A stretch of DNA of 64,000 bases from Nitrospirota bacterium. GTDB taxonomy: Bacteria; Nitrospirota; UBA9217. The notes under the pieces are model-generated. The model was not told the DNA's origin. It did not search any database and saw only the letters and a program-made list of their open reading frames with translations. Made by a program: the position numbers and the translations under genes. Shown in pieces: positions 1-64,000 of the stretch. The stretch lies in contig CAVUCU010000001.1 of assembly GCA_963740085.1 (NCBI GenBank), positions 1,536,001 to 1,600,000 on the forward strand, read 5' to 3'. The number at the start of each line of letters is the position of its first letter. The stretch's first letter is position 1.

Positions 1-222
1 GCCGCAGCGCTTATTCCGATCGCGCTCGAAGATTTAAAAAAGGGTCCGCGCGTTGTTCAGAAGATCGTGCGGTATAAAAAAAATGCTGCGCCCGGCGACA
101 CGTTGATCGCAAAAGTCAAGCTCAACGGAAGGCGGGCCAAGTTTATTATGTTTTCAGCCGAAATACGGAATCAGAACAACGAGATCGTCGCTGAGTACGA
201 GAAAATCATCGGGGCGATATAA
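1..222 (+). CDS. partial hotdog-fold (thioesterase/FabZ-like) protein, 3' end
   Basis: Open frame from window edge to TAA at 220-222: ...VRYKKNAAPGDTLIAKVKLNGRRAKFIMFSAEIRNQNNEIVAE..., a typical hotdog-fold C-terminal pattern. Confidence 0.5.
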   Translation, partial: AAALIPIALEDLKKGPRVVQKIVRYKKNAAPGDTLIAKVKLNGRRAKFIMFSAEIRNQNNEIVAEYEKIIGAI

Positions 223-303
223 AAGGGCATCGACCGGATCGGCGGCGATTTTAATGTGTCGAAAATTAAAGACCGGTCGGACGATAAGAAGAGGTAATGG
301 TTT

Positions 304-714
304 ATGACTGAAGACCGAAGGAGAGGGTCATCGACCGAAGGTTCTCCGGACGATCATATTGAAAAAAGACGCGAAAAAAGATTCGACGTTCCCGATGTCT
401 GCCGGCAGGATATCAGGTTACAGGTAAAGAGCGGCGATGCGTTCGTTCCTGCCACTCTTGCCAACGTTAGCCGTAATGGCGTTCTCTTCAAGTGTCCCGC
501 ATCGTTCAGCAAGGAAACGCAGACAGAATGCATCCTGTCGATTTCTTTGCTGCAGTCCCGGGAAATATCATTCGTTATTCAGATCAAGTATTCCTATGCG
601 GACAATGGATCCCATACTACGGGAGCTTCTATTGTTTCGATTTCAGATGAAGTATGGTTTGGTGTTTTTGTTGAAGTGCATGCTTTGGCCGTGCTGCGCA
701 AGGGCTCCGCATAG
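304..714 (+). CDS. PilZ-domain protein
   Basis: RxxxR (KRREKRF) plus (D/N)xSxxG (NVSRNG) c-di-GMP-binding motifs; GAGG RBS upstream. Confidence 0.7.
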   Translation: MTEDRRRGSSTEGSPDDHIEKRREKRFDVPDVCRQDIRLQVKSGDAFVPATLANVSRNGVLFKCPASFSKETQTECILSISLLQSREISFVIQIKYSYADNGSHTTGASIVSISDEVWFGVFVEVHALAVLRKGSA

Positions 715-873
715 CACCTTTATAGGGGAACCCGTTTCGTCGTGCCTCAAAACCGGCCATGCAGCCGTTCAGAATGGCATGCGCTCTTTTCATCTTCGCT
801 ATGCCCTGCTCGTCCACAGCCGCCTTGAAAATTTCACTTTGTCATTTTCCGAAGAAATGCTATAGTTCCTGCC

Positions 874-2118
874 ATGACTGATTCGAAGGCCTCGCGTCTT
901 CCTTTTCATTATGGCTGGGTCATAGTCGTAACCGGCATGCTCTGCATCTTTGCCTGCCTCGGATTCGGCCGCTTTGCGCTCGGCATGCTGCTCCCGTCCA
1001 TGGCATCGACCCTCAAGCTCTCCTACTCACAGATCGGCTTCATCAGCACGGGCAATTTTATCGGTTATCTCGCGTCAGTCCTGTTCTGCGGCCACGTCGC
1101 GCGCCGCATCGGGTCCCGCCGGTTGATCGCGATCGCGCTCGTCATTATCGGCGTTTCCATGGCGCTGATCAGCCGGGCCGGGAGCTTCGTTGCGATCCTC
1201 ACGCTCTATTTCGTCACGGGCATTGGAAGCGGCGCAGCGAACGTACCGGTGATGGGGCTCATCACCGCATGGTTCGACCGCACGATCAGGGGAAGGGCTG
1301 CCGGGTTCGTCGTGATCGGCAGCGGGTTCGCGATCATCATCTCCGGCAAGCTCATCCCTTTTGTGAACAGGTTGATCGGCCCCGAGGGATGGCGGACGAA
1401 CTGGCTGATTCTCGCCGGGATCGTACTCGCCATCGCTTATATCAGTTATTTTTATCTGCGAAACAAGCCGGAGGACCTGGGACTGCAACCGCTGGGCAGC
1501 GAAGGCAGGTTTCTCACGCCCGTTCTTCAGGAACACGCGGCGGTCCAGAGCATCTACAGGAACAAGATCCTTTATCTGCTCGGTTCTATCTACTTTCTCT
1601 TCGGCTACACGTACGTGATCTACGCCACCTTCATCGTGACCGCGCTGGTAAAGGAACGGGGGTTCTCGGAAACCATCGCCGGCAATTTTTGGTCCTGGGT
1701 GGGGCTCTTGAGCCTCGTCTCCGGCCCGGTGTTCGGCACGCTTTCGGACCGGCTTGGAAGAAAGTCCGGGCTCATGATCGTGTTCTCGTTCCAGGCGCTG
1801 GCGTATCTCATGGTTGCGGCGAACCTGCCGCCGCTCTTCCTCTATCTTTCGATCGGATTCTACGGCATCGTGGCATGGTCCATCCCGTCGATCATGGTAG
1901 CGGCGGTGAGCGAATACGTCGGTGTCGACAAGGCCCTCGCCGCCTTCGGCTTCATTACGTTCATCTTCGGCCTCGGCCAGATCGCCGGCCCCTCGATCGC
2001 AGGCGTCCTGGCCGAACGGACCGGCAGCTTCTCGTCCAGCTTCTTCATGGCAGCGGTCTTTGCCGGCGCAGCGATCCTCCTTGCCGGTTTTCTGAAAAAA
2101 CCCCGGCTCACAGAGTAA
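874..2118 (+). CDS. MFS transporter (YbfB/YjiJ-like)
   Basis: 414 aa, about 12 hydrophobic segments, GFGRFALGMLLP N-terminus, GTLSDRLGRK MFS loop motif. Confidence 0.85.
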   Translation: MTDSKASRLPFHYGWVIVVTGMLCIFACLGFGRFALGMLLPSMASTLKLSYSQIGFISTGNFIGYLASVLFCGHVARRIGSRRLIAIALVIIGVSMALISRAGSFVAILTLYFVTGIGSGAANVPVMGLITAWFDRTIRGRAAGFVVIGSGFAIIISGKLIPFVNRLIGPEGWRTNWLILAGIVLAIAYISYFYLRNKPEDLGLQPLGSEGRFLTPVLQEHAAVQSIYRNKILYLLGSIYFLFGYTYVIYATFIVTALVKERGFSETIAGNFWSWVGLLSLVSGPVFGTLSDRLGRKSGLMIVFSFQALAYLMVAANLPPLFLYLSIGFYGIVAWSIPSIMVAAVSEYVGVDKALAAFGFITFIFGLGQIAGPSIAGVLAERTGSFSSSFFMAAVFAGAAILLAGFLKKPRLTE

Positions 2119-2218
2119 TGTCGCGTTTTTCATAAAAAATCATTGACCCACCTTGTCAGGAGTCACCCGGGAACTGAGCTATAATCAAAATATTCCGCCC
2201 GGGATAAGGAGGATAACC

Positions 2219-2794
2219 ATGAGCAAGATCACGATAGAGAAGAAGCTGTTCTGTCTGCCCTGGACCCAGACGCTCCTGGGCACCCATTTCCAGGGCAGAG
2301 TCAACTTCATGGCCCTGGATTGGCTGACCCGAACGAATTATGACCCGGCTATGCTTGGTATCTGCGTCAGCAACGGACATGCCTCGAACCTGGCCATCCG
2401 GGAAACAAGCCAGTTCAGCGTCAATGTGCCGACGGTGGACATGGTCGAGGTGACCGATTACTGCGGTATCGCCTCAGGAAAGAAGGATGACAAGTCGAAA
2501 CTCTTCGAGGTCTTCTACGGTGAGCTTGCGGCAGCACCGCTGATCACGGCCTGCCCGCTGAATATCGAATGCCGGGTCGTCCAGGCCGTGAACCTTCCGA
2601 CCAACACCTTCTTCATCGCGGAGATCGTCTCGATCTTCTCCGAGGAGAAATACCTCACCGGGAACAAACCTGATGTGAAGAAGATAAGGCCCTTTCTGCT
2701 GACCATGCCCGACAACCGCTTCTGGTCCGTGGGAGAACCTGTAGGGACTGCGTGGAGGGACGGCGCCAAGTTTCGCGAGAAACATGCCTTGTGA
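2219..2794 (+). CDS. flavin reductase family protein (flavoredoxin-like)
   Basis: NFM..W, FSVNVP, DYCGIASG..DK, CPLNIECRV motifs; AGGAGG RBS before ATG 2219. Confidence 0.8.
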   Translation: MSKITIEKKLFCLPWTQTLLGTHFQGRVNFMALDWLTRTNYDPAMLGICVSNGHASNLAIRETSQFSVNVPTVDMVEVTDYCGIASGKKDDKSKLFEVFYGELAAAPLITACPLNIECRVVQAVNLPTNTFFIAEIVSIFSEEKYLTGNKPDVKKIRPFLLTMPDNRFWSVGEPVGTAWRDGAKFREKHAL

Positions 2795-2812
2795 AAAAGC
2801 AAAGCAGCAAGT

Positions 2813-3907
2813 TCATCTCCTGGCTCGCTGGTACTGCACCGGCCAGGGCAGATCAACACCCAGAACGCTCGCCGCTTCGAGCGGCCAGTACGGTTTGCGA
2901 AGCATCTCGCGCGCGAGCATCACCGCATCGGCAAGGCCTGTGGCAATGATCTGCTCGGCCTGGATCGGATCGGTGATGAAGCCGACCGCGCCCGTGGCGA
3001 TCTTCACTTCCTGCCGGATCGCGGTGGCAAACGGGGTCTGGAAGCCGGGGCCCGTGGGAATAACCGTATGGGGCACGGTTCCGCCTCCGGAACAGTCAAT
3101 GAGATCGATGCCGATGGCCTTCAGCTGCCGGCAAAGTTCCATGGACTGCACCAGGTCCCATCCTCCGTCAACCCAGTCAGTGGCGGAGATGCGTACGAAG
3201 ACCGGCAGGTTCCCGGGCCAGACGTCTCTCACCGCGCGGGCAATACTCAGGGGAAATCGCATGCGGTTCTCCAAACTCCCGCCGTATTCGTCCTTCCTGC
3301 GGTTCGTGAGTGGAGACAGGAACTCGTGCAGCAGGTAGCCGTGCGCCATGTGGATCTCCAGGACCTGAAAACCGGCGGCATATGCACGCCGGGCCCCGTC
3401 AACAAACTGCGTGTGAATGGTCTCAAGATCTTCCCCCGTCGCCTCGCGGGGCACGGGGTGGCCCGGAGCAAAGGGAATCGGGCTCGGCGCGATCGGTTGC
3501 CAGCCGCGATGCGACGGCGCCAGCGGCCCTCCTCCCAGCCACGGGAGATCAGTGGAAGCCTTTCGCCCGGCATGGGCAAGTTGAATTCCTGCGGCGGCGC
3601 CCTGCTCGCGGATAAACCGGGCGCTCGGCGCAAACGCCGTGGCGTGGGCATCGCTCCATATGCCGCTGTCGTCGGGGCTGATCCTGCCTTGCGGACTCAC
3701 CGCGGTCGCCTCGACCATGACCAGACCTGCGCCGCCTACGGCGCGGCTTCCCAAATGGACGAGGTGCCAGCTGGTAGGCAGACCGTCGCGGCTCGAATAC
3801 TGGCACATGGGAGAAACGAAGATCCGGTTCCGGAAGGTAAGGTCACGCAATTTCAGCGTTGAGAACAGACGACTGATCAAGAGCTCCTCCTCGGGAGGAA
3901 GCACCAT
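2813..3907 (-). CDS. NADH:flavin oxidoreductase / old yellow enzyme (NamA/YqjM-like)
   Basis: NRIFVSPMCQYS, QLAHAGRKAS, HMAHGYLLHEFLSP..N.R.DEYGGS, terminal QY.R; start codon uncertain. Confidence 0.9.
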   Translation of the reverse strand: MVLPPEEELLISRLFSTLKLRDLTFRNRIFVSPMCQYSSRDGLPTSWHLVHLGSRAVGGAGLVMVEATAVSPQGRISPDDSGIWSDAHATAFAPSARFIREQGAAAGIQLAHAGRKASTDLPWLGGGPLAPSHRGWQPIAPSPIPFAPGHPVPREATGEDLETIHTQFVDGARRAYAAGFQVLEIHMAHGYLLHEFLSPLTNRRKDEYGGSLENRMRFPLSIARAVRDVWPGNLPVFVRISATDWVDGGWDLVQSMELCRQLKAIGIDLIDCSGGGTVPHTVIPTGPGFQTPFATAIRQEVKIATGAVGFITDPIQAEQIIATGLADAVMLAREMLRKPYWPLEAASVLGVDLPWPVQYQRARR

Positions 3908-4017
3908 GGTATAGTACGGTTCAGCAGCATGCTCGGGGCAAGGATATTTCCGATGAACAAAGCCGCACCTTTCAAATCCGATATGTTGGTGTCCCGTCTT
4001 ATTGCTTCTGCGGCCGG

Positions 4018-4443
4018 TTATAGGAGCTTTGCCTGAAGCTTGATCTCCACGCCTGCCAGGGCCATGGACACGGGGCAGCCTTTTTTGGCGGCATCGGCCT
4101 TCTCCCGGAACGTCTTCTCGTCAATCCCCGGCACCTTGCCTTCGGTCTCCAGTTCAATTGTCGTGATCTTGAACCCCTCACCGACCTTATCGATGTGCAC
4201 CCGCGCGACCGTGTGTATGCGCTCTGCGGTATATCCTGCCGTCTCAAGGACCAGGGACAGCGCCATGGAGAAACATCCGGCATGGGCGGCTCCGATCAGC
4301 TCTTCGGGATTCGTTCCCTGCCCCTGCTCGAAACGGGACGCGGCGGAATAGCTGCCCTCATAGGCCCCGCTGCCGAACTTCATGCTCCCTTTTCCTTTTT
4401 TGAAGTTTCCTTCCCAAACTGCCTCTGCTTTGCGAACTGGCAT
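4018..4443 (-). CDS. osmC: OsmC family peroxiredoxin
   Basis: GTNPEELIGAAHAGCFSMAL and AKKGCPVS motifs. Confidence 0.9.
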   Translation of the reverse strand: MPVRKAEAVWEGNFKKGKGSMKFGSGAYEGSYSAASRFEQGQGTNPEELIGAAHAGCFSMALSLVLETAGYTAERIHTVARVHIDKVGEGFKITTIELETEGKVPGIDEKTFREKADAAKKGCPVSMALAGVEIKLQAKLL

Positions 4444-4639
4444 AACGCGCCTCCTTACGATTCTTTAATTTTCTATTAGTATAGCACCAGTGAGAAGGAA
4501 CCGTATTGAAAGAGAGTGCCCTTATTACAGCTGGGGTGTTACTCAGAGTTCGGACCTATTGTCATGCATCATCCTCTCTGTATTCCTTTGGTTTGCAATC
4601 ACGCAACTCTTATGATACTGTTAGAGACAAGGAAGGGTC

Positions 4640-5197
4640 ATGACCAATAAATCCGTTCTCATTATCGCCGCATCCACCTTGTTCTGTTCCTGCCTTTCGG
4701 CAACGCATGCCCCCTTGTCCCCCCTCGAGGTCGTATCACACGTGGAGCTTTCGCGTTATACAGGAACTTGGTATGAGATCGCGCGCTACCCGAACAGTTT
4801 TCAAAAGGACTGCATTCATTCCAACGCAGTGTATAAGCTCACGGCAGACGGCTCGGTCAGCGTGTTGAACTCATGCCAGAAAAAAGGTGTAATGAAAACC
4901 GCGGAGGGGAAGGCGCGCGTCGTTGACCCGATTACGAATGCAAAGCTGAAGGTGTCTTTTTTCTGGCCTTTCTGGGGCGACTACTGGATCATAGACCTTG
5001 GGGAAGACTATGACTACGCCGTTGTCTCCGAACCAAGAAGGAAATACCTCTGGATACTCGCCCGAGATCCCCAGATAGATGACCGACTGTATGCGGAAAT
5101 ACTTCAACGGCTCCGAGAAAAAGGTTTCGACCCCCGCCTGTTGATAAAGAACCCCGTGCCCCTCGGGTTCACTAACGGCGTTCAAGAGCATGAATAG
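4640..5197 (+). CDS. blc: lipocalin (Blc-like lipoprotein)
   Basis: RYTGTWYEIAR, KLKVSFFWPF.GDYWII, YLWILAR motifs; N-terminal signal with Cys. Confidence 0.9.
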   Translation: MTNKSVLIIAASTLFCSCLSATHAPLSPLEVVSHVELSRYTGTWYEIARYPNSFQKDCIHSNAVYKLTADGSVSVLNSCQKKGVMKTAEGKARVVDPITNAKLKVSFFWPFWGDYWIIDLGEDYDYAVVSEPRRKYLWILARDPQIDDRLYAEILQRLREKGFDPRLLIKNPVPLGFTNGVQEHE

Positions 5198-6143
5198 CGA
5201 AAAGATCAAACTCGGCATCAGCTCCTGCCTTCTTGGTGAAAAGGTCCGCTACGACGGCGGCCACAAGCTTGACCACTTTCTGACCGATACCCTTGGCGCG
5301 TACGTTGACTGGGTGCCGGTCTGCCCCGAAGTCGAGAGCGGCCTGTCGGTGCCGCGCGAGGCCATGCATCTCGTCGGCGATCCCGAGGCCCCGCGCCTCG
5401 TGACCATCCGAAGCGGCGTGGACCATACCAGCCTCATGCGCCGATGGGCGAACAAAACGGTCAAGCTTCTCGCTGCCGAGGACCTCTGCGGCTTTGTGTT
5501 CAAAAGCAGGTCCCCCAGCTCGGGCATGCGCGGCGTTAAGATCTACTCGCCGGAAGGCAGGCCTGTCAGCACAGGATCCGGCCTTTTCGCGAAGGCATTT
5601 CAGGACCGCTTCCCTCTGTTGCCGGTTGAGGACGAAGGCAGGCTCCACGATCCGGCACTCCGGGAAAACTTTATCGAACGGATCTTCGTGTATAAACGTT
5701 GGCAGGAATGCAGTTCATTGGACAAAACGATCGGTGGCCTGGTCTTGTTCCACACCTCCCATAAGCTTTTGATCATGGCACACAGCCCCAGGCACTACTC
5801 TGCCCTGGGCAAGCTCGTAGCGGACCCAAAGAAATACCGGCGTGAAGAACTGTTCGAGCGGTATGTGACAACACTGATGGAAGGTCTTCAGTTCCTTGCC
5901 ACGGTCAAAAAGAACACGAACGTGCTCCAGCATATGGCGGGATACTTCAAACAAGTGCTTTCGACGGATGAGAAGCAGGAGCTGCAGAACGTGATCGACA
6001 ATTACCACCAGGGGGTGGTGCCTCTCATCGTCCCGATGACCCTGCTGCAGCATTATGTCCGCAAATATAACGAGAGATATCTCAAACAACAGGCCTACCT
6101 GAACCCCCATCCCCTGGAGCTGATGCTCCGGAACCACGTATAG
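5190..6143 (+). CDS. DUF523/DUF1722 fusion (YbgA; TudS/RudS thiouracil desulfidase-like)
   Basis: GISSCLLGEKVRYDGGH, VCPEVE, VEDEGRL.D..LRENF, NVLQHMAGYFK, YLNPHP.EL.LRN. Confidence 0.85.
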   Translation: MNSEKIKLGISSCLLGEKVRYDGGHKLDHFLTDTLGAYVDWVPVCPEVESGLSVPREAMHLVGDPEAPRLVTIRSGVDHTSLMRRWANKTVKLLAAEDLCGFVFKSRSPSSGMRGVKIYSPEGRPVSTGSGLFAKAFQDRFPLLPVEDEGRLHDPALRENFIERIFVYKRWQECSSLDKTIGGLVLFHTSHKLLIMAHSPRHYSALGKLVADPKKYRREELFERYVTTLMEGLQFLATVKKNTNVLQHMAGYFKQVLSTDEKQELQNVIDNYHQGVVPLIVPMTLLQHYVRKYNERYLKQQAYLNPHPLELMLRNHV

Positions 6144-6242
6144 GCGCCACGGGATGCGGACACCGAACAGCATCTCTGACTGCCCTCCGCGCCTATTGGG
6201 TGGCAAAATTAGCGAACGCGATCAGCGCGAGAGGTTTGAACA

Positions 6243-6914
6243 ATGAAGGTCATTCTTTTTGGTGCTACCGGTATGGTCGGACAGGGCGTTCTGCGAGAGT
6301 GTTTTCTAAGCCCCGATGTCCAGCTGATGCAAACGATCGGGAGAAGTGCCACCGGCAGAGAACATCAGAAGCTCCGCGAGATCGTCCTCCAGAATCTGTT
6401 CGATTTTTCGGACATGGCGGCTGATCTCACGGGTTTCGACGCCTGCTTCTTCTGTCTGGGCGTTTCGTCAGCAGGCATGAAGGAGGACGATTATGAACGG
6501 GTGACGTATGGGATCACCCTTGCGGCGGCAAAGACCCTGGTGCAGCTCAATCCTGAAATGACGTTCATCTATGTATCGGGCATGGGAACAGACAGCACCG
6601 AGAAAGGCCGTATCATGTGGGCGAGGGTGAAAGGAAAAACCGAAAATGCCCTGCTACGCCTCCCCTTCAAGGCGGTATACCTGTTCCGCCCCGGATTCAT
6701 TCAGCCTCTCCATGGCACCAGGTCGAAAACAACGCTCTACCGTATGCTGTACGCGATCTCCGCACCTCTCTTTCCCTTGTTGAATGCGATCTTCCCGCAC
6801 TCTCTGACAACCACCGAGAAGATAGGACGCGCAATGATAAATGTCTCGACGCGCGGCTACCCGAAGCAAATACTCGAAACCCAGGATATCAACAAGGCCG
6901 CAACCGACCGTTAA
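6243..6914 (+). CDS. NAD(P)-binding epimerase/oxidoreductase family protein
   Basis: GATGMVG Rossmann motif, DACFFCLG, WARVKG.TEN, FRPG. Confidence 0.85.
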   Translation: MKVILFGATGMVGQGVLRECFLSPDVQLMQTIGRSATGREHQKLREIVLQNLFDFSDMAADLTGFDACFFCLGVSSAGMKEDDYERVTYGITLAAAKTLVQLNPEMTFIYVSGMGTDSTEKGRIMWARVKGKTENALLRLPFKAVYLFRPGFIQPLHGTRSKTTLYRMLYAISAPLFPLLNAIFPHSLTTTEKIGRAMINVSTRGYPKQILETQDINKAATDR

Positions 6915-7118
6915 AGGATGACGAGGTTTCCCCATACAATCGGGCGTCTGGTCAAGTTCGCGAGGTAACTGCAAATCGCAATTCCTGAATGGGAGAGAGG
7001 CTGATTTCGTTTACGATTCAGCCCCTCATTTATTTATTCTGGCTCCCTCGGAAACTCATTCATCATGATCCGGAAAACGTGCGCCTCTGGCCGGAGTGCG
7101 TCTACGCGGCGCACAATA

Positions 7119-7152
7119 GAAAAATCGGGACCCGGATAGCATGGGTCCCCAT
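7119..7152 (-). terminator. intrinsic terminator downstream of the cytochrome gene
   Basis: On the minus strand GGGACCC-loop-GGGTCCC hairpin followed by a T run. Confidence 0.55.
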
Positions 7153-7228
7153 TGTGCGTTCAATCGTAATTATTCTTAGACCGACGGTCGGACCAAACGC
7201 CGGTTCGATGATTCCCTGTTACACACGG

Positions 7229-8662
7229 TCAGGGAAGTGTTGCCAGGAAATTCGCGTAATTTTCGACAGTCGTTCCCTGTGCGAGCACCGCGCCCTGGCC
7301 CGTCATCCCGTAGACCGTCGAATACCAGTCGAAAGCGCTTCTCCCTTGAATATTATAAGTTGAACGTATATGGTCGTCCAAAAGAACTGTGCTATTCACT
7401 ATGAGATTATGGCAGGCAGTGCAGGTCTTTGTTACCTGGGCCAACGTTAGCGTCGACGGCGGTGGCGTGTAGTCGCTGCAGGACTGCAAAAGGACCGGCG
7501 TCCCAATGCATCCGGAGGGGGCTGTGGTCAGCACCGTCCGGGTCTGCATGTACAACCAGCAGGCACCCCAGTCACTATAGGTATAGATGCAGGCTTGAGG
7601 AGGAGTATATGTGCAAGCCTGGGAGACAACCGGCGTTCCGATGCAGCCGCTCGGAGCAGTTGTAAGCACGTCTCTGGTCTGTGTGTTGTTCGACTGACAG
7701 GCGCCCCACTCATCATAGGTGTATGAACAGGTGGTTGGTGATGGTGGTGGTGGTGGTGGTGATGATGGTGTCGGCGCTGATGTCAACACAGTCGCAATTG
7801 CCTGGATCTGTAATGCGAAGAGGTTCGAGAGAGAGGTCATCGTGCCCACACTCCTGATCGCCGCCTGGATCGCGGCTGCTGTTGCTCCGCCCACGGTGCT
7901 CGCGTCAAGCGGACCGTGGCAAAGACTGCAATTGCTGGTATAGAGCGCCGTTCCATCGACTGCTCCCGTCCCGCCGGGCATGTTATCAGCATTGAACGTC
8001 CCGGAGGCGATGTCGCTCATCGGGCTAGTGAAGATCACGGCCCCGGTCTGTCTGTTCGTCACAACCACCGAGCCGTTGGATGCGGTGATCTGCACGTCGT
8101 CGAACATGGCATCAAGCCCCGTGTGGTCGGCATTATAAACGTCGGTGACCGGGTTTGCAGCTGTTCCGTAACGCTCAAGGAGAGGCGCCAGCTCGCTGCG
8201 CAGGCTGTCCGAGATAGTTGCTTGTTTGGAGGCTATTTGATCAAATATATTCGGGTCCGGATTGTTGAAAAGTGCAGCGAGATCGAAAACTCCGCTGGAT
8301 GCGGCAAATACTGCATTCGAGAATGGATTGATATTCGCAGTGCCCGATCCGTTCGCAAACGAGTACAACTGATTCGTGCCTGAGCTATCCGTCCACGAAA
8401 CCGAAAGCATGAATGGTTGCGTGAGCCCGCTCGTATGGAACGAAAACGACCCATTCGCAGCTGAACTCGTCGTTATCACCCGGGAAGGGACAGCGGCGTC
8501 TTTCAGCGTAACCACCCCGGAAAGAGGAGCTCCGGAGGCCGCAACGCCCTGAATTGTCTGCGACGAATTGATCTGCGATTCAGAGTGGCCGCTGCAGCCG
8601 CTCAGCACCAGAATAAGCACTGCCACGCCTGCCATGTTCATTGTGAAAGATCTTTTTCTCAT
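7229..8662 (-). CDS. lipoprotein di-heme c-type cytochrome with Pro-rich linker and two TSP1-like Cys/Trp repeats
   Basis: Lipobox LSGC; CSLCH and CTACH heme motifs; PPPPPPP linker; two repeats C.YTY..WGAC...QTR.VLTTAPSGCIGTPV..Q.C. Confidence 0.7.
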   Translation of the reverse strand: MRKRSFTMNMAGVAVLILVLSGCSGHSESQINSSQTIQGVAASGAPLSGVVTLKDAAVPSRVITTSSAANGSFSFHTSGLTQPFMLSVSWTDSSGTNQLYSFANGSGTANINPFSNAVFAASSGVFDLAALFNNPDPNIFDQIASKQATISDSLRSELAPLLERYGTAANPVTDVYNADHTGLDAMFDDVQITASNGSVVVTNRQTGAVIFTSPMSDIASGTFNADNMPGGTGAVDGTALYTSNCSLCHGPLDASTVGGATAAAIQAAIRSVGTMTSLSNLFALQIQAIATVLTSAPTPSSPPPPPPSPTTCSYTYDEWGACQSNNTQTRDVLTTAPSGCIGTPVVSQACTYTPPQACIYTYSDWGACWLYMQTRTVLTTAPSGCIGTPVLLQSCSDYTPPPSTLTLAQVTKTCTACHNLIVNSTVLLDDHIRSTYNIQGRSAFDWYSTVYGMTGQGAVLAQGTTVENYANFLATLP

Positions 8663-8993
8663 GATTCTTTTCTCCTGATAATTTCGCCCAACCTTTTTGC
8701 AGAACATCTACAGGAAGCATCAGCCTAATCGCCGAATGCCGTTTGTTAAAATAAAGAAGAATGCTTATAATTTACATCAGTGGGTAGGCGAATTCAACAG
8801 CGAAGTGCTTGCGGGAAAAGGATAAAAAGAGAGGGTTGCCTTTAGGATGTGTTCCGGTCTGCAGCGGATCTATCACCTCATTTGTCCTGAATCATGGGAT
8901 GTCGTATATATCAAACATACTGCATGCGGTTCCGTTCGATCGTGTACACCCACCAGGTTTGCAGTGTGCCTCCTCACTATAGCCTGTACAGAG

Positions 8994-9021
8994 AAAAGCC
9001 CTCAACAGGTGAGGGCTTTTT
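8994..9021. terminator. bidirectional-type terminator downstream of tRNA-Asn
   Basis: AAAAGCCCTCA-acagg-TGAGGGCTTTTT inverted repeat. Confidence 0.7.
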
Positions 9022-9027
9022 AATTTC

Positions 9028-9103
9028 TGGCTCCCGGAGCAGGACTCGAACCTGCGGCATGGTGGTTAACAGCCACCCGCTCTACCAGCTGAGCTATCCG
9101 GGA
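9028..9103 (-). tRNA. tRNA-Asn(GTT)
   Basis: TCCCGGATAGCTCAGCTGGTAGAGC...CTGTTAA...GGTTCGAGTCC...CCA cloverleaf. Confidence 0.95.
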
Positions 9104-9191
9104 ATGATCGATATTGGGTAGGAAATCAGGCTGGAAAAATACCACATTAAGCCTGTCCTGTCAATGGATTCTTTCGTGCGAGGCCTTGTTT

Positions 9192-9788
9192 CTAGCCGCC
9201 GTCCTGGCTCTTCTTGAGCTCCATGATCACGAGCTTTGCAATCGCCTTCAGCGTGTCGAAAACACCGGTCCCGTCCACGGCACAGGCTTCGAAGTCCGGA
9301 AGACCCCGAGGGTTAAGCGCTTTTTTCATTTCTTCGAGCGGTACGACATTCGGCAGGTCCCGTTTGTTATACTGAATGACATAGGGAACTTTGTCCAGGT
9401 TATAGCCCTGCTCCGTCATGTTCAGGCGCAGGTTCTCGACGCTCTCGATATTCGCCTCCATGCGCTCGATCTGCGAGTCGGCCACGAACACAACGCCGTC
9501 CACACCCTTGAGGATCAGCTTCCGGCTCGCGTCGTAGAATACCTGGCCGGGCACGGTGTAGAGATGGAACCGTGTCTTGAAACCGCGGATCTCGCCCAGG
9601 GCGAGCGGGAGGAAATCGAAGAACAGCGTCCGCTCGGTCTCGGTAGCGAGCGAGATCATCTTCCCCTTGCTGTCGGGGTTCGTCTTCTTATAGATCCACT
9701 GCAGATTGGTCGTCTTCCCGCACAGGCCGGGGCCGTAGAAAACGATTTTGCAGTTGATCTCTCTCGACGAATAATTAATAAAAGACAT
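9192..9788 (-). CDS. mglA: MglA Ras-like small GTPase
   Basis: [49 protein letters not shown]. Confidence 0.95.
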
Positions 9789-9838
9789 GGGACGGTAATT
9801 CCTCTCCTGAATACGCTCGGGGAATATGCGAGGTTGGT

Positions 9839-10333
9839 TTACCCGAAGAGTTTGTCAATATCTTCGTCGGTGATCTCCGCGAAGGGAGAATCAGCTGCTT
9901 TGCCTGAACCTTTTTCCGTTTCCACTTTTAGAAGGAGTTGACCGAATATTTTTCCCAGGATCTCGGAGCTCTTCTTGACCCGGAGCCGAACAAGACCGAG
10001 GGATGACCGCTGGTCGAAGATCACCACCAGGATGACCCTCTGGCCGATGATGGAGATATGAATATTGTCCCGCGCACCTTCATGGAAAAGAATGGAGAAC
10101 TCCTTCTCGCCGAGAAGCTTTGCCATGCCGCCGGTTGCCGCTATGTTTCCGGCGGTAAGTGATGCGAGCGACGTGGTATCCAGGTTTTCGGTCTCGCCCG
10201 TGGCTGCTATCAGCTGGCCGTTCTTATCAACGAGGAACACAACCTTGGCATTTGCCTGGGCGATGAGGCGATGGAGTTCTGCGTCGATCAGCTTAAACTC
10301 TTCGTCGTACATCACCAAGTCTTGACCCAGCAT
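9839..10333 (-). CDS. mglB: MglB roadblock/LC7 protein (GAP for MglA)
   Basis: [55 protein letters not shown]; directly upstream of mglA. Confidence 0.95.
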
Positions 10334-10500
10334 ATCCGCATCTCCTCGACAATAGTGCTGCCCCGCCTGCAAACGACGCACGTAAAACCATTAAACCATA
10401 CTCATGCCCAGATTTCAAGCGTTTTTTTGGCCGAACAGAAAGTAAAATAGCCGGGTGTGCATCTCCCCGGCTCCGATCTTTACGCTGAACAATATAATCG

Positions 10501-11457
10501 TCAGCTCTTGGACATATCCTGGAGCTTCTTAAGGCTCTCCCAGTCATCGTCAACAATCTTTTGGAACTTTGCGAGCAATGCCTCGTTCCCCGGCGCGAAC
10601 AGGTGCTTGAACCTGCCCTGGGGCTTGAGCCACTCGGAAATCGGCTTTTTCCTGTCCTTTGGGTCGTAGTTGATGGTCCATTTTCCGTCCTGGACTTCGT
10701 ACAGCGGCCAGTAGCAGGTCTCGACCGCAAGCCGCGAGAGCAGGATCGAATCGTTCGTCTGGGAACGCCAGCCGCGGTTGCACGGAGAGACAATGCCCAT
10801 GTAAGCCGGTCCGTTCGTGGCAAGCGCCTTTTTAACCTTGGTCATGAGATCTTTCCAGTTGTGGGGAGAGGCCTGGGCCGCATAGGAGACATTGTGCGCC
10901 GCCATGATGCGGGTAAGGTCCTTGCGCCGCTGAGTTTTGCCCTTGACCTGGGAGCCCACTGGTTGAGTCGTCGTGTCCGCGCAAAAGGGCGTGGCGCTCG
11001 ACCGCTGAATGCCTGTGTTCATATACGCGCCGTTATCGTAGCAGATGTAGAGCAACTGGTGACCGCGCTCCATGGCGCCTGAAAGAGCCTGGAACCCGAT
11101 ATCATAGGTGCCGCCGTCGCCGCCGAAGGCGATGAACTTCATCTCCTTCTTGAGCTTCCCCTGCTTCCGGAGCGACCGGTACATGGTCTCGATGCCGGAG
11201 GCCGTGGCAGCCGCATTCTCAAAAGCACTGTGCATCCATGGCACCTGCCAGGCAGTGAAGGGAAAGAGGCATGTTGAGACCTCAAGACAGCCTGTTGCGT
11301 TCGCGATCACCACTGGCTCGTCGATGGCCATGAGGACCTGGCGCACGACGGTCGGCGCGCCGCAGCCCGAGCACATGCGGTGCCCGCCGGTAAGGTGAAC
11401 CGGCTTGTGAGTAAGGGATTTCAGGGTCAGGGGTTTTTCTTGCGTGGGTGCGCTCAT
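10501..11457 (-). CDS. porB: pyruvate:ferredoxin oxidoreductase beta subunit
   Basis: GHRMCSGCG, ATGCLEV, GGDGGTYDIG, YDN..YMNTGIQRS TPP-binding motifs. Confidence 0.9.
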   Translation of the reverse strand: MSAPTQEKPLTLKSLTHKPVHLTGGHRMCSGCGAPTVVRQVLMAIDEPVVIANATGCLEVSTCLFPFTAWQVPWMHSAFENAAATASGIETMYRSLRKQGKLKKEMKFIAFGGDGGTYDIGFQALSGAMERGHQLLYICYDNGAYMNTGIQRSSATPFCADTTTQPVGSQVKGKTQRRKDLTRIMAAHNVSYAAQASPHNWKDLMTKVKKALATNGPAYMGIVSPCNRGWRSQTNDSILLSRLAVETCYWPLYEVQDGKWTINYDPKDRKKPISEWLKPQGRFKHLFAPGNEALLAKFQKIVDDDWESLKKLQDMSKS

Positions 11458-11475
11458 AAGCTCTCCTTTGGAGAG

Positions 11476-11588
11476 AAATCCTAAATTATAATATCTAAAT
11501 CCGAAACGATCTCAAATGTCAAATGTTTGAAATTTGTGATCTGGTGATCCGATATTATTTCGTATTCAGGATTTCGAGTTTAGAATTT
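11476..11588. repeat. 7-mer-periodic palindromic intergenic element
   Basis: Left arm AAATCCT/AAATTAT/AATATCT/AAATCCG; right arm AGGATTT/CGAGTTT/AGAATTT. Confidence 0.65.
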
Positions 11589-11590
11589 GT

Positions 11591-12781
11591 TCAGTTCCTC
11601 ACCGTGATGTATTCTTTGATCATCTTGACCTTGCCGGTCTTAGCAACTTCGATGGTCTCGTCGATCACCCGGTCCACGTCGAGCGGCATCAGGTCCCTGC
11701 CGCCGAGCCCGTATATCTTGTTGAACATCCGCGGTCCCTGGCCAAAGGGGTACACTGCCGATGCGATCTCCATGAAGAGCGGTCCGTAGCCGCCGAAGGA
11801 ATCCGCCCGGTCCATGACGCAGACGGCCTTTGCGTTCTTGAGCGCGGCGCCAACTTCCGCTGACGGGAAAGGCCTGAACATGCGCGGCTTCAGCAATCCA
11901 GCCTTCACGCCTTTTTCCCGATAATGATCAACCTCATCCTTGATCGTTCCCGCGGCGGAGTTAAGCGCCACGAGGACGACCTCGGCATCTTCAAGCCGGT
12001 ACGATTCGAACAGCTCATACGTGCGGCCGAAAAGCTTGGCGAACTCATGAGACACATCCTGAATTACCTTCTTTGCATTCACCATGGCCTCATGCTGAGC
12101 GCGCTTGTGCTCCATGTAATAATCCGTAAGCACCAATGCGCCGATGCTCTTGGGATTGTCAACATCCAGAAGCGGGTCGATCGCGATGTAGTCGCCTGCA
12201 AACTTTTTTACTTCCTCATCAGGAATGAACTTCATGCTCTCGATCGAATGGCTGGTGATAAAGCCGTCCATGCAGACCATGATCGGCAGCCGCACGTCCT
12301 TGTGCTCGGCAATGCGGTAAGCCATGATCGTGTTATCGTAAGCCTCCTGGGCGGTCTCGGAGTAGAGCTGGATCCATCCTGTATCGCGGGCGCCCATGCC
12401 GTCGGAGTGGTCGCAGTGTATATTGAGGGGGGCGGACAGCGCCCGGTTCACGAGCGCCATCAGTATCGGCAACCGGTAGCCCGCAGCGATATGGAGCATT
12501 TCCCACATGAGTGCCATTCCCTGAGAGCTGGTGGCCGTTGCTACGCGTCCACCCGCGGCCGCGGCGCCGATGCAGGCGCTCATGGCGCTGTGCTCGCTCT
12601 CAACAAGGATCGTCTCGGTGTCCACCTGGCCGTTCGATACGAACGACGTGAACGATTCCATGATGCCCGTCGACGGAGTAATGGGATACGCGGGCATCAC
12701 ATCAGGATTCAACTGGCGAAGCGCCTCGGCAACGGCCTGGTTGCCGGTGACCGCCACGGTCTTTGTCGTTGTCACGCCCAT
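11591..12781 (-). CDS. porA: pyruvate:ferredoxin oxidoreductase alpha subunit
   Basis: AYPITPST, ESEHSAMS, TATSSQG, NRALSAP.NIHCDHSD, FRPFP, YGLGGRD. Confidence 0.9.
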   Translation of the reverse strand: MGVTTTKTVAVTGNQAVAEALRQLNPDVMPAYPITPSTGIMESFTSFVSNGQVDTETILVESEHSAMSACIGAAAAGGRVATATSSQGMALMWEMLHIAAGYRLPILMALVNRALSAPLNIHCDHSDGMGARDTGWIQLYSETAQEAYDNTIMAYRIAEHKDVRLPIMVCMDGFITSHSIESMKFIPDEEVKKFAGDYIAIDPLLDVDNPKSIGALVLTDYYMEHKRAQHEAMVNAKKVIQDVSHEFAKLFGRTYELFESYRLEDAEVVLVALNSAAGTIKDEVDHYREKGVKAGLLKPRMFRPFPSAEVGAALKNAKAVCVMDRADSFGGYGPLFMEIASAVYPFGQGPRMFNKIYGLGGRDLMPLDVDRVIDETIEVAKTGKVKMIKEYITVRN

Positions 12782-12782
12782 C

Positions 12783-13076
12783 TTATTTTCCCTCCTCTTC
12801 CATGACAATGGCCTTGTTGCCCTTTTTGCCGGGGCACTCCATAGCGCATACGCCGCAGCCCTTGCAGTGGTCGTAATCGAAACCAGCCATTTTTTCATCC
12901 TTCGTCAACACGGCTGAATCGGGACAATAGATCCAGCAAAACAGGCACTGAATGCAGTTCTCCTCGATCCAGCGCGGCTTGAGCGATCGCCACGATCCGG
13001 TCTTGTATTCATTCGCATTGCCGGCCTTCAGCACCGTGCCGGCATGAGGCAGTTCTTTCCAGTTCAGCTGTTTCAT
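12783..13076 (-). CDS. porD: pyruvate:ferredoxin oxidoreductase delta subunit (2x[4Fe-4S])
   Basis: KTGSWR..KP, CIQCLFCWIYCP and CKGCGVCAMECP. Confidence 0.9.
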   Translation of the reverse strand: MKQLNWKELPHAGTVLKAGNANEYKTGSWRSLKPRWIEENCIQCLFCWIYCPDSAVLTKDEKMAGFDYDHCKGCGVCAMECPGKKGNKAIVMEEEGK

Positions 13077-13648
13077 CCCTCTTGTACCTCCTCGTATCCG
13101 CGCTTCACCGCGGCGAGATTTCCATCAATGATCTTCTGCGCAAACTTCTTTCCAAAGCTGCCCTTCACATCATCGAGCAGGACGTCCATGGTTACGATGC
13201 TCGTGGCCTTGTTCAACGCGCCGAGCATGCACGAGTTCGGCATTGGCCTGCCGATGGTCTCGACCGCGATCTTGGACGCGTCAACGGTGAAGACCTTCTG
13301 CGTCGGTTTGGCTTTCAGTTTCGCCCGCACCTCTTTCGGGTCCTTGCCCGTGTTGATGATGAATATGGCATTGTCCGTCGCGCCTTCGGCAACATTGATC
13401 GCGTCGAGGAGCGTTGCGTCCACCACAGCAACCACGCCCGGATTCAGCACCGGGCAGTGCATCCGGAGTATCTTCTCGCTGATCCTGTTGTAGGCTTTCA
13501 GCGGCGCACCGGCGCGCTCCGGTCCGTATTCCGGGAAGGCCTGGACGTTGCGGCCACCGCTCAAACATGCATCGGCGAGCACCTTTGCTGCGGTCACGGT
13601 ACCTTGACCGCCCCGGCCGTGCCATCGTATCTCTATCATTTCTGCCAT
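13073..13648 (-). CDS. porG: pyruvate:ferredoxin oxidoreductase gamma subunit
   Basis: EIRWHGRGGQG.VT, QAFPEYGPER.GAP, PN..MLGA. Confidence 0.9.
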   Translation of the reverse strand: MAEMIEIRWHGRGGQGTVTAAKVLADACLSGGRNVQAFPEYGPERAGAPLKAYNRISEKILRMHCPVLNPGVVAVVDATLLDAINVAEGATDNAIFIINTGKDPKEVRAKLKAKPTQKVFTVDASKIAVETIGRPMPNSCMLGALNKATSIVTMDVLLDDVKGSFGKKFAQKIIDGNLAAVKRGYEEVQEG

Positions 13649-13673
13649 AGCTTTAACCTCCACAAAAAGAATA

Positions 13674-13807
13674 CAAATCCGAAATTCTAATATCTAAATT
13701 CGGAATAAATACAAATAACCGATTATCGAAACTCAAACTGGTTTGGAATCGTCGCTACGTTGAATTTTGATATTGTTTCGGATTTAGATATTCGTGCTTC
13801 GTGCTTT
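13674..13807. repeat. 7-mer-periodic palindromic intergenic element
   Basis: AAATCCG/AAATTCT/AATATCT/AAATTCG ... CGGATTT/AGATATT/CGTGCTT/CGTGCTT. Confidence 0.65.
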
Positions 13808-13810
13808 CCC

Positions 13811-14413
13811 TTACATTTCCCGCCGGCCTTCAAGCGCCCGCAGGACCGTATTCTCGTCCGCATACTCGATGTCCCCGCCCACCGGAAGGCCGTAGGCGAT
13901 GCGGCTGACGCCGATACCGAGGGGCTTGATCAACTTCGAAAGGTAGAGGGCCGTGGTCTCGCCCTTTACCGTGGGGTTCGTCGCGATGATGACTTCTTTG
14001 ACCGCACCGTTCTTAAGCCGGTCCATCAGGCCGTCGATCTTGAGGTCTTCCGGACCGATCCCGTCGAGCGGAGAGAGAGCGCCCATCAGTGCATGATAAC
14101 GGCCCCGGAAAATGCCGCTCTTTTCGAGGACCAGGATGTTGCTCGGCTCCTCCACCACACAGATGCGGGAGCTGTCTCGTCTCTCGTCGCGGCAAACGAC
14201 GCAGATTTCATCCTCGGTGATATTATTACAAACCGTGCAATAGCGACTGTTGTTCTTGAGGTCCAGGATGGCCTGCGCGATCCGCATGGCCTCTTCCCGC
14301 GGCATGCCGAGCACGGCGAAGGCGAGACGTTCGGCGCTCTTTCTGCCGATGCCGGGGAGCATCATGAACGCTTCGACCATCCTGCCGAGCGTCTTGCCGG
14401 ACACCTCGGCCAC
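13811..14413 (-). CDS. recR: recombination mediator RecR
   Basis: LPGIG.KSA.RLA, C..C.N......C..C zinc finger, ICVVE, LSPLDGIGP, EVIIATNP; likely GTG start at 14413 (ORF open to 14482). Confidence 0.95.
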   Translation of the reverse strand: MAEVSGKTLGRMVEAFMMLPGIGRKSAERLAFAVLGMPREEAMRIAQAILDLKNNSRYCTVCNNITEDEICVVCRDERRDSSRICVVEEPSNILVLEKSGIFRGRYHALMGALSPLDGIGPEDLKIDGLMDRLKNGAVKEVIIATNPTVKGETTALYLSKLIKPLGIGVSRIAYGLPVGGDIEYADENTVLRALEGRREM

Positions 14414-14568
14414 CTGTGCGCCGGCCTTCCCCTGCCGCCTTGCGACCGAGAGGACCTGAGACGTTATCCCGTGTTCTTTCACCGTCGCCTTTACCCTGTA
14501 TCATGATCAATTGCGGCTTGCTGCGGAATGAATAAAAATCAGAAATCGACGATCCTGAACCGCAATCT

Positions 14569-14889
14569 CTATATCAGCCCCGGCGGGAGCCCCATGCCGG
14601 AGGTGAGCTTCGCCATCTCATCCTTCATCAGGTCCTGTGACTTTCGAAGCGCCTCGTTCACCGCGGCCGTAACCAGGTCCTGAAGCATATCAATGTCTTT
14701 CGGGTCAACCACCGAGGGGTCTATCTTGATCGAAAGAACTTCCTGACGTCCGTTCGCGGCCACGGTTACCATGCCGCCGCCCGAGGATGCCTCCACGGTC
14801 TTGCCCGCCGCCTCTTCCTGGAGCTTTTTTACACGCTCCTGCATCTGCTGGGCCTGCTTCATGAGATTTCCGATGATGTTTTTTGACAT
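14569..14889 (-). CDS. ybaB: YbaB/EbfC nucleoid-associated protein
   Basis: MKQAQQMQ, SGGGMVTV..NG, D.DMLQDL..AA.NEA; between dnaX and recR. Confidence 0.95.
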   Translation of the reverse strand: MSKNIIGNLMKQAQQMQERVKKLQEEAAGKTVEASSGGGMVTVAANGRQEVLSIKIDPSVVDPKDIDMLQDLVTAAVNEALRKSQDLMKDEMAKLTSGMGLPPGLI

Positions 14890-15142
14890 TGAGCGCCTTT
14901 TGGGTTCCTAAAAATGATGAATCGGGTAAACCCCTTTTGAGAACGGGTTCTTCGACGTTGCGTTGTGCTGCAATCCGTTGATATATGATGCCAATCACGC
15001 CATGGCGTGACGACCTTCTTTACCGGGATAATAGGAAGAACATAATAAAAGAATTATTACGGTTTTGCAACTAAAATTGCGAGGTTAATGATTATATAAA
15101 AAAAATAAATGTGTGGCCGGGGTAAGTGGTGGTCCTTCTTCT

Positions 15143-16780
15143 TCACTCGCGGAAATGGTCCTGGTCGATCACCTCGCCCTCTGTGAAGACCTTGAGCACC
15201 TCCTGCACTGCCGGATCCTGATCGTCAGGTCTGCCTTTTTTCTGCGTTGTTTTTGTGCCAGGCTGCAACGTTGCCGGGAGAAGGCGGAACTTTACGCTCA
15301 ATTTTTTGTCCAGGATTCCGGCGGAGATCTCTTCGATCAGGATCCGGTTCTCCGGTTTTTCAACGAGCGCCATCTGAAAACCATTGCCCTGCACGCCGAC
15401 AATGATCTGGTTCTCCGTCATCTCGAGAAGCCTGCTGTGCCTCAGCGCCGAGGCAAGCCCAGGTTTTTTCGATCCCAGAACTGTCATAATGCTGCCCCAG
15501 ATGTCACCCTGTTCACCCTCCGCTCGCGCTGCAGGCTGCGCAGAGGCCGCCAGCGGCTTCGCCCGGTATTCCGCAGGCCGCTCGCTGACTCGATGTGCGG
15601 CGGATACTGCCGGCGGTTCCGGTATTCTGCCTGAGGCAAGCCGCGCTTCAAGCTCCTTCATCCTCCCGAGCACTTCACCCAGGGGCTCGAGCGGTGCGAG
15701 ACTGCATGCTTTTATAAGACCGATCTCGATCGTAAAGCGCTGGTGGGGCGACCAGCGCATGTCCTCAAGGGTCCTGGACAGGCTGTCGAAGAGCATCAGA
15801 AGGTTCTCTGATTCAGCGTCCCCGGCCTGCTGTTTGATCGCCTCAAGGTCCGCGGCAGGAAGCTCAACGATCCGCCCGGGATCGGTCGCGATCTTCACGA
15901 TCATGAGGTTCCTCAGGTGCTCAACAACGCCCGCCAGGAATTGGCGCATGTCCTGCCCCTGCTCCAGCAAGGCATCCACCTGTTTGAGCAGTCCCGCGGC
16001 GTCCCGTGATAAGAGTCCTGATGTGAATTGTAAAAGAGATGCCTGCGCAACGGAACCAAGGATGGCCTGAAGGTCTTCGTCCCGGATCTCCATGCCGCTA
16101 TACGAAACCGCCTGGTCCAGGAGGCTTTGCGAATCCCGCATGCTTCCTTCAGCGGCCCGGGCGATCAAGGCAAGCCCCTGGTCGGTTATGGTGATTCCCT
16201 CGGCAGTGGCGATCTTGCGGAGACGCTCGATGATGTCGTGGAGCGCGACCCGCTTGAAACCGTAGCGTTGACATCGGGAATGGATCGTCGCGGGAATCTT
16301 CTGGGGTTCCGTGGTCGCAAAGATAAAGAGGACGTGGGGCGGCGGCTCTTCGAGGGTCTTGAGCAGCGCATTAAAGGCCTCGTTCGTGAGCATATGGACC
16401 TCGTCGATCACGTAGACCTTGTACTTGCCGGCCACGGGCGCGTATTTTACGGCCTCACGCAGCTCGCGAATATTTTCTATGCCCCGGTTTGATGCCCCGT
16501 CGATCTCAATGACGTCTACGGAGGTGCCGGCTGTGGTCTCCAGACACGAATCACACTTGCCGCAGGGGGTCGGGGTCGGCCCTTCAATGCAGTTCAGCGC
16601 CTTGGCAAGGATGCGTGCTGTCGTCGTCTTGCCCACACCACGCGGCCCCGAGAACAGGAAGGCATGGGCCAACCGGTTGGTGACAATGGCGTTCTGGAGC
16701 GTCCGCGTGATGTGTGTCTGACCCACCACGTCATCAAATACCTGCGGCCTCCATTTTCTTGCCAGAACCTGGTAGCTCAT
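15143..16780 (-). CDS. dnaX: DNA polymerase III subunit gamma/tau
   Basis: MSYQVLARKWRPQ, GPRGVGKTT, EIDGASN, IDEVHML, SRCQ. Confidence 0.97.
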   Translation of the reverse strand: MSYQVLARKWRPQVFDDVVGQTHITRTLQNAIVTNRLAHAFLFSGPRGVGKTTTARILAKALNCIEGPTPTPCGKCDSCLETTAGTSVDVIEIDGASNRGIENIRELREAVKYAPVAGKYKVYVIDEVHMLTNEAFNALLKTLEEPPPHVLFIFATTEPQKIPATIHSRCQRYGFKRVALHDIIERLRKIATAEGITITDQGLALIARAAEGSMRDSQSLLDQAVSYSGMEIRDEDLQAILGSVAQASLLQFTSGLLSRDAAGLLKQVDALLEQGQDMRQFLAGVVEHLRNLMIVKIATDPGRIVELPAADLEAIKQQAGDAESENLLMLFDSLSRTLEDMRWSPHQRFTIEIGLIKACSLAPLEPLGEVLGRMKELEARLASGRIPEPPAVSAAHRVSERPAEYRAKPLAASAQPAARAEGEQGDIWGSIMTVLGSKKPGLASALRHSRLLEMTENQIIVGVQGNGFQMALVEKPENRILIEEISAGILDKKLSVKFRLLPATLQPGTKTTQKKGRPDDQDPAVQEVLKVFTEGEVIDQDHFRE

Positions 16781-16809
16781 AGAATCCTCGTCACGTCAAA
16801 AAAATAAAA

Positions 16810-16922
16810 GCTCACAAACCCGGGCTTCCCTGCGGCACACCCGGAACCCGTTTACCGCTGCTTCCTTCCGGACCTGACGGGGTTCACGGGACCGTGATTG
16901 CGCAGGACCCGGGCTCATGAGC
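16810..16922 (-). ncRNA. ffs: signal recognition particle RNA (4.5S)
   Basis: Minus strand contains the conserved TCAGGTCCGGAAGGAAGCAGC domain IV within a long hairpin; canonical position upstream of dnaX. Confidence 0.93.
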
Positions 16923-16930
16923 GCTACTTT

Positions 16931-17021
16931 ACGAGTCTTATGGGTCCATCGAGTTTATGGAGTCTAATGAGCGTTAATTCTTTTACTCGTCAGACCCGCC
17001 ACCCGTGAGACTCTTAAGACT
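16931..17021. repeat. 9-mer-periodic palindromic element, copy 1
   Basis: GAGTCTTAT/GGGTCCATC/GAGTTTATG/GAGTCTAAT ... ACTCGTCAG/ACCCGTGAG/ACTCTTAAG. Confidence 0.7.
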
Positions 17022-17031
17022 GGTTTCAATA

Positions 17032-17119
17032 TGGCGGAGAGGGTGGGGTTCGAACCCACGTTAAGTTTCCCTAAACACGCTTTCCAAGCGTGCGCCTTCA
17101 GCCGCTCGGCCACCTCTCC
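17032..17119 (-). tRNA. tRNA-Ser(GGA)
   Basis: GGAGAGGTGGCCGAGCGG...TTGGAAA loop, long variable arm, GTTCGAA, GCCA end. Confidence 0.95.
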
Positions 17120-17130
17120 GGTTTGCTTCA

Positions 17131-17228
17131 GTCTGTTGAGTCCATTGCGTTTATAGAGTCTAACGAGTTTTAATATCCTTTACTCGTCAGACTCACCACT
17201 CGCTAAGACTCTTCACTATCGAAAGATC
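17131..17228. repeat. 9-mer-periodic palindromic element, copy 2
   Basis: GTCTGTT/GAGTCCATT/GCGTTTATA/GAGTCTAAC ... ACTCGTCAGACTC...AAGACTC. Confidence 0.7.
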
Positions 17229-17229
17229 A

Positions 17230-17320
17230 TGGCGGAGAGGGGGGGATTTGAACCCCCGGTGGAGTTACCCCCACAACAGTTTTCGAGACTGCCGCCTTCA
17301 GCCAGCTCGGCCACCTCTCC
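17230..17320 (-). tRNA. tRNA-Ser(CGA)
   Basis: CTCGAAA anticodon loop, long variable arm, GTTCAAATC, GCCA end. Confidence 0.95.
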
Positions 17321-17330
17321 GGATTGCTGC

Positions 17331-17418
17331 GGTCTGTTGAGTCCATCGAGTGCGGAAGGTCTAAAGAGTTTCGATTCCCTTACTCTTCAGACCCTGAACG
17401 TATGAGACTCCTCAGACC
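17331..17418. repeat. 9-mer-periodic palindromic element, copy 3 (overlaps tadA stop)
   Basis: GTCTGTT/GAGTCCATC/GAGTGCGGA/AGGTCTAAA/GAGT ... ACTCTTCAGACC...GAGACTCCTCAGACC. Confidence 0.65.
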
Positions 17419-17885
17419 TTCTCTCGTCGTTTTTCAAAAAACCCGGAGAGCACCTGACGGCATTCGGCCTCGAGCACTTCCGGCATGATTCGGTACACAT
17501 GATTCAACCTGCTGTCACGCACCACATCATACACGGACCCGAGTGCGCCGGCCTTGCGGTCCCGGCAGCCGTAGACCAGTCTGTTGACCCGCGCGAGCAC
17601 CAACGCGCCCGCACACATGAGGCAGGGTTCGAGGGTCACATACAGTGTTGCGTCAGTAAGGCGCCACCGGCCAAGCCTCGTCGAGGCCTCGCGGAGAACG
17701 ATCAATTCTGCATGGGCCGTAGGATCCTGCCAGGTCTCGCGCATATTGTGCGCCCTTGCGATGACCTCGCCACCGAGAACGAGCACCGCGCCTACCGGGG
17801 TTTCACCGCACGCAGCGGCCTTTTCGGCCTCGGCCAGCGCCAGGCGCATAAAATCTTCGTCGGTCCTGTTCTCTGGTCGGTTCAT
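17412..17885 (-). CDS. tadA: tRNA adenosine(34) deaminase
   Basis: E.PVGA, DPTAHAE, LYVTLEPC.MC.GA, LNH motifs. Confidence 0.95.
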   Translation of the reverse strand: MNRPENRTDEDFMRLALAEAEKAAACGETPVGAVLVLGGEVIARAHNMRETWQDPTAHAELIVLREASTRLGRWRLTDATLYVTLEPCLMCAGALVLARVNRLVYGCRDRKAGALGSVYDVVRDSRLNHVYRIMPEVLEAECRQVLSGFFEKRREKV

Positions 17886-17897
17886 CTTTTTTTAATA

Positions 17898-17974
17898 TGG
17901 TGCGCCCAAGAGGATTCGAACCTCTGGCCTACGGATTCGTAGTCCGTTGCTCTATCCAGCTGAGCTATGGGCGC
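17898..17974 (-). tRNA. tRNA-Arg(ACG)
   Basis: GCGCCCATAGCTCAGCTGGATAGAGC...CTACGAA...GGTTCGAATCC...ACCA. Confidence 0.95.
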
Positions 17975-18039
17975 AAAATAGAGCGCACAGATGCAGGGCT
18001 GCATCTGTGGACCGTTTTGCCGGGTTGAGCCTGTCGCGA

Positions 18040-18552
18040 CTACTTCGAAACGCCACCCACGAGCCTGATCGCGAGCTTCTCGTGGGGAAACGGATGGACA
18101 TCAGGAAACTTGGAATAAAGCCAGCCTTTCCACTCCTGCTTGCCCGGCTCGGTCACCGCCACCTGCACTGCAGGATTGTTCGGTTTATCGGAAGCCGTGG
18201 TAATTTCCTTCTCGCCCATCTTGAATTCCGGCAGGAACGCAAGAACCTTGATCTTGACCTTCGTGTCCGGAACGGCCAGCTCAGACCCTACGGCCACGGT
18301 ATATTCTTTCGTGTGCTTCGCGACCTTGTCTTCGATAGCGAGCTTTACCGCTGGCCATTTCGCGGCTACTTCTTTCGGAACCGCGACGGTACGGTCTACC
18401 TTCGGCATGTCAGCCGGCATCCCGGAAGGCGGCATCCCTCCCTGCACGCCCGGATGCCCTGGCGGCAACTGCGGCTTCTCCTCTTTTTTCTTACAACCGG
18501 CGACTGAAAACACAAGACCACTGACCAGGATAATTGCTAGAAGCTTCTTCAT
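18040..18552 (-). CDS. lipoprotein, DUF2155-like
   Basis: Lipobox VAGC, LPPGHP motif, F.P.F.M...IT.AS..PNNPA, GWLY.KFPDVH.F.H. Confidence 0.6.
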   Translation of the reverse strand: MKKLLAIILVSGLVFSVAGCKKKEEKPQLPPGHPGVQGGMPPSGMPADMPKVDRTVAVPKEVAAKWPAVKLAIEDKVAKHTKEYTVAVGSELAVPDTKVKIKVLAFLPEFKMGEKEITTASDKPNNPAVQVAVTEPGKQEWKGWLYSKFPDVHPFPHEKLAIRLVGGVSK

Positions 18553-18642
18553 TGTACGTCCTCCTTCGCTGCTCTTTTTTAATATCACTTACAGGCACTA
18601 TGCCCACTATAGCGTTATGCGTAGTCACGGACAAGATGAAAA

Positions 18643-18732
18643 TGGCGGAGAGGCCGGGATTCGAACCCGGGGTGGAGTCACCCCCACAACTGCTTAGCAG
18701 GCAGCTGCCTTCAGCCGCTCGGCCACCTCTCC
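18643..18732 (-). tRNA. tRNA-Ser(GCT)
   Basis: CTGCTAA anticodon loop, long variable arm, GTTCGAATC, GCCA. Confidence 0.95.
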
Positions 18733-18742
18733 GGTTTGCAAC

Positions 18743-18846
18743 GGTCTATTGAGTCTATCGAGTTGATGGAGTCTTAGCGTCTTAGCGTTCTAAATCCTTT
18801 ACTCGTCAGACTCGCCACTCGTAAGACTCTTTACTATCGAAAGATC
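18743..18846. repeat. 9-mer-periodic palindromic element, copy 4
   Basis: GTCTATT/GAGTCTATC/GAGTTGATG/GAGTCTTAG ... ACTCGTCAGACTCGCCACTCGTAAGACTC; near-identical tail to copy 2. Confidence 0.7.
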
Positions 18847-18932
<86 letters not shown>

Positions 18933-18943
18933 GGTTGTGTTAA

Positions 18944-20309
<1,366 letters not shown>

Positions 20310-20336
20310 TTAAGCTAACATTCTCCTTGTACGTTG

Positions 20337-21128
20337 TCAATAACTTTTCTTAATGATCCTGGTTTCAAGCGCGCGGATCTTGATGTGGATGGCCTCCGGG
20401 TTTGTATACACGGGTTCGATTTCCTTGTAGAGCCTGAGCGCTTCGGCCAGATTGTCCTCTGCCTCGAAACAACCGGCAAGGGCGAACTTCGCTTTGATCG
20501 CAAGCTCCTTATCGGTTCCGCTCTCGAGCGTTTTCCGGTAAAACGACTCCGCGTTTTTCAGATCGCCCTTCGCAAAGGCGGCAGTCCCGAGCCGATAGTT
20601 GGCCATCCGTGACTGCGACCCGTTCGGGAATTCCGTCACCTGCCTCATCCAGACATCCCGGGCCTCGTCCCGCTTGCCGAGACGGAACAGGTTGTCAGCG
20701 AGACTATACAGGCTTTTTTCCTTTACCTCGCGGTTCGAATATTCGGCGGCCCTGCGGTATTCTACCGCGGCGCGTTCGTAATCGCTGTACCCGAGTTCGT
20801 AGATCTGGGCAATATACCATTGGGCAGCGGGCGCCATGTCCCGATGAGGATACTGCTTCAAGAGCAGTCTAAATGTCTGGAGCGACTTCTCTGTTTCACC
20901 AAGATAGAGAAACTGCGTTACCCCGGCCCAGTAAAGCGCGTCGTCCGCCCGCGAGCTGGAGGGGTGCTCCTTAACGAGGGCAAAATACAACTTGACCGCA
21001 TTCTGGTAGTCGCCTGCGTTCCAGGATTTGGTCGCCGCCTCAAACTCGTTCTGCGCGGACTTATCAAAAACATCGCATCCGGCCAGCAAGAACATCCCGA
21101 GCAGAAGAACAATCAAACCCTTTTTCAT
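20337..21128 (-). CDS. TPR lipoprotein (BamD/CpoB-like)
   Basis: Lipobox LAGC, repeated helical TPR-like units (YP....A..A.Y). Confidence 0.7.
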
Positions 21129-23638
21129 GACGCACTGGTATCCTGGCTATCGGAGCTATGGGACGGTTCCGGTACGCTCTTTTCCGGTACGGCTTCTTTC
21201 TCTTCTTCACGCTCCACGAGTTTGGCAAAGCTGACCACATGGTCGCCCTCTTCGATATCGAAAAGGCGCACACCCTGAGTATTCCGGCCCTGGACCGAGA
21301 TGTCCTTTGCCCGGATGCGCAACACCTTGCCATTCGACGTGATGAGAATGATCTCGTCTTCCGCGGAGACCTGGGCCATGCCGATGACCCGGCCGTTCTT
21401 TTCCGTGATCTTGATCGTGATGATGCCCTTGCCGCCCCTGCCCTGGCTCCGGTAGTCTTCGAGTGTACTTCGTTTTCCGTAGCCGTACTCGGTTGCCGTA
21501 AGGATCGTGGAATCATCCCTGACGATCTCCATGCCCACGACCTCATTGCCTTTATCGAGCCGTATCCCGATCACACCCTTGCCCGTGCGGCCGATCTCTC
21601 GCACATCGGTCTCCGAGAACCGGATCGAAAGACCATCCCGTGTGCCAAGGAACACGTCGCATTTGCCGTCCGTCACCTCGGCCGCGATGAGCTCGTCACC
21701 CTCTTCAAGCGTGATCGCGATGATGCCCGACGGCCGCGGATGGCTGTAGGATTCGAGCTCCGTTTTTTTGATGATGCCCTTTTTGGTCGCCATGAGTATG
21801 AAATGACCAGGCGTAAATTCACGGACCGGGAGCGCTGCCGTGACCCGCTCGTCCCGTCCGATCTGAATAAGGTTTACGATTGCCTTCCCCTTTGCCTGCC
21901 TGCTGGCTTCGGGGATCTGGTGAACCTTGAGCCAATATACCCGGCCTTTGTTCGTGAAAAAAAGGATATAGCTGTGAGCCGTGGCCGTAAAGAGACGTTC
22001 CACAAAGTCTTCTTCTTTGGTCTCCATGCCGATCTTGCCCTTGCCGCCCCGTTTCTGTGCGCGGTAGTTCGTCAGCACGTTTCGCTTGATGTATCCCGCA
22101 TGGGAGATGGTAATAACCATCTCCTCGTCTTTGATCAGGTCTTCGATGTCGATCTCCGAGGTCTGCGCCACAATCTCGGTCCGGCGTACATCGCCATACT
22201 CGGACTTTATGGCAAGCAGCTCGTCCCTGATGATCTTCATCACCAGGCCGCCGGAACCGAGGATCTCGGTCAACTTCGCGATTTCCTTCAGCACCTCTTC
22301 ATATTCTGCAATGATCTTGTCGCGCTCAAGTCCGGTGAGCCGCTGGAGCCGCATCTCAAGGATTGCCTGGGCCTGGATCTCCGAGAGCTTGAACTCACGA
22401 ACAAGCCCTATCCTGGCCTCCTCGGGGTTTGCCGACGCCTTGATCAGCGCGATGACCGCATCGAGGTTATCGAGCGCTATTTTAAGACCCAACAGAATGT
22501 GCGCGCGCTCTTCAGCTTTTCTCAGGTCGAACTTGGTCCTGCGCACCACCACTTCCCGGCGATGCTGAATGAAGTTCGACAGGAGCTTGCGCAGATTCAG
22601 CACACGCGGCTGGTTGTTCACCAGGGCGAGCATGATCACCCCGAAGGTCGACTGCATGGCCGTGTGTTTGAAGAGCTGGTTCAGGATAACCGTCGAGAGC
22701 TCTCCTTTTTTGAGGTCGATCGCGATGCGCATGCCTTCGCGGTCCGACTCATCGCGTATCTCGGCAATGCCCGTGATCTTCTTTTCCTGCACAAGCTCGG
22801 CGATCCGCTCGAGCAATCTTGCCTTGTTAACCTGATAGGGAAGTTCGGTCACGATGATGCTCTCGCGGTCCCCCCTGCCTTCTTCGATCACTGCCCGGGC
22901 CCGCATCTGGATGATTCCACGGCCCGTAAGATAGGTCTGTTTGATCCCTTCATAGCCGTGGATAAATCCGGCTGTCGGGAAATCCGGCCCTTTGATCGCG
23001 GTCATGAGCTCGGGGATCGTGACCTCGGTGTTGTCGATCATCATTACGAGCGCGTCGACAACTTCGGACAGGTTGTGCGGCGGAATATTCGTCGCCATGC
23101 CCACGGCAATGCCGGCAGAACCGTTGATGAGCAGATTCGGCACGCGCGTGGGAAGCACCGACGGCTCGACCGTCGTGTCATCGAAATTCGGGGTAAAGTC
23201 AACCGTCTCCTTGTCGATGTCTGCAAGCAGCTCTTCGGCCAATTTGGTGAGTCGCGCTTCGGTATACCGGTACGCTGCAGCCGGGTCGCCATCAACTGAA
23301 CCGAAATTGCCCTGACCGTCCACCAGCGGATAGCGCATGTTGAAGTCCTGGGCCATCCTGACCATGGTGTCATACACCGCGCTGTCTCCGTGAGGATGGT
23401 ACTTCTTCAGGACCTCGCCCACCACCCCGGCGCTCTTTGAATACTTCCTGTTATGCAGAAGCCCTTCACGGAACATGGCGTAAAGGATCCTGCGATGGAC
23501 GGGTTTCAACCCGTCGCGTACATCCGGAAGGGCCCGCCCCACGATGACGCTCATGGAATAATCGAGGTAGGAGGTTTTCATCTCCTGCTCGATATTGATC
23601 TGTGATTTTATTTCCTGAGGTTCCATAAGTCCGTCCAT
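21125..23638 (-). CDS. gyrA: DNA gyrase subunit A
   Basis: [28 protein letters not shown], GyrA-box QKRGGKG. Confidence 0.98.
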
Positions 23639-23639
23639 T

Positions 23640-23719
23640 GAGCCTTACGAGTCTGATGGGTCTAAAGAGCTGGATTTTAACTCGTTAGACACGTGAGACC
23701 CTTTAGACTCTCGACTCGT
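23640..23719. repeat. 9-mer-periodic palindromic element, copy 6 (gyrB-gyrA spacer)
   Basis: GAGCCTTAC/GAGTCTGAT/GGGTCTAAA/GAGC ... ACTCGTTAG/ACACGTGAG/ACCCTTTAG/ACTC. Confidence 0.65.
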
Positions 23720-26146
<2,427 letters not shown>

Positions 26147-26182
26147 TTACCGCACCATGCGGAGCAATCCCTCGCCGAACGA

Positions 26183-26266
26183 CAAACGCTAAATCTGAAA
26201 CTCTAAATCCTAATATATGCAAATGCATCTTGTTGTTTAGGATTTCGTGCTTAGAAATTCGGACTT
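26183..26266. repeat. 7-mer-periodic palindromic intergenic element
   Basis: AAACGCT/AAATCTG/AAACTCT/AAATCCT ... AGGATTT/CGTGCTT/AGAAATT/CGGACTT. Confidence 0.65.
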
Positions 26267-26273
26267 GTTATCC

Positions 26274-27389
26274 TTACACTCTCATCGGCATCACAACGCA
26301 CTTGTAGTTTTCGTCGCCCTCTTCAGTTATCAGGCAAGGGCTCAGTGCATCGCTCAGTTCAAGAGAGATGATCTCCCGGTCCATGGCCAAAAGCACATCC
26401 ATGAGATAGCGCGAGTTGAACCCGATCGCGATCGACTCTCCCTTGTAATCCACCGCCATCTCTTCATTTGCCTCACCCACTTCCGGATTGTTCGTGGAGA
26501 GAATGAGCCGGCCCGGATCGAGCTGCAGCTTCACGGCGTTGGTCTTTTCCTTGGAAAGGATCGAAACGCGCTTCACCGCGTGTGTGAATGCGTCCTTGGA
26601 CACGGAGACCTTCTTCGTGCTCTTCGCGGGCACAACCTGGAGATAGTTTGGATAGTTGCCGTCTATGAGCTTTGATACCATGATAAGTCCATCGCGCTTG
26701 AACAGCGCGTGGTTCTTGCTGAATCCCAGGCGGAGCTCCGCCTTCGGCGCATCTTCCTCAAGGAGCCGTCGGAGCTCCACCATCGCCTTTTTGGGGATGA
26801 TGACGCTCTCTTCCTTGTGTTTTTCGTCCACCACCCGGTCGACCATCGAAAGCCGGTGTCCGTCGGTACCAACCATACGGATGTTGAGACCGCTCTTGGA
26901 CTGGGTCATATGGACAAAGAGGCCGTTCAGTACATACCGCGCATCGTTCTCGCCCACGGCGTAGAGCGTCTTCTTGATCATGTCGCGCAAGGTATCGCCT
27001 TCGATGATGATCATGCCTTCTTCCGCAACATCCGGGAGCGCGGGGTACTCGTCCCTGGGTAAGCCGACCAGCTTGAACTGTGAGTGGCCTGTTTGTATCT
27101 TTACCCAGTTGTTGTCTTCGACTTTGATCTGGATGTCCTCTGCCGGGAGCTCCCGTACGATCTCATACATCTTTTTCGCCGACACGGTGACAGAGCCGGG
27201 CTTCTCCACCACCGCCGCATATCGTCCGCGCAACCCGATCTCAAGGTCCGTCGCGATGATCTCGACGCCGCTGGTGTCGGCAATGAGGAGCATGTTCGAA
27301 AGAATGGGCATGGTGTTCTTCTTTTCCACGACACCTTGAATCCTCTGTAACCCCTTCAGAATTTCCTCTTTTTTTATTGTCAGTTTCAT
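26274..27389 (-). CDS. dnaN: DNA polymerase III beta sliding clamp
   Basis: ATDLE, R..LNG, TDGHRL, LIDG.YPNY, GFN..YL.D, terminal VMPMRV. Confidence 0.98.
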   Translation of the reverse strand: MKLTIKKEEILKGLQRIQGVVEKKNTMPILSNMLLIADTSGVEIIATDLEIGLRGRYAAVVEKPGSVTVSAKKMYEIVRELPAEDIQIKVEDNNWVKIQTGHSQFKLVGLPRDEYPALPDVAEEGMIIIEGDTLRDMIKKTLYAVGENDARYVLNGLFVHMTQSKSGLNIRMVGTDGHRLSMVDRVVDEKHKEESVIIPKKAMVELRRLLEEDAPKAELRLGFSKNHALFKRDGLIMVSKLIDGNYPNYLQVVPAKSTKKVSVSKDAFTHAVKRVSILSKEKTNAVKLQLDPGRLILSTNNPEVGEANEEMAVDYKGESIAIGFNSRYLMDVLLAMDREIISLELSDALSPCLITEEGDENYKCVVMPMRV

Positions 27390-27476
27390 CAGGAACGCCT
27401 CCTGTTACAACTTCGAAATTCTATCAGAATCCCTCTTAAAAAGCAATTAAATTATTTGGTGTATTGTTTATTCTTT

Positions 27477-28808
27477 TCAATGTCTTAGCTGCTTAATTAA
27501 CATCTCTACCTTGGCTTTTAATTCCGGGTCTTTTTCTTTTTTTTCTTCGATCACTTTGCATGCGTGGATAACGGTGCTGTGGTCCTTGCCGCCAAAAAAA
27601 TTGCCGATTTCCGGAAGCGATGATCCGGCGAGACTTCGGCAAAGATACATGGCTACCTGGCGCGGCAGTACCACCGCCCTGGTGCGGCGTTTCGATTTGA
27701 GATCAGAAATCTTCACGCCGAACGCTTCGGACACGACTTTCTGCACCAGCTCGTTGGTAATGACCCGTTCACGGCTGTCAAGAAGGTACTTAAGCTCATT
27801 TTTGGCAAGTTCCTGAGTTATCTCGGTGTTCGTAAGCGATGAGACAGCGCCGAGCTTCACCAGGCCTCCTTCGAGCTCCCGGATGTTGCTCTTCATCATC
27901 AAGGCAAGAAATTCCGCAACGTCATCGGGCAGGCGTATGCTCCAGAACTCCGCCTTTTTCTTCAGGATCGCGATCCGGGTTTCAAGGTCGGGCAGCTGAA
28001 TGTCCGTTATCAGGCCGGACTCAAAACGCGAACGGAGCCGTTCTTCGATATCAGGAATTTCCTTGGGTTGCCGGTCGCTGGTGAGCACGATCTGCTTCTG
28101 AGCTTCATAAAGAGTGTTGAATGTATGAAAAAATTCCTCTTGGGTCCTCTCTTTGCCGGCAATAAACTGAATATCATCAATGAGCAGAACATCCATGTTC
28201 CGATATTTCTGACGGAACTCCTCCATCCGCTGATGACTCATTTTGTTGATAAGTTCGTTCGTGAACTGCTCGGACGAGAGATACGCAACTTTAGTTCGCG
28301 GTGACTTGCTCTGAATGTGGTGGCCGATAGCGTTCACGAGATGTGTCTTGCCCAACCCGACGCCGCTGTAAATAAAGAGCGGATTGTACGACCGGCCCGG
28401 CGCGTCCGCCACAGCTCTGGCCGCGGCGTGCGCAAATTGGTTGCTGGGGCCAACGACAAAATTGGTAAAGGTATACTTTTTTTCGAAAAGGCCTATCTTG
28501 TCCTCGCGGCCCTCTTTTTTTTCTTCTTTTGCATGACGAACAGCTTTTTTCACCGTCACTTGGGGCTGGACAAAAAAATCGATTTCCATGTCCTCTCGCT
28601 TCGTAACTTCCTTGATGACATCGGAAAGAGTGCTCCAATGATGCTCTTTTATCCAGTCCCGATGAAACTTACTCGGGACCTCGATCTGTATCTTACTGCC
28701 ATCGATTGACAGGAGCTTCGACTGACTAAACCAGGTGTCATAACCCTGCTTGGACATTCGGTTTTCTATGAGCAATAGTATCTCTTCCCAAACACGTTCC
28801 TGATCCAT
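27477..28808 (-). CDS. dnaA: chromosomal replication initiator DnaA
   Basis: YNPLFIY.GVGLGKTHL, LLIDDIQF, RLRSRF, NIRELEG, GGKDHSTV. Confidence 0.98.
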   Translation of the reverse strand: MDQERVWEEILLLIENRMSKQGYDTWFSQSKLLSIDGSKIQIEVPSKFHRDWIKEHHWSTLSDVIKEVTKREDMEIDFFVQPQVTVKKAVRHAKEEKKEGREDKIGLFEKKYTFTNFVVGPSNQFAHAAARAVADAPGRSYNPLFIYSGVGLGKTHLVNAIGHHIQSKSPRTKVAYLSSEQFTNELINKMSHQRMEEFRQKYRNMDVLLIDDIQFIAGKERTQEEFFHTFNTLYEAQKQIVLTSDRQPKEIPDIEERLRSRFESGLITDIQLPDLETRIAILKKKAEFWSIRLPDDVAEFLALMMKSNIRELEGGLVKLGAVSSLTNTEITQELAKNELKYLLDSRERVITNELVQKVVSEAFGVKISDLKSKRRTRAVVLPRQVAMYLCRSLAGSSLPEIGNFFGGKDHSTVIHACKVIEEKKEKDPELKAKVEMLIKQLRH

Positions 28809-28854
28809 ACATACCCCAAAATACCCCGAAAAACCGCCCTAGTTACAAACATGC

Positions 28855-29079
28855 TTATCCACAGGTGTGGACAATGTGTTTTTTTATTAATTTTCCTGTA
28901 GTTACTACTTCATGCGGAGGCTTATCGTCCGCTTTTCGATGCCCTATTTTTACGAGTTTTTGTGTATTGCTGCCTAACCGAGCCTAGCATGCATCTTGCT
29001 AGTCTGTTCTGAACGCCGCATGCGAACGTGGCAGACTATACCAGAACACAGGCCTTCTGGCAAGGTATTTTTATCCACA
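28855..29079. promoter_or_regulatory. DnaA boxes upstream of dnaA
   Basis: TTATCCACA at 28855 and 29071; TGTGGACAA at 28866. Confidence 0.75.
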
Positions 29080-29234
29080 TTGTCCCCCTGTTCTCCCGCC
29101 TCCTCGGTATTGTTCTGTGTCAAAAACATGCCTGGTAAACTGACATATCACGAACCATGAATTAAGCACAGCAGATTAAAAATCATCAATCTCCCGATTG
29201 TTTCTTGCGCTCTTCTCCATGATAATATAATTGC

Positions 29235-29262
29235 TTGACATTGCAACTATCAATAGTATAAT
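29235..29262 (+). promoter_or_regulatory. sigma70-type promoter for tusA-dsrE2
   Basis: TTGACA-16 nt-TATAAT. Confidence 0.6.
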
Positions 29263-29315
29263 ATAACAGTCGTTTCAAACGACGAGTTGTTTTCTATTTT
29301 TCGGAGGTGACGGAT

Positions 29316-29558
29316 ATGTCAGAAGATATAAAGTTTGATCAGTTTTTAGATGCAAAGGGAATGAGCTGCCCGCTGCCGATTTTAAAAACAAAAAAAGCAG
29401 TGGACGCACTTTCAAAGGACCAGGTTCTCAAGGTAGAGTCCACGGATGCCGGTTCAAAGAACGATATGGCATCATGGGCAAAAAGAACAGGTAATGTGAT
29501 CCTGAAAACAGAGGAAGCATCGGGCACGTATACCTTCTACATTAGAAAAACCACCTAA
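29316..29558 (+). CDS. tusA: TusA family sulfur carrier
   Basis: LDAKGMSCPLP motif, about 80 aa, GGAGG RBS. Confidence 0.85.
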   Translation: MSEDIKFDQFLDAKGMSCPLPILKTKKAVDALSKDQVLKVESTDAGSKNDMASWAKRTGNVILKTEEASGTYTFYIRKTT

Positions 29559-29573
29559 GGAGAACACAATATC

Positions 29574-30047
29574 ATGGCAAACAAAAAATTGACGATCATC
29601 GCGTCCAAAGGCTCACTGGATATGGCCTACCCGCCATTGATCCTCGCCACCACTGCCGCGTCGATGGATGTCGATACAACGATCTTCTTCACCTTTTACG
29701 GACTGGAGATCATCAAAAAGGGCAACGCAGACAAGCTGAAGATCTCTCCCCTCGGAAATCCTGCCATGCCGATGCCCATGCCGATCCCGACGCTGATTTC
29801 GTCACTGCCGGGCATGGAGGCCATGGCGACCGCCATGATGAAGTCCATGTTCAATAAACACGGCGTGGCGACCATCGGCCAGTTGCTCGATCTTGCCAAG
29901 GAGGCGGGTGTAAAGCTCATCGCCTGCCAGATGACCATGGATGTAATGGGTGTAAAGCAGTCAGACATCATCGACGGCGTTGAGTTCGGTGGTGCGGCGG
30001 CATGGCTGGATGAGGCGGCAGACTCCCAGATCAATCTCTTCATCTGA
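29574..30047 (+). CDS. DsrE2-like (DsrE/DsrF/DrsH) sulfur-relay protein
   Basis: KG.LD.AYPP.ILA.TAA, FFTFYGL, IACQMTMD, G.A..L. Confidence 0.8.
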   Translation: MANKKLTIIASKGSLDMAYPPLILATTAASMDVDTTIFFTFYGLEIIKKGNADKLKISPLGNPAMPMPMPIPTLISSLPGMEAMATAMMKSMFNKHGVATIGQLLDLAKEAGVKLIACQMTMDVMGVKQSDIIDGVEFGGAAAWLDEAADSQINLFI

Positions 30048-30089
30048 AAAAAGACCCTCTTCTTTCAATCCACGTCAGCCTTAACAACT

Positions 30090-30123
30090 AAACCGGTTCC
30101 GCCCAGGGACCGGTTTGTTTTTT
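30090..30123 (+). terminator. intrinsic terminator after dsrE2
   Basis: AAACCGGTTCC-loop-GGGACCGGTTT followed by T run. Confidence 0.6.
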
Positions 30124-30178
30124 CTCTTTTTTTTCTCTCCTCTGGACTTTTCCGCCGGTTTATGATAAAAATCCCTCT

Positions 30179-30523
30179 ATGCTGATTCCCGATAACCTGA
30201 AGTACGACGACAAGGGACTGATACCCGCAATCATCCAGGATTGGAAGACGAATGAGGTTTTGATGATGGCGTACATGAACGCCGCGTCGCTGCAAAAAAC
30301 CGTTGCGACCGGCCTCACCTGGTATTGGAGCCGCTCACGACAGAAGTTCTGGCAAAAGGGCGAGACCTCCGGCCATATTCAGCGCGTTAAGGAAATTCTC
30401 TACGATTGCGATCAAGACACGCTGCTCATCAAGGTAGAACAGACCGGGCCTGCCTGTCATACAGGAGAGCGGTCCTGCTTTTTCAGAAGCTTTGCCGGCG
30501 ATTCGCAAGGAGAAAAAAAATGA
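30179..30523 (+). CDS. hisI: phosphoribosyl-AMP cyclohydrolase
   Basis: [35 protein letters not shown]. Confidence 0.95.
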
Positions 30524-30873
30524 GCCTGGCCTCAAACTGCCTGTTTTGCAGGATCATCGAGAAAAAGATCCCCGCAAAGATCGTCCACGAGGACGAATAC
30601 TCGATCGCTTTTGAGGACCTCAACCCCCAGGCGCCGGTCCATACGCTCATTGTGCCGAAAAAACATATCGCAGATATTCACAGTCTCGTTGTCACGGACC
30701 GCGAAATCATCGGGCACTTGTTCTTTGTTGCCAAGACCCTTGCTTCCCAGCAGGGGCTCGATAAGGGTGGTTATCGGATGGTCATCAATAACGGGCAGGA
30801 TGCCGGCCAGTCTGTTTTCCATGTTCATCTTCATCTGTTATCCGGCCGCAAATTCGCGTGGCCTCCGGGTTAA
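30520..30873 (+). CDS. hinT: histidine triad nucleotide-binding protein
   Basis: [30 protein letters not shown] end. Confidence 0.9.
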
Positions 30874-30889
30874 TAAACTGCTAACATTT

Positions 30890-31120
30890 TCCTGTGAATG
30901 TTTTATTGATAAACTGTGTACAAGATTTCATACATGGTTATCAACACCGTTATCCTCTTTTGAACACAGAACTGACCGGTGTTTGTCCCTTCTCTATTCA
31001 TCTTTTTTATCAGTACCTTTTTCCCTTTTCTCACATATCAACAGCTCCTACTACTACTGCTACTAATTTATTTAATATATAATAATAGTAATTAAGACGA
31101 AATACCAGAAGATGGATAAC
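30890..31120. other. putative oriC unwinding region (DnaA boxes, DnaA-trios, AT-rich tract)
   Basis: DnaA-box-like 9-mers at 30915, 30938, 30960, 31027 and 31035, then GCTC, CTA-CTA-CTA-CTG-CTA-CTA (31048-31065) and an AT-rich tract at 31066-31095. Confidence 0.75.
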
Positions 31121-31342
31121 TTCAGCCAAACGAGTTATTTTACAAAAAGCAGTCCATTAAAAAAAATAATTGGATATATATTCGAACCGGTGGTATCTTG
31201 ATTCGCATGATGGCTCTTGCATCAGCAGGAGAATCAAAGCAGTTAAAAAAATCGAGCAATGAAAAAGAGGCCGTTTTAAAACAGTGCGTGTTTGCTCAAA
31301 GAAAAAGTATACTATAATCGGCAGTGAAACCAGGAGGAGTCA

Positions 31343-31711
31343 ATGGAAAACAAGGAATTCGTATTTGTCATCACCCATTCGTATGACGCGATCGAACGTG
31401 CAGCAGCAGCACTCCAGCTCGCAACCAACATGGCGGCTTTTGATGCCAAGATCGACTTTTTTTTAATGAACGAAGGGGTCCATCTGGCGCGCAGAGGATT
31501 TGCTGAATCCGTAACATGGCAACATGGGTTCTCACCGATCGCAGAACTTATGAAAAGCCTGGTGGAAGATTTTGACTGCAAATTTTATATTTGTGCATCC
31601 TGTGTGAAGCCATATGGTCTTGAGGGTGCGGAATGGATCAAGAATTCAGAGGTTAAGCCGGGCTCCTTTCTTGGAGAACTCCTCATGAAACGTCAGAACG
31701 TGACGTTCTGA
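31343..31711 (+). CDS. DsrE family protein
   Basis: FFLMNEGVHL, FYICASC...YG motif, about 120 aa. Confidence 0.7.
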   Translation: MENKEFVFVITHSYDAIERAAAALQLATNMAAFDAKIDFFLMNEGVHLARRGFAESVTWQHGFSPIAELMKSLVEDFDCKFYICASCVKPYGLEGAEWIKNSEVKPGSFLGELLMKRQNVTF

Positions 31712-31731
31712 TACACCGTACAGGGAAAACC

Positions 31732-31941
31732 GTGAACGATTATTACCTGGAAAACAAAGAGGTTATTGAGTTGCACGACCTCTTGAAAGTCCTGGGATTG
31801 TGCAATAGCGGGGGCATGGCAAAGACCGCGATCGCAGCGGGTTCTGTGAAGGTAGATGGAAACGTGGAATTGCGCAAACGATGTAAAATACGGAGAGGTC
31901 AAATCGTTGAATTTCAAGGACGGAAAATTAATGTTATCTGA
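31732..31941 (+). CDS. S4-domain RNA-binding protein (YbcJ/YaaA-like)
   Basis: IEL..LLK..GL..SGG.AK..I..G.V.VDG.VE.RKR.KI..G. Confidence 0.85.
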   Translation: MNDYYLENKEVIELHDLLKVLGLCNSGGMAKTAIAAGSVKVDGNVELRKRCKIRRGQIVEFQGRKINVI

Positions 31942-32007
31942 GGAACGACAACTGTATCAGTACACATCATGCACGAACGGAGCCCAAATCCTGGTATATA
32001 AGCGCGC

Positions 32008-32583
32008 ATGAAGAATATTGCAAATTTTCTTTTCGAAGCAGGCATGCTGAAGCGCACGCCCCGAAGCGGATTTCAATTCCTCGGCACCGGAGCCGAGTCG
32101 GTGGCCGAGCACATCTTCCGCACAACGTACATCGGCTACGCGCTCGGAAAAATTGCCTCAGGGGTCAATGTAGACCGGATGATAAAAATGTGCCTGTTCC
32201 ACGATCTGCCGGAAGCGCGGACCGGCGACCTCAATTATGTGAACAAAAAATATGTACAGGCCAATGAGAAAAAAGCGGTCGAGGATCTGACGCAGACATT
32301 GTCCTTCGGCAACGAGATCAAGGAGCTCATCCAGGAGTTCGTCGAAGGAAAGACCGTGGAAGCGCAATTGGCACGCGATGCCGACCAACTGGAGATGATC
32401 CTCGCGCTCAAAGAATATAAGGACCTTGGAAACAAGTATGCGGACGAGTGGCTTGAGTTCTCGCTCAAACGACTGCAGACGTCCTCAGCACGGGAACTCG
32501 CGAAGACGGTCCTGGAAACCGACTCATCGCTGTGGTGGTTCAGTGACAAGGGCGACTGGTGGGTCAGCGGCGGCAAGCGATGA
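32008..32583 (+). CDS. HD-domain phosphohydrolase (5'-deoxynucleotidase-like)
   Basis: LKR.PRSG, ESVAEH, HDLPEARTGD, DAD.LE. Confidence 0.85.
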   Translation: MKNIANFLFEAGMLKRTPRSGFQFLGTGAESVAEHIFRTTYIGYALGKIASGVNVDRMIKMCLFHDLPEARTGDLNYVNKKYVQANEKKAVEDLTQTLSFGNEIKELIQEFVEGKTVEAQLARDADQLEMILALKEYKDLGNKYADEWLEFSLKRLQTSSARELAKTVLETDSSLWWFSDKGDWWVSGGKR

Positions 32584-33222
32584 TAAGTTCTCATAAGTTT
32601 CTGGCGGTGTCATGTCCGCCGGAACATTGATCCGATAAAGAGTACATCCCCGTTGTGTGTAATGATCGACGAGCGGCGTTGTTCGTTCCCGGAAAATCGA
32701 CAGTTTTTTCTCGATCAATTCCAAGTTGTCATCGACTCGCTCTGTTCTGTCCCCCCCGATATTATCCTGAATACGACGAACAACATCATTTGGAGAACAG
32801 TCCAGAACAATAACTGCGTGGATCTCGGCAATTGCTGCGATATCCCGAGCCTGCCCCCGGTGACGCGGTATCCCATTCAGGACGAGCACATCGCGCTTGG
32901 AGAATCCGACCCTGTCCAGATACAGGGATATGATCTTTTCCGCGAGGGGGAAGTGCTCGTTCTCGAGCAGGAGGCCGAGCTTGAGAACGACGTGAATGAA
33001 ATCGAGCTCCTCTTTCGCATAGGCGATTGACCGACCGCCGGAAACAGCTCCTCTTAGCTCAGACCCGAAATCGAGGTGATGACACCGTCGTCCAAAAAGT
33101 CCTTTCTGCGCAACGACGTCACCGAGCGGGCTCTTACCTACACCGGTGGGGCCGAGGAGGAGGATCGAGTTAACCGGGAAGGTGTAAGAAGCCGTATTTT
33201 CGGATATAAAGTTATGTGACAT
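32524..33222 (-). CDS. adenylate/nucleoside-monophosphate kinase-like protein
   Basis: P-loop GPTGVGKS, LNG.PR...QA, R.DD; start uncertain. Confidence 0.65.
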   Translation of the reverse strand: MSHNFISENTASYTFPVNSILLLGPTGVGKSPLGDVVAQKGLFGRRCHHLDFGSELRGAVSGGRSIAYAKEELDFIHVVLKLGLLLENEHFPLAEKIISLYLDRVGFSKRDVLVLNGIPRHRGQARDIAAIAEIHAVIVLDCSPNDVVRRIQDNIGGDRTERVDDNLELIEKKLSIFRERTTPLVDHYTQRGCTLYRINVPADMTPPETYENLSSLAAADPPVALVTEPPQR

Positions 33223-34264
33223 GAGAGGCCTCGATGACCCCGCCGCCGATAACGCTGTCGCCGTCATAAAAAACCGCGGCCTGGCCGGGGCAGACGCCCC
33301 GGACCCGTGTCTTGAACACGACGCGAACCGTGTCAGCGACAGGCGGTTCTATCACTGCCGGGACAAAAGGTGATCGATACCGGACCTTGACGGTGACATT
33401 CACGGGAAACGGAAGCTCATCATTGCCTATAAAATTGAGGTTCGAAACCACCATGCTGTCGGTTTGGAGCTCTGACAGTTTTCCGAGGATGACCCTGTTT
33501 GCGCTATTATCGATTCCGACCACATAGAGCCGTTCGCCTGCTGCAACGCCGAGCTTTCGTCGCTGTCCCACGGTAAAGAACGCGATGCCATCGTGTTTTC
33601 CAACGGCCTTTCCATCGGTCGTTACTATCTCGCCGGACCGAAGTGCCGCCCGGCAATGTTCTTTCAGGAATGAGCGATAATCATTGTTCGGTACGAAACA
33701 GATATCCTGGCTCTCCGGTCGCTCCGCAGCAGGAAGCGTGAGATTGCGCGCAAGCGCCCTCACCTCCGTCTTGAGCATACCGCCGAGCGGAAAGAGCACG
33801 TCTTTCATCTGGTCCTGCGTAAGTCGGTAAAGAAAGTAGCTCTGGTCCTTTTGTTCATCCGAACCTTTTTTCAGGACAGAGCGGGCTGCGGCTGCATCGT
33901 ATTCGATACGGGCGTAATGTCCGGTTGCGAGATGCTGAAAACCATTTGCGCGGGCATAGCGCAGGAGAAGGCGGAATTTGATAAGGTCATTGCATTTGAT
34001 GCAAGGGTTCGGCGTGCGGCCGTGTCGGTACTCGGAGATAAAGTCGCTGATAATGTCGCGGGAAAATTCCGCCTGCGCATCGATGATGCGGTGCGGGATG
34101 TTCAGGTGGCCGCAGACCCCCTGCGCCGAGCCGACATCGCAGCACAGCCCGGCTGTAAGTTTCAGGGTAACACCTTCAACTTCATACCCCTGTTTCTGCA
34201 GGAGCGCGGCGGTCACCGAGCTGTCAACACCGCCGCTCATTGCCACGAGAACACGCTTTGTCAT
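33212..34264 (-). CDS. mnmA: tRNA 2-thiouridine(34) synthase
   Basis: AMSGGVDSSV, TPNPC..CN, ATGHYAR, KDQSYFL, ESQDICF, TVGQRR, PGQAAVFY. Confidence 0.95.
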   Translation of the reverse strand: MTKRVLVAMSGGVDSSVTAALLQKQGYEVEGVTLKLTAGLCCDVGSAQGVCGHLNIPHRIIDAQAEFSRDIISDFISEYRHGRTPNPCIKCNDLIKFRLLLRYARANGFQHLATGHYARIEYDAAAARSVLKKGSDEQKDQSYFLYRLTQDQMKDVLFPLGGMLKTEVRALARNLTLPAAERPESQDICFVPNNDYRSFLKEHCRAALRSGEIVTTDGKAVGKHDGIAFFTVGQRRKLGVAAGERLYVVGIDNSANRVILGKLSELQTDSMVVSNLNFIGNDELPFPVNVTVKVRYRSPFVPAVIEPPVADTVRVVFKTRVRGVCPGQAAVFYDGDSVIGGGVIEASHVT

Positions 34265-34399
34265 ATCAAGTCATCTATCATATAAGGGCCTTGTCTCCCA
34301 AGAGTAGAACAACAGCAGAAGTTGTTGTCTGTTTGCTCTCGATGAACTTTGCGAGAAACAGTCCCTCGCCCTTTTTTCCGCGCGAACGATTGTCGTCAT

Positions 34400-35116
34400 T
34401 CAAGCTTTTTTCCATTTCAGCACCAGAAGCATCACCAATCCAATGATAAACAACATTCCGCCGACCAGCGCCCAGATCGCGCCAGGATCCCTGGCGATCA
34501 CCAGATAGGCTGCCGGACCCTGCTCGAGGTTCAGGCTCTTGATATAAATTCCCACACCGTTATGGAAAAGCGGCTTGTTCGGACCGAGCGTGCCGGCCAT
34601 TACGCGCACGTTGTTCTCGAACAAATAGGCCTCCGCCGCCCAATCCGTCATGTACCCTCGAGTGTTCGTTTCCACCCGGATATCCTTAAGATAGAGTGCC
34701 TTGTCCCCCGGCAACTGCGCATACATGCCCTCTGGCAACATCCCGGAAAGTTTGTATCCCCAGCCCGCGCCAAGCACATGCGCAAGCAAAATGAAGAGGA
34801 ATCCGAGGTGTACTATCTGCGGCGAGATGCGCAATAAAAAATCCGAGCGCGACCATCTTCCCCTGACCGCCTGAACGCTGCACACCAGCGTGTTCATCGT
34901 GAGCAGCATCAAAGCCGCAAGGGCCCCGAAGAACCACCAGGTATACCACAGGTTGCCCGCCGCCACGCCTGCCGCCCAGTGCAGGAGGATGTCGTCGTTC
35001 ATCGGCGCAAAGACCTCGCGGTGGGCCGGCATCATGTAGGCGCCGATGAAGAAGAGGCAGATCAGCACCAGAAGCGACCAGACGGTTGTCTTGAGCGAGC
35101 CAAAGAAAGGCATCAT
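34400..35116 (-). CDS. ResB/Ccs1-like cytochrome c biogenesis membrane protein (short)
   Basis: S.K.T..LL, N-terminal TMs, W.F, N...CS, I.H.G motif, C-terminal DPG + TM; next to ccsA. Confidence 0.65.
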   Translation of the reverse strand: MMPFFGSLKTTVWSLLVLICLFFIGAYMMPAHREVFAPMNDDILLHWAAGVAAGNLWYTWWFFGALAALMLLTMNTLVCSVQAVRGRWSRSDFLLRISPQIVHLGFLFILLAHVLGAGWGYKLSGMLPEGMYAQLPGDKALYLKDIRVETNTRGYMTDWAAEAYLFENNVRVMAGTLGPNKPLFHNGVGIYIKSLNLEQGPAAYLVIARDPGAIWALVGGMLFIIGLVMLLVLKWKKA

Positions 35117-35248
35117 TTTTTGCCAACCTTTATCGGTTTTGATGATGAACGCGGAAAAAAGTCGGGTTTCTTACGCCGACAAACACCGAGAAATCAAAAT
35201 CACGATTTATCTTTTCCGTTTTTCCAAGGAACAATGGCCGTTCCTTTC

Positions 35249-35950
35249 TCAAAAATCATGCGAGCTTTTCATGAGGAGACCCACACCCACATAGGTAAAC
35301 AGCACGATCGCAAAGCCAAGGATCCCCAGCCACACCACTTTCGGCCCGGTCCACCCGCGGACGAGCCGCGCGTGCAAGTAGAGGCTGTAAAAAAACCACA
35401 CGATCGTGGTCCAGAGCTCCTTGGGAGTCCAGAGCCAGTAAGAGCCCCAGGCAAGAGAAGCCCAGATACCGCCGAAGATCATGGCAATGGAGAACAACAC
35501 ATACCCCAGGAGCAGGCTGCGATACTGGTTGATCTCGGCCGACCGTTCATTGCGATACAAAGCGAGAATGCCAAAGATCGCACCGATCGCGAACAGCGCG
35601 TAGGAGAGAAAGGACAGGAGCACGTGGAGTTCAAACCAGATCGTTCTGAGCACCGGCGGCAGCGGCCCTCCCATGGACGGTGAAATGATCGAACCGGCCA
35701 GGAAGACCAGGATCAACGGGATCGTGAGAAAAGAAAACAGATCGGGCCTCCTGTTCCATCCCGCGACACTATACACCGCGCCGATGGAAAAGGCGAGGAA
35801 GCCAAGCGTGTCATGCAGACCGATCAGGGGGACCCTGCCGAAGCTCACGGCTGCGGAGACGATGACGCCGGCGTGCAGTGCGAGCGCCAACAGGATCAGC
35901 CGCGGACGGTACAGGGACAGGGGATATAGTATGAGGAGAAGGCTTTCCAT
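35249..35950 (-). CDS. ccsA: cytochrome c biogenesis protein CcsA/ResC
   Basis: L.PVL.T.W..LHV, WWD domain WA..AWGSYW.W.PKE.W, YLH.R. Confidence 0.85.
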   Translation of the reverse strand: MESLLLILYPLSLYRPRLILLALALHAGVIVSAAVSFGRVPLIGLHDTLGFLAFSIGAVYSVAGWNRRPDLFSFLTIPLILVFLAGSIISPSMGGPLPPVLRTIWFELHVLLSFLSYALFAIGAIFGILALYRNERSAEINQYRSLLLGYVLFSIAMIFGGIWASLAWGSYWLWTPKELWTTIVWFFYSLYLHARLVRGWTGPKVVWLGILGFAIVLFTYVGVGLLMKSSHDF

Positions 35951-36069
35951 AAGAGGTGTACACGTGACCGCAGTATATCACGAGGGAGCGAAAACATGAA
36001 GTCCCGTTAATTACTGCCGACCAATTTCGGCCTTTCCTGGTCCCCGGAAGAAGGGTTGCAGCAAGACGC

Positions 36070-36101
36070 AAAAGGCATTCCGGAAGTCCGGAATGCCTTT
36101 T
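36070..36101 (-). terminator. terminator after hup
   Basis: AAAAGGCATTCCGGA-ag-TCCGGAATGCCTTTT perfect inverted repeat. Confidence 0.75.
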
Positions 36102-36129
36102 GGAATGACCAGGTGCCTGGGCACAAAAA

Positions 36130-36417
36130 CTATTTTTTGCCGAGGATCGCTTCTTTGGCGGCCTTCGCCACGCGGAACTTCACGACCTTCTTTGCAGGGA
36201 TCTTGATGGCCTCGCCGGTCTGCGGGTTCCGGCCCATGCGCGCCTTGCGCTGTACGAGCACGAGCTTGCCGAGACCCGGAAGCGTGAAGGCATTCTTCGC
36301 TTCCTTGTACGCAAGCGCTGCCATATCCTCCAATATCTGCACAGCCAGTTTTTTCTTGATGTCTGCTTTCTTCGCGATGTGGTCCGCAATCTGTGACTTA
36401 GTCATTGCCTTTGCCAT
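36130..36417 (-). CDS. hup: DNA-binding protein HU
   Basis: MTKSQ, PGLGKL, RKARMGRNPQTGE.IKIPAK.VVKFR. Confidence 0.95.
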   Translation of the reverse strand: MAKAMTKSQIADHIAKKADIKKKLAVQILEDMAALAYKEAKNAFTLPGLGKLVLVQRKARMGRNPQTGEAIKIPAKKVVKFRVAKAAKEAILGKK

Positions 36418-36743
36418 GAACAAACCTCCTTAAGATTGAGCAATATAAAATTTCTAACTGCGCGCGGCAGATTAGTTGCGCTCTATGCGCTTACGGTGAA
36501 AAGTATACTCACTCTAAAACAAAATAGCAAGAAAAATTTATCTCGTGTGTGCGGGTCTTTACCGTATGTGTCTTTCCCGTGCTCCGGGAAATACCATACG
36601 AAACGTCGCGTCTGCGAAGAACGTCACGGCGCCCGATAAACCCGGTCCGGTCTTGTTTTCGGAGTTGACTTGCGTGTCGGGTTTATGATAATTTACCGGC
36701 ATGCATTAATCAAATCACCGCGCACAAAGAGGAGGCACAACCC

Positions 36744-36869
36744 ATGGCCACAAAAACAAATTTCATCTTGAAGGTGTCCGATGCAAAGCTCGCGGACGTC
36801 CAGAAGGCGCTCAAGGACGCGAATATAAACGTTGTGAGCATCCTGGAAGTTCACAAGGAAGAGGCGTAG
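36744..36869 (+). CDS. small protein (41 aa), not in the supplied ORF track
   Basis: GAGGAGG RBS upstream; MATKTNFILKVSDAKLADVQKALKDANINVVSILEVHKEEA*. Confidence 0.6.
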   Translation: MATKTNFILKVSDAKLADVQKALKDANINVVSILEVHKEEA

Positions 36870-37016
36870 CCTGGTGAGGTTTATTGCTGCGCGGAGATTC
36901 CCGGCCCGTGTTGTTCGCGCGGAACGCGCGCCATCGACCGCTTCCGTCCGTTTAGTACGGGAGCGCTTCAGACCCCCGGTCCCGAAAGCTGCTATACTTG
37001 AACGATAAGCGCCGCT

Positions 37017-37268
37017 ATGAAAATCACGCTCACTGATCTGGAACATATCGCAAAGGACCTTTCGATCAGGGTCTCCTATGAGGACCTCAAGTCGTCGAAG
37101 GGCGGCTCATGCAGGGTCATGGAGGATAGCAGGATCATTATCAACAAGCACCTTCAGAACAGCGACAAGATCAACCTGCTCGCGAAAGAGCTTGGGAAGT
37201 TCGATCTTGGCGGGCTGGACATTCCCGACAACGTCAGAAAAAAGATCGCGCGCGAGACAGAGGGGTGA
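37017..37268 (+). CDS. hypothetical protein, ImmA/IrrE-like fold lacking HExxH
   Basis: L...A..L.I.V.YE....KGG.C......IIIN..L...K...LAKEL. Confidence 0.55.
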   Translation: MKITLTDLEHIAKDLSIRVSYEDLKSSKGGSCRVMEDSRIIINKHLQNSDKINLLAKELGKFDLGGLDIPDNVRKKIARETEG

Positions 37269-37341
37269 TTGCTGCACTGATCTCACCCCCATGGCATGGC
37301 CCGCAGACAGGGCTCATTGAACAAAAAAGAGGTGGCTGTCT

Positions 37342-37851
37342 ATGAAAAGGATCACTGTTCTGTTCGGCATCATGCTTTTCTTCCAGGGCTGTACGTATGC
37401 CATCTCGCCCGGCATGGCCGACAAGGCCGACCGGTCCATTCGTTTCGAAAAACTGCAGGCTGACCCCGATTCTTTCAAGGGCAAGATCATCATCGTCGGC
37501 GGCACGATCGCTCAGGCCACCGAGGTGAACGGGGGAACCCTTCTCGAGGTTATCCAGAGGCCGCTCGACTACTGGGGCAAACCTGAGCGCACAAAACGAA
37601 CAGGCGGCCGGTTTCTCGTGTTCCATCCGGGGCCGCTCAACACGATGGCCTATGCACCCGGCGTCGATATCACCGTTGCCGGCGAAGTGCTTGGGACCCG
37701 CAGCCCGGTGGTCGGGGGCAAGCAGTATGACTATCCCGTCGTCCTCGTGAAAGAGCACAAGCTCTGGGAGCGTGAACCGGGGTCGCAGAACAAGGCCCGG
37801 TGGATGGATCCGCTCAATAATGGCCCGGCACGCACGGGCCGGCCGGAATAG
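37342..37851 (+). CDS. Slp family outer-membrane lipoprotein
   Basis: Lipobox FQGC, GG.I, LEV.Q.PLD..G.P, GRFL, ITVAGEV.G, YDYP, LW. Confidence 0.85.
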   Translation: MKRITVLFGIMLFFQGCTYAISPGMADKADRSIRFEKLQADPDSFKGKIIIVGGTIAQATEVNGGTLLEVIQRPLDYWGKPERTKRTGGRFLVFHPGPLNTMAYAPGVDITVAGEVLGTRSPVVGGKQYDYPVVLVKEHKLWEREPGSQNKARWMDPLNNGPARTGRPE

Positions 37852-37880
37852 TAACCCAGCCCGTTTTACCGGAGGCCGTC

Positions 37881-38384
37881 GTGATCCGATCACGCTATTT
37901 TCCCGTCATCTTAGTTCCGTGTCTATTCGCCCTCTTCATGACCGCAGGTTGCGCACCGCCATTCCCCAAAGAAACACTTGACAAGGTGAACAGGAACGCC
38001 TCGTTCCAGGAACTGAAGAAGGACCCGGAAAAATTCAAGGGAACCTGGGTCATGCTCGGGGGCATGATCATTGCGTCTAAGAACACGAAAGAAGGCACGC
38101 TCATCGAAATACTCCAAAAACCGCTGGGCACGGACGGGAGGCCGCTCCAGACAGATTCGACGGAAGGGCGATTTCTCGTTCAGTCCGATACTTTTCTGGA
38201 TTCAGCCGTATATCATGAGGGAAGACTGATCACGGTCATAGCCGAGGTTGTCGGCCGCAAAGAACTGCCCCTCGACGACATCATGTATCCGTATCCTCTT
38301 CTTCTCGTGAAGGACCTGCACCTTTGGGATCCGTCGCAGGGACCGCGCTTCTTTTTTGGGATCGGCGTGTCGCACCGGCTGTAG
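37881..38384 (+). CDS. Slp family outer-membrane lipoprotein
   Basis: Lipobox TAGC, LGG.I, EILQ.PL...GRP, GRFL, FLD.A.Y..GR.ITV, YPYP. Confidence 0.85.
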   Translation: MIRSRYFPVILVPCLFALFMTAGCAPPFPKETLDKVNRNASFQELKKDPEKFKGTWVMLGGMIIASKNTKEGTLIEILQKPLGTDGRPLQTDSTEGRFLVQSDTFLDSAVYHEGRLITVIAEVVGRKELPLDDIMYPYPLLLVKDLHLWDPSQGPRFFFGIGVSHRL

Positions 38385-38564
38385 CTGCTGAGTATGATGA
38401 AACGCTGAAAAAGAAGCCCTGCATTCTCAACATCATCAAGATCCATACGTTCAATGGCCCTGGGATTTAGCCTGCCGTCTCTTGAGGTTTGGTCAGTATT
38501 TCGAGCTTTGGATTTAGGATGAATTTTCGCTGCAGTGTGGCAATTCTGAGAACGAAGGAGGTTC

Positions 38565-40388
38565 ATGAAAAAAGCCCCCCGGTTCCTTTTTTATCTTCTG
38601 ATACTCCTTGTTTTCATCAGTATCTTCAGACTCCTTTCCGAGCAGCCGGCGGAAGAGGTCTCCTACAGCGCCTTCAAAACCCTCATGGCAGAAAAGCGGG
38701 TCAAGGACCTTGTTATTTCCCGGGACCATATCACGGGCACACAGGTCAATGCAAAGGTGGGAGAAAAGGAAAAGAGCTTCTCGGTCGTACGCATTGAAGA
38801 CCCGGACCTCGTGAAAAACCTCGATGCAAGCGGGATCTCCTACCGCGGCGTGGTCTCGGACAACTGGCTCAGGGATTTTCTGCTCACGTGGATACTTCCC
38901 CTTGTCGTACTCATGGTCATCTGGAGCTTCGTGTTCAAGAGGATGGGCGCGGGGAACCCGGGCGAGACGTTCATGAGCTTCGGCAAGTCGCGCGCCAAGA
39001 TCTACGGCGAGAGCGACGTGAAAGTGACCTTTGACGATGTGGCCGGCGTGGAAGAGGCGAAAGAAGAGCTCATGGAGGTAGTGGAGTTTCTCAAGCACCC
39101 TGACAAGTTCACCAAGCTCGGCGGCCGTATCCCCAAGGGCGTGCTGCTGGTCGGGCCCCCGGGCACGGGCAAGACGCTGTTGGCAAAGGCGGTCGCCGGA
39201 GAATCCAGGGTACCGTTCTTTTCCATGAGCGGCTCCGAGTTCGTGGAGATGTTCGTGGGTGTGGGCGCATCGCGCGTGCGTGACCTTTTCCAGCAGGCTG
39301 TTTTGAAGGCGCCCTGCATCATCTTTATCGACGAGCTCGATGCGCTCGGCCGCGCGCGGGGCATGGGCATGGCGGGCGCCCATGAAGAGCGGGAACAGAC
39401 CCTGAACCAGCTGTTGGCCGAGATGGACGGGTTCGATGCCCGCAAAGGGGTCATCATCATGGCGGCGACCAACCGGCCGGAGATCCTCGATCAGGCCCTG
39501 CTCCGCCCCGGCCGCTTCGACCGCCATGTGCTCGTGGACCGGCCGAACATCAAGGACCGCGAGGACATTTTGAGGATACACATCCGGGGTGTCAAGCTCT
39601 CGAAGGACGTGGACATCGCCGTGATCGCGGCGCGCACACCGGGTTTCGTGGGCGCCGACCTCGCGAACATCGTGAACGAGGCAGCGCTGCTTGCCGCGCG
39701 CAGGAACAAGACCGAGGTGGAGATGACGGACTTCGAGTCTGCGATCGACCGCATCGTGGCCGGACTCGAGAAAAAACGGCGCGTCATGAACAAGAAGGAG
39801 AAGGAGATCGTGGCCTATCATGAGTGCGGCCACACCATCGTCGCCGAGCTGTTGCCCACCACTGACCCGGTTCACCGGGTGTCCATCGTCCAGCGCGGCA
39901 TCGCGGCGCTGGGGTACACCCTGCAGCTGCCGACAGAAGACCGGTACCTGATGACGAAGACGGAATTGCTTGACAAACTGTGCGTGATGCTCGGTGGACG
40001 GATGGCCGAGGAGACGATTTTTCACGAGGTCTCGACGGGCGCGCAGAACGACCTCCAGCGTGCGGCCGATATCGCACGCAGCATGGTAACCGAGTACGGC
40101 ATGACAGAAAAGTTCGGTCCCCTCACCTTCGAAAAGGAACGGCGTCCCCTCTTCCTTGACATGGGTCTGCCCTCAGGGGCAAAGGAGTACAGTGAAGATA
40201 CGGCGCGCGAGATCGACCAGGAAGTGAAACGACTCGTGGATGATGCATATAACAAGGTCCGCGGTCTCCTTTCAGGAAATCAGGACCGGCTGAGGACCCT
40301 GGCGGCGACGCTGCTGGAAAAAGAGACGATCGAGGGGGATGAGATCAGAAAGATCCTGGGTTTGCCGGAAAAGAAGGAACAGGGGTAA
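38565..40388 (+). CDS. ftsH: ATP-dependent zinc metalloprotease FtsH
   Basis: Two TMs, [35 protein letters not shown]. Confidence 0.97.
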
Positions 40389-40613
40389 ACACCGGGAGGG
40401 CATGCCCGGAACGCGAAACAGGACTTTACTTGAGCCCCTAAAATAATTCTTCAATTCCATCACCAGGAAACCCGTCTTCTGCAACGGCTCGTTCCGCCTT
40501 TTCAGAGACATTCGTTGCCGGCCGTTCTCGATAAAAACAGTATATGCTTGACAAGGAACGCCCGGTTACGTAATACTGACGAACATGAACACGAGTCCGG
40601 AGAAAGAAAAGCG

Positions 40614-42275
40614 ATGAGCCCCGATCGGCTTAAAACGGTGTATGTTGTCGGCCACACAACGCCGGACACGGATTCCGTGTGCTCGGCCATTGCCTACGCG
40701 TATTTCAAGAACATCGCGGACAGGCGTTTCCTGTTCACGCCCGTGCGGGCAGGGAAGCTGAACCACGAGACGACCTTTGTGCTGAACAGGTTCGGAGTAC
40801 CTGCCTCGGCAGAGATAGACAGCCTCGTTGCCACGGTGAGCGACCTTGAGCTTAAACGCCCCATCTCCATCGGCGTGCGCGACTCGATCCAGGCGCTGGC
40901 CCTCCTCATGCGTGAGAAGGGAGTCCGTTCCGTGCCGGTCGTGGATGATGCGGGCAGGCTTGCCGGTGTTGTCGGCCTCAAGGACATCGCCCGCCACTAT
41001 ATGGACAGCGTCGGGTTCGCGGACCTTTCCAAGGCGCCCATTGAACTCGACATTTTGCTGAAAACGCTGGAAGGCCGCGTCATCAGCAACAGCCGGAAAC
41101 TGACCGTGCTCACCGGAAGAGTGTTCATCGCCGCCATGCAGCGGGGCACGATGCTGAACCGTCTGCGGTCCGGCGACGTGGTGATCGCCGGGGATCAGAA
41201 CGACATCCAGTTGGAACTCATCAGGATGGGCTGCACGGCCGTTATTGTGACCGACAATGCGCCCATCGCGAACGAGGTCACTGCCGCGGCCCGAGAGCAG
41301 GGCGTTCTGCTCATCTCATCGCCCCAGCCGGCCTTTGCCACGGTCCAGCTCATGACCATGTCAGAGCCCGTGTCCTCGATCATGACCTCAACGTGCCCCA
41401 CGGTCGGCCTCTACACGTCCATGGGTGAAGTGCGCTCGAAGATCGTTGAGTCGGACTATCGCTCGGTGATCGTGGTGGACAGCGACAACCGGCTCATCGG
41501 GTTCATTACGCGAACGGATCTTCTGACGCCCGTGCGTAAAATGGCGATCCTCGTTGATCACAATGAGCTTTCCCAGGCCGTTGACGGGATTGAGGAGGCG
41601 GAGATCCTTGAGATCATCGATCACCACCGTGTGGGCGATATATCCACCACCGCGCCGATCTATGTGTATAATGATCCGGTCGGCAGCACCTGCACCGTTG
41701 TGGCGGGGATCATGTTCCTGCACCAGACGCACATTCCGAAAGAGATCGCCGGCATTCTCCTCGCCGGCATTCTTTCCGATACGCTGCTCCTGACCCTTTC
41801 AACGACGACGGAACGCGACCGCATGGAAGCGAAGCGCCTGGCCGGGATCGCCGGCATCGACATCCCGGCCTTTGCCAAGGAGCTCCTCCATGAAAGCATC
41901 CATCTCGAGGACCGGAGCGCGGGTGAGCTGATAGCGGCGGACTTCAAGGAATTTCTGATCAACGGAAAAAAGCTGGGGGTGAGCCAGATGATGTCGCTGG
42001 ACTGTGCGGAGATCGATGCGCGCGAGCGTGAGCTGGTGGATGAACTCGAGCGCCTGCGCAGGGTGAACAACTATGATCTTACCGTGCTTTTGGTGCTGAA
42101 CCCGCTCGGCAAAGGACAGGAGCGGATCCTGCTGCGGGGCGAAACGTGGATCGTAGAGAAGGCGTTCAACGTGAAAGTCGTGAATGACACCTGCATTGTA
42201 CCCTGGATCATGTCACGGAAAAAGGACTTTATCCCCGCGATCGGCCAGGTACTGAGCACGGGGCGGGAACGGTAG
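40614..42275 (+). CDS. ppaC: family II Mn-dependent inorganic pyrophosphatase with CBS-DRTGG insert
   Basis: GH..PDTDS, CBS pair flanking a DRTGG-like region, VDHNE, IIDHH, ILSDT, SRKK. Confidence 0.88.
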   Translation: MSPDRLKTVYVVGHTTPDTDSVCSAIAYAYFKNIADRRFLFTPVRAGKLNHETTFVLNRFGVPASAEIDSLVATVSDLELKRPISIGVRDSIQALALLMREKGVRSVPVVDDAGRLAGVVGLKDIARHYMDSVGFADLSKAPIELDILLKTLEGRVISNSRKLTVLTGRVFIAAMQRGTMLNRLRSGDVVIAGDQNDIQLELIRMGCTAVIVTDNAPIANEVTAAAREQGVLLISSPQPAFATVQLMTMSEPVSSIMTSTCPTVGLYTSMGEVRSKIVESDYRSVIVVDSDNRLIGFITRTDLLTPVRKMAILVDHNELSQAVDGIEEAEILEIIDHHRVGDISTTAPIYVYNDPVGSTCTVVAGIMFLHQTHIPKEIAGILLAGILSDTLLLTLSTTTERDRMEAKRLAGIAGIDIPAFAKELLHESIHLEDRSAGELIAADFKEFLINGKKLGVSQMMSLDCAEIDARERELVDELERLRRVNNYDLTVLLVLNPLGKGQERILLRGETWIVEKAFNVKVVNDTCIVPWIMSRKKDFIPAIGQVLSTGRER

Positions 42276-42350
42276 GACCGGAGAGGGAATGCCCGCTCCC
42301 GGGCGTTTGACGTATCTCCGTGCATCCGTGGTCAACCGAGGTTCTTCGGT

Positions 42351-42614
42351 TCATTTCAGATTACGATGGTCTTTCGCGAAGCTCCTATAAAACCACTGGT
42401 CGGATTCAGTGTCACAATACAGCGTGTGAAGGAGACCGTCGCTTCCCTTCAGGAGGAAGAACCGCTTTCGTTTTCGTTCGGGCCCCTCTTCTTCGACCCA
42501 TTGCTCAAGGACCTCCAGTACCGTGATCTTCTCACCGTGCGCAAAAAAGATGCGCGGACTTTCTTCGCCGCGGGACCCCGCATAAGAACCCACATCTATT
42601 TTGACATCCGCCAT
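42351..42614 (-). CDS. hypothetical protein (DUF6504-like)
   Basis: YAG.RGEE.PR.F...G....V.EV...W, R.F...GSDG, W; family call tentative. Confidence 0.55.
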   Translation of the reverse strand: MADVKIDVGSYAGSRGEESPRIFFAHGEKITVLEVLEQWVEEEGPERKRKRFFLLKGSDGLLHTLYCDTESDQWFYRSFAKDHRNLK

Positions 42615-42676
42615 GGTGGCCTTCCCCTGTAATAAGTATTTCGCGTCTGCCCCCGGGCGTTTCACGCGTGCATGGT

Positions 42677-43672
42677 TCAGGAGACCAGTTTCTCGAGCGT
42701 TGCTATCGATGCCGGCTGGCCAAGGACGATCAGCGTGTCCTGTGCTGCGATCACACTGACGGACTCCGGGTTAAAGACCATCTCGCCGCTCGCCTTTTTG
42801 ATCCCCACAATGATCACCCCGGTGTCTTTGCGCAGGCCGGCGTCCTTCAGGTTCTGGCCGACGAAGGGCGATTTTCCGGGGATGAAGATCTCCTCCATCT
42901 GCAAGTCGAGATGCTCCCGGCCCGTAGCGATCTCGATAAAGTCCACCACGTTCGGCCGCAAAATGGCCTGGGCCATGCGGTGCCCGCCGATGTGATAGGG
43001 CGAAACCACCTTGTTGGCCCCCGCGCGCCGGAGCTTGATCTCGGAGCCGGGCTCGCCCGACCGGGCAAGGATGAAGAGGCCCGGGTTCAGTCCCCGCGCG
43101 GTGAGGGTGATGTACACGTTCTCCGTATCCGACGTGACCACGGACACGAGCCCCTTCGCGCGCTTGATGCCCGCCTTGAGCAGCGTTTCGTCCTCCGTGG
43201 CGCTCCCGCGCAGGAAGAGGAACCCGTCTGCCTCAAGCTTCTCCAGCACCTCCGGATTGTTCTCCACCACCAGGAAGGGGATCGGCTTGGCCGCAAATTC
43301 CCTGCAGATGAGCATGCCGATCCTGCCGTACCCGCAGATAATGTAATGGTCCCGCAAGGCATTTATTGAGGTTTCCACTTTTTTCCTCCCGAGAAATCGC
43401 TGGATCTGGCCCTCGAACATGATCTGGGCAAGCTTGCCCACCGTGTAGCCGAGAACAGACACCCCGAAAACGATCAGCAGGATCGTAAATATCTGCCCGG
43501 CGTCGCTCAGGTGATGTACTTCCTGGAACCCGACCGTGGCAAGGGTAATCACGGTCATATACAACGCATCGAGAAAGCGCCATCCTTCAATGGTCATATA
43601 GCCAACCGTGCCGAGCGAAACAAGCACCAGAAGGATGAACAATGATGTTTTGAGGTTTCTAACGGGGTTCAT
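42677..43672 (-). CDS. potassium channel protein with RCK (TrkA-N/TrkA-C) domains
   Basis: Two TMs with pore TLATVGF, HYIICGYGRIG, C-terminal TrkA-C. Confidence 0.9.
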   Translation of the reverse strand: MNPVRNLKTSLFILLVLVSLGTVGYMTIEGWRFLDALYMTVITLATVGFQEVHHLSDAGQIFTILLIVFGVSVLGYTVGKLAQIMFEGQIQRFLGRKKVETSINALRDHYIICGYGRIGMLICREFAAKPIPFLVVENNPEVLEKLEADGFLFLRGSATEDETLLKAGIKRAKGLVSVVTSDTENVYITLTARGLNPGLFILARSGEPGSEIKLRRAGANKVVSPYHIGGHRMAQAILRPNVVDFIEIATGREHLDLQMEEIFIPGKSPFVGQNLKDAGLRKDTGVIIVGIKKASGEMVFNPESVSVIAAQDTLIVLGQPASIATLEKLVS

Positions 43673-43703
43673 GGTCTGTCCCGGCATGCGCGTTTCACCG
43701 CAT

Positions 43704-45197
43704 CTACTCGCCGGCTTTTTTTATTGCTTCCTTGATCTTCTCCGCGGTCGGATTCCGCTTCAAGGCATTCTGATAGAGGGACATCGCCTTTGCCTTCAGG
43801 CCCAGCTTTCCGTAGAAATTCGCGAACTCGAGATAAAAGTCCATTTTTGTCGGATCCATCTTGATCGCCTTTGCGAAATATTCTTCCGCGTCACGGCCTC
43901 TGCGCGGTATATGCATGAGGGCCATCGCCTGACGGAACACATACTCAGCATTGGAAGGATCAAAGCGGATGGCCCACTGGAAGGACTCTTCCGCATCCCA
44001 GAAGTTGCGTTCGGTATAATACTTCATTCCCTCGTTGAAGTGGGCAGCGGCGGCCGCCGAGTTGACCTCTTTGTCCGTCCCGGTCCTCTTCTTCGCGGGC
44101 TGCCGTTGCAAGCCGGCGGCAAGCTCCTGATCGTACTTTTTGCGCCTGTCCGGACTGGCAAGCGTCTCGTGTGCCTCATGGATGGCGTTGAAGAGCGCCT
44201 CGAGCTCCGATTTCATCTCGTTCAGCGGCGGACCGAAATGCCGGTCCGGATGGTAACGCTTTGCCAGGGTAAAGTACGCTTTTTTGATCTCCCGCGCTGT
44301 AGCGTTGCGATCGACGCCGAGCACCTCAAAGTGGTTCTGCTGCGCGAGTTTCTTGTGGGCCTCGAGAAGCTTGGCCACGGTGAGCAGCTCCGCGGTCTCA
44401 TGTTCAGGTATTTTCGTTTCTTGCACCGTGGCTGTATCGCACGCCGCGTCGCAGACCTTCTTTGCCTCATCGGCTTGTTTAAGAGCTCCCGTCTCCGCGA
44501 GACGGAGCGCCAGCAGCCAGTAGATCGCCCTGAGCGTGTTAAAATCGCCAATGCCGGACAGAGAGCAGATCTCCCCGATGCTTTTGCTGCCGTCGATGAA
44601 CTTCAGAACGGTCCGGTGGTCCTGCTCGAGCTCCCCGCCCTGCAGGGGAAGGGACCGGTCAGCAACAGACCGGAGAATTGTGGTGAGCGGCGGGAGCGAC
44701 CTTCGTACGACCGACCATTCCGTTCCGCGGAGACCCTCCCTGATGAGGTCTTCGGTGCGTATCATGAGCGGGTCGATATCGACCCGGGACACGGGATCTT
44801 CGTCGATCACGTAGCTGCCGTTACGCCAATTGAAGAGACTGACTACGATCTGCCTGACCTGATACCGCACTCCTTCCTCAAGGATGTCGGGCGTGATATA
44901 GCCGAGCTCCACGAGGACCGCTCCCTGCTTGTTGCCTGTCCTTTTGACCTCCTCGGCGGCTGTGTCGCACTGCTGCCTGGTGATCGTTCCTGCGCGCTGC
45001 AGCCATTCACCCAGCCGGTCTTCGCTCAGGTTGGAAGAGGCGAAGAAAACATCCCCCCCGGCAAGGTAGACCTTTTTCACCACCGGATCATGCGCAAAGA
45101 TAATGGTGCCGGTCTTTTTTTCAGCAAGCAGGCCCTGGAACAGAAGGGGCACGGTCATGTTTGTTATTGTTCCGCTCGACGCTACGAGGTTGCTCAC
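43704..45197 (-). CDS. DUF4388/PATAN-like + DnaJ + TPR protein
   Basis: KTG.......VY...G...FASS....RLGE N-domain; J-domain with HPD; C-terminal TPRs. Confidence 0.75.
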   Translation of the reverse strand: MSNLVASSGTITNMTVPLLFQGLLAEKKTGTIIFAHDPVVKKVYLAGGDVFFASSNLSEDRLGEWLQRAGTITRQQCDTAAEEVKRTGNKQGAVLVELGYITPDILEEGVRYQVRQIVVSLFNWRNGSYVIDEDPVSRVDIDPLMIRTEDLIREGLRGTEWSVVRRSLPPLTTILRSVADRSLPLQGGELEQDHRTVLKFIDGSKSIGEICSLSGIGDFNTLRAIYWLLALRLAETGALKQADEAKKVCDAACDTATVQETKIPEHETAELLTVAKLLEAHKKLAQQNHFEVLGVDRNATAREIKKAYFTLAKRYHPDRHFGPPLNEMKSELEALFNAIHEAHETLASPDRRKKYDQELAAGLQRQPAKKRTGTDKEVNSAAAAAHFNEGMKYYTERNFWDAEESFQWAIRFDPSNAEYVFRQAMALMHIPRRGRDAEEYFAKAIKMDPTKMDFYLEFANFYGKLGLKAKAMSLYQNALKRNPTAEKIKEAIKKAGE

Positions 45198-45268
45198 CGG
45201 GTCTCCTTAAAACAGAAATAAGCATCACTGACACGGGGTTACACTGCCCACCCTGACCGGTATTGATC

Positions 45269-47746
45269 CTATCCGGTCCTCACCGGCTTGACTCCCCAGA
45301 TCCTGTCGGCATATTCACCGATCGTCCGGTCGCTCGAGAACTTTCCCATGCCCGCTACGTTCAGGATGGCGCGCCTGGTCCACTCCGCGGGATCACGGTA
45401 AAGTGCGTCTACCCGTTCCTGGCAGGCAATGTAGGACCCATAGTCCGCCAGCAGCAGATAGCGGTCTCCCTGTCCGATCAAAGCATCGAAGATCGGACGG
45501 AAGCGATTCGGCTCATCGGCTGAGAAGTAGCCCCCGTTGATCATGTCGAGCGCCTGTCTCAGTTCTTCGTTCGCATCATAGATATCCCGGGGTTTGTACC
45601 CGTTTGCCCGGATCGCGACGACCTCGTCGGTGTTCAGGCCGAAGATGAATATGTTCTCGCGTCCCACCTCTTCCATCATCTCGATGTTCGCCCCGTCCAG
45701 GGTCCCGATCGTGAGCGCGCCGTTCAACCCGAGCTTCATGTTGCCCGTGCCCGAGGCCTCGGTGCCGGCAGTTGAGATCTGTTCGGAAAGATCGCAGGCA
45801 GGGATGATCTTCTCGGCGTTCGAAACGCTGTAGTCGGGAATGAAGATAACTTTGAGCGCATTGCCTACCGCCGGGTCGTGGTTCACGATGTCCGCGACGC
45901 TGTGAATGAGCTTGATGATGAGCTTGGCCATGGCATATCCGGGCGCGGCCTTGCCCCCGAAGATCACCGTGCGCGGCACCAGGTCTTTTACCCGGCCATT
46001 CCTGATGCGGTTGTACCGGGTCACGATATGCAGCACGTTCAGGAGCTGCCGCTTGTATTCATGGATGCGCTTGATCTGTACGTCGAACATCGAGGCAGGA
46101 TCGACCTCAAGCTTCAGTCGAAAATTGATGATCTGGGCCAAACGCTCCTTGTTCTTGCGCTTCACCTCGCGGAACTTCTTCTGGAACTCCGGATCTCCGG
46201 CAAGGGGGGCGAGTTTCCTGAGCTCAGAGAGATCGCTGACCCACTGCTCGCCGATGCGCGACGTAATGAGGGACGACAGGCCCGGGTTGGCCTGGTGCAG
46301 CCATCGCCGCGGCGTGATGCCGTTCGTGATGTTGATGATCTTGCCGGGAAAGAACTGCTCGAAGTCGGAAAAGATGGTCTTCTTCATGAGGTCGGTGTGG
46401 ATCTGCGACACGCCGTTCACGCGGTGGCTTCCGACGATGGCCAGGTGCGCCATGCGCAGCCTTCGGCCGCCCGCTTCATCCACGATCGACATGCGCTTGA
46501 GCCGTTCGACGTCTCCGGGGTAGCAGTGGCGCACCTCTTCCAGAAAACGATAATTGATCTCGTAGATTATCTGGAGGTGCCGCGGCAGGAGCTCTTCGAA
46601 GAGACGCACCGGCCAGGTCTCGAGCGCCTCGGGCATCAGGGTGTGGTTGGTGTAGGAAAAGATGCGCCGCGTGATGTCCCAGGCCTGGTCCCAGTCCAGA
46701 TGATGGAGATCGACCAGCACCCGCATGAGCTCGGGGATGGCGATGGCCGGATGGGTATCGTTCAGCTGGATCGCGACCTTGTCCGGCAGCTTGTCCAGGT
46801 CCGGATGAAACTTGGTGAAGCGTCTCAGAATGTCCTGCAGCGACGCGCAGACGAAAAAGTATTGTTGTTTAAGCCTCAGTTCCCGCCCCATGCTCGTGGT
46901 GTCGTCGGGATAGAGCACCTTGGAAAGGTTCTCAGATTCATTTTTATCCTGAACCGCCTTGATGTAGTTGCCTTCGTTGAAGTACTTGAGGTTGAAGTCG
47001 CGTGAGGCCTTGGCCGTCCAGAGACGCATGTTGTTCACCGTGCTGGTATTGTAGCCGGGTACGGGCGTATCGCAGGCCATGGCCATCACATCCTCGGTGT
47101 CGATCCAGTGAAAATGCGTCCTGCCCTGATCGTTCTTGAACTGCACCACACGGCCGCCGAACTTCACCGAAAAGAGCACCTCGGGGCGCGGGAAATCCCA
47201 GGGATTGCCGTAGCGCAGCCAGTTGTCGGGATGCTCCACCTGGTAGCCGTTCTCGATACGCTGGATGAACATGCCGTACTCGTAGCGGATCCCGTACCCG
47301 TAGCCCGGCAGACCCATGGTCGCCATGGAATCGAGCAGGCAGGCGGCAAGTCTGCCGAGCCCGCCGTTGCCGAGGGCAGCGTCCATTTCCAGCTCGCGGA
47401 TGCGGTCGATGTCGAGCTCGAGATCGGAAATCGCTTCCCGGCATTCCTCGTAGAAGCCCATGTTCAGCAGGCTGTTCGCAAGCAGGCGGCCGGTCAGGAA
47501 CTCCAGGGAAAGATAATAGACACGCTTTGCGTCGGACCGGTAATAGCTGCGCATGGTCTCCATCCAGCGCTCGATCAGACGTTCGCGCACGGCATACGCG
47601 ATCGTGTTGAACCAGTCGCGGTGGGTGGCGGTGATCGGGTCCTTGCCGAGCGAGTAGATCAGCCGGTTGGCAAAGGAGTGTTTGAGGGACACCCGGTCCT
47701 GGCCGCGCTTGGAGTATTCGAAACCTTCCTTCTTGTTCGTGGTCAT
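45269..47746 (-). CDS. glgP: glycogen/maltodextrin phosphorylase
   Basis: LGNGGLGRLAAC, QLNDTHP, YTNHT, QIKRIHEYKRQ, EASGTGNMK. Confidence 0.97.
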   Translation of the reverse strand: MTTNKKEGFEYSKRGQDRVSLKHSFANRLIYSLGKDPITATHRDWFNTIAYAVRERLIERWMETMRSYYRSDAKRVYYLSLEFLTGRLLANSLLNMGFYEECREAISDLELDIDRIRELEMDAALGNGGLGRLAACLLDSMATMGLPGYGYGIRYEYGMFIQRIENGYQVEHPDNWLRYGNPWDFPRPEVLFSVKFGGRVVQFKNDQGRTHFHWIDTEDVMAMACDTPVPGYNTSTVNNMRLWTAKASRDFNLKYFNEGNYIKAVQDKNESENLSKVLYPDDTTSMGRELRLKQQYFFVCASLQDILRRFTKFHPDLDKLPDKVAIQLNDTHPAIAIPELMRVLVDLHHLDWDQAWDITRRIFSYTNHTLMPEALETWPVRLFEELLPRHLQIIYEINYRFLEEVRHCYPGDVERLKRMSIVDEAGGRRLRMAHLAIVGSHRVNGVSQIHTDLMKKTIFSDFEQFFPGKIINITNGITPRRWLHQANPGLSSLITSRIGEQWVSDLSELRKLAPLAGDPEFQKKFREVKRKNKERLAQIINFRLKLEVDPASMFDVQIKRIHEYKRQLLNVLHIVTRYNRIRNGRVKDLVPRTVIFGGKAAPGYAMAKLIIKLIHSVADIVNHDPAVGNALKVIFIPDYSVSNAEKIIPACDLSEQISTAGTEASGTGNMKLGLNGALTIGTLDGANIEMMEEVGRENIFIFGLNTDEVVAIRANGYKPRDIYDANEELRQALDMINGGYFSADEPNRFRPIFDALIGQGDRYLLLADYGSYIACQERVDALYRDPAEWTRRAILNVAGMGKFSSDRTIGEYADRIWGVKPVRTG

Positions 47747-47831
47747 GAAGCCTCCAGAAAGGATGGATGGAGCATGCTCAATATTTAATTATTTTACCTG
47801 AAAAGAAAGAGGATGGGTATTTTTTTATTTT

Positions 47832-47885
47832 GCTGACCGGAGGCCGGCCAAGGTAAGCATATCCGGTGGTACGATAGCGTTGAGC
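47832..47885 (-). repeat. degenerate attC-like hairpin after the DUF3795 gene
   Basis: Minus strand GCTCAAC...CACCGGA...TCCGGTCAGC; R' box missing. Confidence 0.3.
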
Positions 47886-47898
47886 CTTCCCTGCATTG

Positions 47899-48327
47899 CT
47901 AACGCCATTTGTGTTGGCAAGAAAGGCATTGAGGCTTATGAACACAGATCATCTCGCCGCACTGGGGACAGGCCCACCGTTCCTTTTCGTTTCTCACGAA
48001 ATGCCTTATGCCGAAACGTTTGATGTTCTCCAGATTTTCAATCATGCTCATTCCATACCTGGTTCTATACCGCTTATCCAAATGGTTCAGCCTGGCGCAC
48101 GGAAAGCCGTCGCAACTGAAACAATACTTGACTTCATTGCTCACTATCTTCTGACAGTTCTTGATACGGCACGAGATGCAGGCCTTCGATTTGAAACCGT
48201 CGTCACCTCTACAGCCGGGGCATGCTTTTACCTCTCGTACATATGCGCGACAAAGGCGGCAGTTCATTCCGCAGGGTGCGATTAAGGTCGTGCGAATCAC
48301 GTTTGTCTTTGTTGACTTATCTGACAT
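47899..48327 (-). CDS. DUF3795 Cys-rich protein
   Basis: IAPCG.NC..C, CPGCR, C.IK.C, C..C..FPC, W.CP.CG..IC.H...C..C. Confidence 0.8.
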   Translation of the reverse strand: MSDKSTKTNVIRTTLIAPCGMNCRLCRAYVREVKACPGCRGDDGFKSKACISCRIKNCQKIVSNEVKYCFSCDGFPCARLNHLDKRYRTRYGMSMIENLENIKRFGIRHFVRNEKERWACPQCGEMICVHKPQCLSCQHKWR

Positions 48328-48342
48328 TCCACCTGCACCTTG

Positions 48343-48523
48343 TTAGTTGTCCATGAGACAGTAAGCATGGCAAAACCAGCGGTATCATTTATTGACGTGA
48401 GTGAGAATTCCAGGAAAATATATCCCGGGCCTTGTCGTCTTTAAAGATGGGTTTCTTTTCGTTCCCGCGGGAAGTGACGTGATATACGGCGCAGGGATAT
48501 TCTATGCGGAGGGGATGGGCCAT
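48343..48523 (-). pseudogene. truncated REP-associated tyrosine (Y1/HUH) transposase fragment
   Basis: MAHPLRIEYPCAVYHVTSRGNEKKPIFKDD, then frameshift/stop, then YRWFCHAYCLMDN*; ends just before the HUH motif. Confidence 0.8.
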
Positions 48524-48926
48524 GCGCTGAGATTATCAGAAGATTTGTTGAGAGTCAAATAATATAGAGCTGGTGCTCTCAGCTTTTCGATCAAATGAAG
48601 TGTTTGGTTCGTTTACTTCTTTTCTCTATCGTTTTTCAAAATTTTCAAGAACTCATGCGTGTCCAGGAAAAAGTTGGGGTATGCGCGGCGTAGCGCTTCA
48701 ACCGACGCAGTAAAAAAGAACTGCTGTTGCTGGCTGCCCGCCACAATCTCTTCTTCAGCCTTTAAATAATCAGAAGTTGCCTCATCGAACCTTTCCTGGC
48801 TATAAGCTTGGTATGTTATTGATCGTTTTATTGGATCGAGAACAAGTAAATAATACTTGCCCTTTCTACGATCTGAATGAATAGCGTTAATAGCAGCTCC
48901 AAAGCCTTTCAGCTTCTCATCGACTT

Positions 48927-49979
48927 CCTGAATTCAACCAGCAAGTGCAACACTTGAGGCAGCGACCTCAATTGGCGTTTTATATCCCAGGCACTTTCTG
49001 GGCCGACTATTGATCAAGTACTCGATCAGCTTCAACTGGTCTTTGTCAATCTTACTGAAGTCCGTGCCTTTCGGCAAGTACCATCTAACGAGGCCGTTCG
49101 TATTTTCGTTCGTGCCTCGCTGCCATGACGCATAGGGTCGCGCAAAGTAACACTTCATGCCGAGCTTTGCGGTGACCTTCTCATGTTTGGCGTTCTCGGT
49201 TCCATTGTCTAGGGTCAGTGTTCTTCGTCCCTTCACTGGAAGCTTCCCGAGACGCCTGATGATCGTCTTGGAGGTCTCCGTAGCACTTTTCCGATCGAGC
49301 TTGGAGAGGATCAGAAGCCGGCTCTTTCGTTCGACCAAAGTGTGGAGAGCCGCTTTGCTCTTCCGGGAGATAAGGGTATCACCCTCCCAGTGGCCATACT
49401 GCTTCCGATCTTCTACGGACTTCGGGCGGGCATCGATTGGATTTCTATTGGGAATCTTGGTCTTTTTCTCTTTTCGGCCGATGCCCTTGGCTTTGCGCTT
49501 CTTATGAGCGCGACGTAAATGCTGTATCAACTCCAGCCGGATTTCCGTCTGGAGGTCATAGATAAACTGATAGATGGCTTCATGACTTATGAACTGGCCG
49601 GGATGGTCAATCGGAAGTCTTCCGGCAATTTGCTCGGGAGACCATCCTTCCTCCAGATTATTAACTACGTACTGACGAATCAGGTCATTCTTGAGCCGGG
49701 GCCGTTGGTGAACCTTTACCCAGCGCTGCTCGGCTCTCGCATGAGCTCGGCAGGGTGTATATCGGTTATACTCGGTGGAGGCGTTACGGCTTAGCTCTCG
49801 GGAGATAGAGCTTTTGTTTCGATCGAGCGCTTCAGCTATAAAGCCGATACTTTTACCTTCGCAACGATATTGAGCTATGAGCTCACGTTCTTCTTGATTC
49901 AGGTGATTGTACTGTTTTGGCATAGACACCTAGAGTAGCATGACCACCCTAAGTGTTGCACTTGCTTATTGAACTCGCG
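48927..49979 (-). mobile_element. IS30 family insertion sequence
   Basis: Imperfect 29-bp terminal IRs (CCTGAATTCAACCAGCAAGTGCAACACTT / CGCGAGTTCAATAAGCAAGTGCAACACTT), CTT flanking direct repeat. Confidence 0.9.
48934..49929 (-). CDS. IS30 family transposase
   Basis: HTH (R.KS.ISREL.RN), WSPEQI, GHWEGD, T.DNG.E, PY.SWQRGTNENTNG..R. Confidence 0.95.
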   Translation of the reverse strand: MSMPKQYNHLNQEERELIAQYRCEGKSIGFIAEALDRNKSSISRELSRNASTEYNRYTPCRAHARAEQRWVKVHQRPRLKNDLIRQYVVNNLEEGWSPEQIAGRLPIDHPGQFISHEAIYQFIYDLQTEIRLELIQHLRRAHKKRKAKGIGRKEKKTKIPNRNPIDARPKSVEDRKQYGHWEGDTLISRKSKAALHTLVERKSRLLILSKLDRKSATETSKTIIRRLGKLPVKGRRTLTLDNGTENAKHEKVTAKLGMKCYFARPYASWQRGTNENTNGLVRWYLPKGTDFSKIDKDQLKLIEYLINSRPRKCLGYKTPIEVAASSVALAG

Positions 49980-50803
49980 CTTTCAATTCATGAGATCTTT
50001 GAGTGACGGCTTCATATGTTTCTTTTCTGGTCATCCCACCAAAACCAGGTACTGGGGTGCGCTTTCTAAATGCGAAAATGCATTGCCAGTCAAAGCAAAA
50101 AAATCAAGCCAATCTTCAGGTCCTTCGCTTGACTTCAAAGCGTAATCTAAAAAAATGCCCATCGTTTCAACGGCTGTAGCCCAAGCATGCTGCTGTTAGT
50201 GCGAAGCTTGCAGCTTTAACAACAAGCCATTATACTGGGTTGTAGTTAAATTATGATATTTATAGACAAGATGAACGCTCCGATAACCAGATGCTTTAGG
50301 GAAAGATATAATCGCGTTCACCTACGAGAAGTACGTGTAAAATAAGTCTTCTTATAGCTCGCATACAGTTGTTCAACTTGAGATAATGTGTTCACGACTG
50401 CTGCAAGCCACCAATATCTTGCATCCGGGTAAGTTGCATTTCAGGGAAGCGTGAAGCTATCAACAATCGAGGGTATGCGTTTTAGCCTTTGGGCGACCAG
50501 CGCATCTTTATCGATCATGTAGGGTTAGCTTCTTTCTCAGCGTCGCTTGAAATGTATTGATTGGATAGTTATGACATGCTCGCCAGTTCCCTAAAACATC
50601 AGCAGCCCACATCACGGCCTCTCGGGGACTATCGGCTCTCCTAAAAATATCACCGGCCCTGTTTACATCACTTTTTGAATATCTAAGGTCGACAATAGGT
50701 ATTGTCATATTCTTCTCTCATATATTTTACGATTCTTTGAAAACAGAACATCGAGGGTATTCAGTATTTGCACCATTTGGCATTGTCGCGGCGCGATGCG
50801 CCG

Positions 50804-50860
50804 GGAGAACGCCCCGGGTGAGGGGCGCGATTTTAGCGTCCCTCTAGCCAATGGTTAAGA
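50804..50860 (-). repeat. attC-like site (57 bp)
   Basis: Minus strand TCTTAAC-CATTG-GCTAGAGGGACGC-TAAAATC-GCGCCCCTCA-CCCGGGGC-GTTCTCC, right after the stop of the 50862 gene. Confidence 0.55.
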
Positions 50861-50861
50861 G

Positions 50862-51407
50862 TCATCGGGCGGTTTTACTTCGCTCTACCCACCTACCGAC
50901 AGATAGCGCTGAATACAGCTGACGCAGGTACTCACGTTCTTTCTTGCGATGCATCCAGCCAATCAAAGAACCGTTGGGAAATAGCTCAGCATTAGGGTTA
51001 TCGATCTTAATGAATTTTGGGAAGGGTGTGGAATGATTATTCTGCTCATTGAGCATGATCACAGTCTGGTCGTTGCGCAAAAAGACCTTATAGAATTCAT
51101 CGAGCTTCATCGGTTTTTCTGGCTTGAATAACTTTCTTGTTGTTTTGATGCGGTCTTTTCTATGTCCCCGGCAGAGCTGTCTAGGCAGCTTGTTCTTGTT
51201 GAAATCTTCCGTTGCTAGCTTTTCGAGGGCTTCCCTTGTAATGCCAATGACCCGCCAGCCATAATTTTCAATACCCATGATAGAAGTCAGTATGGTTGTC
51301 AGGTGTCCGTCACGAAAGTCATCGGGGCAGGCTTGTTTAGCCTTAAAGAGAGCAATATAGAGACCGTACAATGCTTTTCGTAGAGCGTGACCGGTCTTTA
51401 GTCTCAT
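50862..51407 (-). CDS. hypothetical protein
   Basis: 181 aa ORF, AGGAG RBS within the upstream attC-like site; no family recognised. Confidence 0.7.
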   Translation of the reverse strand: MRLKTGHALRKALYGLYIALFKAKQACPDDFRDGHLTTILTSIMGIENYGWRVIGITREALEKLATEDFNKNKLPRQLCRGHRKDRIKTTRKLFKPEKPMKLDEFYKVFLRNDQTVIMLNEQNNHSTPFPKFIKIDNPNAELFPNGSLIGWMHRKKEREYLRQLYSALSVGRWVERSKTAR

Positions 51408-51413
51408 GGAGTC

Positions 51414-51470
51414 TCCTAATGGCGAGCGCAACCGTACGTGCAATCGCTACGGTTTGCGCAATGGTTCGCT
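51414..51470 (-). repeat. attC-like site (57 bp)
   Basis: Minus strand AGCGAAC-CATT-GCGCAAACCGTA-loop-TACGGTTGCGC-TCGCC-ATTAGGA, hairpin with an extrahelical base. Confidence 0.55.
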
Positions 51471-52202
51471 ATCTGCATCCTTCTGCGACTGGATTGCCTC
51501 AAGGTGCACTTGTGCCTGTGGATCTATTGTAAGTCCGAACGTCTTCGCGGCGGCCTGCATGGCGAGATGCTGTATTTCTACAGCTAGCAAGATCAATAAC
51601 GCTAGGCCGCGATCCGAAGGTTCATTGATCATCCCCTTGACTGCACCATCCTCGCCATACTCGAAGTACTTCTCAAGGTCGCGCACCGAAGAGTGAACAG
51701 ATGAGCTTAGATAAGCATAGGTCGTGAGATACCAGTCTTCCAAATTGGCAAGCTGCGCCAATTGCCTGGTCTTCATCTCCTTGGCGGCCAGCGCATCAAT
51801 TTCGTCTGCAAGTTTCTTCAGTTGCGTTGTAACATCCTTTCCTGCAACTCGTGCCTTCAACGTCTCACCAGACACCTGCCCGAGATACTTTCCCGTCTTC
51901 TTACGAACAAGAAGATCCGCATCCATGAAAGCTATCGCCGTTTTATAGTTTGCAGAACAGGCAGTGAGATTGAACAGTGCTTCAACTGCACAGCGGAGCA
52001 TGACCCGTGCGGGTGCTCGCAGCCCTCGCTCAATGAGGAGCAATGACGTTTGCGTGTACTCAAGGACGCGAACGAAGAGTGCGCTGCAGAATAGGTCCTG
52101 CGCAGACTCAGATTGAACCTTGAAGGAGTATTGCATCTTGTTCGCAATGCGATTGTACGCACGCGCCTCAGCTACCCAAGGCGCGTACTTGTCCCGGACC
52201 AA
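51447..52202 (-). CDS. DUF5677-like protein (N-terminus possibly frameshifted)
   Basis: R....E (LRCAVEA) and Y..LS..VH (YAYLSSSVHS) pattern in an all-helical protein. Confidence 0.6.
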   Translation of the reverse strand: MVRDKYAPWVAEARAYNRIANKMQYSFKVQSESAQDLFCSALFVRVLEYTQTSLLLIERGLRAPARVMLRCAVEALFNLTACSANYKTAIAFMDADLLVRKKTGKYLGQVSGETLKARVAGKDVTTQLKKLADEIDALAAKEMKTRQLAQLANLEDWYLTTYAYLSSSVHSSVRDLEKYFEYGEDGAVKGMINEPSDRGLALLILLAVEIQHLAMQAAAKTFGLTIDPQAQVHLEAIQSQKDADSEPLRKP

Positions 52203-52286
52203 TTAATTTTAATTGCTTCAGCTCAAAGCAAATAAAGCCTCTCATCAACGGAAGCTTGCGCGCTCAGGAATCGAAACTTCCCAGGC

Positions 52287-52639
52287 TTAAAGCTTCCTGA
52301 ATCTATGACGCCCTTGCTCGATGACGACAAACGCCTTCTTAAGTTCTTCTGCCGAATAGGATTGCAGAACTACTTTGATCTCTTGATGTACGGAATCTAA
52401 TGTGGAGGGGAGAACCGCAGGTATATGACTCCGGAACCGGAACCGTGCACAAACACAAGACTTCCATAATCTCTGTCGCGTGTAACCAATATCCGCCCCC
52501 GCTCTCCTGCCATTCGGAGCAACTCGGCGTCAGAAGATCGGGAACAGCCCGCTTCGGAGGCGGTTACGACATCATGACCCAGACCTCTCAGAAATCGAGC
52601 GGTGGCCGCATATACGTCTTGATCGAGAAATAATTTCAT
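52287..52639 (-). pseudogene. DUF5615 PIN-like toxin, one frameshift near 52410
   Basis: MKLFLDQDV, GHDV, D..LL..A...GRILVT.D.D.G; continues in another frame as ...AFVVIEQGRHRFRKL*. Confidence 0.75.
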
Positions 52640-52866
52640 GCGGGAGTTGAAATGTGGATTTCTTCGGCTGCCACAACATCAATAGCATACTCAAGGCATG
52701 CTTGAATATCCTCAACCTTCAACTCCGAATAGTAGTCCTTGATGATTGCCGCAAAAGAAAGCCCCTCTCTCACAAGTTCAAGAACGCTCTGGACGGTGAT
52801 TCTGGTTCCAGCGATGCATGGTTTCCCAAAATGAATGTTCGGATTAACTTCGATTCTTTCTTTCAT
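52636..52866 (-). CDS. DUF433 antitoxin-like protein
   Basis: RI..NP.I.FGKPCI.GTRI.V, Y.EL..EDI.ACL.YA; 4-bp overlap with the PIN gene. Confidence 0.9.
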   Translation of the reverse strand: MKERIEVNPNIHFGKPCIAGTRITVQSVLELVREGLSFAAIIKDYYSELKVEDIQACLEYAIDVVAAEEIHISTPA

Positions 52867-52947
52867 GTTTCACCTCGCGCCAAAATGCTTCGGAAGCATC
52901 CAACCAAGTTATTTTACAACAAAAAGCGGCTTTTGGCCATAAACATA

Positions 52948-54661
52948 TCATATCTCCATGATGATCGGCAGGATCATCGGCCTTCGTCTCCATGCGCTTG
53001 TTGATGAACTTTTTGAGCGCGCTCCGGACCCGGGCGGAGACGAGCGACCAGTCTCCCTTGGCCTCGGGGACCATGAGTGCAAGCGTGTCCAGGACCACAT
53101 CCTTTACCTCGGCCAGCAGCTCTTGCGACGCGTCCTCGAACACGAAGCCGCGCGAGACGATGTCCGGACCCGATACTACCTTGCCTGTGGCCGTCTCGAT
53201 CCCGAGGATCACGATCACCACGCCGTCGTGGGCAAGCTTCATCCGGTCGCGGAGCACGACGGTGTCCACGCCGGCATCGGCAGTGGAACCCGCGGTCTTG
53301 CCGTCGATGTATACCCTGCCCACATTGACCCGTCCCGCGCGGCGCGCCGAATCCGCCGTGAACTCCATGATGTCGCCGTCCTCGATGATGAAGATGTTCT
53401 CTTCGGGGATGTTCACATTCCGCGCGAGATGGGAGTGATACACGAGGTGGCGGTATTCGCCGTGGACGGGGATGAAGTATTTCGGCCGGACGATGCTGAG
53501 CATGAGTTTGAGCTCTTCCTTGGACGCGTGGCCGGAAACGTGGATCTCTGACACCTTTTCGTAGAACACCTCCGCGCCGTGCTTGAACAGATGATTGATG
53601 ATCCGGGTGATACCCCGCTCGTTGCCCGGGATCATCTTGGACGAGAGGATGATCGTGTCGCCTTTTTTGATCTGAAAGTACTTGTGCTCGTTCGCGGCCA
53701 TGCGGGAGAGGGCGCTCATGGGCTCGCCCTGGCTGCCGGTCGTGATCATGACGACCTGCTCGTCGGGCAGGTTCTTGAGCGCTTCGATCTTGAGCCAGGT
53801 ATCGGACGGCATCCTGAGATAGCCGAGATCGAGTGCGATCTGGGCGTTCGCGATCATGCTCTTGCCGTTCAGGATGACCTTCCGGTTGTGCATGACCGCA
53901 ACATCGATGATCTGCTGCACCCGGTGGATGTTCGAGGCAAAGGTCGCGACCACGATCCTGCCCTGGGTGCGGTGAAAGATGTCCTCGAGCCCGCGCCGCA
54001 CCTCCTTCTCCGAGAAGGTGTAGCCGCCCTGGCCGGCGTTCGTACTGTCGGACAGGAGCACGAGGGTCCCCTTGTCGCCGTACTCCGCAAAGGTGCGGAG
54101 GTCCATGATCTGGCCGTCCACGGGCGTGGGGTCGATCTTGAAATCTCCGGTATGGACCACACGTCCCACGGGCGTGGTGATGCCGAGGCCGCAGCCGTCC
54201 ACGATGCTGTGCGTGACCCGGATGAACTCGACCTGGAAACAGCCGAGCGTGACGACGTCCCGGGGTTTTACCACGATAAGCTCGGTCTCGGAATCAAGAT
54301 TGTGCTCCCGCAGCTTCTCCTTCACGAAGCCGAGGGTGAGCTTCGTGCCGTAGAGGGGGACCTTGAGCTCTTTGAGCAGGAACGGGAGCGCGCCAATGTG
54401 GTCCTCGTGCGCGTGCGTAAGCACCACGGCGCGGACCTTTTGGCGGTTCTCAAGGAGATAGGCAAAGTCCGGGATCACGATATCGACGCCGAGCATCTCG
54501 GCGTCCGGGAACATGAGTCCCGCGTCGATCACGACGATGTCGTCGCCGTATTCAAGAACGGTCATGTTGAGACCGATCTCGCCGATGCCGCCCAGCGGAA
54601 TAATGGAGAGGGCCGGCCCGTTCACGGCAGGCTGTACAAGAATGTCGGGTGTCTCTGTCAC
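52948..54661 (-). CDS. rnj: ribonuclease J (apparent +1 frameshift near the 3' end; as written the ORF runs to 52844)
   Basis: PLGG.GEIG.N, THAHEDHIG, HTGDFK, TGSQGEP, IHVSGH, PVHGE.RH; conserved RRPMILPIIMEI* is out of frame. Confidence 0.92.
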
Positions 54662-54682
54662 GGGATCAAGCTCCTGGGTATG

Positions 54683-54776
54683 CCCCGTTAGAGAACATGT
54701 CCTCTAACGATTACAGCCACAATCTTTATTATAGCCATTGACCGTCAACAGGAATCGGCGGCTTTCTCTAACGGGG
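54683..54776. repeat. CCCCGTTAGAGA...TCTCTAACGGGG palindromic element
   Basis: Nested inverted repeats; related copy at 59225-59250. Confidence 0.55.
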
Positions 54777-54883
54777 TAAAATGCTTCAGCCCGGCAGGAC
54801 CGAAGATGGAAGTACTATAGTATTTTTATCGGAAATGTCAACTCGGGAAGTTGCTCGCAGGGGACGGGGCGGAAAACACATGA

Positions 54884-55613
54884 CTACGTCAACGGCGCTT
54901 TTTCGGCACGCCTTCTGCTTCCCGCGAGAAGATTGAGGGTTTCGACCATTCCGGAAAATCCCATCGCAAAGTAGATGTAGCCTTTGGGAATGTGGAACGC
55001 CAGGCCTTCCGCGATCAGCGTAACACCGACCATCAAGAGGAAGCTCAATGCCAGCATCTTGAGAGAGGGATGCTGGTGGATGTACGAGCTGATGACGCCC
55101 GAGGCAAGCAGCATGAGCATGAGCGCCAGGACCACCGCTGCGATCATGACCCCGGTCTGCTGCGCCATGCCGACGGCGGTTATCACCGAATCAAGCGAGA
55201 AGACGATATCCAGGAGAACGATCTGTACGATGATGGCGATAAAAGAATTTTTGCCCGTGATCGCAGGAACGTCCTCCTGCTTTCTCGAAAACGCCGTGGA
55301 TCTCGTGCGTCCCCTTCACCAGCAGGAAGAGCCCGCCGCCGATCATAATGAGATCCCGCACCGAGATTTGATTGTTCAGCACCGTAAAGAGCGGCGCCGT
55401 GAGGCTTGCCAGCCAGACGATCCCGAGCAGGAGCAGTATCCGCGTTATCAGCGCCAGACTGATGCCGATGGTCCGCGCCCTGGCCTGTTTTGCCAGCGGA
55501 AGTTTCTGGGCAAGGATCGAGATGATGACGATGTTGTCGATGCCCAGAATGATCTCAAGGACGGTCAATGTTGCAAGGCTGATCCAGATCTGTGAATCCG
55601 TTATCCATTCCAT
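54884..55613 (-). CDS. TerC family membrane protein (one frameshift near 55282)
   Basis: LEIILGIDN, GGLFLL.K...EI, then shifted-frame DIVFSLDSVITAVG, HP.LKMLAL.FL, KGYIYFAM.FS..VE.LN. Confidence 0.85.
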
Positions 55614-55675
55614 GAGGTCCCCTTCGGTGAACCGCGACCTAAACCCTGCAGACTCAGTCGAATCACAGAGAAACG

Positions 55676-57694
55676 CTATTGCTTCTCGATGACAAACAGC
55701 AGCTGACCTTCCTGGACCGTCTCGTTGAGCTTGAAGCAGAGTTCTGCGATCTGGCCGTTGATGGGCGCGAGGATCGAATTTTCCATCTTCATGGCCTCAA
55801 GGTTCGCGATCTCTTCTCCCTTGTGGACGATGTCGCCGACCTTGATGGGCCCGCGGTCGGGATTGCCGATCCTCCAGATGTTGCCGTTGATCGGGGCGCC
55901 CACATCGTTCGGGCCCTTTGCCATCCGGGTCTCGACCTTCCTGGCGCGCGGGGTCGCTACCGTGTACACCCTCGTCTTGTTGTTCACCCGCATCACCACG
56001 TGGACAAAGCCGTCGTGTTCGGAACCGATCGAAACGAGCTCCACGGAGTAGGGCTTGCCCCAGAGATCGAAGTTTACCCGGTCGCCCGGTTTTTTCAAGC
56101 CTTCTCGCCAGACGTCGGTGGGGAGGGCCAGCGGCGCGTCGCCGTACTGGTCGCGGAAGCCGATGTATTCCAGGGCGTCCTTCGGGTGCATGAGGTAAAG
56201 CACGAACTCCTCATCCGTCACGGTCCTGCCGAGGCTGTCCCCCAGTTCTTTTCTCAGTTTTTCGAGGTCGTCGTTGGCCACGGATTCGAGCGGCGACGTT
56301 TCCTTCCGTTCCCTGATCTTCGCGGTCCATTCCTCGCCAAACGTACTCTGGTATACCCAGTCCGCCGGCCAGCCAATCGGCAGCCTCCCGTAGTTGCCGA
56401 GCAGCAGGTTCTTGAAATCGCCCGGGGCGCTCCGGAAGAGCATCAGCAGCTCGTCCCGCTCGTCCTTCGACAGTGAACCGATGTCCTGCGCCTGTTCCTC
56501 GACGAACCTGACCATGAGCGCGATGACGTGCTTCACTCCCGCGTCGCCGCGCTCCTTGGCATAGCGGTTGATGATCCCGCTGCAGGTGACCCAGGTGATC
56601 TGGGACCCGGGCGTGACATCGAAGTATTTCACGATCCGGTTGTACAGTGACATAAGCTTCAGGACCGCGGGCATGAGGTGGAGGAACTCCGCCTTCTGCG
56701 CCTGCTCGAACGAGCTGGGGAACGCGCCCCCGGGCATCTTGTGGCGCGTGACCGTGTGGTCAAGCCCCTTGAAGGGCGACTCGGCCCACTCGTAGTGGCC
56801 GATCCAGTCGCGCACCTTCTGGACAGCGGCCTCGGCATGGGGCCGGCTGAGATGCACCGGGACCCCCATCTCCTCAAAGAGCGCATGGACCGCCAGGATG
56901 GGTGAATGGCCGTAGAAACGGACCAGGGAGTCCTCCTCCACATCAATGATCTGCGCGCCGGCCTTTGCGGCGGACAGCAGGGCAGGGATCGCCAGCCCGT
57001 CGGTAATATGCCGGTGATAGTTGATCACCAACGTGGGGTATTTCTGTTTTATGGCGCTGATCAGGTTGCCGATCCTCGTGACATCGCCGACGCCGGCCAT
57101 GTCCTTGACGCACAGGACGATCTCGTCAACGCCTGAGCACAGGTCAATGATGTCTTTCACGACCCGGAGATAGTATTCGTTCGTGGCCCAGTCCGCGGTG
57201 GTGAAGGAGATGGTCGGCTCGAAGACCCGTCCCCGCTTCATCACGACCTCGGCGACGGTGCGCATGTTCCGCACGTCGTTCAGGAAGGAGAAGCACCGCC
57301 AGATATCGATGTCCACCTGTCCCACGGCATACTCGATCACGTTTTTCGGGTAGGGGCGATAGCCCCAGAGGTTGGTCTCGCGGATCAGGGTCTGGAGCAG
57401 CACGTCCGGCATGAGCTCGCGGAGCAGGGCCGTCTCTTCGAACGGGCTTTCCCTCCGGTTCATGATGCCCACATGCCACCTGGCCCCGCCGTGGCACTCG
57501 GCGCTGAAGAGCCCCATGTGCTCATAGGAGGGGGCAAGGGTCTTCAGGTCATAGATGCGGTGGCGGTTCTTGAAGTCCGACTGGCCGGCGTCCCGCATCC
57601 CGACCGAGGTAAAGCAGACCTTGTTCAGCGCGCGAAGCGCCTGCACGATCTCTTTCGGCGACATCCCGGGTTTGACAAAAACAGTATCAGCCAT
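55676..57694 (-). CDS. pyruvate carboxylase-like subunit B (carboxyltransferase + biotin carrier)
   Basis: RDAGQS, KDMAG, HxH, MPGG, VTP.SQ, biotinylation EAMKMEN. Confidence 0.75.
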   Translation of the reverse strand: MADTVFVKPGMSPKEIVQALRALNKVCFTSVGMRDAGQSDFKNRHRIYDLKTLAPSYEHMGLFSAECHGGARWHVGIMNRRESPFEETALLRELMPDVLLQTLIRETNLWGYRPYPKNVIEYAVGQVDIDIWRCFSFLNDVRNMRTVAEVVMKRGRVFEPTISFTTADWATNEYYLRVVKDIIDLCSGVDEIVLCVKDMAGVGDVTRIGNLISAIKQKYPTLVINYHRHITDGLAIPALLSAAKAGAQIIDVEEDSLVRFYGHSPILAVHALFEEMGVPVHLSRPHAEAAVQKVRDWIGHYEWAESPFKGLDHTVTRHKMPGGAFPSSFEQAQKAEFLHLMPAVLKLMSLYNRIVKYFDVTPGSQITWVTCSGIINRYAKERGDAGVKHVIALMVRFVEEQAQDIGSLSKDERDELLMLFRSAPGDFKNLLLGNYGRLPIGWPADWVYQSTFGEEWTAKIRERKETSPLESVANDDLEKLRKELGDSLGRTVTDEEFVLYLMHPKDALEYIGFRDQYGDAPLALPTDVWREGLKKPGDRVNFDLWGKPYSVELVSIGSEHDGFVHVVMRVNNKTRVYTVATPRARKVETRMAKGPNDVGAPINGNIWRIGNPDRGPIKVGDIVHKGEEIANLEAMKMENSILAPINGQIAELCFKLNETVQEGQLLFVIEKQ

Positions 57695-57740
57695 GATTCT
57701 CCTTATGTGAACACGCTGGCAAGCTTGTTCGCAGCCCTCT

Positions 57741-59198
57741 TCACATCCATTTCTGCGGTCCCAGGGCCGAGATTTCGGCCACGTACCGTGCGATCTTAAG
57801 CACCTCGTCTTCGCTGTTTCGCTCGCGGAACTTGGAGATCAACTCATCCATGTGCTCCTCGATGAACCGTGTGGAAAAATCTCCGGATATGAACGACGGG
57901 TGCCGGATGATGCTGAGCAAGAGGGGCTGCAGCGTCTTTACGCCCTCGACCCTGAGGTTCCTGCCGAGCGAGCGGTCCATTACCTGTATCGCGTCTTTCC
58001 GGTCCGCGCCGGCGGTCATGAGCAGCATGAACAGCGAATCATAATAGGGCGGGATGTCCCCGCCCTCATACACGCCCGAGGCCACGCGCACATTCGGGCC
58101 CATCGGCACCTGCAGCCGGGTGATCGCGCCGAAGGAGGGGCTGAAGCTCTTCGGGTCCTCCGCATTGATCCGGACCTCGAGCGCCCACCGGTTGGGACGG
58201 ATGGTGGTCTGCTTGAACGGCAGCTTCTTGCCCAGGGCCACGTCGATCATGATGCCCACGATATCGAGGCCGGTGATCAGTTCCGTGATGCCGTGCTCCA
58301 CCTGCAGCCGGGTGTTGACCTCGAGGAAATAGAACTTCCTGGTCGCGGAATCGAAAATATATTCCACGGTACCCGCGGAGGTATAGCCGATCTCGCGCAT
58401 CAGGCGCGTCGCAGAAAAACAGATCTCCTGGCGCAGCCCGTCGTCGAGGCTCGGGGACGGCGCTTCTTCGATGATCTTCTGGTTCCTCCGCTGGATCGTG
58501 CACTCCCGCTCATAGAGATGGATCACATTGCCGTGCTCGTCAGCGACGATCTGGACCTCGATATGACGCCCCCGTTCGATATACTTCTCAACCAGTATGG
58601 TCTCGTCGCCAAAGGACTTCCTTGCCTCGGAACGGGCCCGCGCCAGGCCCTGCGCCAGATCCCCGTCGTTCTCGACCTTGACCATTCCTTTTCCGCCCCC
58701 GCCTGCCGAGGCCTTGATCATGATCGGATAGGCAACCCCGTCCTTTTTCATCCAGGTCTTGATCTGCTCGATGTCCGTGACCGCGTCGATTCCCGGGATG
58801 GTCGGCACATTGGCCTTCCTCGCCAGTGCTTTCGCCTCGATCTTGTCCCCCAGCATGCGGATGACCGCGGGCGACGGACCGATCCATATCAGCCCGGCAT
58901 CCATCACTTTCTGCGCGAACTCGGCGTTCTCCGCCAGAAAACCCCAACCCGGATGGATGGCGTCCGACCTGCTTTGCAGCGCGGCATTGATCATCTTGTC
59001 CATGTTGAGATAGGATTCACTCGGCGGCGCGTCGCCGATATGTACGGCCTCGTCCGCCATGAACACGTGATGGGCAAGACGGTCGGGGTCGCTGTATACC
59101 GCGGTGGTGGGGATCTTGCGGTCCCGGCACGTGTGCATGACCCGGACCGCGGGAACGCCCCGGTTCGCGATCAGGATCTTCTTGATCGTTCTCTTCAT
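57741..59198 (-). CDS. biotin carboxylase (pyruvate carboxylase subunit A-like)
   Basis: KILIANRG, IHPG.GFLAEN, KA..GGGGKG, ERECTIQRRNQK, EVNTRLQVEH, YYDS. Confidence 0.9.
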   Translation of the reverse strand: MKRTIKKILIANRGVPAVRVMHTCRDRKIPTTAVYSDPDRLAHHVFMADEAVHIGDAPPSESYLNMDKMINAALQSRSDAIHPGWGFLAENAEFAQKVMDAGLIWIGPSPAVIRMLGDKIEAKALARKANVPTIPGIDAVTDIEQIKTWMKKDGVAYPIMIKASAGGGGKGMVKVENDGDLAQGLARARSEARKSFGDETILVEKYIERGRHIEVQIVADEHGNVIHLYERECTIQRRNQKIIEEAPSPSLDDGLRQEICFSATRLMREIGYTSAGTVEYIFDSATRKFYFLEVNTRLQVEHGITELITGLDIVGIMIDVALGKKLPFKQTTIRPNRWALEVRINAEDPKSFSPSFGAITRLQVPMGPNVRVASGVYEGGDIPPYYDSLFMLLMTAGADRKDAIQVMDRSLGRNLRVEGVKTLQPLLLSIIRHPSFISGDFSTRFIEEHMDELISKFRERNSEDEVLKIARYVAEISALGPQKWM

Positions 59199-59331
59199 TG
59201 GGGTCTCCTGTACTCTTCGGTAAATCCCGTTAGAGAATGATTTCTCTAACAGTCGTGGATCGTGGCTTCGGATGTTGTTCCAAGGCATGCGATATCAGCC
59301 GCCGGCAGAATGCCGCATTCCCTCATGGGGT

Positions 59332-59498
59332 AAAAAAAACCTTTACCCGATGAAGAAGGATGCATTCCTGTTCACCCTGGTAAAGGTCTCGATTGTCAAG
59401 CTTCCCCGGTCAGGAGTGTTATGGGCGGCAAAACAGCATTCGGTCCAAAACCGCCGCCACTCCTGTGTTCGTCCCTGCTCATTCCAGGGTGAATCTCA
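59332..59498 (-). promoter_or_regulatory. candidate riboswitch/attenuator leader with intrinsic terminator
   Basis: 10-bp stem (59484-59493 with 59371-59380) overlapping the 5' arm of terminator CCTTTACC...GGTAAAGG-T8; TTGACA at 59522-59527. Confidence 0.6.
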
Positions 59499-59621
59499 TA
59501 TTATTTGAGAAGACCGCTCGTTGTCAAGTTATTATTACTTCGACCGACGGGATTGTTGCTTCGCCGGCCCGCCTCAATAAACGATGGTACCCTTCCCCGT
59601 CTTAATCTGGTATAATCAAAT

Positions 59622-61244
59622 ATGCAAATCATCCGATACCAGGTCAGATTTTTTCGGGGTGTTGCCCTTTTTCTCCGGATACTTCTGAGCTATAAGTTTT
59701 TCTCATTCAGAAATACCTTTGCCTCCCCGGCTGCGCGAAAAGAACGGCTCAAACGGTTGCACGCGGAAAACGCCTTTGTGCTGCGCGAGCGCATGATCGA
59801 GATGCGCGGCGTTCTGATCAAGATAGGCCAGTTCCTGTCCTCGCGCGTGGACATCCTTCCGGAGGAGTACACGACGGAGTTGTCCAAGCTCCAGGACCAC
59901 GTGCCCCCCGCGGACCTCGCGCAGATCATGAAGCGGGTCATCGAGGAGATCGGCCCGCCGGAGGACGTGTTTGCGTCTTTTGATGAGACGCCCATTGCCT
60001 CGGCCTCGCTCGGGCAGGTGCATCGCGCCACTCTCAAGAGCGGCGAGCATATTGCGGTCAAGGTCCAGTATCCCGGCATCGAAGAAGTGATCGCGGCGGA
60101 TATCCGTACGTTCCGCTTCATCATAAAGCTTCTCAAGGTCTTCTACCGGCGCATCAATCTCGACGTCATCTACTCCGAATTCTCCCGCATTATCCACGAA
60201 GAGCTGGACTATATCCAGGAAGGAAAGAACGCGGCGGCCTTTGCCAGAAACTTTGCCGATAATCCGAAGATCAGAATTCCCGCAGTATACTGGCAGTTCA
60301 CCACGTCCAAGGTACTGACGCTCGAATATCTCGACGGCGCCAAGATCACGGATTTCGATTCCATTGACGCGCTCGGGATCGACCGGAAAGAGGTGGCGCG
60401 GGCCCTTGCCGAGGCATTTTGTCATATGTTCTTCACCGACGGTCTGTACCACGGCGATCCTCATCCCGGCAATATCTTCGTCCGCCCCGGCCCCGAGATC
60501 GTCCTCGTTGATTTCGGCATGGTGGACCGCATCTCGACCCCGAAAAAGGAAGGGCTCAAACGCGCCTTTACCGCGATCATGGAGCGAGACAGCCTGGGGC
60601 TCGTCCGGGCGCTCGTGGATATGGGGTTCATCCCGCTGACCCGGAATCTTCAACCCCTGGTTCAGTTCGTGGACAGGATTTTCGTGAAATACCGCGACAT
60701 CTCGCCCAGCGAGTTCAAGGCCATGGACATCGAAGAAATGGGAAACGATATCATGGAGGCCCTCCGGCTCAGCCCCTCGATCCAGATCCCGAACGACTTC
60801 ATCCTGTTCGGCAGGGTCATGGGCATGCTGAACGGTCTCGGGTCTCAGCTCGATCCCGATACCAATATCATTGAGATCGCGACGCCCTTTGCCAAGCGCT
60901 TTATCATGGCCGAGGAGATGTCGGCAACCGCCATCTTCGGACATGCAGGCGTTACCGCCCGCGCGCTGGTGAGACTGCCGAAGCTGTTGTCCGATTTTCT
61001 GGTGTCCACGGGTCGGAACGAAATGCGGGTGGAGGTCACTTCGCGGGACGTCGTGGGGGAGCTCATCATCCTCTCGCGCATCGGCAAGGGCATGATCCTC
61101 GCGTTTCTCACCGTGGGGGCGGGCCTGGCCGCGGTCATGCTCCGGATCAATCATTTTAACACAGAGGCCGCCTGGTTGACGGCCGTCTGCGCCATCTTTT
61201 TAATCAGGATCTTTATGCTCATCCGCCGTTCAAGACGGCCGTGA
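59622..61244 (+). CDS. ABC1/UbiB (AarF) family kinase
   Basis: IK.GQ.LS.R.D, LQD.VP, PIASASLGQVH.A, VKVQYP, ELDY..E, HGDPHPGN, DFGM. Confidence 0.9.
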   Translation: MQIIRYQVRFFRGVALFLRILLSYKFFSFRNTFASPAARKERLKRLHAENAFVLRERMIEMRGVLIKIGQFLSSRVDILPEEYTTELSKLQDHVPPADLAQIMKRVIEEIGPPEDVFASFDETPIASASLGQVHRATLKSGEHIAVKVQYPGIEEVIAADIRTFRFIIKLLKVFYRRINLDVIYSEFSRIIHEELDYIQEGKNAAAFARNFADNPKIRIPAVYWQFTTSKVLTLEYLDGAKITDFDSIDALGIDRKEVARALAEAFCHMFFTDGLYHGDPHPGNIFVRPGPEIVLVDFGMVDRISTPKKEGLKRAFTAIMERDSLGLVRALVDMGFIPLTRNLQPLVQFVDRIFVKYRDISPSEFKAMDIEEMGNDIMEALRLSPSIQIPNDFILFGRVMGMLNGLGSQLDPDTNIIEIATPFAKRFIMAEEMSATAIFGHAGVTARALVRLPKLLSDFLVSTGRNEMRVEVTSRDVVGELIILSRIGKGMILAFLTVGAGLAAVMLRINHFNTEAAWLTAVCAIFLIRIFMLIRRSRRP

Positions 61245-61350
61245 TCCCTCTGCAGTTCATTCGTCCCGATTCTTCATGCAATGCCCCCGGGCTTAAATCG
61301 GCATTCTTCGCCATCATGAAATCTGATGAAATCGCAACAGGTCGAATTTA

Positions 61351-61421
61351 ACCGCTGAGACGCTGAGGCGCAGAGAAAATCCTTATTATCTTTAATAGGT
61401 ATTTCTCCGTGTCTCCGCGGT
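61351..61421. repeat. CGCAGAG/CTCCGCG-type palindromic intergenic element
   Basis: ACCGCTGAGACGCTGAGGCGCAGAG ... CTCCGTGTCTCCGCGGT. Confidence 0.5.
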
Positions 61422-61478
61422 AGATAAAGCCTTTTATCGTTGTAGGGAGTTTAGTTGAAGCTTAGCGGAGGGGAAGGG

Positions 61479-62258
61479 TTATCGTACGGTAAAGACCTCT
61501 GTCGCCTGGTAGCGGTCGGCCACATACAGCGTGAGATTTCCGGAAGTGATCTCGCGGTGGGTCTTGAGCGCTACGTCGGGGTGGTTGTTCTCTTCAGAGA
61601 GGTGAGAGAGACATGCCCACTGGAGGCGCTTTTCCGCGGAGGCGCGGTGCAGAAGTTCCGCGGCCTCGAGGTTCGAGATGTGTCCGTGCGGCCCCCTGAT
61701 GCGCTGCTTGAGGAAGGCCGGGTACGGGCCTGCGGCGAGCATATCCGGATCATAGTTGCTCTCGAGGAAGACCGCATCGAGGGACGCCACGATCCGGGTG
61801 AGGTCCTTGAACACGTGCCCGAGGTCGGTCATCACGCCGAGCCGTTTTTCCCCTGCTTCGACCACGAAGACGGAGCCGTCCACGCCGTCATGGGGCGTGG
61901 GGATGGCGTGCACGAGAACCTCACCGAACCTGATCTTGTCGCAGGCCCGGAAGCTGCGCACGTCGGAAAGCTTTCCGAGGTTGCATCGCGCAGCCGCCGC
62001 CGCGAGCGTCGCCGGGGTAACGTAGATCGGAATGCCGAATTTTCGCTGGTACACACCCGCATGCCGGATGTGGTCGCCGTGATCATGGGAGATGATAACG
62101 GCGTTTACCTTCCGGATGTCCCGGCCGTGGGCGGCAAGCCGCTCCTGAGCCTGTATGCCGGTGATCCCTGCGTCGATCAGCAGTCTGACGCCCCCGGCCT
62201 CGACATAAATGCAATTTCCGCTGCTGCCCGACTGAAGTGAAATTGCGATCATGCTCAT
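61479..62258 (-). CDS. MBL-fold metallohydrolase (YycJ/PhnP-like)
   Basis: SGSSGN, LIDAG, SHDHGDH, PHD, TDLG, ESNYD, GH.SN, HLS.ENN. Confidence 0.9.
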   Translation of the reverse strand: MSMIAISLQSGSSGNCIYVEAGGVRLLIDAGITGIQAQERLAAHGRDIRKVNAVIISHDHGDHIRHAGVYQRKFGIPIYVTPATLAAAAARCNLGKLSDVRSFRACDKIRFGEVLVHAIPTPHDGVDGSVFVVEAGEKRLGVMTDLGHVFKDLTRIVASLDAVFLESNYDPDMLAAGPYPAFLKQRIRGPHGHISNLEAAELLHRASAEKRLQWACLSHLSEENNHPDVALKTHREITSGNLTLYVADRYQATEVFTVR

Positions 62259-62393
62259 AGTGAAAACACTCTAACAGTCCTCCCCGGGCTTGTCAACGTG
62301 AAAGAGTGCTCTCTCAATATAAACTTGAGTGCGGCTTTCATTTTCTCTATAATGGTCTTAACCAGGATAAACCGGAACAAAAAGGGCGTCTAA

Positions 62394-62509
62394 CTCGCAG
62401 AGCACGCGGAGGACGCAAAGTTAAATAAAAATCATTTCATTCTCTTAGTTTTAATCGGGAACATTTTTATTGAGCTGTTCGCTGCGTAACTGTCTGCGCC
62501 TCTGCGAGA
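62394..62509. repeat. CGCAGAG/CTCTGCG-type palindromic intergenic element
   Basis: CTCGCAGAGCACGCGGAGGACGCAAAG ... CTGCGTAACTGTCTGCGCCTCTGCGAG. Confidence 0.5.
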
Positions 62510-62540
62510 GAAAGTTTTTCGCAGTTGTATTCCATTGCAC

Positions 62541-63278
62541 ATGAGACCTCTTCTCGACAATATCAGCATTGTGCTCGTGGACACAAAGACGCCGGGAAAC
62601 ATCGGCGCCGCGGCCCGATGCATGATGAACATGGGCCTGAGCCGGTTGATCCTCGTGGACCCGCCAAAGGACAAAGATCAGGATGCCCGCAAGCTTGCCG
62701 CGGGCGCCGATGAGATCATCGAGAAGGCGGAGGTGTTTCCCGCGCTTGCCGCGGCCCTTGCCGACCAGGGGTTCGTCATCGGGACATCGAGGCATGCGGG
62801 CAGACAGCGCAAAAACATCCGAACGCCCCGAGAAATGGCTGAGCAGGTGATCCCGATTCTCTCGAAGAACCGAGTGGCGATCATATTCGGAAATGAAGTG
62901 AACGGGCTGGAAAACAGCGAACTCGCCCTCTGTCATGAGATCGTAGCCATTCCGTCGTCGGACGCATTTCCGTCACTGAACCTCTCTCACGCGGTCATGA
63001 TAATCGCCTATGAACTTTTTTTGGCATCGGGCGTGTATGCAGGCCACGTGGCAGGGCCGCTCGCGCCCCTTGATGAGACCGAGGGTTTTTTTCTCCAATT
63101 ACAGGAAACCCTTCAAACGATCGGATTTCTTGAACGCGACCACCCCGAACGAATGATGTTCTCGCTCAGGCAGCTCTTCGGCAGGGCACGGATGAACAGC
63201 AGGGATGTCAGCATCCTGCGGGGAATTTTGAGTACCATCGAGAGAGACTCCCGCTCAAAATTCGAAAAGGAGGGGTAA
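62541..63278 (+). CDS. trmJ: TrmJ/TrmH family SPOUT RNA methyltransferase
   Basis: PGNIGAAAR.M.NMG...L.LV.P, FG.E..GL.N.EL, SLNLSHAV. Confidence 0.85.
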   Translation: MRPLLDNISIVLVDTKTPGNIGAAARCMMNMGLSRLILVDPPKDKDQDARKLAAGADEIIEKAEVFPALAAALADQGFVIGTSRHAGRQRKNIRTPREMAEQVIPILSKNRVAIIFGNEVNGLENSELALCHEIVAIPSSDAFPSLNLSHAVMIIAYELFLASGVYAGHVAGPLAPLDETEGFFLQLQETLQTIGFLERDHPERMMFSLRQLFGRARMNSRDVSILRGILSTIERDSRSKFEKEG

Positions 63279-63400
63279 GTGCTCAATGGAGACAGCGAAT
63301 AATTATAGAAAAACGCGGTTCATGACCGCAAGGGGTTCAACGGTAGACCTCATTCACGTGTGTTGGCGGCGTTTTTCCGGTAATGGCTATAATAGATTGA

Positions 63401-64000
63401 TCAATCCGCCTGCCGCCTGAGGAAGGTGGGTTTGTCCAGGTCCTCACCGTCAATGCCGAACGATTCATTCCTGAAATCAAATGCCTCCTGTTTTCGCTTC
63501 GGCTTTTCCAGAGACGCCCTGAACTCCTTGAAGTTCGCCACCGGCTTTTTGATGCGGTCGCGCACGCCCTCCTCGTCGAATCCCGTCGCGATCACCGTCA
63601 CCATGATCTCCTCGCTCATGACGGGGTTGATCACGGCGCCGAAGATGATGTTCGCGCCCGGATCAACCTCTTCTTTGATGATCGCCGTCGCCTCGCTCAG
63701 CTCATTGATCCCGAGGTCATTGCCTGCGGTGATGTTGATGAGGACGCCGCGGGCGCCCTTGATGGAACCGTCTTCCAGCAGCGGACTCGCGATCGCCTGC
63801 TGTGCGGCATCCGCGGCCCGGGTCTCCCCGCGGCCGATTCCGGTGCCCATGACCGCCCTGCCGCGGCTCGACATCACGGTCCTGACGTCGGCAAAATCAA
63901 CATTGACGTAGCCAGGCACCATCACCACATCGGATATTCCCTTGACCGCCTGGCAGAGTACGCTGTCGGCGAGCAGGAAGGAATCGAGCAGCGTGGTCCT
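63401..64000 (-). CDS. ftsZ: cell division protein FtsZ, 3' part
   Basis: PG..NVDFADV, A.MG.G, SPLL, GA.GVL.NIT, IIFG, VIATGF, C-terminal D.PTFLRRQAD. Confidence 0.95.
   Translation of the reverse strand, partial: RTTLLDSFLLADSVLCQAVKGISDVVMVPGYVNVDFADVRTVMSSRGRAVMGTGIGRGETRAADAAQQAIASPLLEDGSIKGARGVLINITAGNDLGINELSEATAIIKEEVDPGANIIFGAVINPVMSEEIMVTVIATGFDEEGVRDRIKKPVANFKEFRASLEKPKRKQEAFDFRNESFGIDGEDLDKPTFLRRQAD

What the first reader, a model, noticed from the sequence alone, without database searches (positions are those of the whole stretch)
59332..59527. Candidate novel ON-type riboswitch ahead of the pycA-pycB-terC operon
Seen (minus strand): TTGACA..AATAAT promoter, then UUCACCCUGG-aauGAGCAGGgacgaaca-[CAGGAGUG-GCGGCGG...GCCGCC..CACUCCUG]-aCCGGGgaagcuugacaauCGAGACCUUUA-CCAGGGUGAA. 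The 3' strand of the 10-bp closing stem is also part of the 5' arm of a terminator (CCUUUACC...GGUAAAGG-U8), so the two folds are mutually exclusive. Known: this is the logic of transcriptional ON switches, and TerC genes are typical targets of metal-sensing riboswitches. Inference: the GAGCAG/CCGG/GAGAC junctions recall NiCo (czcD) and the CGAGACCUUU end recalls yybP-ykoY, but neither fits fully, so it may be a variant or new class linking a metal or metabolite signal to carboxylase expression.
Basis: partly seen in the sequence, partly recalled or inferred. Interest (0 to 1): 0.75.

Follow-up and report, generated by a model that had tools for sequence, protein, structure and literature searches.

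The report
Remodelled manganese-riboswitch leader before carboxylase operon
The RNA leader in front of this bacterium's pyruvate-carboxylase-like operon is a conserved, terminator-bearing descendant of the well-known manganese riboswitch that has lost the half of the sensor that normally binds the metal, so it is a new variant of a known regulator whose signal is now unknown.

Summary
The promoter, a 10-bp long-range helix, an inner hairpin and a strong terminator that competes with the helix all lie at 59527-59332 on the minus strand.

It is not an unrelated new class. It descends from the yybP-ykoY Mn2+ riboswitch. Sister genera of the same order (Nitrospirota, by record titles) carry full canonical versions. 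One of them sits before a carbonic anhydrase-pycA operon, with the same promoter position and a homologous terminator.

The window's leader keeps the 3' half (P4 remnant..ACAAUCGAGACCUUU.., terminator) and a P3 hairpin. It lacks the 5' strand of P1.1 and L1 (AAAGGGGAGUAGC) and the G-C pair of P1.2. A model built from the canonical relatives finds E. coli mntP but not this leader.

The variant occurs only before pycA. Its 3' block is more conserved than synonymous sites, and its terminator is kept in 20 of 20. It is therefore most likely still a working attenuator.

A 6-bp core is shared by some lineages. The ligand is unknown.

Verdict: new variant of a known kind, moderate interest.

The parts
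59500..59527 (-). Sigma-70-type promoter: TTGACA, 16 nt, AATAAT. An extended CTTGACAA -35 with an A/T-rich upstream stretch is conserved in all variant leaders.
   Evidence: 11 of 12 matches; same promoter at the same distance in 20 of 20 variant leaders and at the equivalent place in canonical relatives. The transcription start is inferred (about 59497-59490), not measured.
59484..59493 (-). 5' strand (UUCACCCUGG) of the long-range helix proposed as antiterminator. It overlaps the 5' strand of the local hairpin.
   Evidence: 10 of 10 pairs in the window only. The core UCACCY/RGGUGA (6 contiguous pairs) is also present in the 6 g3-type leaders and L141.
59473..59489 (-). Local 5' hairpin CCCUG-GAAUGAG-CAGGG. 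It competes with the long-range helix for the same pyrimidine stretch.
   Evidence: U-A in the window against C-G in G003 is a compensatory change. A 5' hairpin of differing sequence is predicted in 18 of 20 variant leaders.
59466..59472 (-). Single-stranded linker ACGAACA(C). (C)GAACAC is conserved in 9 of 10 g1-type leaders. It may be a relic of the L3 loop (CGUCAaCAC in canonical relatives).
   Evidence: alignment A3, columns 29-35; comparison with A2. The homology to L3 is inference.
59411..59465 (-). P3 hairpin (CAGGAGUG...CACUCCUG) with a 3'-side A-rich bulge. It corresponds in position to P3 of the canonical family.
   Evidence: 14 predicted pairs, several with compensatory changes, for example A-U to G-C at columns 37/99.
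59385..59410 (-). Most conserved block, ACCGGGGAAGCUUGACAAUCGAGACC. It is the remnant of P4 (CGGG/CUUG) plus the 3' strands of P1.2 and L1 of the Mn2+ riboswitch. The family's invariant GC is replaced by UC.
   Evidence: invariant or >=90% conserved columns in 20 variant leaders; identity to the window is 0.80-1.0 in 18 of 19 relatives, while pycA third codon positions are at 0.51-0.81.
59371..59380 (-). 3' strand (CCAGGGUGAA) of the long-range helix. It is also the upper part of the terminator's 5' arm.
59332..59388 (-). Intrinsic terminator: GACCUUUACC..GGUGAA / UUCAUC..GGUAAAGGU stem, then U8.
   Evidence: 96.7% of 299 cells pair across 20 leaders.: -19.7 to -27.4 kcal/mol in 20 of 20.
59214..59331 (-). 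Variable spacer between terminator and ribosome-binding site. It contains a perfect hairpin GUUAGAGAA/UUCUCUAAC at 59250-59229.
   Evidence: in 10 of 19 relatives the terminator ends only about 21-24 nt before the start codon; contigs of related strains skip 115-118 nt here or carry other sequence.
57741..59198 (-). pycA-like biotin carboxylase subunit. AGGAG at 59209-59205, ATG at 59198.
   Evidence: The best NCBIfam similarity is to the N-terminal half of pyruvate carboxylase, below the equivalog cut-off.
55676..57694 (-). pycB-like carboxyltransferase plus biotinyl carrier subunit.
54884..55613 (-). TerC-family membrane protein gene, split over two reading frames in this assembly.
   Evidence: Relatives have open frames of 245-268 aa.

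Best explanation
The element is a lineage-specific, remodelled descendant of the yybP-ykoY (Mn2+) riboswitch. It still works as a transcription-attenuating leader of the pycA-pycB(-terC) operon.

Shown:
- It shares the promoter position, P3, the P4 remnant, the ..ACAA(U/G)CRAGACCUUU.. strand and the terminator with canonical yybP-ykoY RNAs of sister genera. One of those controls the orthologous carboxylase operon.
- It lacks the 5' strand that forms P1.1, L1 and P1.2 in the family.
- Its 3' block and terminator are under purifying selection.
- Its 5' half keeps two hairpins while the sequence drifts.

Inferred: the strong terminator stops most transcripts by default. pycA can only be expressed by read-through, because in many relatives there is no room for another promoter.

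Inferred for this species: read-through is favoured when the transcript's 5' end (UUCACCCUGG) pairs with the upper 5' arm of the terminator (CCAGGGUGAA). This is a switch helix of the same ON logic as the parent's P1.1, displaced about 7 nt downstream. It competes with a small local 5' hairpin that uses the same pyrimidine stretch.

What tips the balance is not known. It could be residual metal binding by the conserved block with the GAACAC linker, another ligand, or a protein that reads the conserved block. Mn2+ is the first candidate only by descent and gene context.
For: Homology:
- blastn and a covariance model of the 3' half (R1) link the window leader (96.9 bits) to leaders of 7 of 8 same-genus genomes and 4 of 4 genomes of genus g3. 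They also link it to canonical-looking RNAs in other genera of the order (27 of 64 genomes with a match).
- The 16 canonical RNAs form P1.1/L1/P1.2/P3.1/L3/P3.2/P4 with 31 predicted pairs. 17 of these pairs carry compensatory changes.
- A model built only from them (R2) finds one hit in 17 kb of E. coli, in the mntP 5' UTR (24 bits, E 5.5e-5). It also finds a copy not used in training at 95.7 bits.
- mntP is a studied yybP-ykoY member (PMC12153347, abstract and introduction read).
- In G022 a canonical copy precedes carbonic anhydrase and then pycA. Its PycA groups with the variant-bearing PycAs: a clade of 25 rows, SH-aLRT 99, on the quick tree.

Function retained:
- The terminator is kept in 20 of 20 variant leaders, at -19.7 to -27.4 kcal/mol.
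- In 10 of 19 relatives the terminator ends about 21-24 nt before the start codon.
- The 25-nt pre-terminator block is 0.80-1.0 identical to the window in 18 of 19 relatives. pycA third codon positions are 0.51-0.81 identical.
- Two hairpins are predicted in the 5' half of 18 of 20 leaders, with z <= -2 in 11 of 20. Compensatory changes occur in P3 and in the 5' hairpins.

Gene association: 15 of 17 metagenome stretches that match the variant's 3' signature are followed by pycA. The other 2 end at the contig edge.

Switch helix in this species: 10 of 10 pairs, z = -4.3. It is adopted in the fold of the transcript lacking the terminator's 3' arm.

Mechanism of the parent family: Mn2+ stabilises P1.1 against strand invasion by the terminator (PMC6754395, passages read).
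Against: - No covariation supports the long-range helix. It drops to 8 of 10 pairs in the 95%-identical G003 leader and to 1-5 of 10 in 7 of 20 leaders.
- One low-depth environmental contig shows G59375 to A without compensation.
- The duplex test is significant only for the window. The window was chosen because of this helix, so selection bias applies.
- That test is also weak. The real P1.1 of 5 canonical relatives gives z of only +0.25 to -1.8.
- Different lineages retain different pieces of the old aptamer: P1.1 in L007 and L155, P3.1/L3 in L142, GUAGC in g3. This pattern also fits decay after loss of sensing.
- The transcription start is only inferred. If it lies 3-4 nt further downstream, the helix loses its UUC.
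- No RNA data exist for the organism.
- Sequence cannot show ligand binding.
Confidence: 0.6

Rival explanations
1. Decayed relic. The Mn2+ aptamer was inactivated in the ancestor of these genera. What remains is a terminator that attenuates at a fixed, unregulated level, or is controlled only by general factors. The 5' hairpins are kept merely to protect the mRNA 5' end, for example against RNase J, which this genome encodes.
For: - The hallmark 5' strand AAAGGGGAGUAGC and the P1.2 G-C pair are gone.
- The canonical model scores 4 of 21 variant or intermediate loci at only 13.8-15.8 bits and does not report the window. True copies score 94-96 bits.
- Different lineages kept different fragments.
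- 10 of 11 variant-bearing genomes have no canonical copy at all. The genus may have given up riboswitch-based Mn2+ sensing.
- One related lineage (L063) kept the promoter but lost the whole leader.
- RNase J lies in the window.
Against: - The 25 nt upstream of the terminator are not needed for termination. Yet they are more conserved than synonymous sites, and more invariant than the same region in working canonical riboswitches.
- P3 keeps pairing through compensatory changes.
- A strong terminator directly before an anaplerotic enzyme gene in 20 of 20 lineages is hard to explain without regulated read-through.
Confidence: 0.2
2. Protein- or RNA-operated attenuator. After the metal sensor was lost, the conserved single-stranded block CUUGACAAUCRAGA next to the terminator became the binding site of an antiterminator protein or a trans-acting RNA. 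Alternatively it became the seed of a terminated leader that itself acts as a small RNA.
For: - The sequence of the block is invariant, not its pairing. No covariation was found in either the P4 remnant or the alternative local hairpin.
- No intrinsically stable antiterminator exists in most lineages. The local hairpin is only -3.4 to -11.9 kcal/mol, mostly no better than shuffles.
- The layout is a conserved unpaired stretch followed by a terminator with a U-tail.
Against: No candidate binding protein or partner RNA was identified, and no known protein-binding motif was recognised. This is an inference by exclusion only. The retained P3 and 5' hairpins are not explained.
Confidence: 0.15
3. 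One reading: an independent, new riboswitch class (ON type, NiCo-like junctions) that senses a metal or metabolite through the domain closed by the 10-bp helix.
For: The helix and its exclusivity with the terminator are real in the window. No Rfam family matches.
Against: - The leader is demonstrably homologous to yybP-ykoY RNAs, so it is not independent.
- The Rfam negative is uninformative for this family. RF00080 of this release also misses the canonical relatives: 0 matches at E <= 1 in 12 loci, and 16.4 bits at best for L012. It passes its cut-off in only 2 of 14 control genomes.
- The helix is not conserved as a 10-bp element.
Confidence: 0.05

Closest known systems
yybP-ykoY Mn2+ riboswitch (Rfam RF00080), transcriptional ON type
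   Same: - Same promoter-to-RNA distance as the canonical relatives.
- P3 hairpin, P4 position, 3' strand ..ACAAnCRAGACCUUU...
- The CCUUU segment doubles as the 5' arm of an intrinsic terminator.
- TerC lies in the operon.
- Orthologous to a canonical copy before the carbonic anhydrase-pycA operon of a sister genus.
- ON logic, in which a 5'/3' helix competes with the terminator.
   Different: - No AAAGG 5' strand of P1.1 and no GGGGAGUAG L1 strand, which carries the conserved adenosine and metal-contacting phosphates (per PMC12153347 and PMC6754395).
- The invariant G-C of P1.2 is lost (GC to UC).
- P4 is reduced to C-G, G-U, G-U, G-C.
- There is no L3 internal loop on the 5' side of P3, only a GAACAC linker.
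- The candidate switch helix is displaced about 7 nt downstream.
- A model of canonical relatives does not score it.
- The controlled gene is a carboxylase, not an exporter.
E. coli alx-type (three-way-junction) yybP-ykoY aptamers
   Same: The canonical relatives in this order also lack P2 and form a three-way junction. PMC12153347 describes this variation within the family, so deviation in helices and in L3 sequence is tolerated.
   Different: alx keeps L1, L3 and P1.1. The window's leader does not keep L1 or the P1.1 5' strand.
NiCo (czcD) riboswitch
   Same: A metal-related gene context (TerC) and a multi-helix domain closed by a helix that competes with a terminator.
   Different: No match to the family at E <= 10. 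All recognisable sequence similarity is to yybP-ykoY.
Classical multi-hairpin transcription attenuators (1:2 / 1:3 / 3:4 pairing schemes)
   Same: In the window, region 1 (UUCACCCUGG) can pair either with region 2 (CAGGG, the local hairpin) or with region 3 (the terminator's 5' arm). Region 3 otherwise pairs with region 4, the terminator's 3' arm.
   Different: No leader peptide is evident. A 6-codon ORF starts at about the inferred transcription start, has no ribosome-binding site and is not conserved. No known sensing partner exists.

Membership tests
yybP-ykoY Mn2+ riboswitch (RF00080) | Scores above the family's covariance-model threshold | tested here: not met
   No RF00080 match at gathering or at E <= 10. 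Caveat: this release's model also misses canonical relatives and passes its cut-off in only 2 of 14 control genomes. My own model R2 of 16 canonical relatives does not report the window leader at E <= 10. It gives 94-96 bits for true copies and 24 bits for E. coli mntP.
yybP-ykoY Mn2+ riboswitch (RF00080) | P1.1 switch helix: the 5' strand (..AAAGG) pairs with the 3' strand (CCUUU..), which is shared with the expression platform | tested here: not met
   The 3' strand is present and shared with the terminator (59386-59379). No 5' partner exists beyond AGGG/CCUU, 4 pairs of which 1 is G-U. P1.1 is retained only in relatives L007, L155 and L080.
yybP-ykoY Mn2+ riboswitch (RF00080) | L1 loop with the conserved 5' strand GGGGAGUAG (extruded adenosine, metal-contacting phosphates) | tested here: not met
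   Absent from the window and from 20 of 20 variant leaders. It is invariant in the 16 canonical relatives. The role of L1 is taken from PMC12153347 (introduction) and PMC6754395 (passages).
yybP-ykoY Mn2+ riboswitch (RF00080) | L3 loop on the 5' side of P3 with the invariant discriminator adenosine | tested here: inconclusive
   Canonical relatives have AUCGUCAnCACG. The window has ACGAACAC directly before P3 and no P3.1. The similarity is limited to AACAC.
yybP-ykoY Mn2+ riboswitch (RF00080) | P3 and P4 hairpins plus the conserved 3' strand ..GCRAGACC.. | tested here: inconclusive
   P3 is kept, with compensatory changes. P4 is reduced to 4 pairs without covariation. The strand is kept as AAUCGAGACC, but the invariant G of GC is replaced.
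yybP-ykoY Mn2+ riboswitch (RF00080) | Common descent with family members (orthologous position, shared flanks) | tested here: met
   Shared promoter spacing and terminator with canonical copies: R1 gives 85.5 bits for the canonical G022 leader and 96.9 bits for the window. Both precede pycA. Their PycAs fall in one clade, SH-aLRT 99 on the quick tree.
yybP-ykoY Mn2+ riboswitch (RF00080) | Binds Mn2+ and raises expression | not testable with these tools
   Needs in-line probing, ITC or termination assays.
NiCo (czcD) riboswitch | Match to the family model | tested here: not met
   No match at E <= 10 in 59150-59650.
Intrinsic-terminator attenuator | G+C-rich hairpin followed by a U-tract between the promoter and the start codon, with an alternative pairing of its 5' arm | tested here: met

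The most novel reading that the evidence does not exclude
The pycA leader is a new riboswitch class born from the Mn2+ riboswitch scaffold. The old L1/P1.1 5' strand was discarded. The invariant 3' block (ACCGGGGAAGCUUGACAAUCGAGACCUUU), together with the GAACAC linker and P3, now forms a different pocket. That pocket senses something other than Mn2+, such as another divalent metal or a metabolite tied to anaplerosis. It switches a register-shifted helix to control a pyruvate-carboxylase-type enzyme. This would be the first riboswitch known to govern that step.
Probability: 0.2. Interest if true: 0.8.

Novelty: new variant of a known kind. Interest (0 to 1): 0.5.

Why it matters
- It shows a riboswitch caught in remodelling. 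Half of a well-understood metal sensor has been replaced, while the other half and the expression platform stay under strong selection. Intermediate forms survive in neighbouring lineages. This is a natural series for asking how aptamers lose or change specificity.
- In this order (Nitrospirota, by record titles), canonical Mn2+ riboswitches precede anaplerotic carboxylation genes as well as exporters. These are carbonic anhydrase plus a pycA-like carboxylase, and an archaeal-type PEP carboxylase. My four literature searches found no paper linking the family to these enzymes. Searches returned 0 papers. One search returned 7 papers and listed 6. The one I opened mentions PEP carboxylase and the riboswitch in unrelated passages. 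Judging by title and abstract, the other five listed looked unrelated. One search returned 3 papers, unrelated by title and abstract. If the association is real, it links metal availability to C3-to-C4 carboxylation.
- A practical point: the current Rfam model of the family misses these members. Searches that rely on it will undercount the family in such lineages.

Tried and rejected
- Rfam at gathering and at E <= 10: nothing relevant. This was later shown to be uninformative for this family.
- Pairing of the 5' end with the GGGGAAG region as an alternative closing helix: no better than shuffles in any of 20 leaders, mean z +0.38. Rejected as a general feature.
- Local antiterminator hairpin GGGGAAG...CUUUACC. 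Pairing potential is 92.7% of 259 cells, but covariation is no better than shuffles (145 of 500 reach it). It is weak at -3.4 to -11.9 kcal/mol, with z better than -2 in only 1 of 20. It is kept only as a possibility.
- A repeated ACAATC DNA motif as an operator: present upstream of the promoter in only 6 of 20 variant leaders. Rejected.
- Leader peptide: only a 6-codon ORF at the inferred start, without a ribosome-binding site and not conserved (my reading). Rejected.
- Internal promoter at the leader's TTGACA: no acceptable -10 at 16-18 nt (my reading). Rejected.
- Search at the level of the order repeated the family search, because the order holds the same 64 genomes.
- Expression data: no RNA holder listed. 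The four runs laid are DNA contigs, so they say nothing on starts or ends.
- PycA tree. The careful search did not finish, so only the quick tree is reported. One row (L117) was dropped for short coverage. The tree does not resolve whether the canonical G022 leader is basal or nested, so the order of events stays open.
- Dambach et al. 2015 (PMC4376352) is not held. Its gene-association lists, and the supplements of the other papers, could not be checked. They may already mention carboxylase genes.
Full report
**What is there**

On the minus strand lie the following elements.
- A near-consensus promoter: TTGACA at 59527-59522, a 16-nt spacer, AATAAT at 59505-59500. This is 11 of 12 matches, and the 800-nt scan found 2 sites against 0.5 expected.
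- A small hairpin, CCCUG-GAAUGAG-CAGGG, at 59489-59473.
- A linker, ACGAACA.
- A long hairpin, CAGGAGUG...CACUCCUG, at 59465-59411.
- The stretch ACCGGGGAAGCUUGACAAUCGAGACC, at 59410-59385.
- A strong hairpin, GACCUUUACC..GGUGAA / UUCAUC..GGUAAAGGU, followed by U8 at 59388-59332.

The leader folds far better than shuffles: -63.9 kcal/mol, z = -3.83, and 0 of 200 shuffles fold as well. It is unusual for this composition (z = -4.3). It excludes the terminator: -49.3 kcal/mol with the helix enforced, against -61.1 kcal/mol with the terminator.

The genes downstream are these.
- A biotin carboxylase at 57741-59198.
- A carboxyltransferase with a biotinyl domain at 55676-57694. Both proteins are most similar to the two halves of pyruvate carboxylase. 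They score below the equivalog cut-offs, so a related 2-oxoacid carboxylase cannot be excluded. That caveat comes from my own knowledge.
- TerC at 54884-55613.
- RNase J.

**Databases**

Rfam gives nothing at the leader, at gathering or at E <= 10. That negative turned out to say little, as explained below.

**Relatives**

By blastn the whole leader is found in 7 of 8 genomes of the same genus. The eighth genome is 68% complete. Only the 3' 80-90 nt are found in other genera of the family. Reading those loci showed two things.

First, two of them (G022, G032) start with GUAAAGGGGAGUAGC and end with AAGCRAGACCUUU plus a terminator. I recognised this as the yybP-ykoY pattern.

Second, G022's copy has the same promoter spacing and a clearly homologous terminator. 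It is followed by a carbonic anhydrase gene and then pycA.

A covariance model of the 3' half plus terminator (R1) found matches in 27 of the 64 genomes of the family. The order holds the same 64 genomes. The pycA leaders of genera g1 and g3 score 70.7-99.7 bits. Sixteen canonical-looking RNAs score lower.

Those 16 align into P1.1, L1, P1.2, P3.1, L3, P3.2 and P4. There are 31 predicted pairs, and 17 of them carry compensatory changes. This is the three-way-junction version of the architecture described for the family (PMC12153347, introduction and one results section read).

Among the 10 downstream ORFs scanned:
- 5 are P-type cation ATPases;
- 2 are SPFH/Band-7 proteins;
- 1 is carbonic anhydrase (followed by pycA);
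- 1 is an archaeal-type PEP carboxylase (PEPcase_2, 632.8 bits);
- 1 is a zinc-ribbon ORF of uncertain reality.

**Are the canonical RNAs really yybP-ykoY?**

Rfam's RF00080 of this release does not see them. L012 scores 16.4 bits, L013 gives no match, and 12 further loci give 0 matches at E <= 1. In the tool's own control the model passes its cut-off in only 2 of 14 well-known genomes.

I therefore built a model (R2) from the 16 RNAs alone and ran it on 17 kb of E. coli K-12 around mntP. The single hit (24 bits, E 5.5e-5) lies in the mntP 5' UTR and aligns GGGGAGUAGC and GCGAGACC. mntP is a studied member of the family (PMC12153347). A copy in G006 that was not used for training scores 95.7 bits. 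The identification holds.

**How the window's leader differs**

- R2 does not report it at E <= 10. Among 21 variant or intermediate loci, only 4 are reported, at 13.8-15.8 bits.
- The 5' strand that forms P1.1, L1 and P1.2 is missing. No AAAGGGGAGUAG-type motif followed by RAGACCUUU exists anywhere in the genome.
- The family's invariant GC of the P1.2 3' strand is UC.
- P4 is reduced to C-G, G-U, G-U, G-C.
- No L3 internal loop precedes P3. Only (C)GAACAC remains, which resembles the AACAC of some canonical L3 loops.

According to the structural literature, L1 supplies the conserved adenosine and phosphates of the metal site. Mn2+ acts by stabilising P1.1 against the terminator (PMC6754395, passages; PMC12153347, introduction). 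The canonical Mn2+ site therefore cannot form here. Membership in the family as an aptamer is not met. Descent from the family is.

**Is it a dead relic?**

Several results argue that it is not.
- A pattern for the variant's 3' signature found 17 metagenome stretches. 15 are followed by pycA, and the other 2 end at the contig edge. Several of the 17 duplicate genomes I already held.
- Together with the genomes, this gives 20 distinct variant leaders.
- The terminator is intact in 20 of 20: 96.7% of 299 cells pair, at -19.7 to -27.4 kcal/mol.
- In 10 of 19 relatives the terminator ends about 21-24 nt before the start codon. pycA can then only be made by read-through.
- The 25 nt before the terminator are 0.80-1.0 identical to the window in 18 of 19 relatives. 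pycA third codon positions have fallen to 0.51-0.81. The same region varies freely, with covariation, in the canonical riboswitches.
- The 5' half has diverged to the level of synonymous sites (0.52-0.58 in the distant leaders). It still folds into two hairpins in 18 of 20, with z <= -2 in 11 of 20. Compensatory changes occur in P3 and in the first hairpin.

Other results argue for decay.
- Different lineages keep different fragments of the old aptamer: P1.1 in L007 and L155, P3.1/L3 in L142, GUAGC in g3.
- One related lineage kept the promoter but deleted the leader (L063).
- 10 of 11 variant-bearing genomes tested have no canonical copy.

**The proposed switch helix**

At the homologous positions the number of possible pairs out of 10 is as follows.

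| Leaders | Pairs of 10 |
|---|---|
| Window | 10 |
| G003 (95% identical overall) | 8, interrupted by two C-A mismatches |
| G001 | 7 |
| The six g3-type leaders, G006, m141 and m153 | 6-7. The g3-type leaders and m141 have a contiguous core UCACCY/RGGUGA. |
| The remaining 7 | 1-5 |

Random 10-mers of the same RNAs give about 3.5 pairs, with maxima of 6-8. The helix therefore has a shared 6-bp core in some distant lineages. It is a 10-bp element only in this species. It has no compensatory change, whereas the competing local hairpin has one (U-A in the window, C-G in G003).

A composition-controlled duplex test is significant only for the window. The same test gives z of only +0.25 to -1.8 for the genuine P1.1 of five canonical relatives. 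It therefore cannot exclude short helices.

A low-depth environmental contig about 98% identical to the window has G59375 changed to A, with no change on the other strand.

Two alternative pairings were tested and found no better than chance. These were the 5' end with GGGGAAG, and a local hairpin GGGGAAG/CUUUACC.

**Most likely mechanism**

The element is a transcription attenuator inherited from an ON-type Mn2+ riboswitch. The terminator forms by default. Read-through needs the terminator's 5' arm to be held by an upstream partner.

In this species the partner is most plausibly the transcript's 5' end. That makes a switch helix displaced about 7 nt from the ancestral P1.1. It competes with the small 5' hairpin, in a 1:2 / 1:3 / 3:4 arrangement.

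The invariant block between P3 and the helix is the best candidate for whatever reads the signal. The signal could be residual metal binding, a new ligand or a protein. These last steps are inference.

I give 0.6 to 'functional remodelled descendant', 0.2 to 'unregulated relic', 0.15 to 'protein- or RNA-operated' and 0.05 to 'independent new class'.

**Context and limits**

The genome belongs to Nitrospirota. The record titles of the nearest PycA loci read Nitrospirota or Thermodesulfovibrionales MAGs.

On a quick PycA tree, 22 variant-bearing rows, the canonical-bearing G022 row and 2 leaderless rows form one clade (SH-aLRT 99). The order of events inside it is unresolved. One row was dropped before tree building.

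Paper supplements and Dambach et al. 2015 could not be read.

Four literature searches found no paper tying yybP-ykoY or manganese riboswitches to pyruvate or PEP carboxylase genes. One review calls PEP carboxylase Mn2+-dependent (PMC9315381, passages).

**Verdict**

This is a real and conserved element. It is not a new class from nothing. It is a new variant of the Mn2+ riboswitch lineage with a dismantled sensor and an unknown input. Interest is moderate.

Noticed in passing
window 54884-55613 (-): The TerC gene is split into two overlapping ORFs in different frames (140 aa and 100 aa, junction near 55186-55200). Five same-genus relatives have single open frames of 245-268 aa. In G003 the window's ORF1 tail matches a second frame. 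This is either a frameshift pseudogene or an assembly indel. terC directly follows pycB in G003 and G004. In G001 and G005 it lies about 12 kb away.
   Followed up: partly
L049 (G011), L012/L062 (G022), L052, L057: Canonical yybP-ykoY RNAs of this order precede an archaeal-type PEP carboxylase (PEPcase_2), a carbonic anhydrase-pycA operon and SPFH/Band-7 genes, besides the usual P-type ATPases. Anaplerotic carboxylation seems to be part of the Mn2+ riboswitch regulon here.
   Followed up: partly
Rfam RF00080 as held: The 177-position 'Manganese' model of this Rfam release misses canonical-looking yybP-ykoY RNAs: 0 matches at E <= 1 in 12 loci. It passes its own cut-off in only 2 of 14 control genomes. 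A small home-made model found E. coli mntP. Scans that rely on this model will under-call the family.
   Followed up: partly
window 59214-59331 (-); L002, L004-L006, L153, L156: The spacer between terminator and pycA is a variable insertion. Related strains skip 115-118 nt here or carry 161 other letters. Relatives carry unrelated repeat-like inserts of 200-500 nt, while others have none. The window's spacer holds a perfect 9-bp hairpin at 59250-59229.
   Followed up: no
L063 (JAOUEV010000007.1), upstream of pycA: A related lineage keeps the CTTGACAA...AATAAT promoter but has no leader or terminator. This is a natural deletion of the whole element.
   Followed up: no
L155, L080, L007: These leaders are intermediate forms. 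L155 and L080 keep P1.1 and carry AAGGGAUGUUGC / AAAGGGAUGAGUUG in place of AAAGGGGAGUAGC. L007 keeps UAAAGG but not L1. They may still be working aptamers with an altered L1.
   Followed up: partly
G000 whole genome; G001, G003-G005, G007, G008, G010, G027, G035: 10 of 11 variant-bearing genomes have no canonical yybP-ykoY copy detectable with model R2. Only G006 has any, with two. Completeness ranges from 86% to 100%.
   Followed up: yes
window 16815-18932 (-) and 9031-9103 (-): Bacterial small SRP RNA (73 bits) lies next to a cluster of five tRNA genes. One further tRNA lies at about 9.0 kb.
   Followed up: no
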